Source of the DNA: Nitrososphaeria archaeon
Lineage (GTDB): Archaea > Thermoproteota > Nitrososphaeria > Geothermarchaeales > JDFR-13
NCBI GenBank assembly: GCA_027078545.1
Contig: JALWXN010000004.1
Coordinates: forward strand, 800,001 to 864,000
Length of the DNA: 64,000 bases
Direction: 5' to 3'
Both the position numbers and the translations under genes were made by a program. The notes under the pieces are model-generated. The model did not search any database. It was not told the origin of the DNA and was given only the letters and a program-made list of their open reading frames with translations. This document shows, one piece after another, positions 1-64,000 of this stretch (within the stretch, counting starts at the first letter, position 1; the number at the start of each line of letters is the position of its first letter).

Positions 1-4
1 ACCC

Positions 5-592
5 ATGAGCTTCAACCTCGGTAATGAGTTGGCATCCCTCCCGATCGACGTCCTGATCGCGAGGCCACTCGACGCAGCGGTGAGGGCCCAGGCATTCGCA
101 GCGGAGACCACTGTACGCTTCGTGAAGGAGGTCGGCCTAGATGATAACGGGAATGTAAGGATGACCACTATGAGGTTTAGCTACACCTATGTTACCGACG
201 AGGGTGAAGAGGAGGAGGTTGAGAGGGAGATATCCGTCCCGTTCCTCACGATGGTCCCAATACCCTTCATCAGGATCAGCGAGGTGGATATTGACCTCAG
301 CTTCAGGATAAGGAATATCGTGGTTGACAGTAAAGAGAAGTCACTATCCGTCTCAGCCGGCGCAGAGGCCAACTGGAAGGTCTTCAAAGTATCGGTTAAC
401 GCATCATACTCCTCAAAGAGGACTACCAAGAGCAAGATAGACAGGAGCGCCGAGGTCGATATAAGGGTGAAGGCTGTCCAGGACGAGATGCCGGAGGGGC
501 TGAGGATACTGCTCAACATACTCAACGAGGGTCTACGTGCACAGGAGGTTGGAGCACCTGCTGGCCAAGGAGGAGGTGGCCAGACAGAGTAG
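5..592 (+). CDS. DUF2589 domain-containing protein
   Basis: LPIDVLIARPLDAAVRAQ N-helix, VPFLTMVPIPFIRISEVDIDLSF core and C-terminal AVQDEMPEGLRILLNIL are typical of DUF2589. Confidence 0.8.
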   Translation: MSFNLGNELASLPIDVLIARPLDAAVRAQAFAAETTVRFVKEVGLDDNGNVRMTTMRFSYTYVTDEGEEEEVEREISVPFLTMVPIPFIRISEVDIDLSFRIRNIVVDSKEKSLSVSAGAEANWKVFKVSVNASYSSKRTTKSKIDRSAEVDIRVKAVQDEMPEGLRILLNILNEGLRAQEVGAPAGQGGGGQTE

Positions 593-604
593 GTGTAGAG
601 AAAA

Positions 605-1072
605 GTGGTCCGGGCAGGTGATATGGCCCAGCTCCTAGCAGGGATACTCAGAGCCGTCGTGGAGGCGGATACACAGGCCCGTGAAGCCTTCCTAGAGGAG
701 CTGGGTAGATACTTCACGGAGACGGAGGAGGGGTTGGAACCGATATACCTGACCCTCAGATACTCCACACAATACGTCGACGACGAGGGACGTCTACAGA
801 GGAGGAGGGAGAAGGTTGAGATCCCCCTACTGACACTGGTCAACCCCTCCCACATAGGTGTTGAGAAGGCGGAGATCGAGCTATACATGGACGTCGTGAC
901 CACTAGGGAGGAGCAGGGGGTCCAGAGGCTCTTCACAGTCTTCAGAGCAGCGACAAAGACCAGGTCTGAGAGTGGGATGAGGATTAGGGTCTTGATGACT
1001 AGGAGCGAGGTAGGCGAGGGCCTGGCCAACGTCATATCCACACTCGTCAATAAGGGGGTTGTTGTTGAGTGA
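605..1072 (+). CDS. DUF2589-like protein (second paralog)
   Basis: EIPLLTLVNPSHIGVEKAEIEL aligns with the core of ORF 5..592; C-terminal EGLANVISTL; GTG start after GGTGT. Confidence 0.7.
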   Translation: MVRAGDMAQLLAGILRAVVEADTQAREAFLEELGRYFTETEEGLEPIYLTLRYSTQYVDDEGRLQRRREKVEIPLLTLVNPSHIGVEKAEIELYMDVVTTREEQGVQRLFTVFRAATKTRSESGMRIRVLMTRSEVGEGLANVISTLVNKGVVVE

Positions 1073-1497
1073 GCGGTCCAAAGATACCTAAGAAGCCGGA
1101 GAAGCCGATCAAGCCCTCAAAACCCTCCAAGGACCTGCCCAAGGAGGTTAAGGAGATTGATATCAGGGATGTAGAGGTCAGCGGTGCCGAGCCTAAGGGC
1201 GCTCCACAGTCTACCCCCGAACGTATAGAGGGTATAGACAAGATTGTCAGGAGCATTGCACAGGCACTCAACACAGCCAGGCTTGAGGCCACGAAGACGG
1301 CTACAAAGAAAGTCATTGAGGTGGGTAAGGAAAGGGTTGAGATACAGTCCTTCCTAGACCTTGAGGAGGCCGAGGTGGAGATAGAGATCGGTGTGGAGCA
1401 GCGTGGAGACGTGCTCATGGCCAAGATGGCACCTATGACGGAGGGGCCTAGGGCGAGGCTACGGATGGTGTTTAGGCTTAGGGAGGAGGAGGTCTAG
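1069..1497 (+). CDS. hypothetical protein, degenerate DUF2589-like, Pro/Lys-rich N-terminus
   Basis: GTGA overlap with the previous stop; helix IDKIVRSIAQALNTA plus strand LDLEEAEVEIEIGV resemble the two upstream ORFs. Confidence 0.6.
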   Translation: MSGPKIPKKPEKPIKPSKPSKDLPKEVKEIDIRDVEVSGAEPKGAPQSTPERIEGIDKIVRSIAQALNTARLEATKTATKKVIEVGKERVEIQSFLDLEEAEVEIEIGVEQRGDVLMAKMAPMTEGPRARLRMVFRLREEEV

Positions 1498-1500
1498 GGG

Positions 1501-3042
1501 CTAGGGCTCCTGGATCCTCACCTCGTCAAAGATTAGGGTGCCGCCCTGGAGCGTAAATATTCCGTATAGCCTACCCCTATAGTTGATGAGGAATGACGGG
1601 TTTACCCTCCCAGCCCAGTTCACACGTACCTGTATAGGCTCACTATCGGGTGATACCCTGTACATCTTGATGCCACCAGATACGACTCCACCAGACTCGG
1701 CCCTCTCTATCCATAGGATGTAGAGCCTGTCGCCGACCTCGTAGAAGCTGTACCCTCCGTAATAGGTGGTTACCGGTATGAAGAGGGCGAGGGCTGAGCC
1801 AGTGCCGCCCCAGCCATTCCTCCTCCAAAGCTCCTCACCATCCCTATAGGCCGCTATAAAGGCTTCAGAGACGTAGTATACACCGTCACGGTAGATGGAG
1901 GTTACGTAGCCTACGCTAGCGTTGTCCTCCGTCCTGGTGTACATCCCCTCTATGCTCCATACCTTGGTTAGAGACGTTAGGTCCCACTTCTCGACCTGGT
2001 AGTCCCTCCTATTAAACAGCTCAGTATTAGTCTCGTTGGCCTCGACGAGGAAGTCGTATGAGTAGTAAACATATAGATCATTCCCATCCAGATATGCCGT
2101 TGCATAGGCCAGCCTAAGAGGTGCTGATACGAGCTTGGTTGGCCAGCCCTCAATCATGAATTCGAATGTGTTTAGATCTATCTCCACATACATGATGTAG
2201 ATGTCTCCCCTCCCCTGCTCGGTAACGCTGGACATCACTATGACCGCCCTAACCATATCCTCGCCACGCTCGACATACGCCAACTTCTTAGGATCATTTG
2301 GCCTGAGGCTGTAGAAGAAGTCGGAAGCATCTTGATAAGCCTCGAAGACTACTGAGCCCGTCTCGAGTCCATATACACGTAGGATGATATTCATCTTCTC
2401 ATAGTCGATGTCTAGGGTGAGGTATTTATCGCCGTAGAAGCCTAGGCCTAGACCCCTGATATCCTCTATGGTGTTACGCATAACGACGCCCCTACCGGGC
2501 TCGACAATATAGTAGTAGAGATCGATCTCTCCAAACTCGATGAAGATGAAGGGGAAGGGTAGTGGAAGTGGGAATGGTATTAAAGCCCTCTCCCTAGCGA
2601 CGCCTCCAAACACGTATCGGTTGGAGTAGACCGAGACGAGCTGACCACTTATGGGGTCGGACTCACCCGAGGGAACCTCGAAGATCTTCTCTACAGAGAG
2701 GATCTCACCACTGGAGAGGGACATTGTTATGATATAGTGATCCTTCCGGAGTAGCTGGGTATTATTTTCATCCATGATGGATTTGACGCCATATATGTAG
2801 AGCCTATCCCCATCGCTGAGGATACTTAGTATAGAAGTCAGGTTGAAGGTGAGGGGGCCCTCCTGAACAGCCTCATCACCAGGCTCTCCCCCCTCCTCCC
2901 CCTGAGCCGGGGCTTCTCCACCGTCTCCACCATCACCGCTGAATATACTCCCTATTATGACCAGCCCAAGGAGGAGTATGATGACAATCAGAATGGCTAC
3001 AACTATCTTTCCCACGCCACCCTCCCGCCCAGTCATTTTCAT
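1501..3042 (-). CDS. membrane-anchored surface protein, probable beta-propeller
   Basis: N-terminal hydrophobic helix, acidic Gly-rich linker, beta-rich body with PQQ-like KVWS and GEELWR motifs. Confidence 0.6.
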   Translation of the reverse strand: MKMTGREGGVGKIVVAILIVIILLLGLVIIGSIFSGDGGDGGEAPAQGEEGGEPGDEAVQEGPLTFNLTSILSILSDGDRLYIYGVKSIMDENNTQLLRKDHYIITMSLSSGEILSVEKIFEVPSGESDPISGQLVSVYSNRYVFGGVARERALIPFPLPLPFPFIFIEFGEIDLYYYIVEPGRGVVMRNTIEDIRGLGLGFYGDKYLTLDIDYEKMNIILRVYGLETGSVVFEAYQDASDFFYSLRPNDPKKLAYVERGEDMVRAVIVMSSVTEQGRGDIYIMYVEIDLNTFEFMIEGWPTKLVSAPLRLAYATAYLDGNDLYVYYSYDFLVEANETNTELFNRRDYQVEKWDLTSLTKVWSIEGMYTRTEDNASVGYVTSIYRDGVYYVSEAFIAAYRDGEELWRRNGWGGTGSALALFIPVTTYYGGYSFYEVGDRLYILWIERAESGGVVSGGIKMYRVSPDSEPIQVRVNWAGRVNPSFLINYRGRLYGIFTLQGGTLIFDEVRIQEP

Positions 3043-3461
3043 CTATACAACCCCTCCATACCACTAATAAATTTTTCGTAATGGTTCTCTAGACCCATGT
3101 ATGGACACGCCTCACCCTCCTGAATAGTTTCACCGATGTATCTCTCCCCCCACATGTATTGTTACAGGGGTTTTGAAGACATTTTTAATGTGTATTGCAC
3201 GTGGCATATCTAGATGTGTGTAAACCCGGTTTACACCGGGCTTAACATGATGTAAATCCATTGCCACGGATACGCCACGGCATGTGTAACCAGCTATATA
3301 CCCTGTGGGCCACTCCACTTATACACCCCGGCCAAACCGTTTTATAGCCGCTGTGGATGATGCGTAGCCTGGATAGTCACAGTGAGACCCATTTTTAAAC
3401 AGTATAGTCGGTATATAATATTGTCCCTCAAACCGGATACTAGTGGGAGCGTGGGGTCTCA

Positions 3462-4064
3462 ATGACGAGTGAGCCCAGGGTCGGAGAGGCCGGCGACGGC
3501 TGCAGATACGTGATCCTAAGGATTGATGGGAGGCCACTCGTCCTACTACATGGATACAGCTTCACCCATGAGGTCTGGGAGGAGATAGGCCTGCTCAAGA
3601 GGCTGGCCGAGGAGGAGATCCCATACCTAGCGCCCGACATGCCCTACGGCGCCAAGACCAGCTGTAGAACCAAGTCTAGGGCGAGGGAGGACAACATAAA
3701 CTTCCTCAGGGGGCTCTATAGGCAGAAGTTTGGTGATAGGGTTCCAATAGTCCTTGGGGCGAGCCTAGGCGGCTACATGGCCCTGCTATATGGTATGATG
3801 TATCCAGTCGCCGGCCTCATACTCGTCGCCCCCGTCTGGAGCACCAGGGGCGACATACTAGGGTATTATAGTGAGAGGGAGATACCCATCCTCCTAATCT
3901 ATGGAGAGAAGGACGACATCGTCTCGATAGACGAGATGTGGGAGTTCAAGGAGATGGTCCCCACCGCTGAGCTCAGGGTATATGAGGATGCTAGGCACCC
4001 CGCCTATCTAGACAAGCCCGAGAGGTTCAACGAGGACGTTGTCGAGTTCTGTAAAAAGGTTTAG
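3462..4064 (+). CDS. alpha/beta hydrolase
   Basis: LLHGYS, nucleophile elbow GASLGG, GEKD, ARHPAYLD. Confidence 0.9.
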   Translation: MTSEPRVGEAGDGCRYVILRIDGRPLVLLHGYSFTHEVWEEIGLLKRLAEEEIPYLAPDMPYGAKTSCRTKSRAREDNINFLRGLYRQKFGDRVPIVLGASLGGYMALLYGMMYPVAGLILVAPVWSTRGDILGYYSEREIPILLIYGEKDDIVSIDEMWEFKEMVPTAELRVYEDARHPAYLDKPERFNEDVVEFCKKV

Positions 4065-5440
4065 GGTTTGAGGTACCCCCTATCCACAAGCTCCCTCAAC
4101 ACCTTCTCCGTCTTCTCAAGGGTGGTCTGGACATCCTCCTCGCTATGGGCTAGGCTTAGGAAGTATGGCTCGCCATCCGGCGGCCCCCTGAGTAGGACGC
4201 CCCCCACCATCAACATGCTCCAGAAGCGTCTATAGCTTGTGAAGTCATAGTTGGTCATGACATCCCTGAAGTCGCGTGGCTGCCTATCCATGAAGTGCAC
4301 CGCCCCAGCGCTCCCTACATAGCTCACCGTCAATGGTAGGCCGAGCCTATCAATGATCTCAGCCAGACCCTCACCCATTATTGATCCTATCCTGTCCAGC
4401 CTGCGGTACGCCTCAGGCGAGAGTATCCTCGTTAGGTTTGCATAGGCGCCGGCCACACCTATGACGTTCCCATTATATGTCCCGGCGAAGGCGTATCTAC
4501 CCTCGGGGTATACAACACCCCTGACCCTACTATTCATGATCACGGCTGAGATCGGAACCCCACCTCCCAACGCCTTTGCAACCACGACGATGTCCGGCCT
4601 CACATTATAGAGTTCAGAGGCGCCTCCATAGGCCACCCTGAAGCCCGTCTTCACCTCGTCGAGTATCCATATAACCCCGTACTCTCTGAGGAGCTTACCC
4701 ACCTTCTCTAGATAGCCCTTCTCAGGGGGGATCAGGCCGACGTTGTTCATCATTATCGGCTCCATAATCATACAGGCAACCTCGTCACCATGCTCCGCCA
4801 AGACGTTCTCCAGGCTCTCCAGGTCGTTGAACCTGACTATGTAGGTGGTCTCCGCCGTCGCCCTCGGTACGCCTGGTGCTAGGACGCTCCTAGGCCTCTC
4901 CGGCGGGCCCCACTCACCCGGCCTGACATACTCACTGGCCTTTACAGCGTCGTAGCCACCGTGGTAGCCACCCTCGATCTTGATCACTCTCTCCCTACCA
5001 GTCGCGATCCTCGCTATCTTTATGGCGTGGGTAACTGCTTCAGTCCCAGTATTACTGATCCTCACAGCATCCATCCATGGATATCTCCTAAGGATCTCCT
5101 TCACCAGCTTTATCTGCAGCTCATAGGGCATCGTAAAGAGTGTCCCGTCCTGGATAACTTCTATGATCCCCTCGATAATGGGTCTCGGGGCATGCCCCGC
5201 TATCAATGCCCCGTAGCCCATGACATAGTCGATATACTCGTTTCCATCGATGTCCCATATCCTGCTACCAACACCCTTCTTGACGAAGAATGGGTATGGT
5301 GGGAACCACCTATAGCTACTATGCACCCCTCCGGGATTGTATCTAGAAGCCTCCCTGTAGGCCTCTGCAGACCTAGGCGTCATGGAGAGATACTTCTTGT
5401 AGATATCCTCGTCGAAGAAGTAGTTTAGGAGGCTCTCCAA
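4061..5440 (-). CDS. class III aminotransferase, glutamate-1-semialdehyde aminomutase-like
   Basis: PGGVHS, GSRIWDIDGNEYID, TGTEA, DEVKTGFR, AKALGGG (PLP Lys), GTYNGN. Confidence 0.85.
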   Translation of the reverse strand: MESLLNYFFDEDIYKKYLSMTPRSAEAYREASRYNPGGVHSSYRWFPPYPFFVKKGVGSRIWDIDGNEYIDYVMGYGALIAGHAPRPIIEGIIEVIQDGTLFTMPYELQIKLVKEILRRYPWMDAVRISNTGTEAVTHAIKIARIATGRERVIKIEGGYHGGYDAVKASEYVRPGEWGPPERPRSVLAPGVPRATAETTYIVRFNDLESLENVLAEHGDEVACMIMEPIMMNNVGLIPPEKGYLEKVGKLLREYGVIWILDEVKTGFRVAYGGASELYNVRPDIVVVAKALGGGVPISAVIMNSRVRGVVYPEGRYAFAGTYNGNVIGVAGAYANLTRILSPEAYRRLDRIGSIMGEGLAEIIDRLGLPLTVSYVGSAGAVHFMDRQPRDFRDVMTNYDFTSYRRFWSMLMVGGVLLRGPPDGEPYFLSLAHSEEDVQTTLEKTEKVLRELVDRGYLKP

Positions 5441-5745
5441 ACGGGATCACCCGCCTACTAATCGAGATTCCATCTGAGATGCGGGTTAATAAGGGGGTAT
5501 ATAGATAGCCCTTTAAACCATGAGTAGAAACACGTACTTATTTTCAACGACAAAACTCAACACGTTTATATATACGTCTCTACACCGGTATCCAAGCCAC
5601 ATATCCATACACGTCAACCGACTAGCCGCCATAGAACCGTTGATACATATATACTTCTTGACACCCCCACGATTTAGGCACAAACCTTAATACATAGCCA
5701 CTGGGGCGAGAGACCTACAAATATGTAGGTGTATTGACCTGATAG

Positions 5746-7707
5746 GTGCCTAACATGTCGTCGGAGGCCCTACCCTTCGAGGAGCGTTACTGGCCCGGCC
5801 TAGGAGCCTACCAGGACTACTACCGGAGGAGCGTCGAGGATATCGAGGAGTTCTGGGCTGAGAGGGCTAGGAGCCTCGTCTGGAGCAGGACATGGGACAG
5901 GGTGTTGAACAGTGATAACCCACCCTTCTACAGGTGGTTCGAGGGTGGGAGGACGAACATCAACCTCAACGCATTGGAGAGGCACGGTTCATATGGTAGG
6001 GGGAGGGTGGCCTACTACTGGATAGGTGAGGACGACACTAGGAAGGTGATCAGCTACGACGACCTAGCAAGATACGTCAACCGGGTGGCCTACCTACTCA
6101 GGGAGGTCCTAGGCATGGGTAAGGGGGACACGATAACCCTATACCTACCAATGATCCCAGAGCTACCCGTCTTCATGCTGGCCGCGGCACGTATAGGGGC
6201 TATACACAGCGTCGTATTCTCAGGCTTCAGCAGCGGAGCCCTCGCAGACAGGATCGTAGATGCAAACTCTAGGATCCTAGTCACGGCAGACGGCTTCCCG
6301 AGGAGGGGTAGGACGATTAACCTGGTAGAGAGGGCGAGGGAGGCCGTAGCCAGGGCGAAGGAGCTGGGGGTGGAGGTTGAGAAGATAGTGATTGTGAGGA
6401 GGCTGGGCCTAGGTCTGGAGCCTGGGAAGAGGGAGGCATGGCTAGACGACCTCCTGAGGGAGGTTCCAGACAAGGTATATGTCAAGCCTATGGAGATGGA
6501 GAGCACCGACGTCTTCTTCATACTCTACACCAGTGGAACCACAGGTAAGCCTAAGGGGATCATGCATGGTGTAGGGGGATACATGACCTATGTCTACAAC
6601 GTATTCAAGTGGAACTGGGACCCGAGGCCAGGCGACGTATACTGGTGCGCAGCCGACATAGGCTGGATAACCGGGCACACCTACATCGTCTACGGCCCAT
6701 TGATGCATGGGATGACCTCGATAATGTATGAGGGCGCCCCGGACTATCCCGACCCAGGGAGGATATGGAGCATAGTAGAGGAGTATGGGGTGACCACGTT
6801 CTACACAAGCCCGACACTACTCAGGCTCCTCAGGAAGTATGGGGACCAGTGGGTAGAGGGGCATGACCTGAGCAGCCTACGCCTACTAGGCACGGTCGGC
6901 GAGCCCATAAACCCAGATGTATGGAAGTGGTACTACGAGAAGATCGGAGGCTCATCAGCAGCGATAGTCGACACCTGGTGGCAGACAGAGACTGGAGCCG
7001 CGATGATAAGCCCCGCACCAGGGATATCACTAGTCCCGCTGAAGCCCGGCAGCGCCACCCTCCCACTCCCAGGCATAGTGGCTGATGTCCTTAGGGACGA
7101 TGGATCTAGAGCCGAGCCTGGCGAGAAGGGCTACCTAGTCATACGTAGACCCTGGCCAGGGATGCTGATGGGTATATGGGGCGACCCCGAGAGGTATGTG
7201 GAGACCTATTGGAGGAGGTTCAGCGACCCCGACAGCGGTGTATGGATCTACTACCCAGCTGACTACGCAGTAGTCGATAGGGACGGCTACTTCTGGGTAC
7301 TCGGTAGGGCCGACGAGGTACTGAAGGTCGCGGGCCACAGGATAGGGACGATAGAGCTCGAGGACGCCATACTCACACATCCAGCCGTGAGCGAGGCCGC
7401 GGTGGTAGGCGCCCCAGACCCGGTGAAGGGTGAGGTCCCACTCGCAGTCGTCACCTTGAAGGAGGGCTATGAGCCCAGTGATGAGCTGGAGAAGGAGATT
7501 AGGGAGAGGGTGCGTAGCCTGGTAGGCCCCATCGCGGAGCCTAAGAAGATAGTCTTCGCCTCAAAGCTCCCCAAGACGAGGAGTGGGAAGATCATGAGGA
7601 GGATAATCATCTCACTGATACAGGGCAGGCCTATAGGCGATACATCGACGCTCGAGGATCCCAGCGCTGTGGAGGAGCTTAGGAAGGTGCTTGGGACGGG
7701 GTCATAG
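5746..7707 (+). CDS. acs: acetate--CoA ligase (AMP-forming acetyl-CoA synthetase)
   Basis: YTSGTTGKPKG, ADIGWITGH, DTWWQTETG, LPKTRSGKIMRR. Confidence 0.95.
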   Translation: MPNMSSEALPFEERYWPGLGAYQDYYRRSVEDIEEFWAERARSLVWSRTWDRVLNSDNPPFYRWFEGGRTNINLNALERHGSYGRGRVAYYWIGEDDTRKVISYDDLARYVNRVAYLLREVLGMGKGDTITLYLPMIPELPVFMLAAARIGAIHSVVFSGFSSGALADRIVDANSRILVTADGFPRRGRTINLVERAREAVARAKELGVEVEKIVIVRRLGLGLEPGKREAWLDDLLREVPDKVYVKPMEMESTDVFFILYTSGTTGKPKGIMHGVGGYMTYVYNVFKWNWDPRPGDVYWCAADIGWITGHTYIVYGPLMHGMTSIMYEGAPDYPDPGRIWSIVEEYGVTTFYTSPTLLRLLRKYGDQWVEGHDLSSLRLLGTVGEPINPDVWKWYYEKIGGSSAAIVDTWWQTETGAAMISPAPGISLVPLKPGSATLPLPGIVADVLRDDGSRAEPGEKGYLVIRRPWPGMLMGIWGDPERYVETYWRRFSDPDSGVWIYYPADYAVVDRDGYFWVLGRADEVLKVAGHRIGTIELEDAILTHPAVSEAAVVGAPDPVKGEVPLAVVTLKEGYEPSDELEKEIRERVRSLVGPIAEPKKIVFASKLPKTRSGKIMRRIIISLIQGRPIGDTSTLEDPSAVEELRKVLGTGS

Positions 7708-8280
7708 GCCCCTCCTCCCCCACTCCTCACTATATATAAGGTCCTCCAACCGATACCTACCTGGGAAGCTGGGCACCTCCTCTGGATAGCCAATAGGTAT
7801 GATCGTCTCCAGCCCCCATCCATCTGGTAGTCCGAAGAATTCTTTGGCCCACCTAGTGTCTGAAGGCGTATATGTAAGGGTAGCCAAACCACGCTCCTCC
7901 GCAGCCAGCAGGAGGTAGCCAATCATTATCCATACACTCTCCTTCCAATGGGGGCTCTTCCTATACCCAGCCACCACAATCAATACGGGGGCATCCGTCA
8001 GGTGTGGCTTCCTCCAGGTAATCCCACGGGAACGGGCGAACTCCAGGAACCATTGGGGAACCCTCTCATAGAACCTCTTCTCAACCTCCTCACAGATCTC
8101 CCTGATCCTCCGCTTCCTCCCAGGATCCCGTACAAGTATGTAGCGCCAAGGCTGCCTATTAGCACCGGAGGGGGAGTAGTGGGCCGCCTCTAGAACATAT
8201 CGGAGATCCTCCTCACTGATAGGATCACTCCTGAAACGCCTTACTGAACGGCGCCTCCTAGCAAGGCCAAGTATATCCAT
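7702..8280 (-). CDS. nitroreductase family protein, iodotyrosine deiodinase-like
   Basis: RRSVRRF, SPSGANRQPW, GLATLTYTP; start placed at MDIL (8280) to avoid overlap with the divergent gene. Confidence 0.85.
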   Translation of the reverse strand: MDILGLARRRRSVRRFRSDPISEEDLRYVLEAAHYSPSGANRQPWRYILVRDPGRKRRIREICEEVEKRFYERVPQWFLEFARSRGITWRKPHLTDAPVLIVVAGYRKSPHWKESVWIMIGYLLLAAEERGLATLTYTPSDTRWAKEFFGLPDGWGLETIIPIGYPEEVPSFPGRYRLEDLIYSEEWGRRGL

Positions 8281-8355
8281 AAGAATATCTAAGTGGCGGG
8301 GAGGCCCTATAAACAGGGGCTCTATAAGCCAGGTAGACATACAGATATATACGGT

Positions 8356-9708
8356 ATGAACACCGGCAGATTCCTCGAGGAGGTAAAGAGTGAGGAGCCA
8401 CGCCTCATAGAGGAGGTAAGGGAGTTTCTTAGGATGCCCAGCATCTCAGCCACTGGCGAGGGGATAGAGGAGACCGCTAGATTCCTGAGAGACTTCATAG
8501 TAGATAGGCTCGGCGGCGAGGCGGAGCTCCGCCGCTACGGTGGCCACCCAGTCGTATATGGCAGGATAGGGAGTGGGGAGAAGGGGATATACTACGGCAT
8601 GTACGACGTCCAGCCGGTTGAGCCGCTGGATGAGTGGATAGCCCCGCCATTCGAGGCCAGGATAATCGATGACAGGATAATCGCAAGGGGAGCATTCAAC
8701 ACGAAGGGAGCATTGATGAGCTCACTCCTAGGGCTGGAGAAATACATAGAGACTTGCGGCGAGCCACCGGGCGAGATCCACTTCATAATAGAGGGGGAGG
8801 AGGAGCTTGGGAGCCCATCCATGCCGAAGGCTGTGGAGGACCTTAGGGATGTGCTCAGCGGGGCGGAGACAGCCCTATTCACAATACCCAGCGAGTTTAG
8901 ACGTGGAGTACCCAGCATAATCCTGGGGAACAAGGGTATAATCTACATAGACCTCTACGTAAAGACGAGTAGATACGACATACACAGCAGCTACAGCAGG
9001 GGCATAATAAACCCAGCGGCAGTACTAGCCAGGATAGCATCGGAGCTGATAGACCCACTAGGAGGCCCAAAGCCCGAGTGGCTATACAAGGGGTTCCGAG
9101 AACCTACAGACGAGGAGCTCGCCACCATAGACGAGATCATGGAGGCACTACCCCCGGAGAGGGTGATAGAGGAGTATGGAGTGGAGAGGATAAGGATAGC
9201 CGATAGGAGGAGGCTAGTGGAGGAGATCTTCTTCCACCCAACAGTGAATATAGACGGGTTCTGCAGCGGATACTGTGGAGAAGGTACAAAGACCATCATC
9301 CCCCACGACGCCAGGATGAAGATAGACTTTAGACTAGTCCCGGAGATGAGGCCGGAGGAGATCGTGGAGGCCTTCAAAGAGATGATTAGGAACCTAGGCC
9401 TCGAGGAACTAGTCGAGATAGATGTCAGGGATATGTATCCATGGAGCCAGACACCCCTAGACTCACCATCCACCAAGGCGGCGGAGGAGGTCTATAGGGA
9501 GATGGGCCTAACACCCAAGAGGGTACTCAGGCTGCCCGGCTCAGCCCCGATGTACCTATTCACACAGGTCCTCGGTGTAGACATAGTCTCGACCGGCCCT
9601 GGGAACGGTGGGAGGGCCCACGCACCCAACGAGTACATAACCCTAGACACGGTCTGGAAGACAGCCTTCTACACACCTACCTACTTCCACAGGGTGCTCA
9701 GGGCATAA
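8356..9708 (+). CDS. M20/M25/M40 family metallo-hydrolase (ArgE/DapE-like)
   Basis: YDVQP, EGEEELGS, DIHS, AHAPNE; start placed at MNTG. Confidence 0.85.
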   Translation: MNTGRFLEEVKSEEPRLIEEVREFLRMPSISATGEGIEETARFLRDFIVDRLGGEAELRRYGGHPVVYGRIGSGEKGIYYGMYDVQPVEPLDEWIAPPFEARIIDDRIIARGAFNTKGALMSSLLGLEKYIETCGEPPGEIHFIIEGEEELGSPSMPKAVEDLRDVLSGAETALFTIPSEFRRGVPSIILGNKGIIYIDLYVKTSRYDIHSSYSRGIINPAAVLARIASELIDPLGGPKPEWLYKGFREPTDEELATIDEIMEALPPERVIEEYGVERIRIADRRRLVEEIFFHPTVNIDGFCSGYCGEGTKTIIPHDARMKIDFRLVPEMRPEEIVEAFKEMIRNLGLEELVEIDVRDMYPWSQTPLDSPSTKAAEEVYREMGLTPKRVLRLPGSAPMYLFTQVLGVDIVSTGPGNGGRAHAPNEYITLDTVWKTAFYTPTYFHRVLRA

Positions 9709-10646
9709 TGTCGAGCCGTAGGAGAGTCCCGAGGATAGCCTTGATAGGCCTTGGACACATGGGGATGAACCATCTAAAGATGCTCCTAATGCATAGGAGG
9801 AGGGGACTAGTAGAGATATCGGGGATCTACGACATCGACCAGGAGAAGGCTACGGAGCTATCCCAGAGATACAGGGTGAGGGCATATACATCACTGGAGG
9901 AGCTGGTGGAGGACAAGCCTGACGGAGCGGTGATAGCCACACCCACATCGACACACCTAGAGGTTTTCAGGGAGGTTGTGGAGGGTGTGAAAAACATATT
10001 GGTGGAGAAGCCCCCAGCAGCCACGTCAGATGAGGCGGAGGAGATGCATCGCCTGGCGCTGGAGAAGGAGGCCACCGTCATGGTTGGAATGATCGAGAGG
10101 TTCAACCCAGCAGTGGTACACATGCTACGATACATAAGAGTGATGGACAGAGGCCTAGTCTTCACCAGCTGTAGAACCTCTAAGCCTAGGAGGCCCGAGA
10201 CAGGGGTGACCCTCGACCTAACCATCCACGACCTACACATACTCTCACAGCTCGTGGAGCTCGACAAGGTAGATACCAGTGGATGGAGGGTCGTTGATAG
10301 CATGGGCCGTGAAGTGGCCTCAAACCTAGTGCTCAGAGGCGAGAAGCTAGACGCCAACCTATACAGCTCCTACATCCACGGATCAATGGTTAGGAGGATC
10401 GACATACTCATCGAGGACACGAAGATATATGTCGACATGATCGGTAAGAAGGTCGAGGTATATGGCCCGGGCGGGCACCAGGAATACATACTGGAGGGAG
10501 ACGCGTTGAGGAATGAGCATCTACACTTCCTATCCGTCATAGATGGATCGATAGAGCCAGCCACACCCCTCGAAGACATAATACCATTGATGAGGCTGGT
10601 TGAAGAGGCTGGGAAAAGCTTTAGGGAGATATCCCTAGAGAGGTGA
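9708..10646 (+). CDS. Gfo/Idh/MocA family oxidoreductase
   Basis: IGLGHMG Rossmann motif, IATPTSTH, LVEKP, ERFNP, DLTIHD. Confidence 0.9.
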   Translation: MSSRRRVPRIALIGLGHMGMNHLKMLLMHRRRGLVEISGIYDIDQEKATELSQRYRVRAYTSLEELVEDKPDGAVIATPTSTHLEVFREVVEGVKNILVEKPPAATSDEAEEMHRLALEKEATVMVGMIERFNPAVVHMLRYIRVMDRGLVFTSCRTSKPRRPETGVTLDLTIHDLHILSQLVELDKVDTSGWRVVDSMGREVASNLVLRGEKLDANLYSSYIHGSMVRRIDILIEDTKIYVDMIGKKVEVYGPGGHQEYILEGDALRNEHLHFLSVIDGSIEPATPLEDIIPLMRLVEEAGKSFREISLER

Positions 10647-11977
10647 CGAGACAGATGTGGGTATCATGGTCCGGTGGGGAGATCGATAGGGACGACCTGA
10701 TAAGGCTACTGACATACACCGATGTAGAGGGTGTACCACCAGCAGACCTAGAGATGTTGCCCGAGGCAGTAGCCACAGAGTATGCCTACCTAGCAGGATA
10801 TAATCAGGCCGGACTCTTAGGAAAAAAAGAGTTGGAGAAGGCCCGTGAAACACTTAGAAACCTGATGAGTATAACTCCTAACGAGCTCAGAAAATATGAG
10901 GACATCCACAGCCTGATTGAGCACCGCCTATCAGAGGAGATAGATTTTCCCTACATATGTAGGAGCCGGAACGAGACTGTCAACGTTGTTGAGAGGCTAT
11001 ATCTAAGGAGGATATGGAGTCAGACCCTCTCCTCATTATACTGGGTAGTTGACACCCTCGAATATGAGAGGAATCGGGTTGCTAAGAGAATACCCGTCTA
11101 TACCCATTACCGCAGGGCCGACTCAGTTATAGATCATAGCCTCTACGACTCATACTTAGAAACCCTCGACAGGATACTCCGGGAGCTAAGACTCTTCACA
11201 GACCTATTAATGACCTCCCCGATGGGAAGCGGTCCAATAGCCGGCTGCATATCAGGGGAGATGGATATAGTATGGAGACATGCATCTATGATGCTCGGGT
11301 TTAGACATAGCCACAGAACAACACTCGACGCCGTGAACAGTAGAAAGGAGCATATAAGAAGACATCTCTACCTAGCCTCACGACTACTAGGCCTATACAC
11401 CCGTATGGCGAGGGACATATACCTGTTGGAGGATGAAGGATTCTTCAGATTATCCGAGGAGGCCCACACAGGGAGCAGCGCCCTTCCACATAAGGAGAAC
11501 CCAGATCTAATGGAGATACTAGAGGCAAAGAGGCTATATGCAGCTAGTTCATCGGCTGCCGCATCTGCACTAGAGAGTGATATGACTGGGTACCAGAGAA
11601 CCAGCCAGGAGTTTAAACACATGGTTGTTAAGACCTCTCTTGACCTTATACTATCAACGAAGGCGATATTTGAGAATCTATTGACCAGCATAGCAACGCC
11701 ATATGAGGACTACACCATATACCCCCATTGGATAGCTACTAGACTGTCTATAAAGATGGGCATACCATATAGAGAGGCTTATCACATGGTTAAGGAGAGG
11801 CTGATAAGTGGAGAGGAACCCCTCGACCTATTGGATGAGAGATTCTCGTATCAAGATGGACCGACGGGATACGTAACCTGGGGCGGGGATGATGTGAGGA
11901 GGATAAGCCCGAGAACCATACAGAGGCTACTCAGCCCAACAACACGGAGAATACTCAAAAATATGGGCATCCTATAG
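10643..11977 (+). CDS. argininosuccinate lyase-like protein (fumarase/aspartase superfamily), divergent
   Basis: EDIH, RSRNE, YTH, SPMGSG, TGSSALPHKENPD, GIPYREAY map onto ArgH motifs. Confidence 0.75.
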   Translation: MTRQMWVSWSGGEIDRDDLIRLLTYTDVEGVPPADLEMLPEAVATEYAYLAGYNQAGLLGKKELEKARETLRNLMSITPNELRKYEDIHSLIEHRLSEEIDFPYICRSRNETVNVVERLYLRRIWSQTLSSLYWVVDTLEYERNRVAKRIPVYTHYRRADSVIDHSLYDSYLETLDRILRELRLFTDLLMTSPMGSGPIAGCISGEMDIVWRHASMMLGFRHSHRTTLDAVNSRKEHIRRHLYLASRLLGLYTRMARDIYLLEDEGFFRLSEEAHTGSSALPHKENPDLMEILEAKRLYAASSSAAASALESDMTGYQRTSQEFKHMVVKTSLDLILSTKAIFENLLTSIATPYEDYTIYPHWIATRLSIKMGIPYREAYHMVKERLISGEEPLDLLDERFSYQDGPTGYVTWGGDDVRRISPRTIQRLLSPTTRRILKNMGIL

Positions 11978-12018
11978 ACTCCGAGTTAAATTGTGGTTAT
12001 AGCTATAAAGGGTGTGGA

Positions 12019-13311
12019 ATGTCACGAGAACTGAGGGGGATACCGGAGGAAGCCTTCAAGAAATTCCTAGACACACTGGGAACTATCAAGAGGATCGAGG
12101 GGGTAGAGTCGCCCCTCCCCCTGAAGTATGAGGAGTATATAGATATCGGGGGGATGGACCCATCGGTCTACAGCCTACTATACACTGTCTACAGGCTCTA
12201 CAGGCCATCCAGCCCAGAAGAGCTCATGGAGGAGACACATAGATACCTCGAGAGGCTGAGTAGATGGATGGAGAGCCGTGGCCCGATACACACCGAGACA
12301 GACCCTAAGAAGGCAGCACTACTCATACTCCCATCGGAGAGACAGTTCAGCAGGGTTAGGACTGACTGGAGGGGCTGGCTATGGAGGAGCAGGACACATA
12401 CTGGGGAGGAGACACCGACGGCCGAGGGCTGGATGAAGGATATACTAAGGATAGCCGACGCTCTCAGGGGCGAGGGTGTAGAGCCTGTAATAGCCGCTGA
12501 CAAGGGTATCTACGAAGAGGTCAGCCAGATATATAGTGGGAGGCTAATAGAGGTGGACATACCTGAGAACCTACCCAAGACGGGCTACGCCAGGGACCAG
12601 AGCCTTACATGGTGGCGAGAGCCGATAATAGGCCTAATGGCCCTACACCTGAGGAAGGGGGAGGAGGACGTCCTGATAAGGATCTATAGAGAGCTCGGGC
12701 TGGACCCTATATACGCCGTGAGCCCAGAGGAGGTCTGGGGAAGGGTCTACATGCCCCACGTAGAGGGTGGGAACTATATAGTCGTGGATATGGATGGTGA
12801 GACCACAGTCTTCACAGGGGTCGGTGTAAGAGGCACAAACCCACCCGCCTTCAAGAGCCTCTCCAGGATACTCCCTAGGGATGTAAGGTTCATTGGAGTA
12901 CCGATCTCCGCATATATAAATGATTGGGAGACGGGAGCCGTACACCTAGACGTGGTGATGATGTATATCGAGCTGGACGGCGGAACCTTCCTAATAGACC
13001 CTTCACGGATGGGGTTATACAGCTTCCTAGAATACGACAGGGAGCGGGGCGAGTACAGGATACACAACGGGGTGGAGCTCCTAACCGAGAAGGGATACAA
13101 CATGATAGAGCCTCCTAGGAAGGGTGCCAGCAGGATAACCATGGTCAACGCCTTCAACCTAGGTGGGGACAAGATCCTGGTGGACAGCTATAACAGGGAG
13201 ACAAACAGGTTCCTCGAGGACCTAGGTGCCGACGTGGTCGAGGTGGAGATACCGCATATAGAGGCGGGTGGCGGAGGCATACGCTGCGCCACGAAGGAGC
13301 TATGGATATAG
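12019..13311 (+). CDS. arginine deiminase / amidinotransferase family protein
   Basis: YARD, EGGN, HLDV, GGGGIRCAT (catalytic Cys). Confidence 0.85.
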   Translation: MSRELRGIPEEAFKKFLDTLGTIKRIEGVESPLPLKYEEYIDIGGMDPSVYSLLYTVYRLYRPSSPEELMEETHRYLERLSRWMESRGPIHTETDPKKAALLILPSERQFSRVRTDWRGWLWRSRTHTGEETPTAEGWMKDILRIADALRGEGVEPVIAADKGIYEEVSQIYSGRLIEVDIPENLPKTGYARDQSLTWWREPIIGLMALHLRKGEEDVLIRIYRELGLDPIYAVSPEEVWGRVYMPHVEGGNYIVVDMDGETTVFTGVGVRGTNPPAFKSLSRILPRDVRFIGVPISAYINDWETGAVHLDVVMMYIELDGGTFLIDPSRMGLYSFLEYDRERGEYRIHNGVELLTEKGYNMIEPPRKGASRITMVNAFNLGGDKILVDSYNRETNRFLEDLGADVVEVEIPHIEAGGGGIRCATKELWI

Positions 13312-13376
13312 CTGGCTAGAGTGGTATACAGGAATAACCACAGATTTATACCTAGCATCCAACCAGGATTATACAT

Positions 13377-14486
13377 ATGGATCTCAACAGGTTCGCCCAG
13401 CTGATAGTGGATTACTGCGTATCCATAGGTACAGGGGACGAGGTCTATATTGGGGCCAGCCTAGAGGCATTCCCCCTAGTGAAGGAGATCTACAAGGAGG
13501 CGGTCAAGAGAGGTGGCTACCCAAGATTCAACGTGAGGGATGAGGAGCTGACCGAGATCTTCTACCGATACGCCCCCGACGAGCTCCTCGACTACCTCTC
13601 ACCAATAGACGAATACATAGCAGAGAAGATGGATGTGAGGATCTCCATCATATCCAGTACACATACAAAGCCGCTGGTCGCCATACCACCCGAGAAGATA
13701 CAGAGGAGGAACAAGGCCCAGAGAAGACTCGTGGAGATCTTCTTCGAGAGGGATGGGAGGGGAGAGATCAGGTGGACCGTCACGGCATACCCAACCAGGG
13801 CAATGGCTCAGGAGGCGGGGATGTCTATCCTAGAGTTCCAGGAGTTCGTGGAGAGGGCGCTCAAGCTCCACAGGCCAGACCCCGTGGAGGAGTGGCGTAG
13901 ACAGACGGAGTGGCAGGAGGATATCAGGGAGTTTTTGGAGAAGGTGGATGAGCTACGCATAGTGGGGGAGGAGACAGACATAACCTTCAAGGTCGGTGGG
14001 AGGGCATGGATAAACGACGATGGACGTAAAAACATGCCTGGGGGCGAGGTCTTCACAGGCCCTCATGAAGACGCCACCGAGGGAACCATATACTTCGACA
14101 TACCAGTCCTATGGAGAGGCATGGAGATTAAGGGTGTGAAGCTCAGGTTCGAGAGGGGGAGAGTCGTGGAGGCAAAGGCGAGGGAGGGCCAGGAATACCT
14201 GGAGAAGATAATCAGCGTCGACGATGGTGCCTCCATACCTGGGGAGCTCGCCTTCGGCCTAAACTACGACATTACCAGGCCGATTAAAAATATACTCTTC
14301 GACGAGAAGATAGGCGGCACGATGCACATGGCCCTAGGCAGTGCATATCCATCCACAGGTGGTAGGAACAAGTCCTCAATACACATGGATATGGTGAAGA
14401 ACATGGAGGGGGCCAAGGTATATGCAGATGGAGACCTGATATACAGGGATGGAAGGTTCGTCATCGATGAGCTACAGAGGGAGTAA
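13377..14486 (+). CDS. aminopeptidase, M29 family (AmpS/aminopeptidase II)
   Basis: NMPGGEVFT, GELAFG, LFDEKIGGTMHMALG, SSIHMD. Confidence 0.92.
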   Translation: MDLNRFAQLIVDYCVSIGTGDEVYIGASLEAFPLVKEIYKEAVKRGGYPRFNVRDEELTEIFYRYAPDELLDYLSPIDEYIAEKMDVRISIISSTHTKPLVAIPPEKIQRRNKAQRRLVEIFFERDGRGEIRWTVTAYPTRAMAQEAGMSILEFQEFVERALKLHRPDPVEEWRRQTEWQEDIREFLEKVDELRIVGEETDITFKVGGRAWINDDGRKNMPGGEVFTGPHEDATEGTIYFDIPVLWRGMEIKGVKLRFERGRVVEAKAREGQEYLEKIISVDDGASIPGELAFGLNYDITRPIKNILFDEKIGGTMHMALGSAYPSTGGRNKSSIHMDMVKNMEGAKVYADGDLIYRDGRFVIDELQRE

Positions 14487-14913
14487 TGGGCTTAGTAGAG
14501 CCACCCAGCTAGTCGCGCTAGGCATATGGATAACCTCTATACTCCTCACGCTAGAGACGCTTGGGGGTGAGACGGGGGTATGCACACCTGGATGGGGATG
14601 TCAAGTCCTACTCGCAACCCCCTTCTCACGTGTAAGCGGGCTACCAATATCAGTCTTCCCACTCCTAGCATCCATCCTATATCTACTGGGTAGCGTGAGG
14701 GAGGACACCAAGCTACGTAAGATAGCCGTCTCAGTCTTCATACCTATGCTACTCCTCGGGCTACTACTCACCTACATATCTATAAAGGACTATGGCACAC
14801 TATGCCCACTATGCGAGGCGACCAAGGCATTGATAGCGAACCTACTAGGCCTTGAATACCTAGATATAAGGATGGAGAAAAAGGGGGATGGGATGGCTAG
14901 AACCAGCCAATAA
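14467..14913 (+). CDS. vitamin K epoxide reductase (VKOR) family protein
   Basis: 4 TM helices, loop Cys pair CTPGWGC, GLP motif, C-terminal CPLC; start uncertain (14449 or 14467). Confidence 0.8.
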   Translation: MSYRGSNGLSRATQLVALGIWITSILLTLETLGGETGVCTPGWGCQVLLATPFSRVSGLPISVFPLLASILYLLGSVREDTKLRKIAVSVFIPMLLLGLLLTYISIKDYGTLCPLCEATKALIANLLGLEYLDIRMEKKGDGMARTSQ

Positions 14914-17032
14914 ACCGTATAGGCCCTGGGATCCAGACAGTCCTATCCATGATATTCACATAGATAACTGTCTCCACCAATCCAGAGTCGATCCTCATAA
15001 GCCCCCTTAGAACGGCGTAGTATGGAGACCCCCTGACCTCGGTTATATAGATCTCTATCCTCGTGGAGGGGCTGGACCAGTCTAGATCGATGGGCACCTC
15101 ATAGAAATATCCATATAGATACGCCTTGGTACCGCCTATTATAAGCCTCGCAGCACCCAGCTCCTGTGAGAAGCCGTTGGCCACCAGCCCAATAGCATCA
15201 ACCCTAAGCGTGATCCTTCCGTACCAGTATGGGAGAGTAGTGGTTATCCCCAAGTCGCTATAGATGTTTAGGATGGAGGTTCCTGGGCCAGACACCCCTA
15301 TACGTAGAAGCTCCGTCACCGGGTCGTCACCAAGCCTATACTCAAATGTGTATAGTGCCAGGCCAGATATTGAGGACTGTACCGTGGCTAGCTTGAGACC
15401 GTCTAGGTAGTAATCCACGGGGATGAATGGGGCTGGAGCGCCTAGATAGTTGCTCAGAGTCTCCACGGCCAATGTCCACCTAGAGTAGGAAGTGGCGTAT
15501 GGCGAGATTATTGAGAGGTCTTCCCGCATAACGGTCTCAGTAAAGTTTAGATATGTGGCGTCGCTGAGTGACACCCTATCCACAACGCTATATGCGACCT
15601 CACCCCTAATCCCGATCTGCCCAGGCACTAGTGATGCGATTACCCTGAAGGCGAGGTCTATGAGGACATCGTCATCTACGAACCATCTATAGATGCCCAG
15701 CCTAATCTCGGCCTGGTAACTGACAAGGAACTTATTGACGTAGAAGAGTGCATCTATACCGGTCGGGACGGATGTATAGATGTCACTGAAGTTGGCATTG
15801 GTCATAGCGTTGTGACTCATCCTAATCTCCACACCCCTATAGACAGCCGATATGGTTGCGTCCCTCAGTACTAGCTGGTTAAACGTGGTTAACCAAGACT
15901 CTAGGTATAGCCCCCACCATGCGCCGGTACAGCTCAGCCCCGATACGGAGAAACTATTCACCGTGTCCCTAGAAACTATGTTGACACACCTCGCGAAGGT
16001 GGTCGTTGGGAAGGATCCATAGACATTCCTGACCTCCGCATCCATACCCACTGGTGTCGTCAATGGGGTGGGGCCGTAGGAATATAGGCTAACCACCCAG
16101 GGATTATTCGTAGAAGTGGACAGCCTCACATCCTCGACAAGCACGGTTGCATTACTCTCGAAGGCATAGACCGTGACGCCACCAGTCCTACCATCCTCAA
16201 CCACTACATTGGAAACAGTTATGCTCGGCTCATTCCTAGACACCGCGATATGTATTCCTGAGGTCGCGAACCTGGTGTATATCGCCTCCACATCCCGTAC
16301 CACTATGCTCTGCTCTACGAAGCTGTCCAACACATAGAGGCTTATCAACCCGTCTGCCCTTACATCACTGATATAGACGTCTAGGGGGTACCCCGACGAA
16401 TATAGATAGATGGTTGTCCCCGCGCCAATACTCTCCAACCCCTCGACCCGGAAGAGCCTCGCATCGGCCTGGGACATCAGGTAGATACCCGTATAGGCGT
16501 AGCCCGCCAATGGTATGTCTATCACGACATTGCTAAAGTTGTATACGTGGTCAGTCCCCCCATAGACACGTATAAAGAATGGTCCTCCAAAGATTCCTGG
16601 AGCGACAGCTGTAAACCTGAAGTTCTCAACCCTGACATCCACGTCGCCTATGAGACTAATGAAATAGTTCGTCGGGTTCCCACCAGCCATCACCGCCTCC
16701 AGATCCCTGATGACAAAGTCGAGCGTGGCCAGGCCTGAGAAGATGTATACCGAGGGCGACGGGTCATTATAGATCCAGCGATAACCATTCCCATTAATAA
16801 CTATCTGGCCACCAGTAAGGCTAAGTGTAATATCAGAGTCCTCCACAACATCCGAGACAAAGTTGATGACTGTGCATCCAGCACCCAGCGCGGCGGATAC
16901 ATCTGGATAATCCGTTGGAACGTCACAGCTGAGAGCCACACCTGGTTCGGTGATAAGCGCTGGGACAAATATAACTGAAACCATTATTAGAACGATGGGG
17001 ATGAGCCGCGTCATATGACTCACCCCCACCAA
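14897..17032 (-). CDS. secreted right-handed beta-helix (pectin-lyase-like) protein
   Basis: signal peptide, VPTDYPDVSAAL cap, INGNG, V/I/N/S-rich short-strand repeats; paralog of 17188..19317. Confidence 0.65.
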   Translation of the reverse strand: MVGVSHMTRLIPIVLIMVSVIFVPALITEPGVALSCDVPTDYPDVSAALGAGCTVINFVSDVVEDSDITLSLTGGQIVINGNGYRWIYNDPSPSVYIFSGLATLDFVIRDLEAVMAGGNPTNYFISLIGDVDVRVENFRFTAVAPGIFGGPFFIRVYGGTDHVYNFSNVVIDIPLAGYAYTGIYLMSQADARLFRVEGLESIGAGTTIYLYSSGYPLDVYISDVRADGLISLYVLDSFVEQSIVVRDVEAIYTRFATSGIHIAVSRNEPSITVSNVVVEDGRTGGVTVYAFESNATVLVEDVRLSTSTNNPWVVSLYSYGPTPLTTPVGMDAEVRNVYGSFPTTTFARCVNIVSRDTVNSFSVSGLSCTGAWWGLYLESWLTTFNQLVLRDATISAVYRGVEIRMSHNAMTNANFSDIYTSVPTGIDALFYVNKFLVSYQAEIRLGIYRWFVDDDVLIDLAFRVIASLVPGQIGIRGEVAYSVVDRVSLSDATYLNFTETVMREDLSIISPYATSYSRWTLAVETLSNYLGAPAPFIPVDYYLDGLKLATVQSSISGLALYTFEYRLGDDPVTELLRIGVSGPGTSILNIYSDLGITTTLPYWYGRITLRVDAIGLVANGFSQELGAARLIIGGTKAYLYGYFYEVPIDLDWSSPSTRIEIYITEVRGSPYYAVLRGLMRIDSGLVETVIYVNIMDRTVWIPGPIRFIGWF

Positions 17033-17163
17033 CTCCCCATGTAAGTTGAATCATGTATAACACGGTATATTTAATATTACCCGGATGTATAGTGGCAATG
17101 AACGTGAATAAACCCCTTATATGGCCGGGTGCATAGGCAACTCTTCATCACTTGGTTGAGTTA

Positions 17164-17181
17164 GGAAAAAAGGGGAGAAGG
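17164..17181 (-). terminator. oligo-T terminator
   Basis: CCTTCTCCCCTTTTTTCC on the minus strand just after the 17188 stop. Confidence 0.45.
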
Positions 17182-17187
17182 TTGTAG

Positions 17188-19317
17188 TCAGTACCAGCCC
17201 ATGAAGCGGATGGGGCCAGGTATCCACACAAGCCTATTCATGATGTTAACATAAATCGCAGTTTCAACAAGGCCGTGGGGTGTCTTCATATATCCACGGA
17301 TAACGGTATACCACGGAGATGCCGATACCGAGGTGATGATTATCTCTACCTTACTACTATATGGATAGTCGGATATGTTTACAGGATTGATGGAGTAGTA
17401 TCCATACAGCACAGCCCTCTTATGACCAAGGATTAGCGTCGCAGTACCTATCTCCTGTGAAAAACCGTTGGCTACCAGCCCTATTGACTCCACCATAAGC
17501 GTAACATCATCATACCAATATGGTATCGTCCGATCAATACCAAGATCAGTAAACAGGTTGAATATGGGTAGATCCTCAGCAGACACTCCGATCCTCAACA
17601 GCTCTGTGACTGGATCGTCACCTAGGCGGTAGAAGAACGTGTAGTAAGCTTGTCCAAAGGTATTGGTCCAGATAGATGCTAGGCTGGAGGCATCTAGGTA
17701 GTATTCAACAGGATAGAAGGGGATGGGTGCCCCTGTAAATTTACTAATTACATTGACCCTAAGCGTCCATTTAGAGTATGAAATAGCTGTTGGTGCGAAT
17801 GTTGAGAGGTGTTCCTCCATCACCGTCTCTGTAAAGTTGACATTTGTATAGTCACTTAGTGAGACCCTGTCGACCTTGCTATACCTAAACTCTCCCCTTA
17901 CTGGGAAGTCTGCAGTTGGGGAGGGGGATTGTACCTCAAAATTAAAGTCAAATCCTGGGTCGTCAGAGACTATCCACCAATCGGCATATACACTTATGTT
18001 GGCCCTATCACTACCAGATACTCTACGAACCACAAAGGACCCGTCCCATTCAGGGAATACAGATGTGTTCACTCTCTTCACGAAAATTGTTACATTTGAT
18101 GAGAAAGTCGATATGGCTGATATACCCCCTCTTCTGGCATTGATCCGGGAATCAAAAATGGATATTGTGTCGTTAGCCGAGAGGATTGACGATATATAGA
18201 CCCCATAGTCACAAGTCGTACAAGTCAAGTTATCTATATTTATTACGTTATTAGTCGATGCTATAGATATCGATACTCCTATCCCAAAGGAAAATAGGGG
18301 ATATCTAGCGTAGATGTTGGATACTGTTCCGGTCATTGATCGCAGCGTAGGATATGCGGGAGAGCTGTATGAAAATATGAATATGGCTTCCCCGAAGTTA
18401 TTGGTGGAGTCAACCCAGACATTTCTCACATCTATAGACGCTATGCAGGAGAAGCATGCTATAACTACTCCTCCCGATCTGTAACCAGTAGCCACGACGT
18501 TATATACATTGATGTTAGGCTCTCCACGGACAACATATACTTGTACAGCATGAGGGAAATAATCGGTGTAATATGCAAATACATTGTTGATATACACATT
18601 GATAGGGGAGAAACTATTGAAAACCGTTACAGAGACTCTTCCATCACTTACTACATTCTCCACATATATATTATCTACACCACCCGACGACGAAAAGAAG
18701 GAAACAGGGTTATCCACACCCTCAGATGTGATATTTACCGCGATGAAGAGCGAAACCTTAGTCTGAGCCCAAACACCCAACCCAGTCGAAATCAGGAGTG
18801 GTGTGGGGGCTGTCAGCGAGACATTTGTAAAGTTGAATACATGATCCATACCGAGGACAGCAGTTATAAATGTGAACCCAACAAAGTTGCTCATCACCGT
18901 GGAGACAAACTCCACATTGTACATAGACACATCAACATTGCCATCAATAGTGATGAACCAGGTTATTGGTGCTCCGCCCACTATCTCAATCCTAATATCT
19001 CTAAATATAACCTCGAGAAGTGATAGAGTAGATGTTATTGAAACGAGAGGATCTGGATCCGTGTGTATCCATCTATATCCATTACCATTAAATATCAGCT
19101 GACCACCAGACGCCGTAGAGAAGGTCACATCAGAATCTTCAAACACATCCGAAACAAAGTTGATTATCGTACATCCAGCAGCCAACGCAGCGTCAACATC
19201 TGGATACATTGTCGGCACATCACAGGCGACGGCCTGTACATTCGTAATCCCGGTAAGGGGAGCCACAAGGGGTAAGATGAACAACAGTAGTAGGTAGGTG
19301 AAGATCCTCATGGCCAC
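17188..19317 (-). CDS. secreted right-handed beta-helix (pectin-lyase-like) protein
   Basis: signal peptide, CDVPTMYPDVDAAL cap, FNGNG; shares C-terminal blocks with 14897..17032. Confidence 0.65.
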   Translation of the reverse strand: MAMRIFTYLLLLFILPLVAPLTGITNVQAVACDVPTMYPDVDAALAAGCTIINFVSDVFEDSDVTFSTASGGQLIFNGNGYRWIHTDPDPLVSITSTLSLLEVIFRDIRIEIVGGAPITWFITIDGNVDVSMYNVEFVSTVMSNFVGFTFITAVLGMDHVFNFTNVSLTAPTPLLISTGLGVWAQTKVSLFIAVNITSEGVDNPVSFFSSSGGVDNIYVENVVSDGRVSVTVFNSFSPINVYINNVFAYYTDYFPHAVQVYVVRGEPNINVYNVVATGYRSGGVVIACFSCIASIDVRNVWVDSTNNFGEAIFIFSYSSPAYPTLRSMTGTVSNIYARYPLFSFGIGVSISIASTNNVINIDNLTCTTCDYGVYISSILSANDTISIFDSRINARRGGISAISTFSSNVTIFVKRVNTSVFPEWDGSFVVRRVSGSDRANISVYADWWIVSDDPGFDFNFEVQSPSPTADFPVRGEFRYSKVDRVSLSDYTNVNFTETVMEEHLSTFAPTAISYSKWTLRVNVISKFTGAPIPFYPVEYYLDASSLASIWTNTFGQAYYTFFYRLGDDPVTELLRIGVSAEDLPIFNLFTDLGIDRTIPYWYDDVTLMVESIGLVANGFSQEIGTATLILGHKRAVLYGYYSINPVNISDYPYSSKVEIIITSVSASPWYTVIRGYMKTPHGLVETAIYVNIMNRLVWIPGPIRFMGWY

Positions 19318-19437
19318 CCCCCAAAGCGGGTATAAAAAAGATAGTATTTATGTTGTACTTATAAATGTATAGTTCTCAAGTAGAAGGCTTCCGAGAATTT
19401 TACATTTGTTGAGCATCCAGGGATGAGTGTTAAATTG

Positions 19438-20295
19438 CTAGGCTCCTCCTTTACCTATGAGCTGTATCCTGAGTAGGTATTTCTGGGCGAATAGGAAGAA
19501 GAGTATGACTGGTATCATGTAGATTATGGCTACCGCGGCGGTTATGCCTGGGTTGGTGTAGCTATACTCGCCCGTGGTGAAGGCGTAGACCAGCATGGAG
19601 AATGTCCAGAACCTCTGCTCAGCTATGAATGTTAGTGCATATATGAACTCTGCCCATCCGCTTAGGAAGCCGAATATCAGTACTGCCATCAAGCCATTCC
19701 TGACATTGGGCATGACCACCCTCCACCACGCGCCGAGCCTTGTACAGCCATCAACCAATGCCGACATCTCCATGTCCCAGGAGATACCGTCGAAGAAGCC
19801 CTTCATGATCCATATGCCCAGTGGGAGGTCTAGCGCAACCTTCACGAGTACTACTCCTATCAAAGAGTTGTATAGCCCAAGGTAGTTTAGGACGAAGAAG
19901 AGTGCTATCAATAGGGTTATTCCGGGGAAGGCGTGTAGGATAAGTATCATCGTCAGGATTGCAGAGCGGCCTCTAAACTTGAATCTTGATAGGCTATAGC
20001 CGGCTAGGCTAGATATTACAACCTCCAACCCGGCCACCAGCACGGCTAGAACAAATGTGTTGAGAGCTACGAGGTATAGGTTTGGATATTCATACTGTGC
20101 TCCGGGAATTGGTATCCTACCATCCAACACTTCTAACCAGTGGTCCAGCGTGAGGCCTGTGGGGAATATACCATCCATATCCTCCGCTATGCTTATCAGG
20201 CCTAGGTAGAAGTAGAGGATGATGACTGGAACCACGAGTAGAGCCGTCACTATGTAGATCCATATACGGTCTAACAACTCTCTTATCCCTGCCAT
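19438..20295 (-). CDS. carbohydrate ABC transporter permease (MalG-like)
   Basis: AGYSLSRFKFRG, EMSALVDG (EAA-like loop), 6 TM. Confidence 0.92.
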   Translation of the reverse strand: MAGIRELLDRIWIYIVTALLVVPVIILYFYLGLISIAEDMDGIFPTGLTLDHWLEVLDGRIPIPGAQYEYPNLYLVALNTFVLAVLVAGLEVVISSLAGYSLSRFKFRGRSAILTMILILHAFPGITLLIALFFVLNYLGLYNSLIGVVLVKVALDLPLGIWIMKGFFDGISWDMEMSALVDGCTRLGAWWRVVMPNVRNGLMAVLIFGFLSGWAEFIYALTFIAEQRFWTFSMLVYAFTTGEYSYTNPGITAAVAIIYMIPVILFFLFAQKYLLRIQLIGKGGA

Positions 20296-20299
20296 GGTT

Positions 20300-21340
20300 C
20301 TACACCTCTATCTTGGGCTCAACCATCATCTCCTTGAACTTGAAGACTCTCCAGTAGATCAGCGACATTATTACGCCTATGATTACGAGGATCGTTGCAA
20401 GGGCAGCGCCATAACCGATCTCGACCGTTCCACCGTAGGATCTAAATGCCTTATGGTAACTATAGAGACTCCAAACCTCTGTCGTATATAGCCCGGGTCC
20501 ACCATCAGTCAGAATAAGTATGTATTCAAAGCTTGTTAGTAGGCTGAGAGTCTGGTAGGCTGTAACGAATAGGAGTGGCCACTTAATCATTGGAAGTTCT
20601 ACATATCTTATGATATCCCACGTCGATGCCCCGTCAACCTTAGCAGCGCGATAGTAATCCTCAGGGATACTCTTAAGTGCGGCTGTGAAGACTATCATGC
20701 CGAAGCTTGTACCTACGAAGCCGTTTACCAATATGACTATAACCCAGGGATCATCAAGTATCCATGTCCGTGTGGGGATCACCATGGATAGGCCGGTAAC
20801 TGTCAGGAACCAATTTATAAGGGCGTTTTCCTCACCCCTAGCCGCCCATAGCCATAACAGGGCATAGACGGTGGAGGGAGTTATACGTGGAAGTAGCCAT
20901 ATCCCTCTTACCGCAGAGCCTATATGGTCAGGGATATGGTTGGTTATTAGACTGACAACTAGTGCCATCCCGACATTGAAGAGTGTAAGTGTGGTGAAGA
21001 CATAGAATAGTGTGTTACCCATTATCTTGGGTGCGAAGCTGTCGTTGAGGATCCTTATATAGTTGGCTAGGCCGACCCACTCCCATTTAAAGGTGAAGTC
21101 CATAGCCGTCATACCGATTAGGAAGGTGAGTATGAATGGGACGAGGTAGAAGAGGGTTATGAAGCCTAGGCTCGGGACGAGGAAGACATAGATGGCGAGT
21201 TTGTATCCAAGCTTCGATATGAACCGTCTAATCGGATCAATTATATACTTGGCTAGGGATATGAACCCCCTTCTCAGGAGGCCGAAGACCTTCAATATAT
21301 CCTCAGCCGTAATCTCCTTCTGCCATATACTATCCGACAT
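20300..21340 (-). CDS. carbohydrate ABC transporter permease (MalF-like)
   Basis: WVGLANY, ALKSIPEDYYRAAKVDGAS, LTDGGPG. Confidence 0.92.
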   Translation of the reverse strand: MSDSIWQKEITAEDILKVFGLLRRGFISLAKYIIDPIRRFISKLGYKLAIYVFLVPSLGFITLFYLVPFILTFLIGMTAMDFTFKWEWVGLANYIRILNDSFAPKIMGNTLFYVFTTLTLFNVGMALVVSLITNHIPDHIGSAVRGIWLLPRITPSTVYALLWLWAARGEENALINWFLTVTGLSMVIPTRTWILDDPWVIVILVNGFVGTSFGMIVFTAALKSIPEDYYRAAKVDGASTWDIIRYVELPMIKWPLLFVTAYQTLSLLTSFEYILILTDGGPGLYTTEVWSLYSYHKAFRSYGGTVEIGYGAALATILVIIGVIMSLIYWRVFKFKEMMVEPKIEV

Positions 21341-21389
21341 CTAGGGGTCACCCCACAACCAGATGTAAAAAATGTGGGGGGTGGAGGGT

Positions 21390-22901
21390 CTACTCTACAA
21401 ATTCGACTGAGTCTGGGATCTGGCTCTGAAGCTCGTTGACCATGAAGTCCAAAGCCTCCTGAGGCGTCATGTCACCGGTCTCCACAGCTCTGAGGGCGTC
21501 GAACACAACCCTGCTATACTTACCCCAGTCTGGATGGTTCGGTATGAAGGTGGTGTACTCCAGCATGTAGGCCACATCAGCCAGGAACCAGTCCTCGGAA
21601 TACTTTGTCTCGCTTATCTGGCTCCTCGCGATGGCTAGGTGTGCACTCTGGACCGCGTGGATACTGTTGAATGTCGGTAGGCTTACCAGGGTGATCATTA
21701 TGAAGGCCAGCTTATCAAGACCCCTATCCCTAGCCTGTGTGGTGATTGTGTAGACCAGTGGGTGGCTCAGCGTGACTGGCTTCCCACCAGGCTTAGCCGC
21801 TGGGTGTAGGGCGTAGCCCACAACCTCTATGAACTCCTCCTCAGTCAATAGGCCCTTGTTTATCCACTCACCCTTGTGCCAAGTACCTCCTGATAGGAAT
21901 AGTGCCCTACCCTCTGTGAATGGTCCGTGGAAGTCGGCGTCCCAGTCACCGCTGAACTGGTTGGGGCTTATCACTCCATACTCCCAGACAGCCCTGTAGA
22001 ACCAGTCTAGCGTGAGGCCCCAAGCAGTCGTGTTGAAGACCATCTTACCTGTCTGTGGGTTGTATAGCTGGCCGCCATATGCTAGGTAGAACTGTAGATA
22101 GTCATAACCCTCCTTCACCCTGTGTACCAGTCCACGCTCGACGAGGCCTGCGTCAACAGCCTCCTTAGCGACCTGTAGGAGATCCTCCAGAGTAAACTCG
22201 CCGTTCTTAATCTTCTCTGGGAGGGCGTTGATCTCCTCCTCCGACCAGCCTAGCTGCCTCAGGACATCCTTCCTGAAGTATAGTGGCCTAGCCTCAGTGT
22301 CCTGTGGGACGCCCCACTTCTGCCCTGCATACTCAACGGACTTCCAGAGTGTCGGGAAGAAGTCGTAGTAGATCAGGTCCCAGTACTCCTCGATATAGTC
22401 GTCGAGCGGTATGATGAAGTCATTGGCGGCTAGGTAGCCGATGTCCTCATGTCCAGTCAGATATACGTCTGGAGCCTCACCAGCGGCGAAGGCCTGGTAG
22501 AAGTTCTGCCTATACTGCTCCCACTCCACAGGCCTAGCGAAGAACTGACCCTCAATCTCCACAGTCACGTTGGCGCCGAGATCCTTGAGCATCATGTTGA
22601 GTATATCCGCTGCCAGCTCGAAGTTCTTGTACCTGTACTCTGAGGGTGGGTCTGGTCCGATCGCCCAGACCTTAAGCGTTATCGTTGAGCCCTGCTTGAG
22701 CTGCTCCAGCTGATCCTTGATCTCGTTGAGCTCGTTCCTCAGCTGTTCGATGAGCTGATCCTTCTCGTTGAGCTGATCCAGCAGTGTAGGATCTCCCTTG
22801 GGAGCGGCGAAATAGCCTATCGCAGCACCTACCAACAGCCCTATTATCAGGAATACCAATGCCTGAACCGTTACCTGACCCTTCCTCCTCATAATAACCA
22901 C
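21390..22901 (-). CDS. sugar ABC transporter substrate-binding protein with class III signal peptide
   Basis: RRKG|QVTVQ plus hydrophobic helix, coiled-coil stalk, AGEAPDV, LYFRKD; GGAGGTGA RBS. Confidence 0.9.
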   Translation of the reverse strand: MVIMRRKGQVTVQALVFLIIGLLVGAAIGYFAAPKGDPTLLDQLNEKDQLIEQLRNELNEIKDQLEQLKQGSTITLKVWAIGPDPPSEYRYKNFELAADILNMMLKDLGANVTVEIEGQFFARPVEWEQYRQNFYQAFAAGEAPDVYLTGHEDIGYLAANDFIIPLDDYIEEYWDLIYYDFFPTLWKSVEYAGQKWGVPQDTEARPLYFRKDVLRQLGWSEEEINALPEKIKNGEFTLEDLLQVAKEAVDAGLVERGLVHRVKEGYDYLQFYLAYGGQLYNPQTGKMVFNTTAWGLTLDWFYRAVWEYGVISPNQFSGDWDADFHGPFTEGRALFLSGGTWHKGEWINKGLLTEEEFIEVVGYALHPAAKPGGKPVTLSHPLVYTITTQARDRGLDKLAFIMITLVSLPTFNSIHAVQSAHLAIARSQISETKYSEDWFLADVAYMLEYTTFIPNHPDWGKYSRVVFDALRAVETGDMTPQEALDFMVNELQSQIPDSVEFVE

Positions 22902-23038
22902 TCACCTCCGTAGGGGAAATCCCTAAAAGGGTGGTTTCAGAATGGGGGGTATTGATAGAAAATCCTTTAATTAGACGTATTATACAATACTGAGACCACC
23001 TATTTAAATTGTTCACCCAGACCCCAAGCTCTCTATGC

Positions 23039-23557
23039 CTATCCCCCTACATCACTATCCATAAGCGTGTCTAGGTTGATCCTCTCCATCATCTTGTCTA
23101 TATAGACCTCGTAGTCGGCAGCCCTATACTTCTCCCCAAACTCCGATATCAGTTTGAAGAGCTCCTTTGCAGAGGGGAAGACATAGGGGTTGTAGACCTC
23201 TATCCTGGTCACCCCACTCCTCTTCTCAACCACATGCCCCTCCGCCGAGACTGGTAGGTCTAGGAGCGTCTCCGCACTCTGGCTGGGCAATACCTTGCCG
23301 GAGAATGTATATGTCCTCCTTGTGCCATCCTTATAGTCCACGACTATGATTGCGAATACTGAGCCACTCTCGAGGAACATGTTTAGGAGGAGCTCCCTAT
23401 ACTTCCTACCCGCCCTGGGCTCCGGTATCCTCCCAAGCCTACTGATGTTCTGCGTATTTGATAGGTCCTCCTCCAGCCTCTTGATCAGGTCAACCACGTT
23501 TCCAGGCCTGTATATGGTCTCCACAGGCGCCACCAAAGGATTATTACCCCTAGCCAC
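23039..23557 (-). CDS. hypothetical protein
   Basis: 172-codon ORF with host-like codon usage filling the gap; no recognisable motif. Confidence 0.6.
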   Translation of the reverse strand: MARGNNPLVAPVETIYRPGNVVDLIKRLEEDLSNTQNISRLGRIPEPRAGRKYRELLLNMFLESGSVFAIIVVDYKDGTRRTYTFSGKVLPSQSAETLLDLPVSAEGHVVEKRSGVTRIEVYNPYVFPSAKELFKLISEFGEKYRAADYEVYIDKMMERINLDTLMDSDVGG

Positions 23558-23611
23558 GTGATAAAACGGTCTCCATCCTTAATTATACAGCCTTGGAGAA
23601 TAACTCTATTT

Positions 23612-23672
23612 GCCGATGAATGGGTCTGCATCGGCTGACCCTGAGGATGATGACCGGTATGCTTTATGAGGC
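23612..23672 (+). ncRNA. possible C/D-box sRNA
   Basis: GCC-GATGA...CTGA...ATGATGA...ATGA-GGC about 25 nt downstream of TTAATTATA; boxes are imperfect. Confidence 0.3.
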
Positions 23673-23679
23673 GTCCGAG

Positions 23680-24546
23680 ATGTCGTATGGGATCGAGATA
23701 CTTGACGCTACCCCCGACTGGCTCGACATCCCCTTCATATCGATATATCTCGTCTATGGAGAGGGGGATAGGGATCTCCTGGTAGACGTGGGGCCAAGGT
23801 CCTCGTCCACCAAGGTTTTAAAGCTACTCTCTGGGAGGGGTTATGTGTCGCTCGACTACTACATAACCCATATCCATCTCGACCATGTAGGGGCGCTTGG
23901 CGAGGTCCATAGAACCCTTGAGGGAAATGTCTATCTCCATCCCAGGGCGGTCAAGCATGTTGCCGATCCGGCTAGGCTATGGGAGACGGCCCTAGCCTCC
24001 CTAGGCGGCTTTGCGGAGATGTATGGGGAGCCCCTACCAGTTGCTAAGGACTTCCTAATTGGTGTCGAGGATGGGTATGTACTCGAGGAGTATGGCCTTA
24101 CCCTGATCCACACCCCTGGCCACGCCTCACACCACGTCAGCGCCTATCATGAGGAGTCGAGGGGGATCTTCGTCGGCGACTCGGCGGGGATCTATGTGGA
24201 GGAGCTTGACTATGTGATACCCACGACGATCTACCCCACAAGGCTTGACAGCTATATGGAGAGCCTGGAGAAGATGCTTAGCTATAGGCCCAGCCTACTA
24301 TACTATAGCCACTACGGGATAGCCGAGGATGGGGTGGATAAGCTTAGCAGGCTGATCAAGACGCTGGAGACGTGGATATCCATTGCTAGGGACTCTGGGA
24401 GTGAGGATGAGTATAAGGACTACCTGGTCTCGGGGGACGAGGAGTTTAGGAGTATCTATACTAGGCTTGAGGAGATACCCCTAGCTAAGACGCTGGTCGA
24501 CCTCGCCATAAAAGGCGTGTATGAATGGGTGAGGGAGAGGGGCTAG
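23680..24546 (+). CDS. MBL fold metallo-hydrolase
   Basis: THIHLDHVG, TPGHASHH, GD, SHYG; start uncertain (23620-23680). Confidence 0.9.
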   Translation: MSYGIEILDATPDWLDIPFISIYLVYGEGDRDLLVDVGPRSSSTKVLKLLSGRGYVSLDYYITHIHLDHVGALGEVHRTLEGNVYLHPRAVKHVADPARLWETALASLGGFAEMYGEPLPVAKDFLIGVEDGYVLEEYGLTLIHTPGHASHHVSAYHEESRGIFVGDSAGIYVEELDYVIPTTIYPTRLDSYMESLEKMLSYRPSLLYYSHYGIAEDGVDKLSRLIKTLETWISIARDSGSEDEYKDYLVSGDEEFRSIYTRLEEIPLAKTLVDLAIKGVYEWVRERG

Positions 24547-25382
24547 GTAAGGCTATGCGGCGACTCTAGGTAGTCGAGCCCCTTCTCCAACGCCTCGACA
24601 AGCCTCTCGAGGGTATTGAATAGCTCCGGGCCATAATGGGCGAGGGTGTCCGGACCCATTAATAGGATCCTCCCATTCTTAACCGCCTCTATATTGTCCC
24701 AGCCCCTCTCCCTAAACATTCTGAGCACCTTCTCCCTGTCAGGCTCCTCACCCGGCTTCAACTCATACAGGATGATCTCGGGGTTCTTCTGGGCTACGTA
24801 CTCGTTGCTCGGCTGGATCCATGGTGAGGCTTCGGAGCCATAGATGTTATCAAGCCCGATATGCCCTAGGACCGCGTGGATATATGAGTATCGCCCAGCC
24901 GTTATCGGGCCGCCCAGGTCTATCTCGTAGTAGACCCTCCCGCTCAGCTTATCCCTGACTCTCTCCAGACTGGCAATCATCTTCTTCGACGTCCTCACCG
25001 CCTCGTCAACCTTGTCGAGCACCCCTGCCACCTCAAAAGTATTCTCAATTATCCCGCCAGGCGAGACTGGGAGCTTCACGGGATAGACGTTATAACCCTT
25101 CTCGAGTAGTTCGAAGGTGGTCTGCCTCTGGGCACCTGTAGTGGTGAATATGATGTCCGGCTCCATCTCCTCAAGCCTCTTATACATAACCTTTAGATAT
25201 GCACCCACCCTAGGCTTCTCCCTAGCCTTACTGGGAATGTTACAATATATGCTTACACCCACCACGTTGTCCCAGGCACCAATCCTGTACAGGATATCTG
25301 TTATCGAGGGGGCGAGGCTCACAACCCTAGGATTCTCAGGGACTTCGATATACCTACCAGTAACCTCGTTGAAAACCCTCAT
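24543..25382 (-). CDS. cobalamin-binding BtuF-like helical-backbone metal receptor
   Basis: RVVSLAPSITDIL, VVGVS, PDII, AVKNGRI, GP motif; no signal peptide. Confidence 0.8.
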   Translation of the reverse strand: MRVFNEVTGRYIEVPENPRVVSLAPSITDILYRIGAWDNVVGVSIYCNIPSKAREKPRVGAYLKVMYKRLEEMEPDIIFTTTGAQRQTTFELLEKGYNVYPVKLPVSPGGIIENTFEVAGVLDKVDEAVRTSKKMIASLERVRDKLSGRVYYEIDLGGPITAGRYSYIHAVLGHIGLDNIYGSEASPWIQPSNEYVAQKNPEIILYELKPGEEPDREKVLRMFRERGWDNIEAVKNGRILLMGPDTLAHYGPELFNTLERLVEALEKGLDYLESPHSLT

Positions 25383-25470
25383 GATAATATGAAGGCACCC
25401 AGCAACCTATATCTCCTCTCCCTAACTGCTCAGAAGGCGCATATGCTTCCAATTATCAGTCCATATGCAC

Positions 25471-25517
25471 TGTATACAATCTGTTTATATCCCTGTATAC
25501 ACAATCATATACGATTG
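25471..25517 (+). promoter_or_regulatory. vapBC promoter/operator
   Basis: two TGTATACA palindromes (25471, 25494) flank TTTATA; CAATC-N6-GATTG at 25502-25517. Confidence 0.55.
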
Positions 25518-25519
25518 GA

Positions 25520-25741
25520 ATGACGGTTGTAAGCGTCAGGATAGAGGAGCGGGTAAAGAAGATTCTTGAAGAGGCAGGCATAAACATCAGCGAGGCCGTC
25601 AAGAACTATCTTAGAGAACTTGCCTGGAGGATAGAGCTGGAGAAGAGGATAGCTAGGTTCGAGGAGGTTACTAGGAATATCCCGCCAGCCGAGAAGGGTT
25701 ATTCAGAGAGATCCGTGAGGGAGGACCGTGAGGGTCATTGA
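25520..25741 (+). CDS. vapB: VapB-type antitoxin (RHH)
   Basis: VVSVRI strand, GINISEAV, SVREDRE tail; overlaps the PIN gene. Confidence 0.85.
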   Translation: MTVVSVRIEERVKKILEEAGINISEAVKNYLRELAWRIELEKRIARFEEVTRNIPPAEKGYSERSVREDREGH

Positions 25742-26123
25742 CGCATCAGCCCTAGCAAAATATGTGCATAGGGAGGAGGGGTGGGAACGGGTTAGGCAAT
25801 ACCTACTGGAGGGCTGTATCTCCATTGAACTGGCGGTAAAGGAGGTTACCAACTCGATATGGAAAAGGGTGAGGAGGGGCGAGCTCACTCCTGAGGAGGG
25901 GAGGAGGCTGTACAGGGCATTCAGGGAGAATCTCATGGTGAGGCTCCATCCACAGGAGGAGATATACGATACGGCCTTCGAGATAGCTGTCGATATGGGA
26001 ATAACTATTTATGACGCTATGTACATTGCGCTATCCAAGAAGACTGGCTATATACTCATAACCTCCGACAAGTCCCAGGCAGAAGCAGCCATCAATATAG
26101 GTGTCGACACACTAATAGTCTAG
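25728..26123 (+). CDS. vapC: VapC PIN-domain toxin
   Basis: VIDASA, KEVTN, IYDAMYIALS, LITSD. Confidence 0.92.
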   Translation: MRVIDASALAKYVHREEGWERVRQYLLEGCISIELAVKEVTNSIWKRVRRGELTPEEGRRLYRAFRENLMVRLHPQEEIYDTAFEIAVDMGITIYDAMYIALSKKTGYILITSDKSQAEAAINIGVDTLIV

Positions 26124-26182
26124 ACCCAGCATACACATGGAATCCTCAACGTTAAATTGGATAGTTGCGATATACTGTATTG

Positions 26183-27880
26183 ATGACCGACTATAGAGAG
26201 GATTTCCTAAAAAAGCTTAGGGACAAGGTTGAAAAGTGGGAGAGGGAGACCCTACCCAAGTCGCTGAGCCGCTACCCCGAGAGGATGGAGAGGTTCACCA
26301 CATTGTCCGGGATAGAGATAAAGCGGATATACACCCCCCTAGACATAAAGGATACACACTACCTCGAGAGGATAGGCCTACCCGGGGAGTATCCCTATAC
26401 CCGTGGGATCCACGCCACCATGTATAGGGGCAGGATATGGACGATGAGGATGTTCAGCGGCTTCGGAACGGCGGAGGACACGAATAAGAGGCTGAAGTTC
26501 CTCGTCGAGCATGGGGAGACAGGGCTAAGCCTGGCATTCGACTACCCCACGCTACTAGGCATAGATAGCGACGACCCCATGGCCCATGGCGAGGTGGGGG
26601 TGACTGGCGTCGCGGTCGACACGCTCAAGGACATGGAGATAATATTCGACGGGATAGACCTAGGGAAGGTGACGACCAACATGACGATAAACCCTCCAGC
26701 ACCGATCCTATACTCCATGTACCTCGCCGTTGCGGAGAAGCAGGGCGTACCCAGGGAGAAGATCGGGGGGACAACACAGAACGACCCGTTGAAGGAGTTC
26801 ATAGCCCAGAAGAGCTACATCTTCCCACCAGAGCCGGCGGTAAAAATAGCCATGGACCTCGTGGAGTATAGCGTGCGGAACACACCCAAGTGGAACCCCA
26901 TAAGCATAAGTGGATACCACATCAGGGAGGCGGGTTCAACAGCGGTCCAGGAGCTGGCCTTCACCCTGGCTGATGGGATAGCCTATGTCAGGCACCTAGT
27001 CGAGAGGGGACACGACGTCGACAGCTTCGCCCATAGGCTAAGCTTCTTCTTCGATAGCCACATCAACTTCTTTGAAGAGATAGCCAAGTTCAGGGCTGCG
27101 AGGAGGATGTGGGCAAAGATAATGAAGGAGTGGTTCGGCGCGAAGAAGGAGAGGAGCCTCTGGCTAAGATTCCATACACAGACCGCTGGAGTATCACTTA
27201 CGGCCCAGCAGCCATACAACAACATCGTGAGGACAGCTATAGAGGCTTTGGCAGCCGTGCTCGGAGGCACACAGAGCCTCCACACAAACGCGTTGGACGA
27301 GCCATATAGGGTTCCAAGCGAGTTCGCAGCAAAGATCGCCCTGAGGACCCAGCAGATAATAGCATACGAGACAGGTGTAGCAGACGTTGTGGATCCACTT
27401 GCGGGTAGCTACTACGTAGAGTGGCTCACCGACAAGATCGAGGAGGAGGCCTGGAGATACATCGAGAGGATAGAGAGGATGGGTGGGATGATAGAGGCTG
27501 TTAGGAAGGGATATCCACAGAAGGAGCTGACCGAGGCCAGTTACCGCTTCCAGAAGGAGGTGGAGGAGGGTATAAGGAAGATAGTAGGGGTGAACATCTT
27601 CACCGAGGAGGATGAGGAGGAGGTTAGGAACGTGCCACTTCTAGACATAGACCCCAACGAGGTGGAGGAGAGGCAGATCAGGAGGCTACGTGAGGTCAAG
27701 AGGGGTAGGGACAGTGCACGTGTAGAGTCTACCCTAAACAATCTACGCGACGCCGCGAGGAGGGGTGAGAACATCGTGCCATACATCCTTGAGGCTGTCA
27801 AGGCATACGCCACAGAGGGCGAGATAATGAATGTCTTGAAGGAGGTCTACGGCGTCTGGACCGAGCCAATAATATACTGA
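26183..27880 (+). CDS. B12-dependent acyl-CoA mutase large subunit (methylmalonyl-CoA mutase family, isobutyryl-CoA mutase-type residues)
   Basis: PGEYPYTRG, GLSLAFD, SISGYH, EIAKFRAAR, LGGTQSLHTN, DPLAGSYYVE. Confidence 0.93.
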   Translation: MTDYREDFLKKLRDKVEKWERETLPKSLSRYPERMERFTTLSGIEIKRIYTPLDIKDTHYLERIGLPGEYPYTRGIHATMYRGRIWTMRMFSGFGTAEDTNKRLKFLVEHGETGLSLAFDYPTLLGIDSDDPMAHGEVGVTGVAVDTLKDMEIIFDGIDLGKVTTNMTINPPAPILYSMYLAVAEKQGVPREKIGGTTQNDPLKEFIAQKSYIFPPEPAVKIAMDLVEYSVRNTPKWNPISISGYHIREAGSTAVQELAFTLADGIAYVRHLVERGHDVDSFAHRLSFFFDSHINFFEEIAKFRAARRMWAKIMKEWFGAKKERSLWLRFHTQTAGVSLTAQQPYNNIVRTAIEALAAVLGGTQSLHTNALDEPYRVPSEFAAKIALRTQQIIAYETGVADVVDPLAGSYYVEWLTDKIEEEAWRYIERIERMGGMIEAVRKGYPQKELTEASYRFQKEVEEGIRKIVGVNIFTEEDEEEVRNVPLLDIDPNEVEERQIRRLREVKRGRDSARVESTLNNLRDAARRGENIVPYILEAVKAYATEGEIMNVLKEVYGVWTEPIIY

Positions 27881-27915
27881 CTTATCACCCCTAGAGCCAA
27901 TAATAATTAGCCGGT

Positions 27916-28344
27916 ATGACCATAACAGAGACGGAGAGGATAAAGGTACTCGTCGCAAAGCTGGGGCTGGACGGCCACGATAGGGGGGCGAAGGTCGTCG
28001 CCCGGGCCCTTAGGGATGCGGGCTTCGAGGTGATATATACAGGTATTAGGCAGACCCCTGAGCAGGTGGTCGAGGCGGCTATACAGGAGGATGTCGACGT
28101 GATAGGTGTCAGCATCCTCAGCGGTGCCCACATGACCCTTATGAAGAGGCTTATGGAGCTCCTTAGGGAGTATGGAGCCGACGACATCCCCGTATTCCTA
28201 GGGGGAACAATACCCGTACCCGATATCGAGCCGATAAAGAGGATGGGTGTTAGGGAGGTTTTCCTACCAGGCACCTCCCTAAGGGAGATAGTGGAGATGA
28301 TTAGACAGGCCGGGCTGGAGAGGAGGAAGAGGAGGGGCTGGTAG
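27916..28344 (+). CDS. acyl-CoA mutase cobalamin-binding small subunit
   Basis: [19 protein letters not shown]. Confidence 0.95.
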
Positions 28345-28346
28345 GT

Positions 28347-29294
28347 ATGGACTATAGTAGGCTTATCGAGAAGGCTCTCAAGGGTGATAGGTTGGCTACT
28401 GGGAGGCTCCTAAGCATAGTAGAGAGGGATCCACGGGGAGCCAGCATGGTCCTCGAGAGCCTACCCGAGAGGGAGGGCTACCACGTCATAGGGGTAACAG
28501 GGATAGCCGGGAGTGGTAAGAGCACCCTCTTATCGAGGCTCCTGACACACTATGCTGACAAGGGTTATAGATGCGCAGTGGTAGCTATAGACCCGAGTAG
28601 CGCATACTCCAGGGGGGCGCTCCTCGGAGATAGGATAAGGATGCAGATGCACGCCACGAATCCAAACATCTTCATAAGGAGCGTCTCGACTAGGGGGTTG
28701 AAGGGAGGCCTCTCATTCGCAGGGGTCGCGATGATAGACGTTTTCGGCAGGCTGGGCTACGACAAGGTCTTCATAGAGAGCATCGGGGTGGGCCAGGCAG
28801 ATGTAGACATAATGAGGATTGCCGACACCATAGTGGTGGTGACCGTTCCAGGCTTGGGGGACGATATCCAGGCCCTCAAGGCAGGGGTCATGGAGATAGG
28901 TGACATATATGTGATCAACAAGGTGGATAAGGACCGTGAGGGAGCCAACAAGACGATGGAGTACCTCCTATTCGCCATCGAGGCTGGTGAGCTGGGGCAT
29001 AGGGGTTGGAGACCTAGGATCGTGAAGACCTCCGCAGTCCTCGACGAGGGGATCGATGAGCTTATCGATGCGATCGAGGAGCATTACAGGTTCATCCTCG
29101 GGACTGGTAGGTATGGATCTGGGAGGGAGAGGCGTAGAGAGATACTTGTCCGCCTCCTAGCAGAGAAGATGTTGATCGACGCCCTAGAGAGTATAGAGAT
29201 AGAGACTGGCAAGGATCTCTATGAAGGGGCGCTGGAGCTTCTTAGGAGGGTCACAGCGAGATACGTGGATACCACTGGGGGTGGAGAGGCCTAG
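28347..29294 (+). CDS. meaB: methylmalonyl-CoA mutase-associated GTPase MeaB
   Basis: GIAGSGKST, IDPSS, GDRIRM, ESIGVGQ, GDDIQ, NKVD. Confidence 0.93.
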   Translation: MDYSRLIEKALKGDRLATGRLLSIVERDPRGASMVLESLPEREGYHVIGVTGIAGSGKSTLLSRLLTHYADKGYRCAVVAIDPSSAYSRGALLGDRIRMQMHATNPNIFIRSVSTRGLKGGLSFAGVAMIDVFGRLGYDKVFIESIGVGQADVDIMRIADTIVVVTVPGLGDDIQALKAGVMEIGDIYVINKVDKDREGANKTMEYLLFAIEAGELGHRGWRPRIVKTSAVLDEGIDELIDAIEEHYRFILGTGRYGSGRERRREILVRLLAEKMLIDALESIEIETGKDLYEGALELLRRVTARYVDTTGGGEA

Positions 29295-30469
29295 CCGATG
29301 ACGAGCCTCTCCCCAATCAGCCTACCCTTCTCGAAACGTGTAGGTAGGAAGGCCTCCATATCCCTATGAACCTCACCCTTCAGGATATGCCTAGCCATAA
29401 GGTACCCGGTGTAGGGAGCCATCATCAAACCATGCCCACTGAAGCCCGTAGCTACATATAGCCCCTCGGGCCAGTCGGGGCTCCTACCCATTACATGGCT
29501 ATTGTCTGGTGTGACGACATAGTTCCCGCTCCACACACGCATAACGGTTGTAGAGGCTATCATCGGCATGAGCCTAGCCGCGAGATATGCATAGCGCCTA
29601 TAATGCCTCAGAGTGGTTCCATGGCTATGATCCCCCTCAACATGTGGATAGTCCAGGCTACCCATCAACTCACCCCTCAGGGTCTGGGTTATGTAGAGGC
29701 CATCAGCATCAGCCCTAGTATCGATCAGGAGGGGTTCTAGGAAGGGTCTATACGGCTCAGAGACATAGAGCTCCTTCCTCACAGCCCTTATAGGCAGCTC
29801 AATCCCTATGGGGTCTAGCAGCTCCTTGGTATACTCCCCAGCGGCTACAACCACGTGCTCCGCCTCCACCTTCCTATCCCCTAGATCCACACCGACAACC
29901 CTGCCAGACTTCACTACTATCCCGAGCACCGGCCTATAGATCTCTACCTCGCCACCCCTACGTCTAAACCCATCCATATATCCATATACCAGTATGTCGT
30001 GGTGGAGCTTCCCATCCTGTGGAGCATAGACGGCGTGACTGAAGCCCTCGAGGTTCAGGTATGGATATCTACGAGCCACCTCCTCTATACTGGGGTACTC
30101 CACGCCAACGCCTAGGCCACGCCATATCTCCCTGTCATACCTCTCGAAGGCCTCCAGGACCTTCTCATCATTGATTAGCCATAGATAACCACCCCTTACG
30201 ATGGTGGGGTTCCACCCCGTCTCACTTGGGAACTTCATAAGCATCTCAATGCTCTTAATGGCGTAGACAGTGTTCTCACGGCTCCAGAAGTGGACCCTGA
30301 AGTGCCCAGCATTCCTCGTAGAGCCTCCACGCCCCGGATAGCGGCTCTCATATACAACTATGTCGAGGTCCCTCTCCATCTTCTTAAGGTGGTAGGCTAT
30401 GGAGAAGCCTATCACGCCGCCCCCTACTATGGCTACGTCGTATCTATGCTTACGCTTCACCACCCTCAC
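29291..30469 (-). CDS. FAD-dependent oxidoreductase (DAO family), dye-linked proline dehydrogenase/sarcosine oxidase beta-like
   Basis: IVGGGVIG, GGSTRNAG, VAAG, ATGFSGHGLM. Confidence 0.9.
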   Translation of the reverse strand: MRVVKRKHRYDVAIVGGGVIGFSIAYHLKKMERDLDIVVYESRYPGRGGSTRNAGHFRVHFWSRENTVYAIKSIEMLMKFPSETGWNPTIVRGGYLWLINDEKVLEAFERYDREIWRGLGVGVEYPSIEEVARRYPYLNLEGFSHAVYAPQDGKLHHDILVYGYMDGFRRRGGEVEIYRPVLGIVVKSGRVVGVDLGDRKVEAEHVVVAAGEYTKELLDPIGIELPIRAVRKELYVSEPYRPFLEPLLIDTRADADGLYITQTLRGELMGSLDYPHVEGDHSHGTTLRHYRRYAYLAARLMPMIASTTVMRVWSGNYVVTPDNSHVMGRSPDWPEGLYVATGFSGHGLMMAPYTGYLMARHILKGEVHRDMEAFLPTRFEKGRLIGERLVIG

Positions 30470-32120
30470 CCATGAAGATGCCTAGTGGATGGGACATGTA
30501 TGGGGGTCTGATCCTATGGTGGAGATTCCTTATGACCCCTCCATGCACCTCGTGGAGATACTTCAACGTATTGCTTAGACAGATCTTCCCCTGACACCTC
30601 CCAGTAGCTAGGCCGGAGTACCTCTTGATCAGGTCTATATCCACATATCCCAGCCTCTCAATGCTATGCCTCAGATCAGCTAGGCTAACGTCTAGGCAGG
30701 GGCATACCATGACATCCTCCTCATCGCTGTAGAAGCGGCGGGTCTTAGCAGGTATCACGCTCTCCCTCCTATAGACACTACCCATCAACTTGTCGAAGAT
30801 AGGGTCGTTATCCAGCATCTTCCTAACCTCTGCTACATACTTCTTCCTATCCTCCTCCACATCCATGCCTAGATACTCGGCCGCTGATAACCCGGCTATC
30901 AACCCGCTATAGACGTCGTACTCCGTGGTGTATACCCCTCCACAGGCCCCGGCTATGAAGATCTCCTCCCTCTCCGTACGCCCCTCGATGTCGTGCCATG
31001 GTATGTATCCACCCAGGCCATAGACATATACATGCGTCATCCCCGTCTGCATCGAGACCCAGGAGTTGGCGGTCATCTCATAGGCGTAGAGGAAGAGGTC
31101 GGCCTCATAGACATGCTCCTCATCACCACGCCAGAAGCGTACACGCTCCACCTTCTCACGGCCCTCCAGGCGTAGCCGGTAGCCAACCCTATCCTTCTTC
31201 GGGTCTAGGGTGTTAAAGCTTATCACTATAGGCTCCCTACCCAACGACTCGAGGAACTCCTTAACAGGCGTGACCCACCTATCGAGGCCGAATAGGACGA
31301 TCCTCCTAGGAGGCTCCAGCCCCATCCTCTTAACCATCTTTAGGAATGAGCCCATGGGCATGGAGCCCGGCAGATCTATGTTCTCGGCTAGGGGAGGGTT
31401 CTCATAGAAGCCCGTAGCCAGTATGAGGGCCCTATACCTGATGTATACAGCCCTCTCACCACCCCAGTCATAGGCATATACACCATCCTCATGGAAGCCT
31501 TGGAAGACAGTCCTCCTAAGTATCCTGGCACCCCTAGCCTCCACAGCCTTTGCAAGCCGCTCAAGGCCTGAACCATCCATATCCTCAGGGCTGTAGAGGG
31601 GGCGCCTCCCACCGACCCAGTAGTCCATCTCGAGGATGAGGGGCTTAACACCCTTACCCACGGCTGAGAGAGCCGCGTGGAGGCCGGATATCCCGGCACC
31701 CACGATGAGTAGATCCGTCTCCAGCTCCACTGGTGGGCCAGGCCTGTATCCATCCCTAGGCGGCCCAGGCTGGCGGAGATTCTTCTTGACCCATCTCGAG
31801 GCTAGTCTCCAGCCAAGGCCGCTCCTAACAGGCCACTTATCGATACCCCCTACTCGGAAGAGGGGCTTGAAAACCGTGTTTAGGAGCCTCTCACCAGTAC
31901 CGGGCCTCTCCACCCTGGCCTCCAACCCGTCCGAAGGGGTTAGATATGGATTCACCCATCCCCTATCAGTCTCCACCCTCTCAGGTGTCCATGGCTCTAG
32001 GTAGCCGGGCCCCCTAGGCCTCAGGTATCTAAGGCTGTAGTACCATGTGTAGACCCCCTCCCCCAGGAGCTTCTTCGCGAGGGGGTTGGGGCTATCCTCA
32101 TCACTACTCATTACAGGCAT
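30450..32120 (-). CDS. proline dehydrogenase/sarcosine oxidase alpha-like subunit with C-terminal BFD-like Fe-S domain
   Basis: RPRG, IVGAGISG, ILATG, CPCLDV...GRCQGKIC. Confidence 0.85.
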   Translation of the reverse strand: MPVMSSDEDSPNPLAKKLLGEGVYTWYYSLRYLRPRGPGYLEPWTPERVETDRGWVNPYLTPSDGLEARVERPGTGERLLNTVFKPLFRVGGIDKWPVRSGLGWRLASRWVKKNLRQPGPPRDGYRPGPPVELETDLLIVGAGISGLHAALSAVGKGVKPLILEMDYWVGGRRPLYSPEDMDGSGLERLAKAVEARGARILRRTVFQGFHEDGVYAYDWGGERAVYIRYRALILATGFYENPPLAENIDLPGSMPMGSFLKMVKRMGLEPPRRIVLFGLDRWVTPVKEFLESLGREPIVISFNTLDPKKDRVGYRLRLEGREKVERVRFWRGDEEHVYEADLFLYAYEMTANSWVSMQTGMTHVYVYGLGGYIPWHDIEGRTEREEIFIAGACGGVYTTEYDVYSGLIAGLSAAEYLGMDVEEDRKKYVAEVRKMLDNDPIFDKLMGSVYRRESVIPAKTRRFYSDEEDVMVCPCLDVSLADLRHSIERLGYVDIDLIKRYSGLATGRCQGKICLSNTLKYLHEVHGGVIRNLHHRIRPPYMSHPLGIFMGEGGEA

Positions 32121-32722
32121 TATTTACCCCGATACTCTATTTGAATATCCGTCTTTACCCTCTCCACAACCATACCAACCCATGACCTAACACCATCATC
32201 CCCAATCATACCTAGGAGATCCTCCACATTCCCTAGGCTAGACCCGATGATCTCCATCACCTTAGGATCCCTAAAACCCCTCCTCCAATACTCATACCCC
32301 TGTAGAAGCGTTGCTAGCTGCTCAGACAACTTATATAGAAGCGCCTCCGGAGAGCCGTCATCCATCCCACCAGGCATGTCTATGCCCAGCTCCCTAAGCA
32401 TCCCGCTGAGAACCATAGCCTCACGCCTCCTATCCTCATCAGTCTTCTCAGGAGCTGGAACATCGCCCACCCTCGCCTCTGCCATGTCGTGTAGTAGGCA
32501 ATACTCCACAACCCGGCCCCAGTCGACACCATCCATCTCTGACCGCCTCCTAAGTACGAGGGCTATAACGGCTGCGTGGTACATATGCCCAGCTATCGAC
32601 TCACCCCTATAGATACCAGCCTCCAGCCACCCAGTCCTGACGGTATGTTTCAGGACATGGATATCCCTGGTGAGTATCTCGAAGGAGGTATCCAAGGCGT
32701 GACACCCCACATAGATACACAT
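32120..32722 (-). CDS. HD domain protein (YfbR/HDDC2-like 5'-deoxynucleotidase)
   Basis: RTGW, ESIAGH, LHDMAEARVGD; the true start may be about 9 codons downstream. Confidence 0.85.
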   Translation of the reverse strand: MCIYVGCHALDTSFEILTRDIHVLKHTVRTGWLEAGIYRGESIAGHMYHAAVIALVLRRRSEMDGVDWGRVVEYCLLHDMAEARVGDVPAPEKTDEDRRREAMVLSGMLRELGIDMPGGMDDGSPEALLYKLSEQLATLLQGYEYWRRGFRDPKVMEIIGSSLGNVEDLLGMIGDDGVRSWVGMVVERVKTDIQIEYRGK

Positions 32723-32758
32723 AGAATTGTATGTACCCCAGGATTTAGAACAGTTTAA

Positions 32759-32777
32759 ATTATAACACCGTTATTAT
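32759..32777. promoter_or_regulatory. palindromic operator ATTATAAC-N3-GTTATWAT
   Basis: 17/19 identical to the palindrome at 51986; lies right after a TTTAAA box. Confidence 0.5.
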
Positions 32778-32784
32778 CCTTGGT

Positions 32785-33135
32785 ATGAACAGGGTCGTGG
32801 CCATCTCGGGCTTGATAGTACTACTGGCCGCTGTCCAGGTCTATATAGGCCTCAACATGTTCATGTTTGGGACTGGGGGGCTCCACCTACACATCACACT
32901 GGCGGTTATACTGCTGGGCCTAGCCCATATACCCTTCCTAAGGACCACGGGGCTGGTGAAGAAGGTGTTTATGCTGATAATAGCCCTGATCACTATACAG
33001 GGAGTTATAGGGCTATACCTAGCCTTCGTTGACCAGGTTAGGCAGCTACTACTCATACACCATATCAGCGGCTGGATAATACTCCTCCTCACAATGGTCG
33101 CTGCAGCCCTAGTCCTTAGGAGCTTCAGGGCCTGA
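32785..33135 (+). CDS. small 4-TM His-containing membrane protein (possibly heme-binding, CtaA-half-like)
   Basis: two QxxIG helices, each followed by a His-bearing helix (HLH, IHH). Confidence 0.6.
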   Translation: MNRVVAISGLIVLLAAVQVYIGLNMFMFGTGGLHLHITLAVILLGLAHIPFLRTTGLVKKVFMLIIALITIQGVIGLYLAFVDQVRQLLLIHHISGWIILLLTMVAAALVLRSFRA

Positions 33136-33504
33136 CCCACCTATTTTTTCCAATATCTCCATCCTATCCGGTATCAATGGGGTTATACAGAGGAACTCCG
33201 CCTCCCCATCACCATTGTTCTCATATCTATGGGGTATCCTGCTGGGTAGATACATGACGTCTCCCTCCCCGACGAGATACTCCTCATCACCTATCCTGAG
33301 CCGGATCTCACCCCTGAGCATGTACTGGAGGTGATAGACATTTGTATGTACATGGAGTGGGATCACACCACCAGGCTCAAGTATGAAGTGCCTCAGGTTA
33401 TAGTTGAACCCCCTCTCCCTAGTGGCACCCAGGACGGCCACCCTAGTCCTATACGCCCAGTCGACTGGATAGTATCTCCTATCACCCGACCTGTAGACCG
33501 GCAT
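33109..33504 (-). CDS. cupin domain protein
   Basis: PGGVIPLHVH, GD, PHRYEN. Confidence 0.9.
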   Translation of the reverse strand: MPVYRSGDRRYYPVDWAYRTRVAVLGATRERGFNYNLRHFILEPGGVIPLHVHTNVYHLQYMLRGEIRLRIGDEEYLVGEGDVMYLPSRIPHRYENNGDGEAEFLCITPLIPDRMEILEKIGGSGPEAPKD

Positions 33505-33535
33505 GGATAAGGATTAGGCCCTCGGGGATAGTTAA

Positions 33536-33940
33536 CTATTCAGCCCCGTGCTCCTCCCTCTTAAGCGTCTTGCTAAGAACCACGGTCCTCAGGAGGGTGA
33601 CCGCCGCGCTGATAACTAGGAGGCCCACGCCTATGGAGGCTACACCAGCGACGACCGAGTATTTACCCGGTGTCAGTAGGTCTATGCCGAGGAGTAGGAA
33701 ATACATGCCAGTAGCCACGAGTAGGGCGGCCATAACCTCCGCTATGATGTTGTCAAGATCCATCCCCCGCTCCACCCACCTAATATAGAGATATACCCCT
33801 ATATAGGTGAAGAATATGCCTAGTAGGGAGGAGAGTGTGAAGAAGGTTGGGGAATAGGTGACATATCCAATTGAGTGGAATAGTATTAGGAAGCCGAACA
33901 TGAGTATCCCCATAAGAAGGTGGCTCCTAAGGCTCGGCAT
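33536..33940 (-). CDS. membrane protein (4 TM), end of MoxR operon
   Basis: hydrophobic helices; 1 nt gap to the upstream gene. Confidence 0.65.
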   Translation of the reverse strand: MPSLRSHLLMGILMFGFLILFHSIGYVTYSPTFFTLSSLLGIFFTYIGVYLYIRWVERGMDLDNIIAEVMAALLVATGMYFLLLGIDLLTPGKYSVVAGVASIGVGLLVISAAVTLLRTVVLSKTLKREEHGAE

Positions 33941-33941
33941 C

Positions 33942-35015
33942 TCAGAACACCAGTCTGACGAGGAGGCGGAGTAGGCCTCTATACAGCTCGATCAGCTTCT
34001 CAAGCTCCGCCTGGTCGAACGTCTGGTTGATCACAGGGTCTAGTGGGGTCTGGTAAGGGTAGTGCGTCATGCTGGTGAGGTCGTTGAAGTACTGCTGGGC
34101 CAAGAGTGAGAAGTAGGTTATGGGGTCTCTGAATAGGTATGCTATATCTCCGAAGTATAGTATATGTATAGCGATCACCACGGCGAGGGAGAATAGGTAG
34201 GGGATGCCCTTCAGGACATTATATATCAGACGTATCCTCACGATCTTCAGGGCCCACCTCCTCTCCTTCTCATAATCCCTCATCAGGAGATCCCTCGCCT
34301 GCCCCCGAAGCCCAGCGGTATAGACGACGAGAGGCTCCACAAGGTTATAGAGGATGTATGTCACTATGGATAGGTAGGCAAGGAGAATAACCAAGTATCC
34401 AAAGTTACTCGTCACAATCTCTGTCACTAGCCCCCTAATCCTCTCGGGCACGGCCCCGGATATCTCTACAGCCGATTCGTAGAAGCGGATACCCATCTCC
34501 CTAAAGATTAGGGCTGCGCCGACAGTGAGTATCAACGCGACGGCTATGTCTATGCCTATGTAGCTGGGCCTATCAATTGTGAGGCCTACCCTCCCACCCA
34601 GCAGCCCGGGTAGTCCACTCGCCAGGTTGTGGAGAACGATCACGGCGAAGCCTAGCAGTATGATTGTGACCCCCGGCCCAACCAGTGTAGCCATTACCTC
34701 GACATCCCTATACTCGGAGACCGCCCTATACACCACGGGGTAATGGGTTATCACCCCGACCATGAAGGTCAGGAGTAGTGAGAAGACTGGTATCCAGTCC
34801 CCCCTATACCTGGCCCAGGCCAGTGAGGAGGATATACCAGTGCCTAGAGACATTACTAGGTAGATGTTCTTAACCTCCTCAACCCCCTGGGATACACCTA
34901 GATAGCGATCCAGCCATGCTGAGAAGGAGTCGTAGAGCATTATGTGGAGATATAGGATTACTATCCCAGCCGCAGCCGTCAAGACCACTGGGAATACATT
35001 CCTAACACTCTTCAT
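33942..35015 (-). CDS. multi-pass membrane protein
   Basis: about 7 hydrophobic segments; ATGA overlap with the DUF58 gene. Confidence 0.65.
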   Translation of the reverse strand: MKSVRNVFPVVLTAAAGIVILYLHIMLYDSFSAWLDRYLGVSQGVEEVKNIYLVMSLGTGISSSLAWARYRGDWIPVFSLLLTFMVGVITHYPVVYRAVSEYRDVEVMATLVGPGVTIILLGFAVIVLHNLASGLPGLLGGRVGLTIDRPSYIGIDIAVALILTVGAALIFREMGIRFYESAVEISGAVPERIRGLVTEIVTSNFGYLVILLAYLSIVTYILYNLVEPLVVYTAGLRGQARDLLMRDYEKERRWALKIVRIRLIYNVLKGIPYLFSLAVVIAIHILYFGDIAYLFRDPITYFSLLAQQYFNDLTSMTHYPYQTPLDPVINQTFDQAELEKLIELYRGLLRLLVRLVF

Positions 35016-36355
35016 GTAGGGGTCAGCCTCCTAAACTCCTCGAACCGGGCCATTATATAGTCAAACATCGTGTCTGGCCCAACCTCCACCACGGGGACAC
35101 CCATCGCCCCCAACCTGTCCTCGGCCTCCCTACGCCTCTCCTCGGTCTCGACCTGTGAGGCCAGGTATAAGACCCTGTCGACGCCCTCCAGCTCCCTGAT
35201 GTCGAAGTGTACGGCTGCCGGGCTTATCACATATACCACGTGGCCCATCCTCCTTAGGAGGCTGATCATCTCTACATCGCCCTCCATCGTCAGGTCTGTT
35301 ATGTAGATGTATAGCGTCTTACCCATCACCCCCATCCCCTGGATAAGCATCGAGGGTGTAGGTAAGAGATACTCATCCCTCCCTAGGAAGATGGGTACCC
35401 GGGCCAGCGTATCCGTGAACCTCTTTAGACTAGCCTCGGTTACACGTGTCAGTGGGACGGCGAGCCGGGCCACACCTGTGATTACTAGGCCCACCCTGTT
35501 ATAGCTATGTATCTGGCTAGCCACTATCTCAGCAGCCACCCTGGCTACGTAGTCATACCTCCTCTCACCAAGCCTACCAGCCAGCATCTGCCTAGTGGCT
35601 GAGATCACGATGACTATGTCCGACTCACTCTCCCTGTAATACTCCCTTAGCATGAGCTCCGCCCTCCGGGCAGTGGCCTTCCAGTCTATGAAGCGTGTAT
35701 CGTCACCAGGGACATACTCCCTAATCTCCTTGAACTCCATGCTGTAGCCATGCTCTATACTCGTCTTCACCCCAATCATGTACCTACTGCTAGCCTCGTA
35801 GGAATCTCCAGTGGCGACAGCGGGTACGGGTACACATCTTATGGCTGACACCTCGACCGCGGCGTCCCTCCTCTCAATGGTGTATATGCTCAGAACATCC
35901 CTGGTTCTGAGATATACGGGGCCGAAGACATGTGTACCGACACCCCTAACCCTGATCCTATATGTCAGGACAGCCTCGCTCCTAGGGGGTAGGTAGAATA
36001 CAGCCTTGTTACTCCCCCCTACAAGCCTCGTCGATGATGGGTAGTGATCCACGACGCTGATAGGGTAGTGCCCAACCCAGCCCCTATTCCTGATCCTGAG
36101 CCTCACAACCGCCTCCTCCCCATCCCTGACCACTCTGGGACACTCCCTAACTATCTCGAGCCTCTCCAGGGAGGCGGCTCTAAGCCTTGAGTATAGCCAT
36201 CCACCTACGAGCAATAAGTATATCACTATCGGCATTAGGATCAGGGATGGAACCGCCTCGAGCCAGAGCATCGGGATGGCTATGGAGAAGAGCGTAGCCG
36301 CTACAACTATCAAGACCTTGCCCAGGCTATTGATGCCTAGGGATACCCTACTCAT
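35012..36355 (-). CDS. DUF58 domain protein (vWA-like MoxR partner)
   Basis: EFKEIREYVPGDDTRFIDWKATAR, LMLREY. Confidence 0.92.
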   Translation of the reverse strand: MSRVSLGINSLGKVLIVVAATLFSIAIPMLWLEAVPSLILMPIVIYLLLVGGWLYSRLRAASLERLEIVRECPRVVRDGEEAVVRLRIRNRGWVGHYPISVVDHYPSSTRLVGGSNKAVFYLPPRSEAVLTYRIRVRGVGTHVFGPVYLRTRDVLSIYTIERRDAAVEVSAIRCVPVPAVATGDSYEASSRYMIGVKTSIEHGYSMEFKEIREYVPGDDTRFIDWKATARRAELMLREYYRESESDIVIVISATRQMLAGRLGERRYDYVARVAAEIVASQIHSYNRVGLVITGVARLAVPLTRVTEASLKRFTDTLARVPIFLGRDEYLLPTPSMLIQGMGVMGKTLYIYITDLTMEGDVEMISLLRRMGHVVYVISPAAVHFDIRELEGVDRVLYLASQVETEERRREAEDRLGAMGVPVVEVGPDTMFDYIMARFEEFRRLTPT

Positions 36356-37302
36356 ATCGGTACCCTTACGGCCCTGATAGCCTCGTCGATCACGTCCTCC
36401 GCCCTATGCCCCTTGAAGCTCGCCTCAGGAGTAAGGATTATCCTATGGGTGAAGACAGGCTTTATAAGCCTCTTGATATCCTCAGGGGCTACGTAGTCCC
36501 TCCCATTCATCATGGCATATGCCTTCGCCCCACGTATCAGGTGTAGGGCAGCCCTCGGACTTATACCCCACCTAACCCTACTATCCCCATGTATCTTCTC
36601 AATTATCTCGCCGATGTAGCGGTAGAGATCCTCACTAACAGTGACGTGGTCGATCATCCTCTGCATATCCTCGACCTCGGCCCTGGATACTATGGTCCTA
36701 GGCTCCTCCCTGGAGTATCCTCCATAGAGCTTCATAACCTCGATATACGTCTCTATAGGGGGGTAGCTCGCCACATTCTTAATCATGAACCTGTCTAGCT
36801 GGGCTGAGGGCAGTGGATAGGTCCCCTCCACCTCTATCGGGTTCTGGGTGGCTATGGTCATGAAGGGCCTAGGGAGCCTATACACCTCACCCTCAATAGT
36901 CACCTGGAGCTCCTGCATAGACTCTAGGAGGGCGCTCTGAGTCTTGGGCCCAGCCCTGTTGATCTCGTCGGCCAGCACTATATTTGCGAAGATAGGGCCC
37001 AGCCGGACCTCGAACTCACCAGTCTTCTGGTTATAGATCTTCACACCAGTTATATCGGTCGGGAGCAGGTCAGGCGTGAACTGGATCCTCTTGAAGCTGA
37101 GGTCTAGGAGCCCCGCGAAGGTCTTTGCAAGGGTCGTCTTAGCTATCCCCGGAGCCCCCTCAAGCAGTATATGCCCCTGCGAGACCAGGGCAATGAAGAG
37201 CTCCTCCTTGGTATCCTCCATCCCTATGATGAACCTGTCGAGCTCTGCACGTAGTCTACGCCAAGTATCCTGGACCAGTGTTATATCCGGCAATATATCC
37301 AC
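36352..37302 (-). CDS. moxR: MoxR family AAA+ ATPase
   Basis: EGAPGIAKT, RIQFTPDLLP, LADEINR, ATQNPIE, AQLDRF. Confidence 0.95.
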   Translation of the reverse strand: MDILPDITLVQDTWRRLRAELDRFIIGMEDTKEELFIALVSQGHILLEGAPGIAKTTLAKTFAGLLDLSFKRIQFTPDLLPTDITGVKIYNQKTGEFEVRLGPIFANIVLADEINRAGPKTQSALLESMQELQVTIEGEVYRLPRPFMTIATQNPIEVEGTYPLPSAQLDRFMIKNVASYPPIETYIEVMKLYGGYSREEPRTIVSRAEVEDMQRMIDHVTVSEDLYRYIGEIIEKIHGDSRVRWGISPRAALHLIRGAKAYAMMNGRDYVAPEDIKRLIKPVFTHRIILTPEASFKGHRAEDVIDEAIRAVRVPI

Positions 37303-37354
37303 CCCGAGAGGTTAGACTAGGAATATATATCCGTGAAAATCCATAAATCGGTTC

Positions 37355-38785
37355 CTAGGCCGGTAGGAGCCTAGCAAGCTCCTCAAGTATTCGTCTAAGC
37401 TCCCTCCTCGCAAACCTCGTCGGATAGGGTGGGAAACGCCTCTCCATCCTCCTCCTAAGCCTAGCCACCCTCTCAAGGATCCTATCCACCCCGGGGGTGT
37501 CGCGGCCGAGGCCCTCCACAAGCATCTTCTCCAGGCTAACCACGTATCTATAGATATCACCCCTACCAGCGGATTCCAGGACTGTTATATAGTCCTTCTC
37601 TATCGCCACCTCGATCTCAGCCACATCACCAGGGGATATACCCGCCTCGTCCGGAACCCTGAGCCTCCGCCTAAGCTGATACGCTAGTGATACACTAGCT
37701 ATTAGGATCACCAAGATAGACCACTCCGACAATCCCCTGAAGAAGCGTGAGTAGCCCGTCTCAAACTCCCTGAAATACCTAGTCAGGGTCTCCACAACTA
37801 GGGTGCCTATATGGGGGAGCTCCACCCGAACATTCAGGGTCGCCATCTTAGATACATCGAAGACAATCTTTCCACCCTCCCTACCGGCCAGGAGGAACTC
37901 GAGGAGCCTAACCACAGGCCTCTGATACCTTTCAGACGAGAAGTAGTGGTTGATGAAGGGGGCGGTATCAGAGAGGGTTGCGAAGCGGCCGCCACCAAAA
38001 TATCCATAGGCGACCGTTCCAAACGTGGGTATATAGACCTTACCATCAGATACGGTGCTCTCACCGACGCTAAGAGCATTTAGAACCGCGGCGGACCTAT
38101 CATCAAGAGCTAGTGGGAACCCCGTAACATTTATCCATAGCTCAGTTGTCGAGTTGGGTGGCTCGATATATGGGGAGTTATACCTCCTTATCGACATCTT
38201 CACCCCTATACTCTCAACTATAGTGACCCCGTCCCCAAGATCAACCATGAGGGGGCGTGATAGATAGTCCTGACCCACAACAGCCTCTGTAGGTATGATT
38301 AGCACGATATTATTGCTAACGTCGAGCGGCAGTCTCCCCCCACATATGTTGCAGTAGGCCTCTCTAAAATCGACCTCGGCCAACTCCTTGGCGAGTGTAA
38401 AGGTGCTTATGTCTATGGGGGGCATCGTGATATAGATCGGCTCAACCAACAATCCCTTGTCAAACTCGTTTGCATAGAGGAGTGAGCCGCCACTCCTTAC
38501 ATACTCCAGTATCCTCCTCATCTCCTCAGGCGTATAGTCATCATCGGGGCCCAGAGCAATGTATAGGACGGTATCCCCGTCGAGATCCTCCGGCCCACCT
38601 ATAACTACTTGGTAGCCCCTCTCCCTGAGATACTCCGCCAGCATACTCGTGCCATACTTATCGGTGTTCCCAGGGTGGAGAGTCCCCTGTATCAGGGGTG
38701 CGGAGATTATCTTACGGGGTGCATATACCATCCCAAGAAATAGTAGGAGTATTAGGAAGATAATCACTGTGGAGCGTCTAATCAC
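37355..38785 (-). CDS. DUF4350 domain membrane protein
   Basis: N-terminal TM, GTSMLAEYL, YVRSGGSLL, GGGRFATLSD..PFIN; MoxR operon context. Confidence 0.75.
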   Translation of the reverse strand: MIRRSTVIIFLILLLFLGMVYAPRKIISAPLIQGTLHPGNTDKYGTSMLAEYLRERGYQVVIGGPEDLDGDTVLYIALGPDDDYTPEEMRRILEYVRSGGSLLYANEFDKGLLVEPIYITMPPIDISTFTLAKELAEVDFREAYCNICGGRLPLDVSNNIVLIIPTEAVVGQDYLSRPLMVDLGDGVTIVESIGVKMSIRRYNSPYIEPPNSTTELWINVTGFPLALDDRSAAVLNALSVGESTVSDGKVYIPTFGTVAYGYFGGGRFATLSDTAPFINHYFSSERYQRPVVRLLEFLLAGREGGKIVFDVSKMATLNVRVELPHIGTLVVETLTRYFREFETGYSRFFRGLSEWSILVILIASVSLAYQLRRRLRVPDEAGISPGDVAEIEVAIEKDYITVLESAGRGDIYRYVVSLEKMLVEGLGRDTPGVDRILERVARLRRRMERRFPPYPTRFARRELRRILEELARLLPA

Positions 38786-39783
38786 AGCTCCTCAAGCCTC
38801 CTCCATATACGGCTCAGCCTATCCTCGCCCAGCCTCTTCCCACCATATCTATAGTCCTCGAAGCTCCTACTAACCTCGCTACCTACATCCCTGAGCCTCG
38901 GGTCACGGATCCCTACCACATGTTCAACTGGACCCATGTAGTCTGGCTTTGGATAGCCCCTCTTGCCAGCCCTGTCGAGGAAGTAGTAGTAGAAGTCTAG
39001 GGAGCCATAGATCCTCCGTCTAGGTAACGGTACACGCCTAACCCCTCTACGGAGCTTGGAGACGATCCTATCCAGCTCGTCCCCATACCTATAGAGTAGG
39101 AATGCCAGGAGGGTCGCCCCACCAACTATGAATACATAGGGGAGGAGGCCTAGGAAGCCCATCGATACACCCGGCGTGACGCCTGGCAAGACGCTTGGGA
39201 GCTGAGTAGAACCCTCAGGCTGCCTCGGGACTGGTGGCGAGACACTCTCAGGCGGGTTCACAATATCCGAGATACTAACCTCCTCAGAGGGGAGATCCGT
39301 CAATAGGTCAAGCCTATCCACAACCTCCGTGGCCGTGGCCACGACCTCCTCTGGATCAACATTGTCCGACTCGTAGGAGGCGTCTATCACCTCGGATAGG
39401 ATCCTACTTATCCTGGCTATGTCACTATTGATACCCTCTGCATCCATCTCAAGCACATTGGTCACGAGGCTATCCCTAGCGATTCTGAGCTGTGCGGCGA
39501 GGCCGGGGTCGATCTTCTCAGCGATCTCTATGGCGTTGTCCAGCTCCGCCAGTGTCTCGAGGAGGTACTGGTCTATGAGGTGGGGAGGAATCGTTGTGAG
39601 CGTTGCATTAGCGGATGTCTCGTTCCAGGCCTCGGGAGCCACGTTCCTGACATTCCCAAATACAGGTGTTATTGATGCTAGGATTACCGGGACTAGACAA
39701 ATTACTAGTGCCTCCCTCCCCACCACTACCTCCCACTTATCATAGGTGTCCCCTGGGCTACATATTTCTCCGGAGCTCCTCAA
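38782..39783 (-). CDS. DUF4129 domain membrane protein
   Basis: C-terminal GYPKP...GPVEH...FEDYRYGG, central TM, MoxR context; true start probably near VVGRE. Confidence 0.7.
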   Translation of the reverse strand: MRSSGEICSPGDTYDKWEVVVGREALVICLVPVILASITPVFGNVRNVAPEAWNETSANATLTTIPPHLIDQYLLETLAELDNAIEIAEKIDPGLAAQLRIARDSLVTNVLEMDAEGINSDIARISRILSEVIDASYESDNVDPEEVVATATEVVDRLDLLTDLPSEEVSISDIVNPPESVSPPVPRQPEGSTQLPSVLPGVTPGVSMGFLGLLPYVFIVGGATLLAFLLYRYGDELDRIVSKLRRGVRRVPLPRRRIYGSLDFYYYFLDRAGKRGYPKPDYMGPVEHVVGIRDPRLRDVGSEVSRSFEDYRYGGKRLGEDRLSRIWRRLEEL

Positions 39784-41035
39784 GTATCTCTACCGCCCGG
39801 CTATACCTAACATTCCCCTCCCTAACCATCTTCTCAGCCACGAGGTCGATCAACTCGCCCTCGGCCCCAGCCATGACCGCCAGGTTACGTGCATGCAACT
39901 TCATATGACCCCTCTGTATCCCCTCGGTGGCCAACGCCCTTATAGCGGCAAGGTTCTGCGCCAAGCCGACGGCACCCATGATCTCGGCGAGCTCCTTGGC
40001 AGTAGAGACACCCATTATCTTCAGGGCGATCCTAGCTATTGGATGAACCTTCACGGCACCCCCCACTATGCCCACCGGCATCGGCATCTCGAGGGTACCC
40101 ACGAGGTCTCCATTAGCATCCTTCTCCCACCTACTTAGGGAGGTGTAGACCCCGCTCCTCGCAGCGTAGGAATGGGCACCGGCCTCGATAGCTCTATGAT
40201 CTTGCCCCGTGGCGAGGGCCACCGCTATTACACCGTTCAGGATCCCCTTGTTATGGGTGGCTGCCCTATATGGATCCGCCTCGGCGAAGGCTGACGCGGC
40301 CACTATCCTATCAACCACATCCTCCCCACCTAGGACATCCTTCCTCACCCTCCCCCTCACCCTCACGAGCCTCCTATCAGCGAGGTTGGAGAGTATCCTG
40401 AGTAGCACCCTCCCACCAGTGATCTCCTCGATGATGGGTGCCACAGCCTCGCACATCGTGTTGACCGCGTTGGCCCCCATAGCGTCCCTAACATCGACGT
40501 AGAGGTGGACTATGAGCATGGGCCCTACCCTGGAGCCTATGATCCTGACGTCGAGGTCTTTAGCCCCTCCACCAAGCTTGGTGAGGGTCTTGCTCTGCTG
40601 GTTAGCCACCCTCAAGATCCCCTCCCTATGCCTATAGATGTCCACCCTTGCCCTCCAGGGGTCAGGCACATCTAGGACCTGTATCTGGCCGATCATCACC
40701 GGATCGGTGGCTATCGAGATTATCCCCTCCCCATCCCTCATCATCCTAGCCGCGTTGCTCGCCGCAGCCACCACTGAGGACTCCTCTATAACCATTGGTA
40801 TGAGGACATCCCTACCATTCACCCTGAAGTTCACCGCTATACCAAGGGGGTAGGGCATAGCACCCACTACATTCTCGATCATCACGTCCAGCGTCTTAGG
40901 ATCCACGTGGCCGAAGCTCCTAAGCATCCTCTTCTCCTCCTCGGTGAGACCGACCAGCTCCGCCACCTTATCTAGACGCTCCTCCATACTGAGCTTGTAG
41001 AAGCCGGGTATCCTACTGCTGTACATCCCAACCAC
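39758..41035 (-). CDS. hydroxymethylglutaryl-CoA reductase, class II
   Basis: MIENVVG, EESSVVAA, DAMGAN, RAATHNKG, GIQRGHMKLH. Confidence 0.95.
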   Translation of the reverse strand: MVGMYSSRIPGFYKLSMEERLDKVAELVGLTEEEKRMLRSFGHVDPKTLDVMIENVVGAMPYPLGIAVNFRVNGRDVLIPMVIEESSVVAAASNAARMMRDGEGIISIATDPVMIGQIQVLDVPDPWRARVDIYRHREGILRVANQQSKTLTKLGGGAKDLDVRIIGSRVGPMLIVHLYVDVRDAMGANAVNTMCEAVAPIIEEITGGRVLLRILSNLADRRLVRVRGRVRKDVLGGEDVVDRIVAASAFAEADPYRAATHNKGILNGVIAVALATGQDHRAIEAGAHSYAARSGVYTSLSRWEKDANGDLVGTLEMPMPVGIVGGAVKVHPIARIALKIMGVSTAKELAEIMGAVGLAQNLAAIRALATEGIQRGHMKLHARNLAVMAGAEGELIDLVAEKMVREGNVRYSRAVEILEELRRNM

Positions 41036-41069
41036 ACAGAACTATTTTATTGCGACTAGGTATGAATAG

Positions 41070-41519
41070 CTAGTCCGCAACGACTACGATCTTCTCACCA
41101 GAGTCAAGTCTTACCGAGCCGGTCCATATATAGACGCCGCCGCCAGACTCTACACGCACCTCCTCCAAGACGCCGCCGACCCTCATGTCTATCGCGACGA
41201 CCCTATACCCATCATATTCCAGGCCTAGATCATCGATGACATATGGCGAGTAGAGGTAATAGTCCTCCCCATCAATGACCAGGACCACCCTATCCACCCT
41301 CTCCACAGGTGCCACGACAACGATTACTGCTGGGGTCGCCTGGAGGGCCAGCTCCCTGGAAGGGTATCCCAAGCCGTCGGAGGGGCCCACGCCATCGCCT
41401 CCCTCCTCACCAACCCCATAAACCTGGTCACCCGGGGCACCAGAGAGGTATATCGAGATGTATATAACCGCCCCGGATAGGACTAGGCCCAGTATAATCG
41501 GTAGGATGAGCTCCCTCAT
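41070..41519 (-). CDS. membrane-anchored hypothetical protein
   Basis: N-terminal TM, Gly/acidic linker, beta-rich domain. Confidence 0.6.
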   Translation of the reverse strand: MRELILPIILGLVLSGAVIYISIYLSGAPGDQVYGVGEEGGDGVGPSDGLGYPSRELALQATPAVIVVVAPVERVDRVVLVIDGEDYYLYSPYVIDDLGLEYDGYRVVAIDMRVGGVLEEVRVESGGGVYIWTGSVRLDSGEKIVVVAD

Positions 41520-41560
41520 ACCCTATCGATAATCTATGGGGCCCGTCACGAAATAAGGAA

Positions 41561-41579
41561 AAGTTTTTGAACATTACAG
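41561..41579 (-). promoter_or_regulatory. putative regulator site CTGTAATGTTCAAAAACTT
   Basis: near-copy of the 42050 motif, 42 nt upstream of the 41519 start. Confidence 0.5.
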
Positions 41580-41582
41580 TGC

Positions 41583-42002
41583 CTAGACGTAGAGCCTCCT
41601 ATAGCTACGGAGAGCCTCGAATAGGGATATCGTGGCCCCCACGAGGGAGGCCATGAGGGATATATACCAATAGGCCTGGCCCGGTGAGGGGAATAGGAGG
41701 CTGTAGACCAGGATCACCAGGAAGAAGACGGATAGAAAGAGGAGGCGTGGCACGATATACCTACCCATAAAGACGAAGTCCCGTAGATAGTCTATCTTCA
41801 CATCCCTCCTCACATAGTAGTCCCCATACCTCTTCTCCAGGAGCCCCATATGGACGAGCTTGTCGAGATGGTAGTAAGCGTGGCTAGGGCTCTTCATACC
41901 CATACCACGCATAACCTCACGGACACCCACCTTATCCTTCCCAGTCCTGAGGATGTAGAGATAGACCCTGAGCGTCGTGCCCTGGAGATCCTCCATACCC
42001 AC
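41583..42002 (-). CDS. winged-HTH regulator with two C-terminal TM helices
   Basis: TTLRVYLYIL, VGVREV, SPSHAYYHLDKLVHMGLL, then two hydrophobic helices. Confidence 0.8.
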   Translation of the reverse strand: MGMEDLQGTTLRVYLYILRTGKDKVGVREVMRGMGMKSPSHAYYHLDKLVHMGLLEKRYGDYYVRRDVKIDYLRDFVFMGRYIVPRLLFLSVFFLVILVYSLLFPSPGQAYWYISLMASLVGATISLFEALRSYRRLYV

Positions 42003-42049
42003 TTAAATATGTGGCTCCCCTCAAAGTATATATTCTCCTCAGGCCGGAG

Positions 42050-42068
42050 CTGTGATGTTCAAACCTTT
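42050..42068 (+). promoter_or_regulatory. putative regulator site CTGTGATGTTCAAACCTTT
   Basis: near-copy of the 41561 motif, 43 nt upstream of the 42111 start. Confidence 0.5.
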
Positions 42069-42110
42069 AGACCCAAATCCCCTTGCTGCATAGATTGCTA
42101 ATGGGGGAAC

Positions 42111-43883
42111 ATGTTAGGGAGGATACTGGGTGTCGCCCTCATAACGGCCCTACTCCTGGGTATGGGCCTCACCCTACTAGAGACCATGTATAGCTCTGCA
42201 CCTGATAGCGGCGTTGTGGGGGATGGGAGGTGGTACTTAGTCTCCTACCTAGCCCCCGCATCGAGTGTCGATGAGGTCTTAGAGAGGATATCCATCTCTA
42301 CTATTCTGATCCCAACCAGGACGACTCGGGGTATACTCGAGTCGGCTACACCGACGGCCTTGGCGGACTATAGCAGGACGAATGTCCAGGTATTAGGTGT
42401 GGACGAGCCCGACGTCGTCAAGACGGATGGACGTTTCCTATATATGGCTGGGTGGAGTGGATTCGGGGGCTCCTACATATTCATCTATAGCCTAGGCGAG
42501 GAGCCGGGACACGTCTCCACCATAAAGCTTGTCAACGAGAGTGTCTCCGAGATCATACTGGCGGGGGAGAAGCTCATAGCCATTTCACACCTATGGATAC
42601 CCCTGGACAAGCTGGAGATGGAGATGCGTATACTGTTCTACGGATACACCTCGGTCAGGATATTCGACGTCTCCAACCCATGGGAGCCTAGGGAGCTTAT
42701 CAACATGACCTTCTATGGCGACTATATAGATGCGAGGCTATACATGGATAGGCTCTACATATTCACCTACATCTTCAACCCGGTGAAGACTGTTGCCGAG
42801 GACATCCTTGAGAGGGGAAGGGTATACCTAAACACCTGGGGAGAGATGGTCCACCCAGGGCTCTGGGGCGTACATGTATACAGCCTAGACGAGATGGAGC
42901 TAGTGGAGAAACATGTAGAGGCGGGGCCGGGAACGGTATACATGACGTACGACTCGATCTACCTAGTGACCACAATCTACCAGAGATCAGTGATAACCCC
43001 ACTGGTACGGGGAGACGCTGAGATAAGGTTCAGGCCGGACATGCCTAGGACCGAGATAGTCAAGATAAGGATTATGGATAGTGGAGTAGAACCAGTCGGC
43101 TCGGTAATCCTGGAGGGGAGGGTAGGGGATAGGCTCAGGGTGGACGAGTACCGCGGCTACCTCAGAGTGGCTGTCCACCTACCAGTGGGGATCGGCTGGT
43201 CAGAGTGGGAGACTGCGATCTATGTCCTAGACTCTGATAGCCTAAGGCCAGTAGGATATATCGGCGGCCTAGGCAGGGGCGAGATGCTCTACGGAGTCCG
43301 GTTCCTAGGCAGATATGCATACCTAGTCACATTCAGGGTTATAGATCCCTTCTACGTAGTAGACCTAGGAATACCGACCAACCCGGCGGTACTAGGAGTC
43401 CTGAAGATACCTGGCTTCAGCACCCTCCTCCAGCCACTATGGAACGGACTCGTACTGGGCATTGGATACAACGCTACTGAGGAGGGCAGGGTTACGGGGC
43501 TAAAGGCGAGTATCTACGACGTCACAAACCCACTCATCCCTAGAGAGTTGGTTGCCATCCCGCTCGACGCTGACTGGACAGAGGCCCTCTTCAACATCAA
43601 CGCGTTAACCCTAGACCCCAGGAGAGGAATAGCCATAGTACCTATGAAGGAGTACCTAGGAAGGAGCTACGAGGTAGCGGCACTAGTAATCGACACTGGA
43701 TCACCACGGATAGAGACGATATCCTACCGCGTAGAGTGTGGACATGCCTGCATATACAGCCTGCACTGGGTAAGGAGTGTATATGCAGGTCAATACCTCT
43801 ACCTGATAGGCATGGATAGAATCGGCGTTTTCACATATCCGGGATTAGACGAAGTGGGGATATTCGAGATATCAGGTAAATAA
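42111..43883 (+). CDS. secreted beta-propeller domain protein (Beta_propel family)
   Basis: YSRTNVQVLGVDEPDVVKTDG, YLVTFRVIDPFYVVDL, LKIPGFS. Confidence 0.9.
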   Translation: MLGRILGVALITALLLGMGLTLLETMYSSAPDSGVVGDGRWYLVSYLAPASSVDEVLERISISTILIPTRTTRGILESATPTALADYSRTNVQVLGVDEPDVVKTDGRFLYMAGWSGFGGSYIFIYSLGEEPGHVSTIKLVNESVSEIILAGEKLIAISHLWIPLDKLEMEMRILFYGYTSVRIFDVSNPWEPRELINMTFYGDYIDARLYMDRLYIFTYIFNPVKTVAEDILERGRVYLNTWGEMVHPGLWGVHVYSLDEMELVEKHVEAGPGTVYMTYDSIYLVTTIYQRSVITPLVRGDAEIRFRPDMPRTEIVKIRIMDSGVEPVGSVILEGRVGDRLRVDEYRGYLRVAVHLPVGIGWSEWETAIYVLDSDSLRPVGYIGGLGRGEMLYGVRFLGRYAYLVTFRVIDPFYVVDLGIPTNPAVLGVLKIPGFSTLLQPLWNGLVLGIGYNATEEGRVTGLKASIYDVTNPLIPRELVAIPLDADWTEALFNINALTLDPRRGIAIVPMKEYLGRSYEVAALVIDTGSPRIETISYRVECGHACIYSLHWVRSVYAGQYLYLIGMDRIGVFTYPGLDEVGIFEISGK

Positions 43884-43999
43884 AAGGAGATTCCTTATCC
43901 AGGAGAAATCATTTTTCCCGTTTTTCCAAATTTTTTAGGTTATCGCCTAAACCCTTAAATAGGATGCCCACGATGAGGATATATGCGGAGGTGGGGGCC

Positions 44000-44413
44000 A
44001 TGTCCAAGGAGGTGGAGAGGACTAAGGCCGATAAGGCTGAGGAGGAGCTCAGGACACTCTTCGGACAGGCCGAGAGCCTCCGACAGCAGATCAACACCCT
44101 CGACACCACGATCCTCGACATAGCAACGGTCATAGAGACCCTAGACTTCATAAAGGACAACGGCAAGGACAAGACCGTCCTAGTCCCAATCGGGGCGGGT
44201 AACTTCATAAGGGCTAGGATAGTGGATACCCAGAACGTTATAATGGGTGTCGGGGGGAGGCTAAGCATAGAGGCGAACATCGAGGAGGCCAGGAAGGTCC
44301 TCACAGAGAGGATGAAGGTTCTCGAGGATCTAAGGCTCGACCTTAGGAGGAGGCTCGAGGAGATCAACGCCAGGATAAGCAAGCTGGTGAGCGAGATCCA
44401 GCAGAAGGCCTAG
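44000..44413 (+). CDS. pfdA: prefoldin subunit alpha
   Basis: coiled coils flank VLVPIGAG...VIMGVGGRLSIE; GGAGGTG RBS before 44000. Confidence 0.92.
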   Translation: MSKEVERTKADKAEEELRTLFGQAESLRQQINTLDTTILDIATVIETLDFIKDNGKDKTVLVPIGAGNFIRARIVDTQNVIMGVGGRLSIEANIEEARKVLTERMKVLEDLRLDLRRRLEEINARISKLVSEIQQKA

Positions 44414-44458
44414 TTGTCTCCACCCACCCCACCTTTTTCCCCAGCCCTGGTGCCCCCT

Positions 44459-44668
44459 ATGGAGAGGAGCCTGGAGGATGAGGTTAGGGAGCTGAGGACT
44501 GCTATAAGGCTTATAGAGAGTGGGGAGGCTAGGGAGATATTCCTCGTATTCGGTGGGAAGGTATATATAGAGGCTGGGAGGGAGGAGGCCCTCCAATACC
44601 TTAGGAGGCGGTTGGAGGCGCTTGAGGCCTGGCTCAGGAGAGGAGCCTCCTCTTCAGGCCGAGCTTGA
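44459..44668 (+). CDS. small prefoldin-beta-like protein
   Basis: ELRTAIRLIE-EIFLVFGGKVYIE-REEALQYLRRRLEALE, i.e. helix, single hairpin, helix. Confidence 0.5.
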   Translation: MERSLEDEVRELRTAIRLIESGEAREIFLVFGGKVYIEAGREEALQYLRRRLEALEAWLRRGASSSGRA

Positions 44669-45923
44669 AGCTTATCTTCATAGTCAGTATCCTCTCGCTC
44701 TCAAACATTTTCGCCAGCACCACCATCACTATCACTAGCCAGACGATGTTGACTATTATCCCCACGACGTACATCTCATACCTACCTATGACCAGGTATT
44801 CGAAGGACTTCATCAGGTATACATAGGGGATGCTGAAGTAGACCATCCTGGCATAGTCTGGGAGTAGTGAGAGGTCTATGAGGGCTCCCAATAGGATGAT
44901 CATCATGATCGGCATCGAGACGGTTGCCGCTACACCCTCAGCGGTCTTGGTATCCTGTGTGAAGAGTGATACTAGCAGTCCTATACCACCAGTTATCAAT
45001 ACTGTTAGGAAGAAGAGGAGGGTTAGGAGTAGGAGGACCTCTGGCCTAAGGCTTATCGACAGACTCTCCTCGATGATGTCTAGGCCCTCACCACCCGTAA
45101 CGGTGAACCTCGTGCCGAAGCCCAGCATAGCCACGTAGATGAGGAATCCCGCGGCATATGCAGCTGTGGCGGCGAAGGCCACTATCATACTACCCATAAT
45201 CTTCTCTAGAGCCAAGATCTTCCTATCGATGGGTAGGGTTAGGAGGGTCTCCAGCGTCTTATACTCCTTCTCCTCGCTGAGCATCGCGGCTGATACCTGT
45301 AGTATGCTGACTACGAGGCCGAAGACGACCCATGGCATTATGAATATCTGTATGAACAGGCTCGCCAGCTGCTGGGAGGGGAGCTCCATCCCCCAGTCCT
45401 CAACCCTGACATACACATCTGTGGAGAAGATGTCGTTGAGGAAGTCCGCATCTAGTCCGGCCTCTATCATCGCCTCCCTCCTCAGGTATGCCTCGAAGCC
45501 CGCCACCAGCCTGTTACCAATGTCTAGGACGCCCATAGAGCTGAAGGATACGCTCCCAATCCTCACCTTGATCTCTATACTACCCCTCTCCCCCGAGAGG
45601 TATGACTCGGTCAGGTTCTCAGGCAAGATGAACAGAACTACATAGTCAAGCCCATCTATCTGGCTGGGATCCACCAGCTCAACCGTTATGTTCCTATCCT
45701 GTAGATACTGTATAAACTTCTGGGAGACCTCGTCCTGGTCAAGATCCACCACGTATACTGTTAGGGTGGCTATCCTCTCCTGGGCAGTCTGGAAGCCCAG
45801 GTTGTATAGATAGCCTATGGCCGGGAAGATTATGAGTGGGAAGAGTACTGTGAATACTATATACCTCGGGTTCCTAAATGTCTCCTTAATCTCTTTCTTA
45901 ACAAGCTCCCATAGAAGGTTCAT
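44634..45923 (-). CDS. ABC transporter permease (NatB-like)
   Basis: LVKKEIKE, VVDLD, EEKEYKTLETLLTLPI. Confidence 0.9.
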   Translation of the reverse strand: MNLLWELVKKEIKETFRNPRYIVFTVLFPLIIFPAIGYLYNLGFQTAQERIATLTVYVVDLDQDEVSQKFIQYLQDRNITVELVDPSQIDGLDYVVLFILPENLTESYLSGERGSIEIKVRIGSVSFSSMGVLDIGNRLVAGFEAYLRREAMIEAGLDADFLNDIFSTDVYVRVEDWGMELPSQQLASLFIQIFIMPWVVFGLVVSILQVSAAMLSEEKEYKTLETLLTLPIDRKILALEKIMGSMIVAFAATAAYAAGFLIYVAMLGFGTRFTVTGGEGLDIIEESLSISLRPEVLLLLTLLFFLTVLITGGIGLLVSLFTQDTKTAEGVAATVSMPIMMIILLGALIDLSLLPDYARMVYFSIPYVYLMKSFEYLVIGRYEMYVVGIIVNIVWLVIVMVVLAKMFESERILTMKISFKLGLKRRLLS

Positions 45924-46639
45924 ACACCCCTCACCAGGTTCGTGAAGACCTCCTCAAGGTTCTCCCCACCATAGCGCTCCTTCAACTCCTGTGGGGAGCC
46001 CTCGGCTATCAGCCTACCGTTGGATATGATTCCTATCTCGTCGCAGAGATACTCCACCTCGAGCATGTTGTGGCTGGATAGGAGTATCGTGACACCCTCC
46101 CCATTGATCCTCTTAATCATACGCCTAATCTCAGTCGCATAGACTACGTCCATCCCCGATGTAGGCTCGTCTAGGATGGCCAGCTTCGGTAGGGTCATCA
46201 AGGCCCTGGCTAGGAGGAGGCGTCTAAGCATACCCTTGCTATACTCCCCAATCTTACTATATATCCTACCGCCTAGGCCGGCAAGCTCGACACCCCTCTC
46301 AACATACTCCCTATACCCGTCGCCTGCGTAGATCTTGGCCATAAGCTCGAGGTATTCATAGCCCGTGAGGTGTTTATAGGCACCCGCCTCCTCGGGGAGA
46401 TAGCTTATTATACGTCTAACCTTATCCGCCTCCCCAACCACGTCATACCCAAATACGGAGACCCTCCCAGACGTCGGCTTCAGGAGGGTAGCTATTATCC
46501 TCAGGGTGGTTGATTTACCAGCCCCGTTGGGGCCTATGAGGCCATAGATCATACCCTCCTCCACACGGAAGGATATACCGTTTACCGCCACGAAGTTCCC
46601 ATACTTCTTCACGAGGTTCTCGACCTTAACCGCTTCCAT
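45920..46639 (-). CDS. ABC transporter ATP-binding protein
   Basis: GPNGAGKST, YSKGM, ILDEPT, SSH. Confidence 0.95.
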   Translation of the reverse strand: MEAVKVENLVKKYGNFVAVNGISFRVEEGMIYGLIGPNGAGKSTTLRIIATLLKPTSGRVSVFGYDVVGEADKVRRIISYLPEEAGAYKHLTGYEYLELMAKIYAGDGYREYVERGVELAGLGGRIYSKIGEYSKGMLRRLLLARALMTLPKLAILDEPTSGMDVVYATEIRRMIKRINGEGVTILLSSHNMLEVEYLCDEIGIISNGRLIAEGSPQELKERYGGENLEEVFTNLVRGV

Positions 46640-46673
46640 ATCCCTTTCACCAGCCTAGTAATGATTGACTGGT

Positions 46674-47522
46674 TTACGACGATATATACCTTAGGATATT
46701 GTCTAGACTCGCCTCACCCCTTAGGAACCTGTCGAGCCTGGAGAGGCCTTCAAGACCTATCATCACCAGCTCCCTCTCCATATCACCCAGCCTCTCATCG
46801 ATCCCCCTAAGGATGAGGAGGGCCGCCCCCACGAATACCCTGGCTCCAAACCTCTTCCTGAAGTAGTCCCTCAGGATAGGTAGGCTACTAGCCTCCATCT
46901 CAGTGGCCAGCACACCCATATCCCTCATTGCGCCATACCTCCTCCTAGACTCCTCCCCCTGTGGAGAGTTGTGGAAACCCTCCTGGAAGTATAGATCGTC
47001 CTTCGTCTCAACCTTCCCGAGGAATAGGTTCCTCCCCAATACCCAGCCGCGGGAGACGGCTGAGTCTAGGAGGGATAGATAGACAGCCGGATCCATATCC
47101 GCCGGGTAGCCTGGGAATATGATGTGGCTAGTCCCCGCCTCGTTCCTCACCACGGATGATGCTACGACTATGGAGTATCTAGGGATGTCCTGGAGCGCCC
47201 CAGCCGTCCCAAGCCTAACCATATATGCCTGCCCCACCCCATCAGAGATCTTCTTCAATGCCTCCGTGACGCCTATAAGTGCTGAGCCGATCCCCATACC
47301 AGTGGTGAAGCCGAATATCTTTATATCGCCGTAGTACCCCGATACCCAGTTGAGACGCTCACCACCACGCCTAACATCCTCGAGCAGTTCACCTAGGATC
47401 TCGAGCCTCCTCCTAGACCCCATCGTCAGGATATAGGTGGATAGCTCGTCGCCACGTATACCTAGGTGGTACGTCCTCCCATCACCATACTCGAATATAA
47501 GTCCCTCGAATATCCTATCCAA
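46674..47522 (-). CDS. nucleoside phosphorylase (uridine phosphorylase-like, PNP_UDP_1)
   Basis: YHLGI, TTGMGIGS, RLGTAGAL, EMEASS. Confidence 0.85.
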   Translation of the reverse strand: MDRIFEGLIFEYGDGRTYHLGIRGDELSTYILTMGSRRRLEILGELLEDVRRGGERLNWVSGYYGDIKIFGFTTGMGIGSALIGVTEALKKISDGVGQAYMVRLGTAGALQDIPRYSIVVASSVVRNEAGTSHIIFPGYPADMDPAVYLSLLDSAVSRGWVLGRNLFLGKVETKDDLYFQEGFHNSPQGEESRRRYGAMRDMGVLATEMEASSLPILRDYFRKRFGARVFVGAALLILRGIDERLGDMERELVMIGLEGLSRLDRFLRGEASLDNILRYISS

Positions 47523-47570
47523 GGCGGGTCACCACGGCATACTATATTATCCATACCACCCCCGTATAAC

Positions 47571-48911
47571 TCATCTCCTCTTGACGTTGATCCTTGCGAA
47601 GCCGCTCATAACCTCTCCGCTGAATACGTTGTCATTCCCATCCCTATACTTCGGCGGGACATTCCTACCATCTAGGGAGACGCTTACATATCCACTCCTA
47701 ACATCTATGTCGAATTCTACACCCTTCTTGTAGACCGCTGCGTCGAGGCTTAGGAAACCGTTCCTAAGGTTTATGCCCACGGTGTTTCCTGAATCCATGA
47801 GCCTCGAGTCTATCCTGACATAGCTATTCTCACTCTCTACTTCTAGCTTTCCGCCGTGGATAACCGGGAAGATCTCCACTGCGGAGGAGGCTATCTCCAG
47901 CTCCATCCTACGGGCCTCTATCTTCCCCTGGCTACTGAGTACACCCCTATTGATATCGATCCTGAACGATTCATAGACCCTCTCGGGCAGGGATATTATG
48001 ACGTAGGCGTTAGATGCATATACCGAGAACTCGCCCTTCTCCACCACGTATGATACGTCCGGCCTGACGTCGCTCACCCTCCACCCCACTATCCGGGGGT
48101 CACCCTTCTCTATCAGGACTCCCCCATCATGTACATGTATAGATACCTTGTTGAAACGGCCGTCATAGGTGAGCTCGAGATACTTCTCCCTACGCGCGAT
48201 CCTTCCACTCGTCTCGGGGAGTGTTGCGATGGCTGAAGACTTGGATACTACTCCCCCTAGCAGGTCGGATATGCCTGAAACTATCCCACCGATGATCTTG
48301 TCTAGGAAGTTGTCCTCGACCTTGACTATAACCGCCTCCCCCCTAAGCTCGTCCTCCCTACCAGGGTCGTACCGGACTATCCGGAAGACGTCCTCACACT
48401 TCTCCACAACGTCTTCATATAGGTAGTTGGGCGTGTATACCGTGAGGACGTCCTGTATACTCTCCACCGTCGCGTTGAATAGCTCCCTATCCATAGGGTA
48501 GATAACTAGTTTGAGGATGTCGCTGAAGACCGCCTTACGCCCCTGCTCCCTGAGCCTTCTAGCCATCCTAGGAGTATACTCCATACTCATCTTGTCGCTG
48601 AAGATCTTCAGCCTCTCCTCACCAGGCTCCGGCTCCTCCTCAGCCCTGGCCCTACCCCCATTCTCCAGCCTATCGAGTATCTCGAGGGCCTTCCTACCCA
48701 GGTCGCTCAGGCTATACTCTCCAAACTCGTTCTTCCGGAGGAGGCGGCTCATCTTCTTGAGGTGGAAGCCTAGTGTGCCAGAGTCCTCAATCCCCAGCCT
48801 CTTCATGATCTTGGTATATGTCAGGCCCGGCTCCTGGGCCAGGAGCCTAAGGATACGCCTCCGCGTATCATTGCTTATCGCCTGGAGTATATAGTCGAGG
48901 TCATCAGCCAT
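47571..48911 (-). CDS. ArsR-type HTH regulator with large C-terminal beta-repeat (DUF4097-like) domain
   Basis: AISNDTRRRILRLL, SGTLGFHLKKM, YSLSDLG; C-terminal xIxxxxGxVxI repeats. Confidence 0.8.
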   Translation of the reverse strand: MADDLDYILQAISNDTRRRILRLLAQEPGLTYTKIMKRLGIEDSGTLGFHLKKMSRLLRKNEFGEYSLSDLGRKALEILDRLENGGRARAEEEPEPGEERLKIFSDKMSMEYTPRMARRLREQGRKAVFSDILKLVIYPMDRELFNATVESIQDVLTVYTPNYLYEDVVEKCEDVFRIVRYDPGREDELRGEAVIVKVEDNFLDKIIGGIVSGISDLLGGVVSKSSAIATLPETSGRIARREKYLELTYDGRFNKVSIHVHDGGVLIEKGDPRIVGWRVSDVRPDVSYVVEKGEFSVYASNAYVIISLPERVYESFRIDINRGVLSSQGKIEARRMELEIASSAVEIFPVIHGGKLEVESENSYVRIDSRLMDSGNTVGINLRNGFLSLDAAVYKKGVEFDIDVRSGYVSVSLDGRNVPPKYRDGNDNVFSGEVMSGFARINVKRR

Positions 48912-49005
48912 CCACCACACCCAATGAGATATATAGCCTAATCGACATGGATAAGGAGTCTATCGAGAAGGCTCTACATACCCGGTAAAAAGTATGGGTA
49001 TGGGT

Positions 49006-49023
49006 TGTCGAGAAGCCTCGACA
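49006..49023. promoter_or_regulatory. palindromic operator TGTCGAG-N4-CTCGACA
   Basis: perfect 7-bp inverted repeat; second copy at 62827; degenerate copy at 48961. Confidence 0.6.
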
Positions 49024-49028
49024 GGCCA

Positions 49029-49274
49029 CTACTCCTTCTTAACACTGACCTCCTGGCCAGTCTCGGTGGGCCCAGCCTCACACGTATTGATACCAAGCAT
49101 CTTATAGAGGGCGCAGAAACCCACTGCACCAGTACCGATCATCACTAGGCCGATCAGTGCTAGGACGATCCCTATAGGCTCTGCTAGGAGGCCTGTGAAG
49201 TAGGTCCCAGCCAAGACCACCAGGCCGAAGACTATCCTGGCGGCCCTGTCAGTCTTCCCCACGTTACATTCCAT
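49029..49274 (-). CDS. DUF2892 (YgaP-like) membrane protein
   Basis: NVGKTDRAARI, GFCALY, GINTC. Confidence 0.9.
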   Translation of the reverse strand: MECNVGKTDRAARIVFGLVVLAGTYFTGLLAEPIGIVLALIGLVMIGTGAVGFCALYKMLGINTCEAGPTETGQEVSVKKE

Positions 49275-49386
49275 GTGGGGTCACCCTATAACTATACTGG
49301 GTAGATACTTAAAATACATATACCCCCCGTAGATGGTCTTCGAGGGATTTATCTATAGCTGTGGCTATGAATTGAGGGGTGGTAGG

Positions 49387-50103
49387 GTGGAGCCCCTCAC
49401 CAACGCATTGATATTCGGCGCTATCGTCTCAGGCGTATCCCTAGTCGCCATATTATTGGTGAGGGCGCTCCGCCTAGACAGGATAGGTATAAAGTATCAG
49501 CTCGCACTAGCATCGGGAGTATTCATAGGCATAGCCTTCCTAGGAGCGTTACCCAGGATTGTAGAGACGGGGGACGAGGCATATGCACTCCCCGTATTCC
49601 TAGGCTTCATAGCCTTCTCACTCCTGGAGCTCTCGCTCGGCTACCATGAGCACCACCATATCGGGAGGAGCCACCTAGGCGTCATGAACCTAGCCAGCGA
49701 CCTGCTCCACAACTTCATCGACGGGATATTCATATATACAGCCTTCGCCATAGACTACGGCCTAGGCGTAACCATCTCACTCGCCACGGTGCTACACGAG
49801 GTGCCACAGGAGGTCAGCGACTTCATAATCCTGATAAACAGCGGCTTCAGCTATGGCAAGGCCGTCATCCTAAACCTGTCCGTATCACTATCCACCATAC
49901 TGGGCATACTTATCTTCAGCATGGTTGAGGTGGACACCTTGATGGTCCTAGGCTTCATAATGGGGAACTATCTTTACCTAGCCGCTGTAGACCTGATACC
50001 CGAGGTTTCGAGGGAGACCTCGGGATTGGAGAGGCTTAAGGCATACCTCTTCTTCGCCCTAGGGATAGCTGTTATCTATCTTCTCCACACCTATACCCAC
50101 TAG
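49387..50103 (+). CDS. ZIP family metal transporter
   Basis: HEHHH loop, HNFIDG, LHEVPQE, DLIPE. Confidence 0.92.
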   Translation: MEPLTNALIFGAIVSGVSLVAILLVRALRLDRIGIKYQLALASGVFIGIAFLGALPRIVETGDEAYALPVFLGFIAFSLLELSLGYHEHHHIGRSHLGVMNLASDLLHNFIDGIFIYTAFAIDYGLGVTISLATVLHEVPQEVSDFIILINSGFSYGKAVILNLSVSLSTILGILIFSMVEVDTLMVLGFIMGNYLYLAAVDLIPEVSRETSGLERLKAYLFFALGIAVIYLLHTYTH

Positions 50104-50717
50104 CCCTTCCTACGCCACAGGAACGCGATAGTAACGCTTGAAATCACTAGAAGGAGGACGATTGTAGGTAGATATTCAAGGATGTAGAACGGCCTACCTT
50201 TACCAGAATATTCTAGGACATCCTCATATGTAGTGGGAATTCCTGATAGATAGTCGTCGAAAAAGGTTACTCTAGCTATATCTACAGACTTTAGGCTTGT
50301 CCCAATATAAACTTCCAGCTTACCATTAGGGTTGTTTATTAGTTTTTCCCAGAAGTTGTCCTCAAGAACAGCTCCAACAACAATGGCCTCAGGTCTACCA
50401 TTTACAACCAGTACTACCGTAGGAGTCCCCGCCTGAAAGTCGTAGTCAGAGGCGAGCCTCTTCAAAAGGTTATTATTAACCTCCTCCTCTATCCAAAACC
50501 AAGTGAAGTTCATGTTGTTCTCAATAATGTAGTTGGCTAGGTCGTGACAGTGGGGACAAGGCCTCCATCCATAGACATACAGCGTGTAGTTATTCTCCAC
50601 TTCTAGACCACTTACTATTATAGTCGTACCTACCATTACATTACCTGCGAAGAGGCCAGAGAAGAGAAGTACAAGCAATACGTAACGATACCATATCTCA
50701 ACTTTCATTTCACACAC
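50100..50717 (-). CDS. extracellular thioredoxin/glutaredoxin-like protein with C-terminal TM anchor
   Basis: signal helix, CPHC, GTPT, C-terminal TM followed by WRRKG. Confidence 0.8.
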   Translation of the reverse strand: MCEMKVEIWYRYVLLVLLFSGLFAGNVMVGTTIIVSGLEVENNYTLYVYGWRPCPHCHDLANYIIENNMNFTWFWIEEEVNNNLLKRLASDYDFQAGTPTVVLVVNGRPEAIVVGAVLEDNFWEKLINNPNGKLEVYIGTSLKSVDIARVTFFDDYLSGIPTTYEDVLEYSGKGRPFYILEYLPTIVLLLVISSVTIAFLWRRKG

Positions 50718-50734
50718 CTATGGATTATGTTGGT

Positions 50735-50796
50735 GGGCTCAGGGTACCTCGATACGGCCATACTATTTTGGCCGGGCAGTTCGGTCATCATAGCCC
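50735..50796 (-). ncRNA. C/D-box methylation guide sRNA (predicted 23S rRNA targets)
   Basis: GGGCT-ATGATGA...CTGA-GCCC with terminal stem; guides ATCGAGGTA and CCGAACTGCCC complement conserved 23S segments; AAAGATTTATA promoter about 26 nt upstream. Confidence 0.85.
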
Positions 50797-50831
50797 TAAA
50801 ACCACCATATTCGACACGAACTATAAATCTT

Positions 50832-51161
50832 TTATCCATCTGAATAACCCCTCCTAGTCAGATATAGGGCGTAGAGGAGGAAGATTAGTAAGAGTATCAA
50901 GAGTGGTATGTGCTCAGTAGCTCTCTCAGCCACTTCACCCCTACTCGTCAAAATGGAGCGTGAAAGTCTTCCTATGTTAAAGGAGATAAGTATTATAAGT
51001 GGCCAGTGCGTCCCTCTGTTGAAGAGATATATTGACATTATGTAGAGGAACACTAATAAAATATTCTCATACTTGATGAAGAGTGGTATGGGTATGAAGG
51101 CCGTGACCAATATATATGAGGCAAGGACTAGTCCTGAGATTATGGCTAGTCCTTTGTCCAA
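50832..51161 (-). CDS. small membrane protein (4 TM)
   Basis: hydrophobic; overlaps the FTR1 stop. Confidence 0.65.
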   Translation of the reverse strand: MDKGLAIISGLVLASYILVTAFIPIPLFIKYENILLVFLYIMSIYLFNRGTHWPLIILISFNIGRLSRSILTSRGEVAERATEHIPLLILLLIFLLYALYLTRRGYSDG

Positions 51162-51970
51162 ACCACTCCCCTCAAATAAAGGTATATAGCCGTAACTAGG
51201 TATCCAAACTGGAGAATAACCCTTCCGACCTCCATCTTGGAGGAATATCCAATCAGGGCTGACAAGACTCCTCCTATTACATTCTTCTCACTCATGGGGT
51301 GGTCACTTGGAAGGTTGAGGTTATACACATAGGTTCCGAAGGGATCCACAGCCACCCCATTCTCCTCCATATACTCAATAGTCTCATGTACAGCATAGCC
51401 CAGTATACCGGAGGCTATAAATATAATCATTATCGAGGTGACTACGAACATCTTTTTCAGAGGCAGCCTTATCTCCAATACATAGATTAAGAAGGCTATA
51501 AAGACTGCTAAAAGTATTCCCCCGAGTAGACCTATAATATTCTCCACGGGAGTGTACTGACCTAGGAAAGGTATCATAAACAGAACCATTTCCACGCCTT
51601 CCCTAAATGTTACGATGAAGCCGATAACTAGTAGTGCGGTAGGCCTGTAGAGATTCATTGCTACTTTTTCTCTAAGTTCTGAAACCAGAGTCTTAGCGCT
51701 TCTACCCATGTGATACACGACGTAGGTAAGGACTACAACAGCTAGGTATGACCCTGCAATCTCGAATATTGCCTTATAAGCAGTTAGCTCGTACAAGGTG
51801 TAAACACCTATTCCAAGGAGTAGACTTGTAATAACCGCTAACCCTACACCCATAAAAATGTGTTTATTGTTCTGCCTCATCCCTAGCTTGTACAAAGCAC
51901 CTGTCAGGACAGCTACGATGAGGACTACCTCTAAGGCCTCCCTGAAGCTAATTATGAACTGTGGGATCAA
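51146..51970 (-). CDS. FTR1 family iron permease
   Basis: two REXXE motifs (REALE, REGVE), 7 TM. Confidence 0.92.
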   Translation of the reverse strand: MIPQFIISFREALEVVLIVAVLTGALYKLGMRQNNKHIFMGVGLAVITSLLLGIGVYTLYELTAYKAIFEIAGSYLAVVVLTYVVYHMGRSAKTLVSELREKVAMNLYRPTALLVIGFIVTFREGVEMVLFMIPFLGQYTPVENIIGLLGGILLAVFIAFLIYVLEIRLPLKKMFVVTSIMIIFIASGILGYAVHETIEYMEENGVAVDPFGTYVYNLNLPSDHPMSEKNVIGGVLSALIGYSSKMEVGRVILQFGYLVTAIYLYLRGVVWTKD

Positions 51971-51985
51971 TCCCCTACCCCTCCG

Positions 51986-52004
51986 ATTATAACACTGTTA
52001 TAAT
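51986..52004. promoter_or_regulatory. palindromic operator ATTATAAC-ACT-GTTATAAT upstream of FTR1
   Basis: perfect 8-bp inverted repeat between the TATA-like TTTAAA and the RBS. Confidence 0.6.
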
Positions 52005-52052
52005 GGATTCTCCTCAGGCGTTTTAAAGCCCCCGTATATATAATCTTAAGCT

Positions 52053-52937
52053 CTATAGGAATCCACTCAGGACGACCAGGGTAACCCCCAGGGTGATGGT
52101 GGCGTTGGCCATGATGACGGGCCCGGTTATCTCTTCATACCTCCTGTTTATCAGGTAGGAGAGTAGGAGTACCTGTAGAGGCATCGTGCTGAATATCGGT
52201 GATAATACGGTCACCCCAATGAATAGGAGGGCTAGGTATCTAAATAGCTGGCCGAGATTCACAGTTATGCCCGAGACGATATAGTAGGTTATGACCTCCC
52301 GTGAGGCCCTCTCCATCCTGTCTCGGTGGACGTGGAATGATATCAGGGTTGGGAGTGATGCGAGGTATGATATGAAGAGCCCGGCATATGGATATGGATA
52401 GTTGGTGAGCCCATATCTCACCAGGTTTGTAGATACTGCGAACACAACTGTGGAAAGGAGGCCGATCACTATGCCCCTAAGATACCCAACATTCTCGAGA
52501 TGGGTATATGCCAGGAGGAGTACACCGGCTGTAGAGATGATTATTCCTAGGCCCTTCACTAGGTTCACCGTCTCCCCCAGGATGAAGACGGCTATGAGTA
52601 TGGCGGAGATCTGGGTCAGGGTGACCACGGGGGTTGCTGATGTAGCCCCGGTTAGCTGGATAGCCTTGTAGTAGAGGTACCTGCCAAGGATGAAGTGTAG
52701 GAGGCCGGCGGCTGTGAATACTGCTAGGAAGCCGGGATCAGGGCTTAGGAGGACCCCCAACTCACCAGCCAGTAGCGTAGCCACTAGGAACATTGGTATC
52801 CCGAAGAGGGTGGCATAGGCCACGGCCTCGAATACATGGCCCTCTACGACCCCTCTCCGGGTAATAACAGTATTAAGGGTGAAGAAGAGGGATGATGCGA
52901 AGCCTAGTCCTATACCCAGTGCATACCCCTCCAGCAA
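52053..52937 (-). CDS. DMT/EamA family transporter
   Basis: 10 TM in two repeats, GRYLYYKAI, FILGE. Confidence 0.9.
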   Translation of the reverse strand: MLEGYALGIGLGFASSLFFTLNTVITRRGVVEGHVFEAVAYATLFGIPMFLVATLLAGELGVLLSPDPGFLAVFTAAGLLHFILGRYLYYKAIQLTGATSATPVVTLTQISAILIAVFILGETVNLVKGLGIIISTAGVLLLAYTHLENVGYLRGIVIGLLSTVVFAVSTNLVRYGLTNYPYPYAGLFISYLASLPTLISFHVHRDRMERASREVITYYIVSGITVNLGQLFRYLALLFIGVTVLSPIFSTMPLQVLLLSYLINRRYEEITGPVIMANATITLGVTLVVLSGFL

Positions 52938-53027
52938 GCCTCTCCCACCCTAGAGGCATAGAGGTTTAGCTGGTTATCCTATATATATTGAATACCCTAA
53001 TCTAGGTGTAGCCCCACACATGGACCA

Positions 53028-55553
53028 GTGGTCGAGATGACTCGGGAGTGGAGGAGGATCCCGCTATTACTCATCCCCATCCTACTATCCCTCTATCCAT
53101 ACTATGGCTATAGGACGCTCCTCCACTCCCTGATACCGGGAGCCGACCCGATATGGAGGATATTCGAGTCGAACCTCTGGCCGAGCCCCTCACCCATAGA
53201 GCTCGTCCTTTTCAAGTCTATAGACCCGGCCATAGTCTATGCATTATCGGGAGCCCTCGTCTCATACGCCCTCATCCGGGGCCTAGACACCAGGCTACTC
53301 CCGGGCTACAGCCTACTATTTCTCTTGGGAGACCCCCTGACACCCCTACTACACACAGCCATGAGCCTTGGCAGGCCCGCCTATATACTCGGCCTGGCAG
53401 GCCTCATGATACACAGCCCCATAGCCGTATTAGGCCTAGCCCTACTGGGCATACTCCCTAGGAGGGCTCTAATTCCTTCACTAGCCTCGATAGCACTCCA
53501 ATACGAGAGGTACTACACAGCTCTCGTAAACCCAACTCCAGAGAGTATAGTACTGGGTATCCTAGTAGTGACACTCCTCCTCTACATTGATAGGAGACCT
53601 GGGCCATGGCTACTAACACCCATATTCCCAGAGGCCTCCATAGCCTATAGAGCGGGTGGGGAGCGGGAGAGAGCCGCCCCGATACTCATAGCGATAATCA
53701 TCACGGGCCTACTCCTTATACAGCTCCCAATAAACCCCGGCCTGAACGGGGGGCTCGACGAGTTTATAGCCAGCAGTATAAGGGACGACGCAGTCCTACT
53801 CCTAAGCGACGACCCCACCATAGTAGCTACACTACAGGCTATGGGGATATACACCTACCTATATGGAGACGCGATGGACTGGAACTGGAGCGACCGGGGG
53901 GAGATAGAGGATAGGCTCTGGGACGCTATATGGACCATGATGAGGCTTGGATACCGATACATAGTCCTGGAGAAGCCAGAGGAGCTGGCCTACTGGGTAA
54001 GCCCGGCACACTTCAACGAGTATAAATACCCGGTGAGGGAGGAGACCACCCGCTACATAATAGTGCTCGAGAGGAGAGGGCTACCAGGAGGGGCTCCCCA
54101 CTACATGGTGACCGACTTCACACCACTGACTAATTTAGAAGGGCTCTACGACTGGACATGGAGCAACGTATCAATAGAGGTAGAGGTATCAAGGGAATGG
54201 ATCACCATATCCTCGGACAAGGCCTATGAGGCCTATATCCACCTAAACAACGTGTCTAGCTACTCAGGACTCGTATTCATGGCTGAGGACGGGCTGATCG
54301 AGAGTATCGAGATATACAGTCTCGAGGATGGAGTATTAAACAGCCTCTGGGAGTCGGGCAGACTATTACCAGGCATAGTCGTACCCGTGGAGCTAGACCT
54401 ATCCGGTGTAGAGACCCTGGTATTCAAGGTGGAGGCCAAGGGGGATAGATCCATCAAGCTAGGGCTCTACGGTGGCGGGGAGCTCCTTGAGGTGGTTAGG
54501 GAGGGCGGCATAGTCAGGGTTATGCCCAACGATGGGCTGAGGGAGGTGAGATATAGACCAATCGATGGATCACCGGAAGGTGGGGGGAAGCTAGGCCTAA
54601 ATATCCAGCTACTCAGCCTAATCCTGGGGATCGCCGCGACGTTCATACCTATAGAGAGGCATTACAGCCTAGGATCTCCACTAAAGCTGGACACTAGGGA
54701 GCTCATGCTATTCATAGTCCTTGGCCCAGCCCTACTCTACATAGCCATCCCCGATATGTTAGAGGTGAGCTGGATAGGTGCTGGGGTATTCGTGATAGCC
54801 CTGACGATGTATATCCTCAACTATATTGATGAGGAGGGCCTTGGCGAGACTGGACACACCACTATACTGGCGCTGATGCCCCTGGCAGCCCTACTCACAT
54901 ACCTGGTTAAGCTCCTATATGGAGACGTCTTCGACCTGATAGGGGATTTCTGGAGGAACAGGGCTTTATACGCCACGATCGACGCTGGGATATACTCAGC
55001 ATTCCTAACGCTCACAGCCATATACATAGGTGGCTGGAGAATGCGTATACTAGCCCCTGGGCTATACCTAGGTCTCAGCACAGTGGCATTCATAACCGAT
55101 CTCTCGAGGACTTCAAACCCTGTCCTACAGGCGGTTCTCGAGGCCAATGTATACCTGGTCGACCTAACGATGGAGCTACTAGGCTACAGGGTGGAATACG
55201 TCTATACACCGCTGGGATACCCCCTATACCTCTTCGAAGGCACGAGGCTCCTGACAATAGTTATCCTGGCATGGCCCTGCGCAGGAGTTACCGGCCTATT
55301 CCTCTTCACCGGCTACGTATCAACACTGAGAGACATATACCTCAGGAGTGAGGAGCCCATATCCCGACTAGCCGTGGCAGCAGGCCTCCTAGGCACCTTC
55401 CTACTCAACATAGCCAGGGTGGATGCGATCCTCCTACTACAGGTGTTCTATGGAGTAGATGCTGCAGAGCTCTTCCACAGCACTGCCTACGAGTTCATAT
55501 TCCTAGCCTGGCTAGGCATCTACTGGTTGATATATAGGGTTTCGAGGCGCTAG
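53028..55553 (+). CDS. large membrane protein with C-terminal exosortase/archaeosortase domain
   Basis: WPCAG (Cys), NIARV (Arg), FH (His) triad in the C-terminal TM bundle. Confidence 0.8.
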   Translation: MVEMTREWRRIPLLLIPILLSLYPYYGYRTLLHSLIPGADPIWRIFESNLWPSPSPIELVLFKSIDPAIVYALSGALVSYALIRGLDTRLLPGYSLLFLLGDPLTPLLHTAMSLGRPAYILGLAGLMIHSPIAVLGLALLGILPRRALIPSLASIALQYERYYTALVNPTPESIVLGILVVTLLLYIDRRPGPWLLTPIFPEASIAYRAGGERERAAPILIAIIITGLLLIQLPINPGLNGGLDEFIASSIRDDAVLLLSDDPTIVATLQAMGIYTYLYGDAMDWNWSDRGEIEDRLWDAIWTMMRLGYRYIVLEKPEELAYWVSPAHFNEYKYPVREETTRYIIVLERRGLPGGAPHYMVTDFTPLTNLEGLYDWTWSNVSIEVEVSREWITISSDKAYEAYIHLNNVSSYSGLVFMAEDGLIESIEIYSLEDGVLNSLWESGRLLPGIVVPVELDLSGVETLVFKVEAKGDRSIKLGLYGGGELLEVVREGGIVRVMPNDGLREVRYRPIDGSPEGGGKLGLNIQLLSLILGIAATFIPIERHYSLGSPLKLDTRELMLFIVLGPALLYIAIPDMLEVSWIGAGVFVIALTMYILNYIDEEGLGETGHTTILALMPLAALLTYLVKLLYGDVFDLIGDFWRNRALYATIDAGIYSAFLTLTAIYIGGWRMRILAPGLYLGLSTVAFITDLSRTSNPVLQAVLEANVYLVDLTMELLGYRVEYVYTPLGYPLYLFEGTRLLTIVILAWPCAGVTGLFLFTGYVSTLRDIYLRSEEPISRLAVAAGLLGTFLLNIARVDAILLLQVFYGVDAAELFHSTAYEFIFLAWLGIYWLIYRVSRR

Positions 55554-56068
55554 CCAACTATGATTGTGTAGACCAGGTAGAAGACTATAGTCGAGACGAG
55601 TGTGGATATCGCCACTAGCCAGATGGGGGAGATCCTAGCCGACTTGATTATCCTACCACGGGGACGGACAGGGATCCTCCGCCTCTCCACATCCCTAAAC
55701 TCCCTACCCCATGAGATCTGCTCAGCCTGCCTAGAGGGCTGTGGAACGGTCACGGTGAAGGGCTCTATACATGGAGCCTTCTCAAGCTCGGCCCTCAGCT
55801 GATCCATATACCTATAGACGGTTGGGAATCGGCTCCTAGTCACAACCCTCCCGAGATCCTCCTTGTGACAGGCAAGCCTATCAAGGAGCCCCCTAAGCCT
55901 AAGACTCTCGAAAAACGTTGGGACTAGGGAGGGATCCTCCTCCTCAACCATCTCGATAGCGGTGTCCAGCTTTATGAGGAAGCCGTCGAGGCTATAGGTC
56001 AGCTCATGTGCCTGCCTAATATACTCGATAGCCTCCTCCAGCCTGGATCCCTCCATCAGTCTCCACAC
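55550..56068 (-). CDS. hypothetical tail-anchored protein
   Basis: helical soluble domain with a single C-terminal TM. Confidence 0.6.
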   Translation of the reverse strand: MWRLMEGSRLEEAIEYIRQAHELTYSLDGFLIKLDTAIEMVEEEDPSLVPTFFESLRLRGLLDRLACHKEDLGRVVTRSRFPTVYRYMDQLRAELEKAPCIEPFTVTVPQPSRQAEQISWGREFRDVERRRIPVRPRGRIIKSARISPIWLVAISTLVSTIVFYLVYTIIVG

Positions 56069-56298
56069 CTCAATAATTAGTGTCCATTATATACTGCCGT
56101 CCCTACGTATATAAACCATCGTATATCTTCTCAGACTGATGGGGAAGACGAGATAAATAATGGTTAATCACAGACCATACCATAAACAGATCCATATCCA
56201 CCCTAAAACCCTTCATGGAACGGTTCGGAGGGTTTATATAGTATATGTATCCATCAAATTGAGACTGGGGCCTCAGAGCCCAAGACGGTGCCCAACAC

Positions 56299-57291
56299 AT
56301 GGAGAAAGCTATAGTCGTGAAAAACCTGAGGAAGGTATATGAAGGAGAGGTAGTAGCGGTAGATGACGTATCCTTCGAGGTGGAGAGGGGAGAGATATTC
56401 GGCTTCCTAGGCCCAAACGGGGCGGGTAAGACGACGACCATAAACATCCTAACAACCCTAGTCCCACCCACCTCTGGCGAGGCCTACGTAGGCGACCATA
56501 AGGTGGGGGAGGAGGACGAGGAGATACGTAGGATTATAGGCCTCGTCCCCCAGGAGCTCACGGCGGACGACGAGTTGACGGGCTGGGAGAACATCTACCT
56601 CCAGGGGAGCCTCTACGGTATGTCGAGGAGCGAGATCAGGAGTGAGGCTAGGGAGCTCCTACAGATGGTTGGGCTGGAGGAGGCTGCAGATAGGCTCGTC
56701 AGGACCTATAGCGGGGGGATGAGGAGGCGTCTAGAGCTGGTTATGGGGCTTATCCATAAGCCGGAGATACTCTTCCTTGACGAGCCAACCCTAGGCCTAG
56801 ATGTACAGACCAGGGCCCACCTATGGGACCATATCAGGAGGGTACGCAGCGAGTATGACATGACGATCTTCATGACTACACACTATATGGATGAGGCGGA
56901 TAAGCTATGCGACAGGATAGCCATTATAGACCATGGAAGGATAAAGGCTATAGGCACGCCCGACGAGCTTAAACGCATGGTGGAGGGCGACCTAGTCATA
57001 GTGAGGACTGTGGACGGCCCACCCATAGATGTCAGGCTAGACGGGGTACCAGGCCTGAAGGACTACACCATAGACGGCACGGAGATAAGGATACGGGTGG
57101 AGGAGGGTGAGAGGGCAACCCCAGCCATCATCGAGAGCCTAGTCTCCAGGGGCTACCAGATACGGAGCGTCGAACTGGTCAGGCCAAGCCTGGAGCAGGT
57201 ATTCCTGACACTCACAGGGAGGAGTATCAGGGAGGAGGAGGCCCTCGACACGATAAGCTACCGTGTCATGATGAGAAGGAGGAGGGGATAG
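56299..57291 (+). CDS. ABC exporter ATP-binding protein (DrrA-like)
   Basis: GPNGAGKTT, YSGGM, LDEPT, TTHY, PSLEQVFLTLTG. Confidence 0.95.
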   Translation: MEKAIVVKNLRKVYEGEVVAVDDVSFEVERGEIFGFLGPNGAGKTTTINILTTLVPPTSGEAYVGDHKVGEEDEEIRRIIGLVPQELTADDELTGWENIYLQGSLYGMSRSEIRSEARELLQMVGLEEAADRLVRTYSGGMRRRLELVMGLIHKPEILFLDEPTLGLDVQTRAHLWDHIRRVRSEYDMTIFMTTHYMDEADKLCDRIAIIDHGRIKAIGTPDELKRMVEGDLVIVRTVDGPPIDVRLDGVPGLKDYTIDGTEIRIRVEEGERATPAIIESLVSRGYQIRSVELVRPSLEQVFLTLTGRSIREEEALDTISYRVMMRRRRG

Positions 57292-57293
57292 AT

Positions 57294-58127
57294 ATGAGCG
57301 GCGCATTATGGGCATTGACGGAGAGGGAGATCAAGAAGTGGTATAGGAGGAGGATAGCCATAGTCTTCACATTCATAACCCCACTCATGTGGCTAGCACT
57401 CTTCGGGAAGTCCTTCAACCTACTGAGCCTATTCAGAGCCCCCGACGACCTCCCACCCGAGATCGTTAGGACTGTCCAGGAGGTTATAGACTCCATAATT
57501 ACCCGGGCCTTCGGGACCACCGACTACTTCACCTACGTAGCTACAGGCATGTTCACAGTCTTCATACTATTCACCTCGATGTTCAGCGGGATGAGCCTGA
57601 TATTCGATAGGAGGCTAGGCTTCCTAAACAGGCTCCTCGTATCACCAGTCAAGAGGGAGACGATCTATCTAAGCAGGGTACTGGCAACAGTTATACGGAG
57701 CATACTACAGTTCACAGGGCTATTCATAATAGCGATAGCCCTAGGGATAAACCTCGGCCCGGGAGTGGGGCCCCTACATATATTCCTAACCTATCTAAAC
57801 CTAGCACTGGTAGCGTACATCTTCAGCAGCATATTCATCTCGATGATGCTCAGGGTGACGGAGCATGACACAGCCATCTCAATGGCGAACCTACTCAACC
57901 TCCCACTGATGTTCGCGAGTAACAGTATCTTCCCAGAGGAGCAGATGCCCAGCTGGCTCAAGACTGTAGCCCTGCTAAACCCCATCTCCCATAGCAACGA
58001 GGTGGTTAGAACACTCCTGATCAGGGGCAGCCTAGAGATACCAGTGACAAGCCTGGCCTACCTACTCGGCCTAGCACTAGTATCCACGGTGATGGGCCTC
58101 TATCTAAGCAGGAGATACCTGAGGTAA
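57294..58127 (+). CDS. ABC-2 type permease (DrrB-like)
   Basis: DRRLGFLNRLLVSP, MPSWL, LNPISH. Confidence 0.92.
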   Translation: MSGALWALTEREIKKWYRRRIAIVFTFITPLMWLALFGKSFNLLSLFRAPDDLPPEIVRTVQEVIDSIITRAFGTTDYFTYVATGMFTVFILFTSMFSGMSLIFDRRLGFLNRLLVSPVKRETIYLSRVLATVIRSILQFTGLFIIAIALGINLGPGVGPLHIFLTYLNLALVAYIFSSIFISMMLRVTEHDTAISMANLLNLPLMFASNSIFPEEQMPSWLKTVALLNPISHSNEVVRTLLIRGSLEIPVTSLAYLLGLALVSTVMGLYLSRRYLR

Positions 58128-58132
58128 GGGGC

Positions 58133-59899
58133 CTACCTAGAGTATAGTGGGATCGGCGGCTTCCTAGCGAGGTAGATAGCTAGGCATACTAGGAACACGG
58201 CCACGCTCACCAGTATAGTGGCTGCACCGGCATTAACGTTGAAGTAGTAGCTCAGGTAGTACCCAACGAGACCACTGAAGACACCTATCGAGACGCTCAG
58301 CCCGATATACTGCCTAGGCCTCCTACTAACCAGGTATGCCGCAGATGGCGGGACGATGAGGGCGGCTATAGCGGGTATAGCCCCTATCGACATGAAGGCA
58401 GACACCGTGGATATAGCCAGGAGTAGGAGGAGGGCGTAGTGTATAAGGCCTATCCTCACTCCCATGGAGATCGCGGATACAGGGTCTATCGAGTATAGCA
58501 GGAGATGCCTATGGAAGAGTAGGAGTAGGACGCCTATCCCCAGGGCTGATAATACCGCCCTAGTCATCATCTCGCTGGAGACAGCCGTCACATCGGCGAA
58601 GAGCACGTCCTCAAGGGATATGTTGACACCTCCCATCGTAGAGATTATCAGTGTTGCTATGGCGAGCATAGAGGTGAAGGAGATAGCTATTATCACGTCA
58701 GCCCTAAGCGTGGTCACCCTCTCCAGCGTACCCACCGTAAACGCTATGAAGAGCCCTATTAGGAGGGCCCCCAGGTAGAAGTCCGTTGCGAGTAGATATG
58801 CCATGAGCAGCCCTACTATAGCCCCATGCCCAAGGGCATCACTAAATATGGACCAGCCCCTAAGAACGGCATATGCACCCACGGCCGACGTCATAGCCAT
58901 AAGGATTATGAGTGTAAGGAAGCCCCTCCTCAGGAAGTCATAGGCAAGAGGCTTTAACAGTGGGTTGTCAATACTAGCCACCTCTATAGCTACCTCCCCA
59001 GGCCCCTCTATGAGGGCTTCTCTAATCACCTCGGTATTCCACCTTATCATCTCGATATAGCTATAGACCCCGTAGTCGGGAGCTAGGCTCTCGAGGACGA
59101 TGAAGCCATACGTCTCAAGGCCGGCCTCCTCCGCCAGTGTCTCAACAACCTCCCTGAGGGTAGTGCCCATCTCCTCATACTCGATAATTATTACAACCTC
59201 GCCGCTCAGAACCACGTCTTCGAACTGCTCCACAACCCATGCCGTGGCCGGTTCATATACACCAGCCGTCCCGGTTATATACCCCGAAACCTCCAATCCA
59301 TATCTCTCTGCATAGTACATCAGGCCATTCCTAACAGTGAATATCGATCTAGTGGATAGCCCAGGGTCGGAGAGCACGTCTATAACCCATGCGTCGAGAC
59401 TCTCCAACTCATCGAGATACCTATCCGCATTCTCCATGTAGATATCTCCATACTGTGGAGCCAACTCGGAGAAGAGGCTGGCAAGCTCCTCCACAAGCCG
59501 CATAGCGAGGCTTACATCGTGCCAGAAATAGGGGTTCTCATAGACCCTGGGCTCATACCTGGCCACTAGGTCTAGGATACTAACCACCCCCTCGCCATCC
59601 CTGAGGCCAGCCACGTTACTCGCGATAGCCAGTTCGGAGCCATAGCCCACGTATAGGAATAGATCCGCTAGGTAGGCCTTCTCAGAGTCGGAGGGGGTGA
59701 ACTCATAGGTCGAGGCATGCCTCCCCGGGCGTAGGAGGCTCTCGGCATAGCCATACTCACCCAGTATGTTCCCGGCAATATCAGAGATGAAGGGGTAGGT
59801 AGTCACGATATATAGGCCCTCAGGCCTAGTCTGGACAGGGTCGCCAACGGCTAGGAGGGCTATGAATATTGCAATAACCACATATATCCATCTCCCCAT
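58133..59899 (-). CDS. fused Mn/Zn ABC substrate-binding protein + permease
   Basis: N-half has TroA/ZnuA-type motifs (VTTYP, YEFTPSD, ADLF); C-half is ABC-3 permease (DALGH, LFAD, IVPP). Confidence 0.88.
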   Translation of the reverse strand: MGRWIYVVIAIFIALLAVGDPVQTRPEGLYIVTTYPFISDIAGNILGEYGYAESLLRPGRHASTYEFTPSDSEKAYLADLFLYVGYGSELAIASNVAGLRDGEGVVSILDLVARYEPRVYENPYFWHDVSLAMRLVEELASLFSELAPQYGDIYMENADRYLDELESLDAWVIDVLSDPGLSTRSIFTVRNGLMYYAERYGLEVSGYITGTAGVYEPATAWVVEQFEDVVLSGEVVIIIEYEEMGTTLREVVETLAEEAGLETYGFIVLESLAPDYGVYSYIEMIRWNTEVIREALIEGPGEVAIEVASIDNPLLKPLAYDFLRRGFLTLIILMAMTSAVGAYAVLRGWSIFSDALGHGAIVGLLMAYLLATDFYLGALLIGLFIAFTVGTLERVTTLRADVIIAISFTSMLAIATLIISTMGGVNISLEDVLFADVTAVSSEMMTRAVLSALGIGVLLLLFHRHLLLYSIDPVSAISMGVRIGLIHYALLLLLAISTVSAFMSIGAIPAIAALIVPPSAAYLVSRRPRQYIGLSVSIGVFSGLVGYYLSYYFNVNAGAATILVSVAVFLVCLAIYLARKPPIPLYSR

Positions 59900-59906
59900 G
59901 GATCAC

Positions 59907-60629
59907 TCACCTATAGGCCTCCTCCAACACCTCCCTACGTAGGACCTCGCCCGGCGGCCCTATCCTCACGATTCCATGCCTGAAGAGGATCACCCTATCG
60001 ATCTCCTCCCCATCAGATATGTGGTGCTCCGTCAGGATGACGAGCTTTCCACGCCCCTTCTCCTCCTCGAGAACCCTCATGATCCTCTCCTCTGAGGGGA
60101 AGTCGATCGACTCGAAGGGCTCGTCGAGGATATAGATAGTTGGGTCCTGGGCCAATGCACGGGCTATCATTGCACGTGCTAGCTGCCCACCAGAGACCTC
60201 GGAGAGCCTATAGTCACGCCTATCCCAGAGGCCGACCCTCCTAAGGGCCTCCTCAACCATCCTATGATCCTCCTCCCCAGGCCTGGCTAGGAGGGGTAGC
60301 CTTGGATACCTACCCATCATGACGAAGTCGTAGAGTGTGATCGGCGCATATATGTTAACCTCGTCGAGCTGGGGGACATAGCCTATCTCCCTCCTGACAC
60401 CCGGATCCCTAACCGGGTCACGGCCTAGCACAGAGACCATGCCCGAGACGGGCTTGACGAGGCCTAGTATAGTCTTCACAAGGGTGGTCTTCCCACCACC
60501 GTTCGGCCCAGCTATTAGGACGATCTCGCCGGGATACAGCTCTAGATCCAGGCCCTCAAACACAGGGCCATTCCTATCGCTATACTTGACAGTCACGTCT
60601 CTAAGCACTATGTATGGCTCCCGGGTCAT
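59907..60629 (-). CDS. metal ABC transporter ATP-binding protein
   Basis: GPNGGGKTT, IGYVPQ, SGGQ, LDEP. Confidence 0.93.
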   Translation of the reverse strand: MTREPYIVLRDVTVKYSDRNGPVFEGLDLELYPGEIVLIAGPNGGGKTTLVKTILGLVKPVSGMVSVLGRDPVRDPGVRREIGYVPQLDEVNIYAPITLYDFVMMGRYPRLPLLARPGEEDHRMVEEALRRVGLWDRRDYRLSEVSGGQLARAMIARALAQDPTIYILDEPFESIDFPSEERIMRVLEEEKGRGKLVILTEHHISDGEEIDRVILFRHGIVRIGPPGEVLRREVLEEAYR

Positions 60630-60648
60630 CCCAATATAGAGTCTAGTG

Positions 60649-60685
60649 TTTTAGGCTTATTTAAACTTTTTTACCTAGGCTAAAA
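60649..60685. promoter_or_regulatory. putative DtxR/MntR boxes
   Basis: two imperfect TTAGG-N4-CCTAA-like sites over the TATA region of the metal ABC operon, next to the MntR-family gene. Confidence 0.5.
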
Positions 60686-60691
60686 ACAACA

Positions 60692-61123
60692 TCAATCCCT
60701 AGACTCCATACACTTCTTGAGGAATCTATACAGCTTCTCAATAGTCTCGTCGGATAGGAAGTGCTCGGCCAGCTCCGCCTCTATATTCGCACGCTCCTCA
60801 TCAACCCCCAGCGCCAGGAACAGTTCCAGGAGCATCCCATGCCTCCTCGAGATCCTGCTGGCCAGCTCCTCACCCCTCCTCGTAAGCTTAGGATTCCTGT
60901 AGCGTCTATATTCAACCAGGCCCTTCTCCTCCAGCCTCTTCAACATGTTCGTGACGGATGCAGGGGTTACCCCTAGTATCCTGGCTATATCGGTTGGCTG
61001 GGCATATCCATGGCTCTTCTCAAGCTCATAGATAACCTCTATATAGTCCTCCTCAGCCATCGAGGCGAACCTCTTCTTCCTCCTATGAGCCTCCGCGAGG
61101 AGCTCCAGCCTATCCCTAGCCAA
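60692..61123 (-). CDS. DtxR/MntR family metal-dependent regulator
   Basis: EDYIEVIY, PASVTNML, RRHGMLLELF, AELAEH. Confidence 0.92.
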   Translation of the reverse strand: MARDRLELLAEAHRRKKRFASMAEEDYIEVIYELEKSHGYAQPTDIARILGVTPASVTNMLKRLEEKGLVEYRRYRNPKLTRRGEELASRISRRHGMLLELFLALGVDEERANIEAELAEHFLSDETIEKLYRFLKKCMESRD

Positions 61124-61217
61124 CCCGGGACACCACCAAAATATTCCAGGGCCTATCCCTATATCACATTCTATAGTCTTGGCTAGAGCTTATTCCTTCT
61201 AGGCCTGGACGTGGGTA

Positions 61218-61703
61218 GTGGGTGAGATGTGTATATTCAGGCGGGCCTTGGAGAGGCGTGTAGAGACGGGGCTGGCCGGGCATAGGGTGGCTGTGGAGCC
61301 CCTGGGGAGGGGTAGGTTCAGGGAGGAGTGGAATTATAGGGTCTATGTAGATGGTAGGCTGTTCTGCCACGCCAAGTATTTCATGGGTAGGGGAGTATAT
61401 AGGCCCTGGATAGAGCTGTACAGCTTCACAGATGAGTGGCTGAGGCATAGGGATGATGAGGAGTTTCTAGCCAGCCTCTTCAGAATGGTTGGTGAATGCC
61501 TGGGGATTGGCGAGTCACTATTCATAGAATATGTCCACGACCCATTATTGACTAGGGAGATGGAGAAGGCCCATGATCCTGGGGATACGTATCTGGGGAG
61601 GATCCTTAGGAGGGCAGGGTTCGACAGGTTGAAGGACTGGTATATCCCCGAGGGTATGTGGGAGGGTGGCCAGAAGATAGAGGCTTGGAGGAGCAGTAGG
61701 TAG
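61218..61703 (+). CDS. DUF1122 family protein
   Basis: YFMGRGVYRPWIE, LFIEY..D, KDWYIPEG..EGGQK. Confidence 0.85.
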   Translation: MGEMCIFRRALERRVETGLAGHRVAVEPLGRGRFREEWNYRVYVDGRLFCHAKYFMGRGVYRPWIELYSFTDEWLRHRDDEEFLASLFRMVGECLGIGESLFIEYVHDPLLTREMEKAHDPGDTYLGRILRRAGFDRLKDWYIPEGMWEGGQKIEAWRSSR

Positions 61704-61720
61704 AGGGGAAAAAGGAGGGG
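61704..61720 (-). terminator. oligo-T terminator after sod
   Basis: CCCCTCCTTTTTCCCCT on the minus strand. Confidence 0.4.
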
Positions 61721-61732
61721 TTGTTAGTAAGG

Positions 61733-62344
61733 TTAGGGCGGGTTGACAGGCTCCTTCTTCTCCAGCCTCTTCTCAACCTCGTCCCAGTTGATCACCTTCC
61801 AGAAGTTCTCGACGTACTCAGCCCTCCTATTCTCGTACTGGAGGTAGTAGCTATGCTCCCAGAGGTCTGAGACGAGGATCGGGACGAGGCTGGCCGGGTG
61901 GTTCAGGTTATGCTTCTCCACCTGTAGGATGTAGAGGTTGTCCTCCGGGTCGACGTAGAGGATTGCCCAGCCAACGCCCTCGAGGGTGTTGCTAGCCGTG
62001 GTGAAGACCTTCTTGAAGTTCTCGAAGCTCCCGAACTGCTTGTCGATCAGGTCGCCTATCCTCCCGCCGGGCTTATTGTCATCGCTGGGTGGCGCCAGGT
62101 TTGGCCAGAACAGGGTATGGAGTATATGCCCGTTTAGATGGAAGCTTAGATCCCTCATCACAGCCCTGACATCGATCTCGAGCTCGCCCTTGGCATACTT
62201 ATCCAGCTTCTCAAGGGCGGCGTTAGCCCCCTTGACGTATGCAGCGTGGTGCTTGTCGTGGTGCAGCTCCATGATCCTCTTACTGATGACCGGCTCCAAG
62301 GCGTCGTAGGAATATGGTAGTGGGGGTAGGTTGAACCTCTTCAT
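61733..62344 (-). CDS. sod: Fe/Mn superoxide dismutase
   Basis: HHDKHH, NGHILH, GVGW, DLWEHSYY. Confidence 0.97.
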   Translation of the reverse strand: MKRFNLPPLPYSYDALEPVISKRIMELHHDKHHAAYVKGANAALEKLDKYAKGELEIDVRAVMRDLSFHLNGHILHTLFWPNLAPPSDDNKPGGRIGDLIDKQFGSFENFKKVFTTASNTLEGVGWAILYVDPEDNLYILQVEKHNLNHPASLVPILVSDLWEHSYYLQYENRRAEYVENFWKVINWDEVEKRLEKKEPVNPP

Positions 62345-62392
62345 GTTAATTGATTTAACTCCCCCCGGATATTTAACGCCTAGATATATATA

Positions 62393-62761
62393 CTACCCGT
62401 TATCCCTATACCTGTCGAAACGCTCCCTATTCAGGCTCAGCTTCTTCCTGAACCACTCCTCGAGATCCATCTCCAATAGGTTGGCGGTTATAACGGTGTA
62501 GATGAATATGTCGATAAGCTCCTCCCTCAGCTGGTCCAGCCTCTCCCTCTCCTCCAGACCCAGGTGCATATACTCCCTCCTCATCTTCTTCACGATATTG
62601 GCGAACTCTCCCACCTCACCTGCGAGTGCGACTACCAGGTACTCCAGCCTGTCTAGGAAGTCTTCGTAACCCTCGATCCTCCAGAACTCTGGGAAGTATT
62701 CTAGGTCGAACTCCTTCTGAATCTTCTGTAGCTCCCTAAGCTCCATCCCACTATCCACCAT
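62393..62761 (-). CDS. MazG-like nucleotide pyrophosphohydrolase
   Basis: LAGEVGEFAN, EELID. Confidence 0.88.
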   Translation of the reverse strand: MVDSGMELRELQKIQKEFDLEYFPEFWRIEGYEDFLDRLEYLVVALAGEVGEFANIVKKMRREYMHLGLEERERLDQLREELIDIFIYTVITANLLEMDLEEWFRKKLSLNRERFDRYRDNG

Positions 62762-62826
62762 TTAAGGTGGTCTCCCTAGATGGTTAAAAGCCTGTCCCAC
62801 CGCCTGATGATCAATGCATGACTATG

Positions 62827-62844
62827 TGTCGAGAATCCTCGACA
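62827..62844. promoter_or_regulatory. palindromic operator TGTCGAG-N4-CTCGACA
   Basis: 21/22 nt identical to 49006-49027; lies between divergent genes; half-site at 62881. Confidence 0.6.
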
Positions 62845-62907
62845 GGCCTATCCAGCCCACTAAACATATGTATTATTAAGTGTCGAGCCACCATAACACT
62901 GGGTGTA

Positions 62908-64000
62908 ATGAGTGGCGTAGCCGATCTCATGAAGAGGCTTGAGGAGCTTGTACGGCTTCCATTCTACGCGTTGATGGGTATAGCCGGTGATAAGCTGGTC
63001 TACATGACTACTGAGCAGGGCGTCGTACGGCTATGGGTATCCAACAAGGATGGGAGTGATAAGAGGCCTGCATCTGGTGAGAGGGTGACCGCACTCTCAA
63101 GGCCGGAGCCAGACTCCAACATCATCGTATATGCCAGGGACGTTACGAAGGGTCAGGAGCTGGGCCAGATCTACACCCTAGACTTGGATAGCCTCGCCGA
63201 GGAGAAGGCTCTAGAGATGACCCCAACAAGGGTCATAGGGCTCGTCAGGCGTGGGGAGAAGATAGTCTATTCAGGGGCTGCCGAGGACGGTGTGGGGATA
63301 TTCATGGGCGAGATAGGTGGGAAGGCTGAGAAGCTATATACCCATCAGGGCCTCCTCTTCGTGACTGACTATACGGGGAGATACATAGTAGGCACGGGCA
63401 TGTTCAGAGGCCCGAGGAGCTACGAGCTCTTCAGATACGACGTCGAGACGGGTGAGATAAAGGTATTCACGCCTAAGGAGGGTAGTGTAAACTTCTCTGG
63501 CAGGGCTAGGGATGGTAGGCTCTTCTTCAAGTCCGACTATAAGGGGAGCGACTGGATATACACCGTCAACGTGGAGGACTTCAGCATAGACTCTGTAGAG
63601 CCCTTCGAGAAGCCTGAGAAGGAGATTCTCGATGTAGAGCCCCTCAACTGGACCTATGACGGCGAGGTAGCATACCTAGTCTCGACTAGGGACGGCTTCG
63701 AGGCCTATCTAGGGACGGAGAAGCTACCAATAGAGGGGGGAACAGTCACTGGACTGGAGAAGGTTAGGGGTGAGATATTCCTGACATACTCGAGCTTCAA
63801 CACCCCATCAGGGATATATAAGCTGGTGGATGGGAGGCTCGAGAGGATACACGGCTCAGACCCCGACCCGGAGATAATTGGACGCCTTAGGAATGTCAGG
63901 TATGTATGGATAAAGAGCAAGGATGGTCTGGAGATACCCACCTACATCCTGGAGAGCGACGCCCCGAAGCCTGGGCCAACAGTCATCTATGTACATGGAG
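62908..64000 (+). CDS. S9 family peptidase (acylaminoacyl peptidase-like), truncated by the window end
   Basis: absent from the ORF track (no stop in window); starts MSGVADLMKRLEEL and ends ...KSKDGLEIPTYILE...PTVIYVHG. Confidence 0.85.
   Translation, partial: MSGVADLMKRLEELVRLPFYALMGIAGDKLVYMTTEQGVVRLWVSNKDGSDKRPASGERVTALSRPEPDSNIIVYARDVTKGQELGQIYTLDLDSLAEEKALEMTPTRVIGLVRRGEKIVYSGAAEDGVGIFMGEIGGKAEKLYTHQGLLFVTDYTGRYIVGTGMFRGPRSYELFRYDVETGEIKVFTPKEGSVNFSGRARDGRLFFKSDYKGSDWIYTVNVEDFSIDSVEPFEKPEKEILDVEPLNWTYDGEVAYLVSTRDGFEAYLGTEKLPIEGGTVTGLEKVRGEIFLTYSSFNTPSGIYKLVDGRLERIHGSDPDPEIIGRLRNVRYVWIKSKDGLEIPTYILESDAPKPGPTVIYVHG

Follow-up and report, generated by a model that had tools for sequence, protein, structure and literature searches.

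We propose that the three genes opening the stretch of DNA analysed here, 64,000 nucleotides of a Nitrososphaeria archaeon genome (hereafter the window), encode a beta-barrel pore that resembles Pepco but would be longer, independent of a protease and built from several kinds of subunit, made in the cytoplasm and kept latent, or else nucleated, by paralogues that lack the membrane tip. We give this reading an even chance of being correct. The family concerned, DUF2589, is already catalogued and, in the literature searched, functionally unstudied: we found no functional experiment on it, its mentions being confined to expression tables. The barrel geometry behind the mechanism is reasonably supported. 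More tentatively, at a probability that we place short of even, DUF2589 cassettes as a whole may represent an undescribed class of multi-component, signal-less beta-barrel pores, distantly related to Pepco, in which tip-less paralogues and not a protease control a long-stemmed subunit, in archaeal ether-lipid membranes as well as in bacterial ones.

DUF2589 has thousands of members, in 3,209 clusters at 50% identity, and the hosts of cassettes like this one belong to 19 phyla. Were the assembly a pore, archaea would gain one of their very few candidates for a beta-barrel pore former, and it would extend the Pepco class to a long-stemmed, multi-subunit form under the control of truncated paralogues. 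What this locus newly contributes is a minimal, cargo-free archaeal form of the cassette and an argument from the four-residue parity of its hairpin lengths.

Locus and gene organisation

The window begins with three co-directional, closely packed open reading frames (Table 1), and both this arrangement and the motifs quoted from it in an earlier, sequence-only reading are present. ORF1 and ORF2 match DUF2589 (Pfam PF11655) at E 1.6e-30 with 106.9 bits and at E 5.5e-12 with 46.7 bits, respectively, both above the gathering cut-off of 23 bits. The GTG start of ORF2 is the choice of gene callers in relatives (an alternative ATG lies at 623), and ORF3 is likewise a called gene, with a 62% identical relative. 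All three genes are real, and comparison with relatives places each under purifying selection, with dN/dS of 0.08-0.25 for ORF1, 0.05-0.10 for ORF2 and 0.08-0.26 for ORF3. The nearest named locus, syntenic and 92% identical, is that of a Candidatus Geothermarchaeota archaeon.

Table 1. Genes of the cassette and parts of their products, in window coordinates
Feature	Position	Strand	Description
ORF1, subunit A	5..592	+	195 aa; first gene; full DUF2589 protein with long amphipathic hairpin
A, N-terminal helix	44..136	+	Residues 14-44; AF2 pLDDT 84-95; packs on hydrophobic face of hairpin base
A, short first hairpin	161..241	+	Residues 53-79 (AF2); length varies widely among homologues, which accept inserted domains
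A, long antiparallel hairpin	272..478	+	Residues 90-158 (covariation); polar Ser/Thr/Lys-rich stem, charged inner face
A, amphipathic tip	341..412	+	Residues 113-136; about 11 residues per arm, turn W124-K125, aromatics at both ends; predicted membrane-spanning part
A, C-terminal helix	494..538	+	Follows a nearly invariant Q-D-x-x-P-x-G motif
ORF2, subunit A'	605..1072	+	155 aa from GTG; DUF2589 paralogue
ORF3, probable subunit B	1069..1497	+	142 aa; 4-base overlap with ORF2
ORF3, N-terminal tail	1069..1218	+	20% Pro, 38% charged; probably disordered

The upstream neighbour, outside the window, is a divergent ornithine carbamoyltransferase (OTCase) gene. A TATA-like box, conserved in five relatives, lies about 27 bases 5' of the ORF1 ATG and just outside the window; the call is based on alignment and spacing, sigma-70 promoter scans being unsuited to archaea. 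Judged from known archaeal promoter spacing, ORF1 probably heads a leaderless transcript. Downstream, a convergent gene for a 513-aa protein (1501-3042, minus strand) is separated from the cassette by 3 bases. Because the cassette is bounded by the divergent OTCase gene and the conserved TATA-like box on one side and by the convergent gene on the other, the operon is complete at three genes, and the suggestion that it might continue upstream no longer holds.

The surroundings hold further features that we record for their own sake. The 513-aa protein is membrane-anchored: its N-terminus has a single hydrophobic helix, and the rest comprises an acidic Gly/Glu linker and a body rich in beta structure. 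It has no Pfam or PHROG match; its gene is syntenic in the closest relatives only, and same-genus genomes that are free of the cassette carry only 30% identical homologues, located elsewhere. Just upstream of the window, beyond the OTCase gene (L001:8092-13920), lie an antitoxin-like and PIN-domain pair, an AbrB/MazE-type gene and a resolvase (PF00239), and the order resolvase-OTCase-cassette is common to four loci (L001, L005, L151 and L153). A genome of the same genus (G375, L246:2934-8583) is without the cassette upstream of OTCase, which is preceded there by a co-directional gene for a 702-aa putative surface protein. The region upstream of OTCase is a variable site. The cassette is rare in this neighbourhood of the tree: among 301 genomes from the phylum, and among 17 from the order, incomplete bins included, two have it in each case; we name no donor, since our quick tree carries long-branch warnings on the window's own branch.

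The long hairpin of subunit A

The AF2 monomer model of A (146 sequences, mean pLDDT 74.9) consists of a helix (residues 14-44), a short hairpin (53-79), two base strands (90-109 and 140-158) and a closing helix (164-178). It renders the base confidently and leaves residues 109-141 without resolved structure, with low confidence at the tip; a shallower model from 36 sequences reached a pLDDT of 52.6. In a mean-field covariation analysis of 384 sequences (effective number about 196), the pairs 93-156, 95-154, 97-152, 112-137, 117-132 and 119-130 all lie on i+j=249, and therefore describe a single hairpin with some 35 residues in each arm, turning at W124-K125. Between residues 90 and 160 this register has a mean z of 2.1, and registers outside 247-251 all stay below 0.6. 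The base gives another signal, at 251, which may come from diagonal contacts or from the register of a neighbouring subunit, two sources that look alike in these data. Pairs linking the N-terminal helix to the base (I18-V155, A25-V94, L17-F100 and I14-A149) fall on one face of it.

The lengths of this hairpin are constrained in a telling way. In 82% of weighted sequences it spans 73, 77, 81 or 85 residues (1 mod 4) from P87 to D160, while the lengths of the first hairpin fall evenly into the mod-4 classes, with no periodicity. Steps of four amount to two residues per arm, and hence the in/out parity of the strands is kept. In all eight length classes the tip has a hydrophobic fraction of 0.64-0.79 on the face packed by the helix and of 0.03-0.12 on the other, and minority classes with a longer turn keep the same face parity. 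Opposite the helix, polar or charged residues line the face over almost all of its length. Across the classes only the polar stem changes length, the hydrophobic belt keeping its aromatic ends and some 11 residues in each arm, which is the span of a bilayer. The alternation itself was correctly read from the sequence as peculiar to ORF1: it holds at 21 of 22 positions, a score matched by 1 of 300 shuffles and by none of 350 sampled ORFs of this genome (ORF2 scores 17, and ORF3 19 from its base strands, there being no tip).

Such face parity is needed by a continuous barrel or sheet, unlike a free loop. As read from its sequence, A has the bilayer-length amphipathic hairpin with aromatic ends that serves as the criterion for a beta pore former, and its predicted geometry is what one would expect of an oligomeric beta-barrel whose tip crosses the membrane. 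The parity itself speaks for a continuous sheet or barrel and not for contact with lipid, and burial of the tip within another subunit would be an alternative. The pore or barrel proposed in the sequence-only reading is to this extent strengthened, by covariation, length periodicity and face parity in the 384 homologues. A four-copy complex prediction of A scored 0.01 and gave no model, four being fewer copies than a barrel would need.

The same hairpin weighs against a soluble heterotrimeric enzyme or regulator in which it is simply buried, a reading that we consider highly improbable. Three small, co-inherited cytoplasmic proteins would suit it, as would the metabolic regulation seen in Archaeoglobus fulgidus, where the DUF2589-related cluster AF0414-AF0417 is up-regulated in ordinary growth on lactate (PMC3949148). 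However, the invariant residues of A are Pro and Gly with no catalytic set, and a hairpin of such length and four-residue periodicity is too long to bury in so small a domain. Expression of the A. fulgidus cluster on lactate implies that it needs no virus; it fits a latent complex, and also a non-toxic structural role.

Searches for known folds added little. Foldseek against the PDB with both models returned nothing above background, as did the VIA fold search (best Z 4.8 in the wide search and 3.7 on a second look). Recurrent low-scoring fold rows were gp25-like baseplate proteins, FPM13 and FliF RBM3, which have a small helix-plus-two-strand motif in common. The Atlas fold search returned DUF2589 only, the Atlas feature search for ORF1 excluding DUF2589 gave no usable match, and the PDB sequence search with ORF1-3 nothing meaningful. 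The aerolysin / ETX-MTX2, MACPF and gasdermin families gave no Pfam or PDB sequence match and do not appear among the fold-search rows, an absence compatible with their being relatives. Two predicted viral structures in BFVD match the model of A (A0A516MP19, E 3.7e-11; A0A516L4Y6, E 1.5e-3).

None of the three proteins has a signal peptide evident by inspection, in agreement with the sequence-only reading, and a hydrophobic N-terminal extension occurs in only 2 of 304 A homologues. C-terminal extensions of at least 50 residues are present in 35 of the 304, and 11 of these 35, when scanned, match Big_1 Ig-like domains. Homologues with such C-terminal Ig-like (Big_1, invasin) domains, among them P0055, P0077, P0116 and P0160, are without signal peptide. 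Other homologues (P0101 at L145:8001-9182, P0047 and P0188) have Gly/Ser/Asn-rich repeats inserted in the first hairpin, and the P0101 insert matches PHROG virion structural and head-closure families. To judge from the Ig-like domains of certain bacterial A proteins, the collar end, which the helices would form, may be displayed extracellularly, as would suit an outward-acting pore and an extracellular polymer alike.

A might build a tube, filament or cage away from any membrane, with rings stacking, tips docking into the next ring, A' and B as end caps, and the whole released by lysis and decorated for adhesion. Filament operons usually encode distinct cap-like paralogues, and the extensions and virion-like inserts just described would suit this reading as well. 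Against it, a belt that stays constant, with aromatic ends, while only the polar stem varies, fits bilayer thickness; there is no evident export signal, and the archaeal A bears no appended domain. We consider a polymer of this kind unlikely.

Tip-less partners and the recurrent cassette

The sequence-only reading described three paralogs, progressively more degenerate. For ORF1 and ORF2 the kinship is secure, their direct alignment giving 25% identity over 167 columns (E 3e-8) in addition to the DUF2589 matches. A' retains the helix, the first hairpin, both base strands and the C-helix, with about 20 residues fewer between the base strands; this connection is non-amphipathic and the tip is absent (the A' alignment is too shallow for covariation). 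For ORF3 the claim was too strong. It matches no Pfam model at E<=1, DUF2589 included, and aligns directly with neither ORF1 nor ORF2 at a significant score; what ties it to the family is a chain of profiles. Against archaeal B proteins ORF3 reaches an HH score of 24.7 (60 column shuffles gave at most 18.0) with E 0.002 and a probability of only 13%. Archaeal B in turn leads to bacterial B at 98%, and bacterial B to DUF2589 at 73-86% (E 5e-6 to 3e-5). ORF3 and archaeoglobal B occupy the same gene position and have a similar charged N-terminal tail, beyond which ORF3 is reduced to a minimal helix and base strands, without tip or C-helix. Covariation in the B family mirrors that in A, linking the helix to the last strand and the first base strand to the last strand; the connection between B's strands is short in archaea and holds a helical insert in bacteria. 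A language-model search, to be read as a lead only, placed ORF3 near clusters carrying Trypco2 (0.85) and DUF2589 (0.78), and the newer Pfam entry PF27375 (AF_0414) matches one B gene faintly. On this chain, weak as it is, ORF3 is probably a highly diverged B subunit.

Nor does degeneration describe these genes. A and B together with A' or a helical protein C recur at about 100 loci, patchily distributed among archaea and many bacterial phyla. Because ORF2 and ORF3 each have a conserved subfamily of their own, recur in this cassette and are under purifying selection, we regard them as specialised subunits and not as decaying copies. Of 104 loci with enough flank, 65 have the order A-B-C, 17 A-A'-B, 15 A-B-A' and 7 a variant. 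By profile call, A and B occur together in 103 of these 104, the third gene nearly always being A' or C, and their sequence distances correlate at 0.92; A-B inter-protein covariation does not rise above shuffled pairing at the low depth available. Such strict co-inheritance makes a hetero-complex of A, A' and B plausible. A-A'-B is mainly the archaeal form, and ORF1-3 follow the order of the archaeoglobal loci. The form most frequent in bacteria has C as its third gene, a protein that is unrelated to DUF2589 and replaces A'. The C family (for example L049:9351-9956) is conserved, apparently all-helical, 190 aa long and without Pfam match, and is nearly mutually exclusive with A'.

Little else travels with the cassette. 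Flanking genes are oriented almost at random, 39 of 73 downstream and 44 of 76 upstream lying on the same strand, and among 129 flanking genes no family recurs apart from papain-like peptidases (4 of 129); in this set there is no recurrence of trypsin or caspase families and no linked sensor, protease or recognisable trigger gene. A role in a conflict system had been suggested, but the cassette flanks show no enrichment of defence genes. In PADLOC 2.0, ORF1-3 and the A and B homologues have no match at E<=1, and C matches at E 0.011 only; NCBIfam and PHROGs gave nothing meaningful for ORF1-3. A link to R-bodies (Reb) was dropped, no such family being recurrent among the neighbour clusters. Some clades have companions of their own. 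In alphaproteobacteria, the genes after A-B-A' encode a small zinc-ribbon-like protein and one of 350 aa without annotation (L054:10366-11699, also L038, L060, L062, L065 and L073), and in an actinobacterial and acidobacterial clade a conserved 150-aa gene of no assigned family lies directly 5' of A (L019:7515-7976, also L020, L025 and L033). In the single case of Ca. Pyrohabitans, a CetZ tubulin gene lies two genes 3' of the cassette (L059:9926-11071).

The neighbours also bear on whether the cassette might form a holin-like or translocon-like channel that passes signal-less enzymes, such as wall hydrolases or proteases, through the cytoplasmic membrane. Two viral contigs (L149:7959-12708 and L150) carry A-B-A' and, after it, lipoprotein-like genes together with one for a PG-binding muramidase; in some bacteria the cassette adjoins genes for papain-like peptidases or an amidase, and protein-conducting toxin stems follow the plan of a long single-hairpin barrel. 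Yet muramidase, amidase or papain relatives are found in at least 12 of 173 loci (a lower bound, the queries being single sequences), none of them archaeal, and the near-random orientation of the flanks also speaks against this reading. This locus has its own promoter, a convergent gene at its end and no linked wall hydrolase, cargo or protease gene; with A in the shortest main hairpin class and free of appended domains, it is the minimal unit, and this argues against wall-hydrolase export as the core function. We would be surprised if export were the answer.

Proposed mechanism and known systems

In the pore mechanism that we prefer, several A subunits would pair edge to edge into a ring, and their hairpins would close into a barrel about 100 angstroms long with a polar lumen, the helices forming a collar and the tip inserting into the membrane. 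A' and B, on a weaker footing, may bind A through the shared base and cap free strand edges; they are more plausible as base caps, since a tip-less subunit within a closed transmembrane barrel would leave a gap. Together the three could constitute a latent complex, or A' and B a nucleating and terminating cap, in the role of the tail that a protease removes from Pepco. An arrangement of two edge caps would not be universal, because the commonest bacterial third gene encodes an unrelated helical protein. The pore would be made in the cytoplasm, given that no signal peptide is evident and that the hosts include archaea and monoderm bacteria, hosts in which it could not be an outer-membrane barrel. 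It might act on the membrane of its producer, bringing death or release, or, once released, on another cell. The patchy spread and the Ig-like appendages lead us to favour cell-cell or cell-virus conflict over housekeeping.

Several known systems invite comparison. The ring-building motifs of FliF RBM3 and SpoIIIAG have the same succession of helix, strand, long hairpin, strand and helix, and there the hairpins of many subunits close a barrel, as those of A would; those proteins are, however, membrane-anchored and exported, their collars are not described as lipid-inserted, and their structural scores against A are at background level. The aerolysin / epsilon-toxin family and the B components of binary toxins are long-stem beta pore formers. 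At the level of design, A shares with them an amphipathic hairpin set between Ser/Thr-rich polar strands that would extend the barrel outside the membrane; as a further likeness, some A homologues bear C-terminal beta-sandwich domains. In contrast to these toxins, A would have a helical collar in place of an all-beta body, lacks a secretion signal, is far smaller and has no sequence match to them. The AF0414-AF0417 cluster and other archaeoglobal DUF2589 clusters are closer: ORF1 and ORF2 belong to the same family and the A-A'-B order is shared, whereas ORF3 is far more diverged than their B and has no Pfam match.

Resemblance to Trypco and Pepco, suggested in the sequence-only reading, proved to be a real but weak lead. 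The Trypco2 Pfam match falls below its cut-off (12.1 bits against 24.2, E 0.25), and a profile-profile comparison of A with Trypco2 gives E 0.011 across the same strand-and-turn motif, while Trypco1 against Trypco2 gives E 0.007; common ancestry of A and Trypco is possible. The defining feature of Trypco is an adjacent protease partner (PMC7159879), trypsin- or caspase-like and fused to a sensor; it is absent here, the neighbours being the OTCase gene and that of the 513-aa protein. Membership (PF19493, PF19631) consequently fails on both counts, sub-threshold models and missing protease neighbour. A true antiviral effector of this type, whose sensor-protease is encoded elsewhere and cuts a tail, is in our view quite improbable. 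Besides the weak Trypco matches, the Pro- and charge-rich tail of ORF3 could speak for it, resembling in composition the tail of Pepco, with 20% Pro and 40% charged residues (PMC12642450). That tail of ORF3 is nevertheless N-terminal and sits on a tip-less subunit, most loci, like this one, are without an adjacent protease, there is no PADLOC match, and searches of this genome found no Trypco1, no caspase-family match and a single trypsin-like gene, unlinked to the cassette.

Among known systems, the cassette nonetheless most likely acts most like Pepco, by analogy with a protein of which 9 to 10 copies have been shown to assemble into a beta-barrel pore whose lumen is charged and whose base carries amphipathic helices (PMC12642450). 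Barrels of the Pepco and Trypco class are 9- to 11-mers that resist denaturation and are activated by cleavage at the C-terminus. With Pepco, Trypco1 and Trypco2 it shares the want of a signal peptide, a basal helix on the single hairpin of each subunit and a polar inner and hydrophobic outer face, and near the first base strand and the tip its profile weakly resembles that of Trypco. It differs in a longer A hairpin (aligning it with Trypco2 opens a gap of 12 residues in the first arm), in an extra first hairpin and C-helix, and in that its three subunits are encoded together, with no linked protease or sensor.
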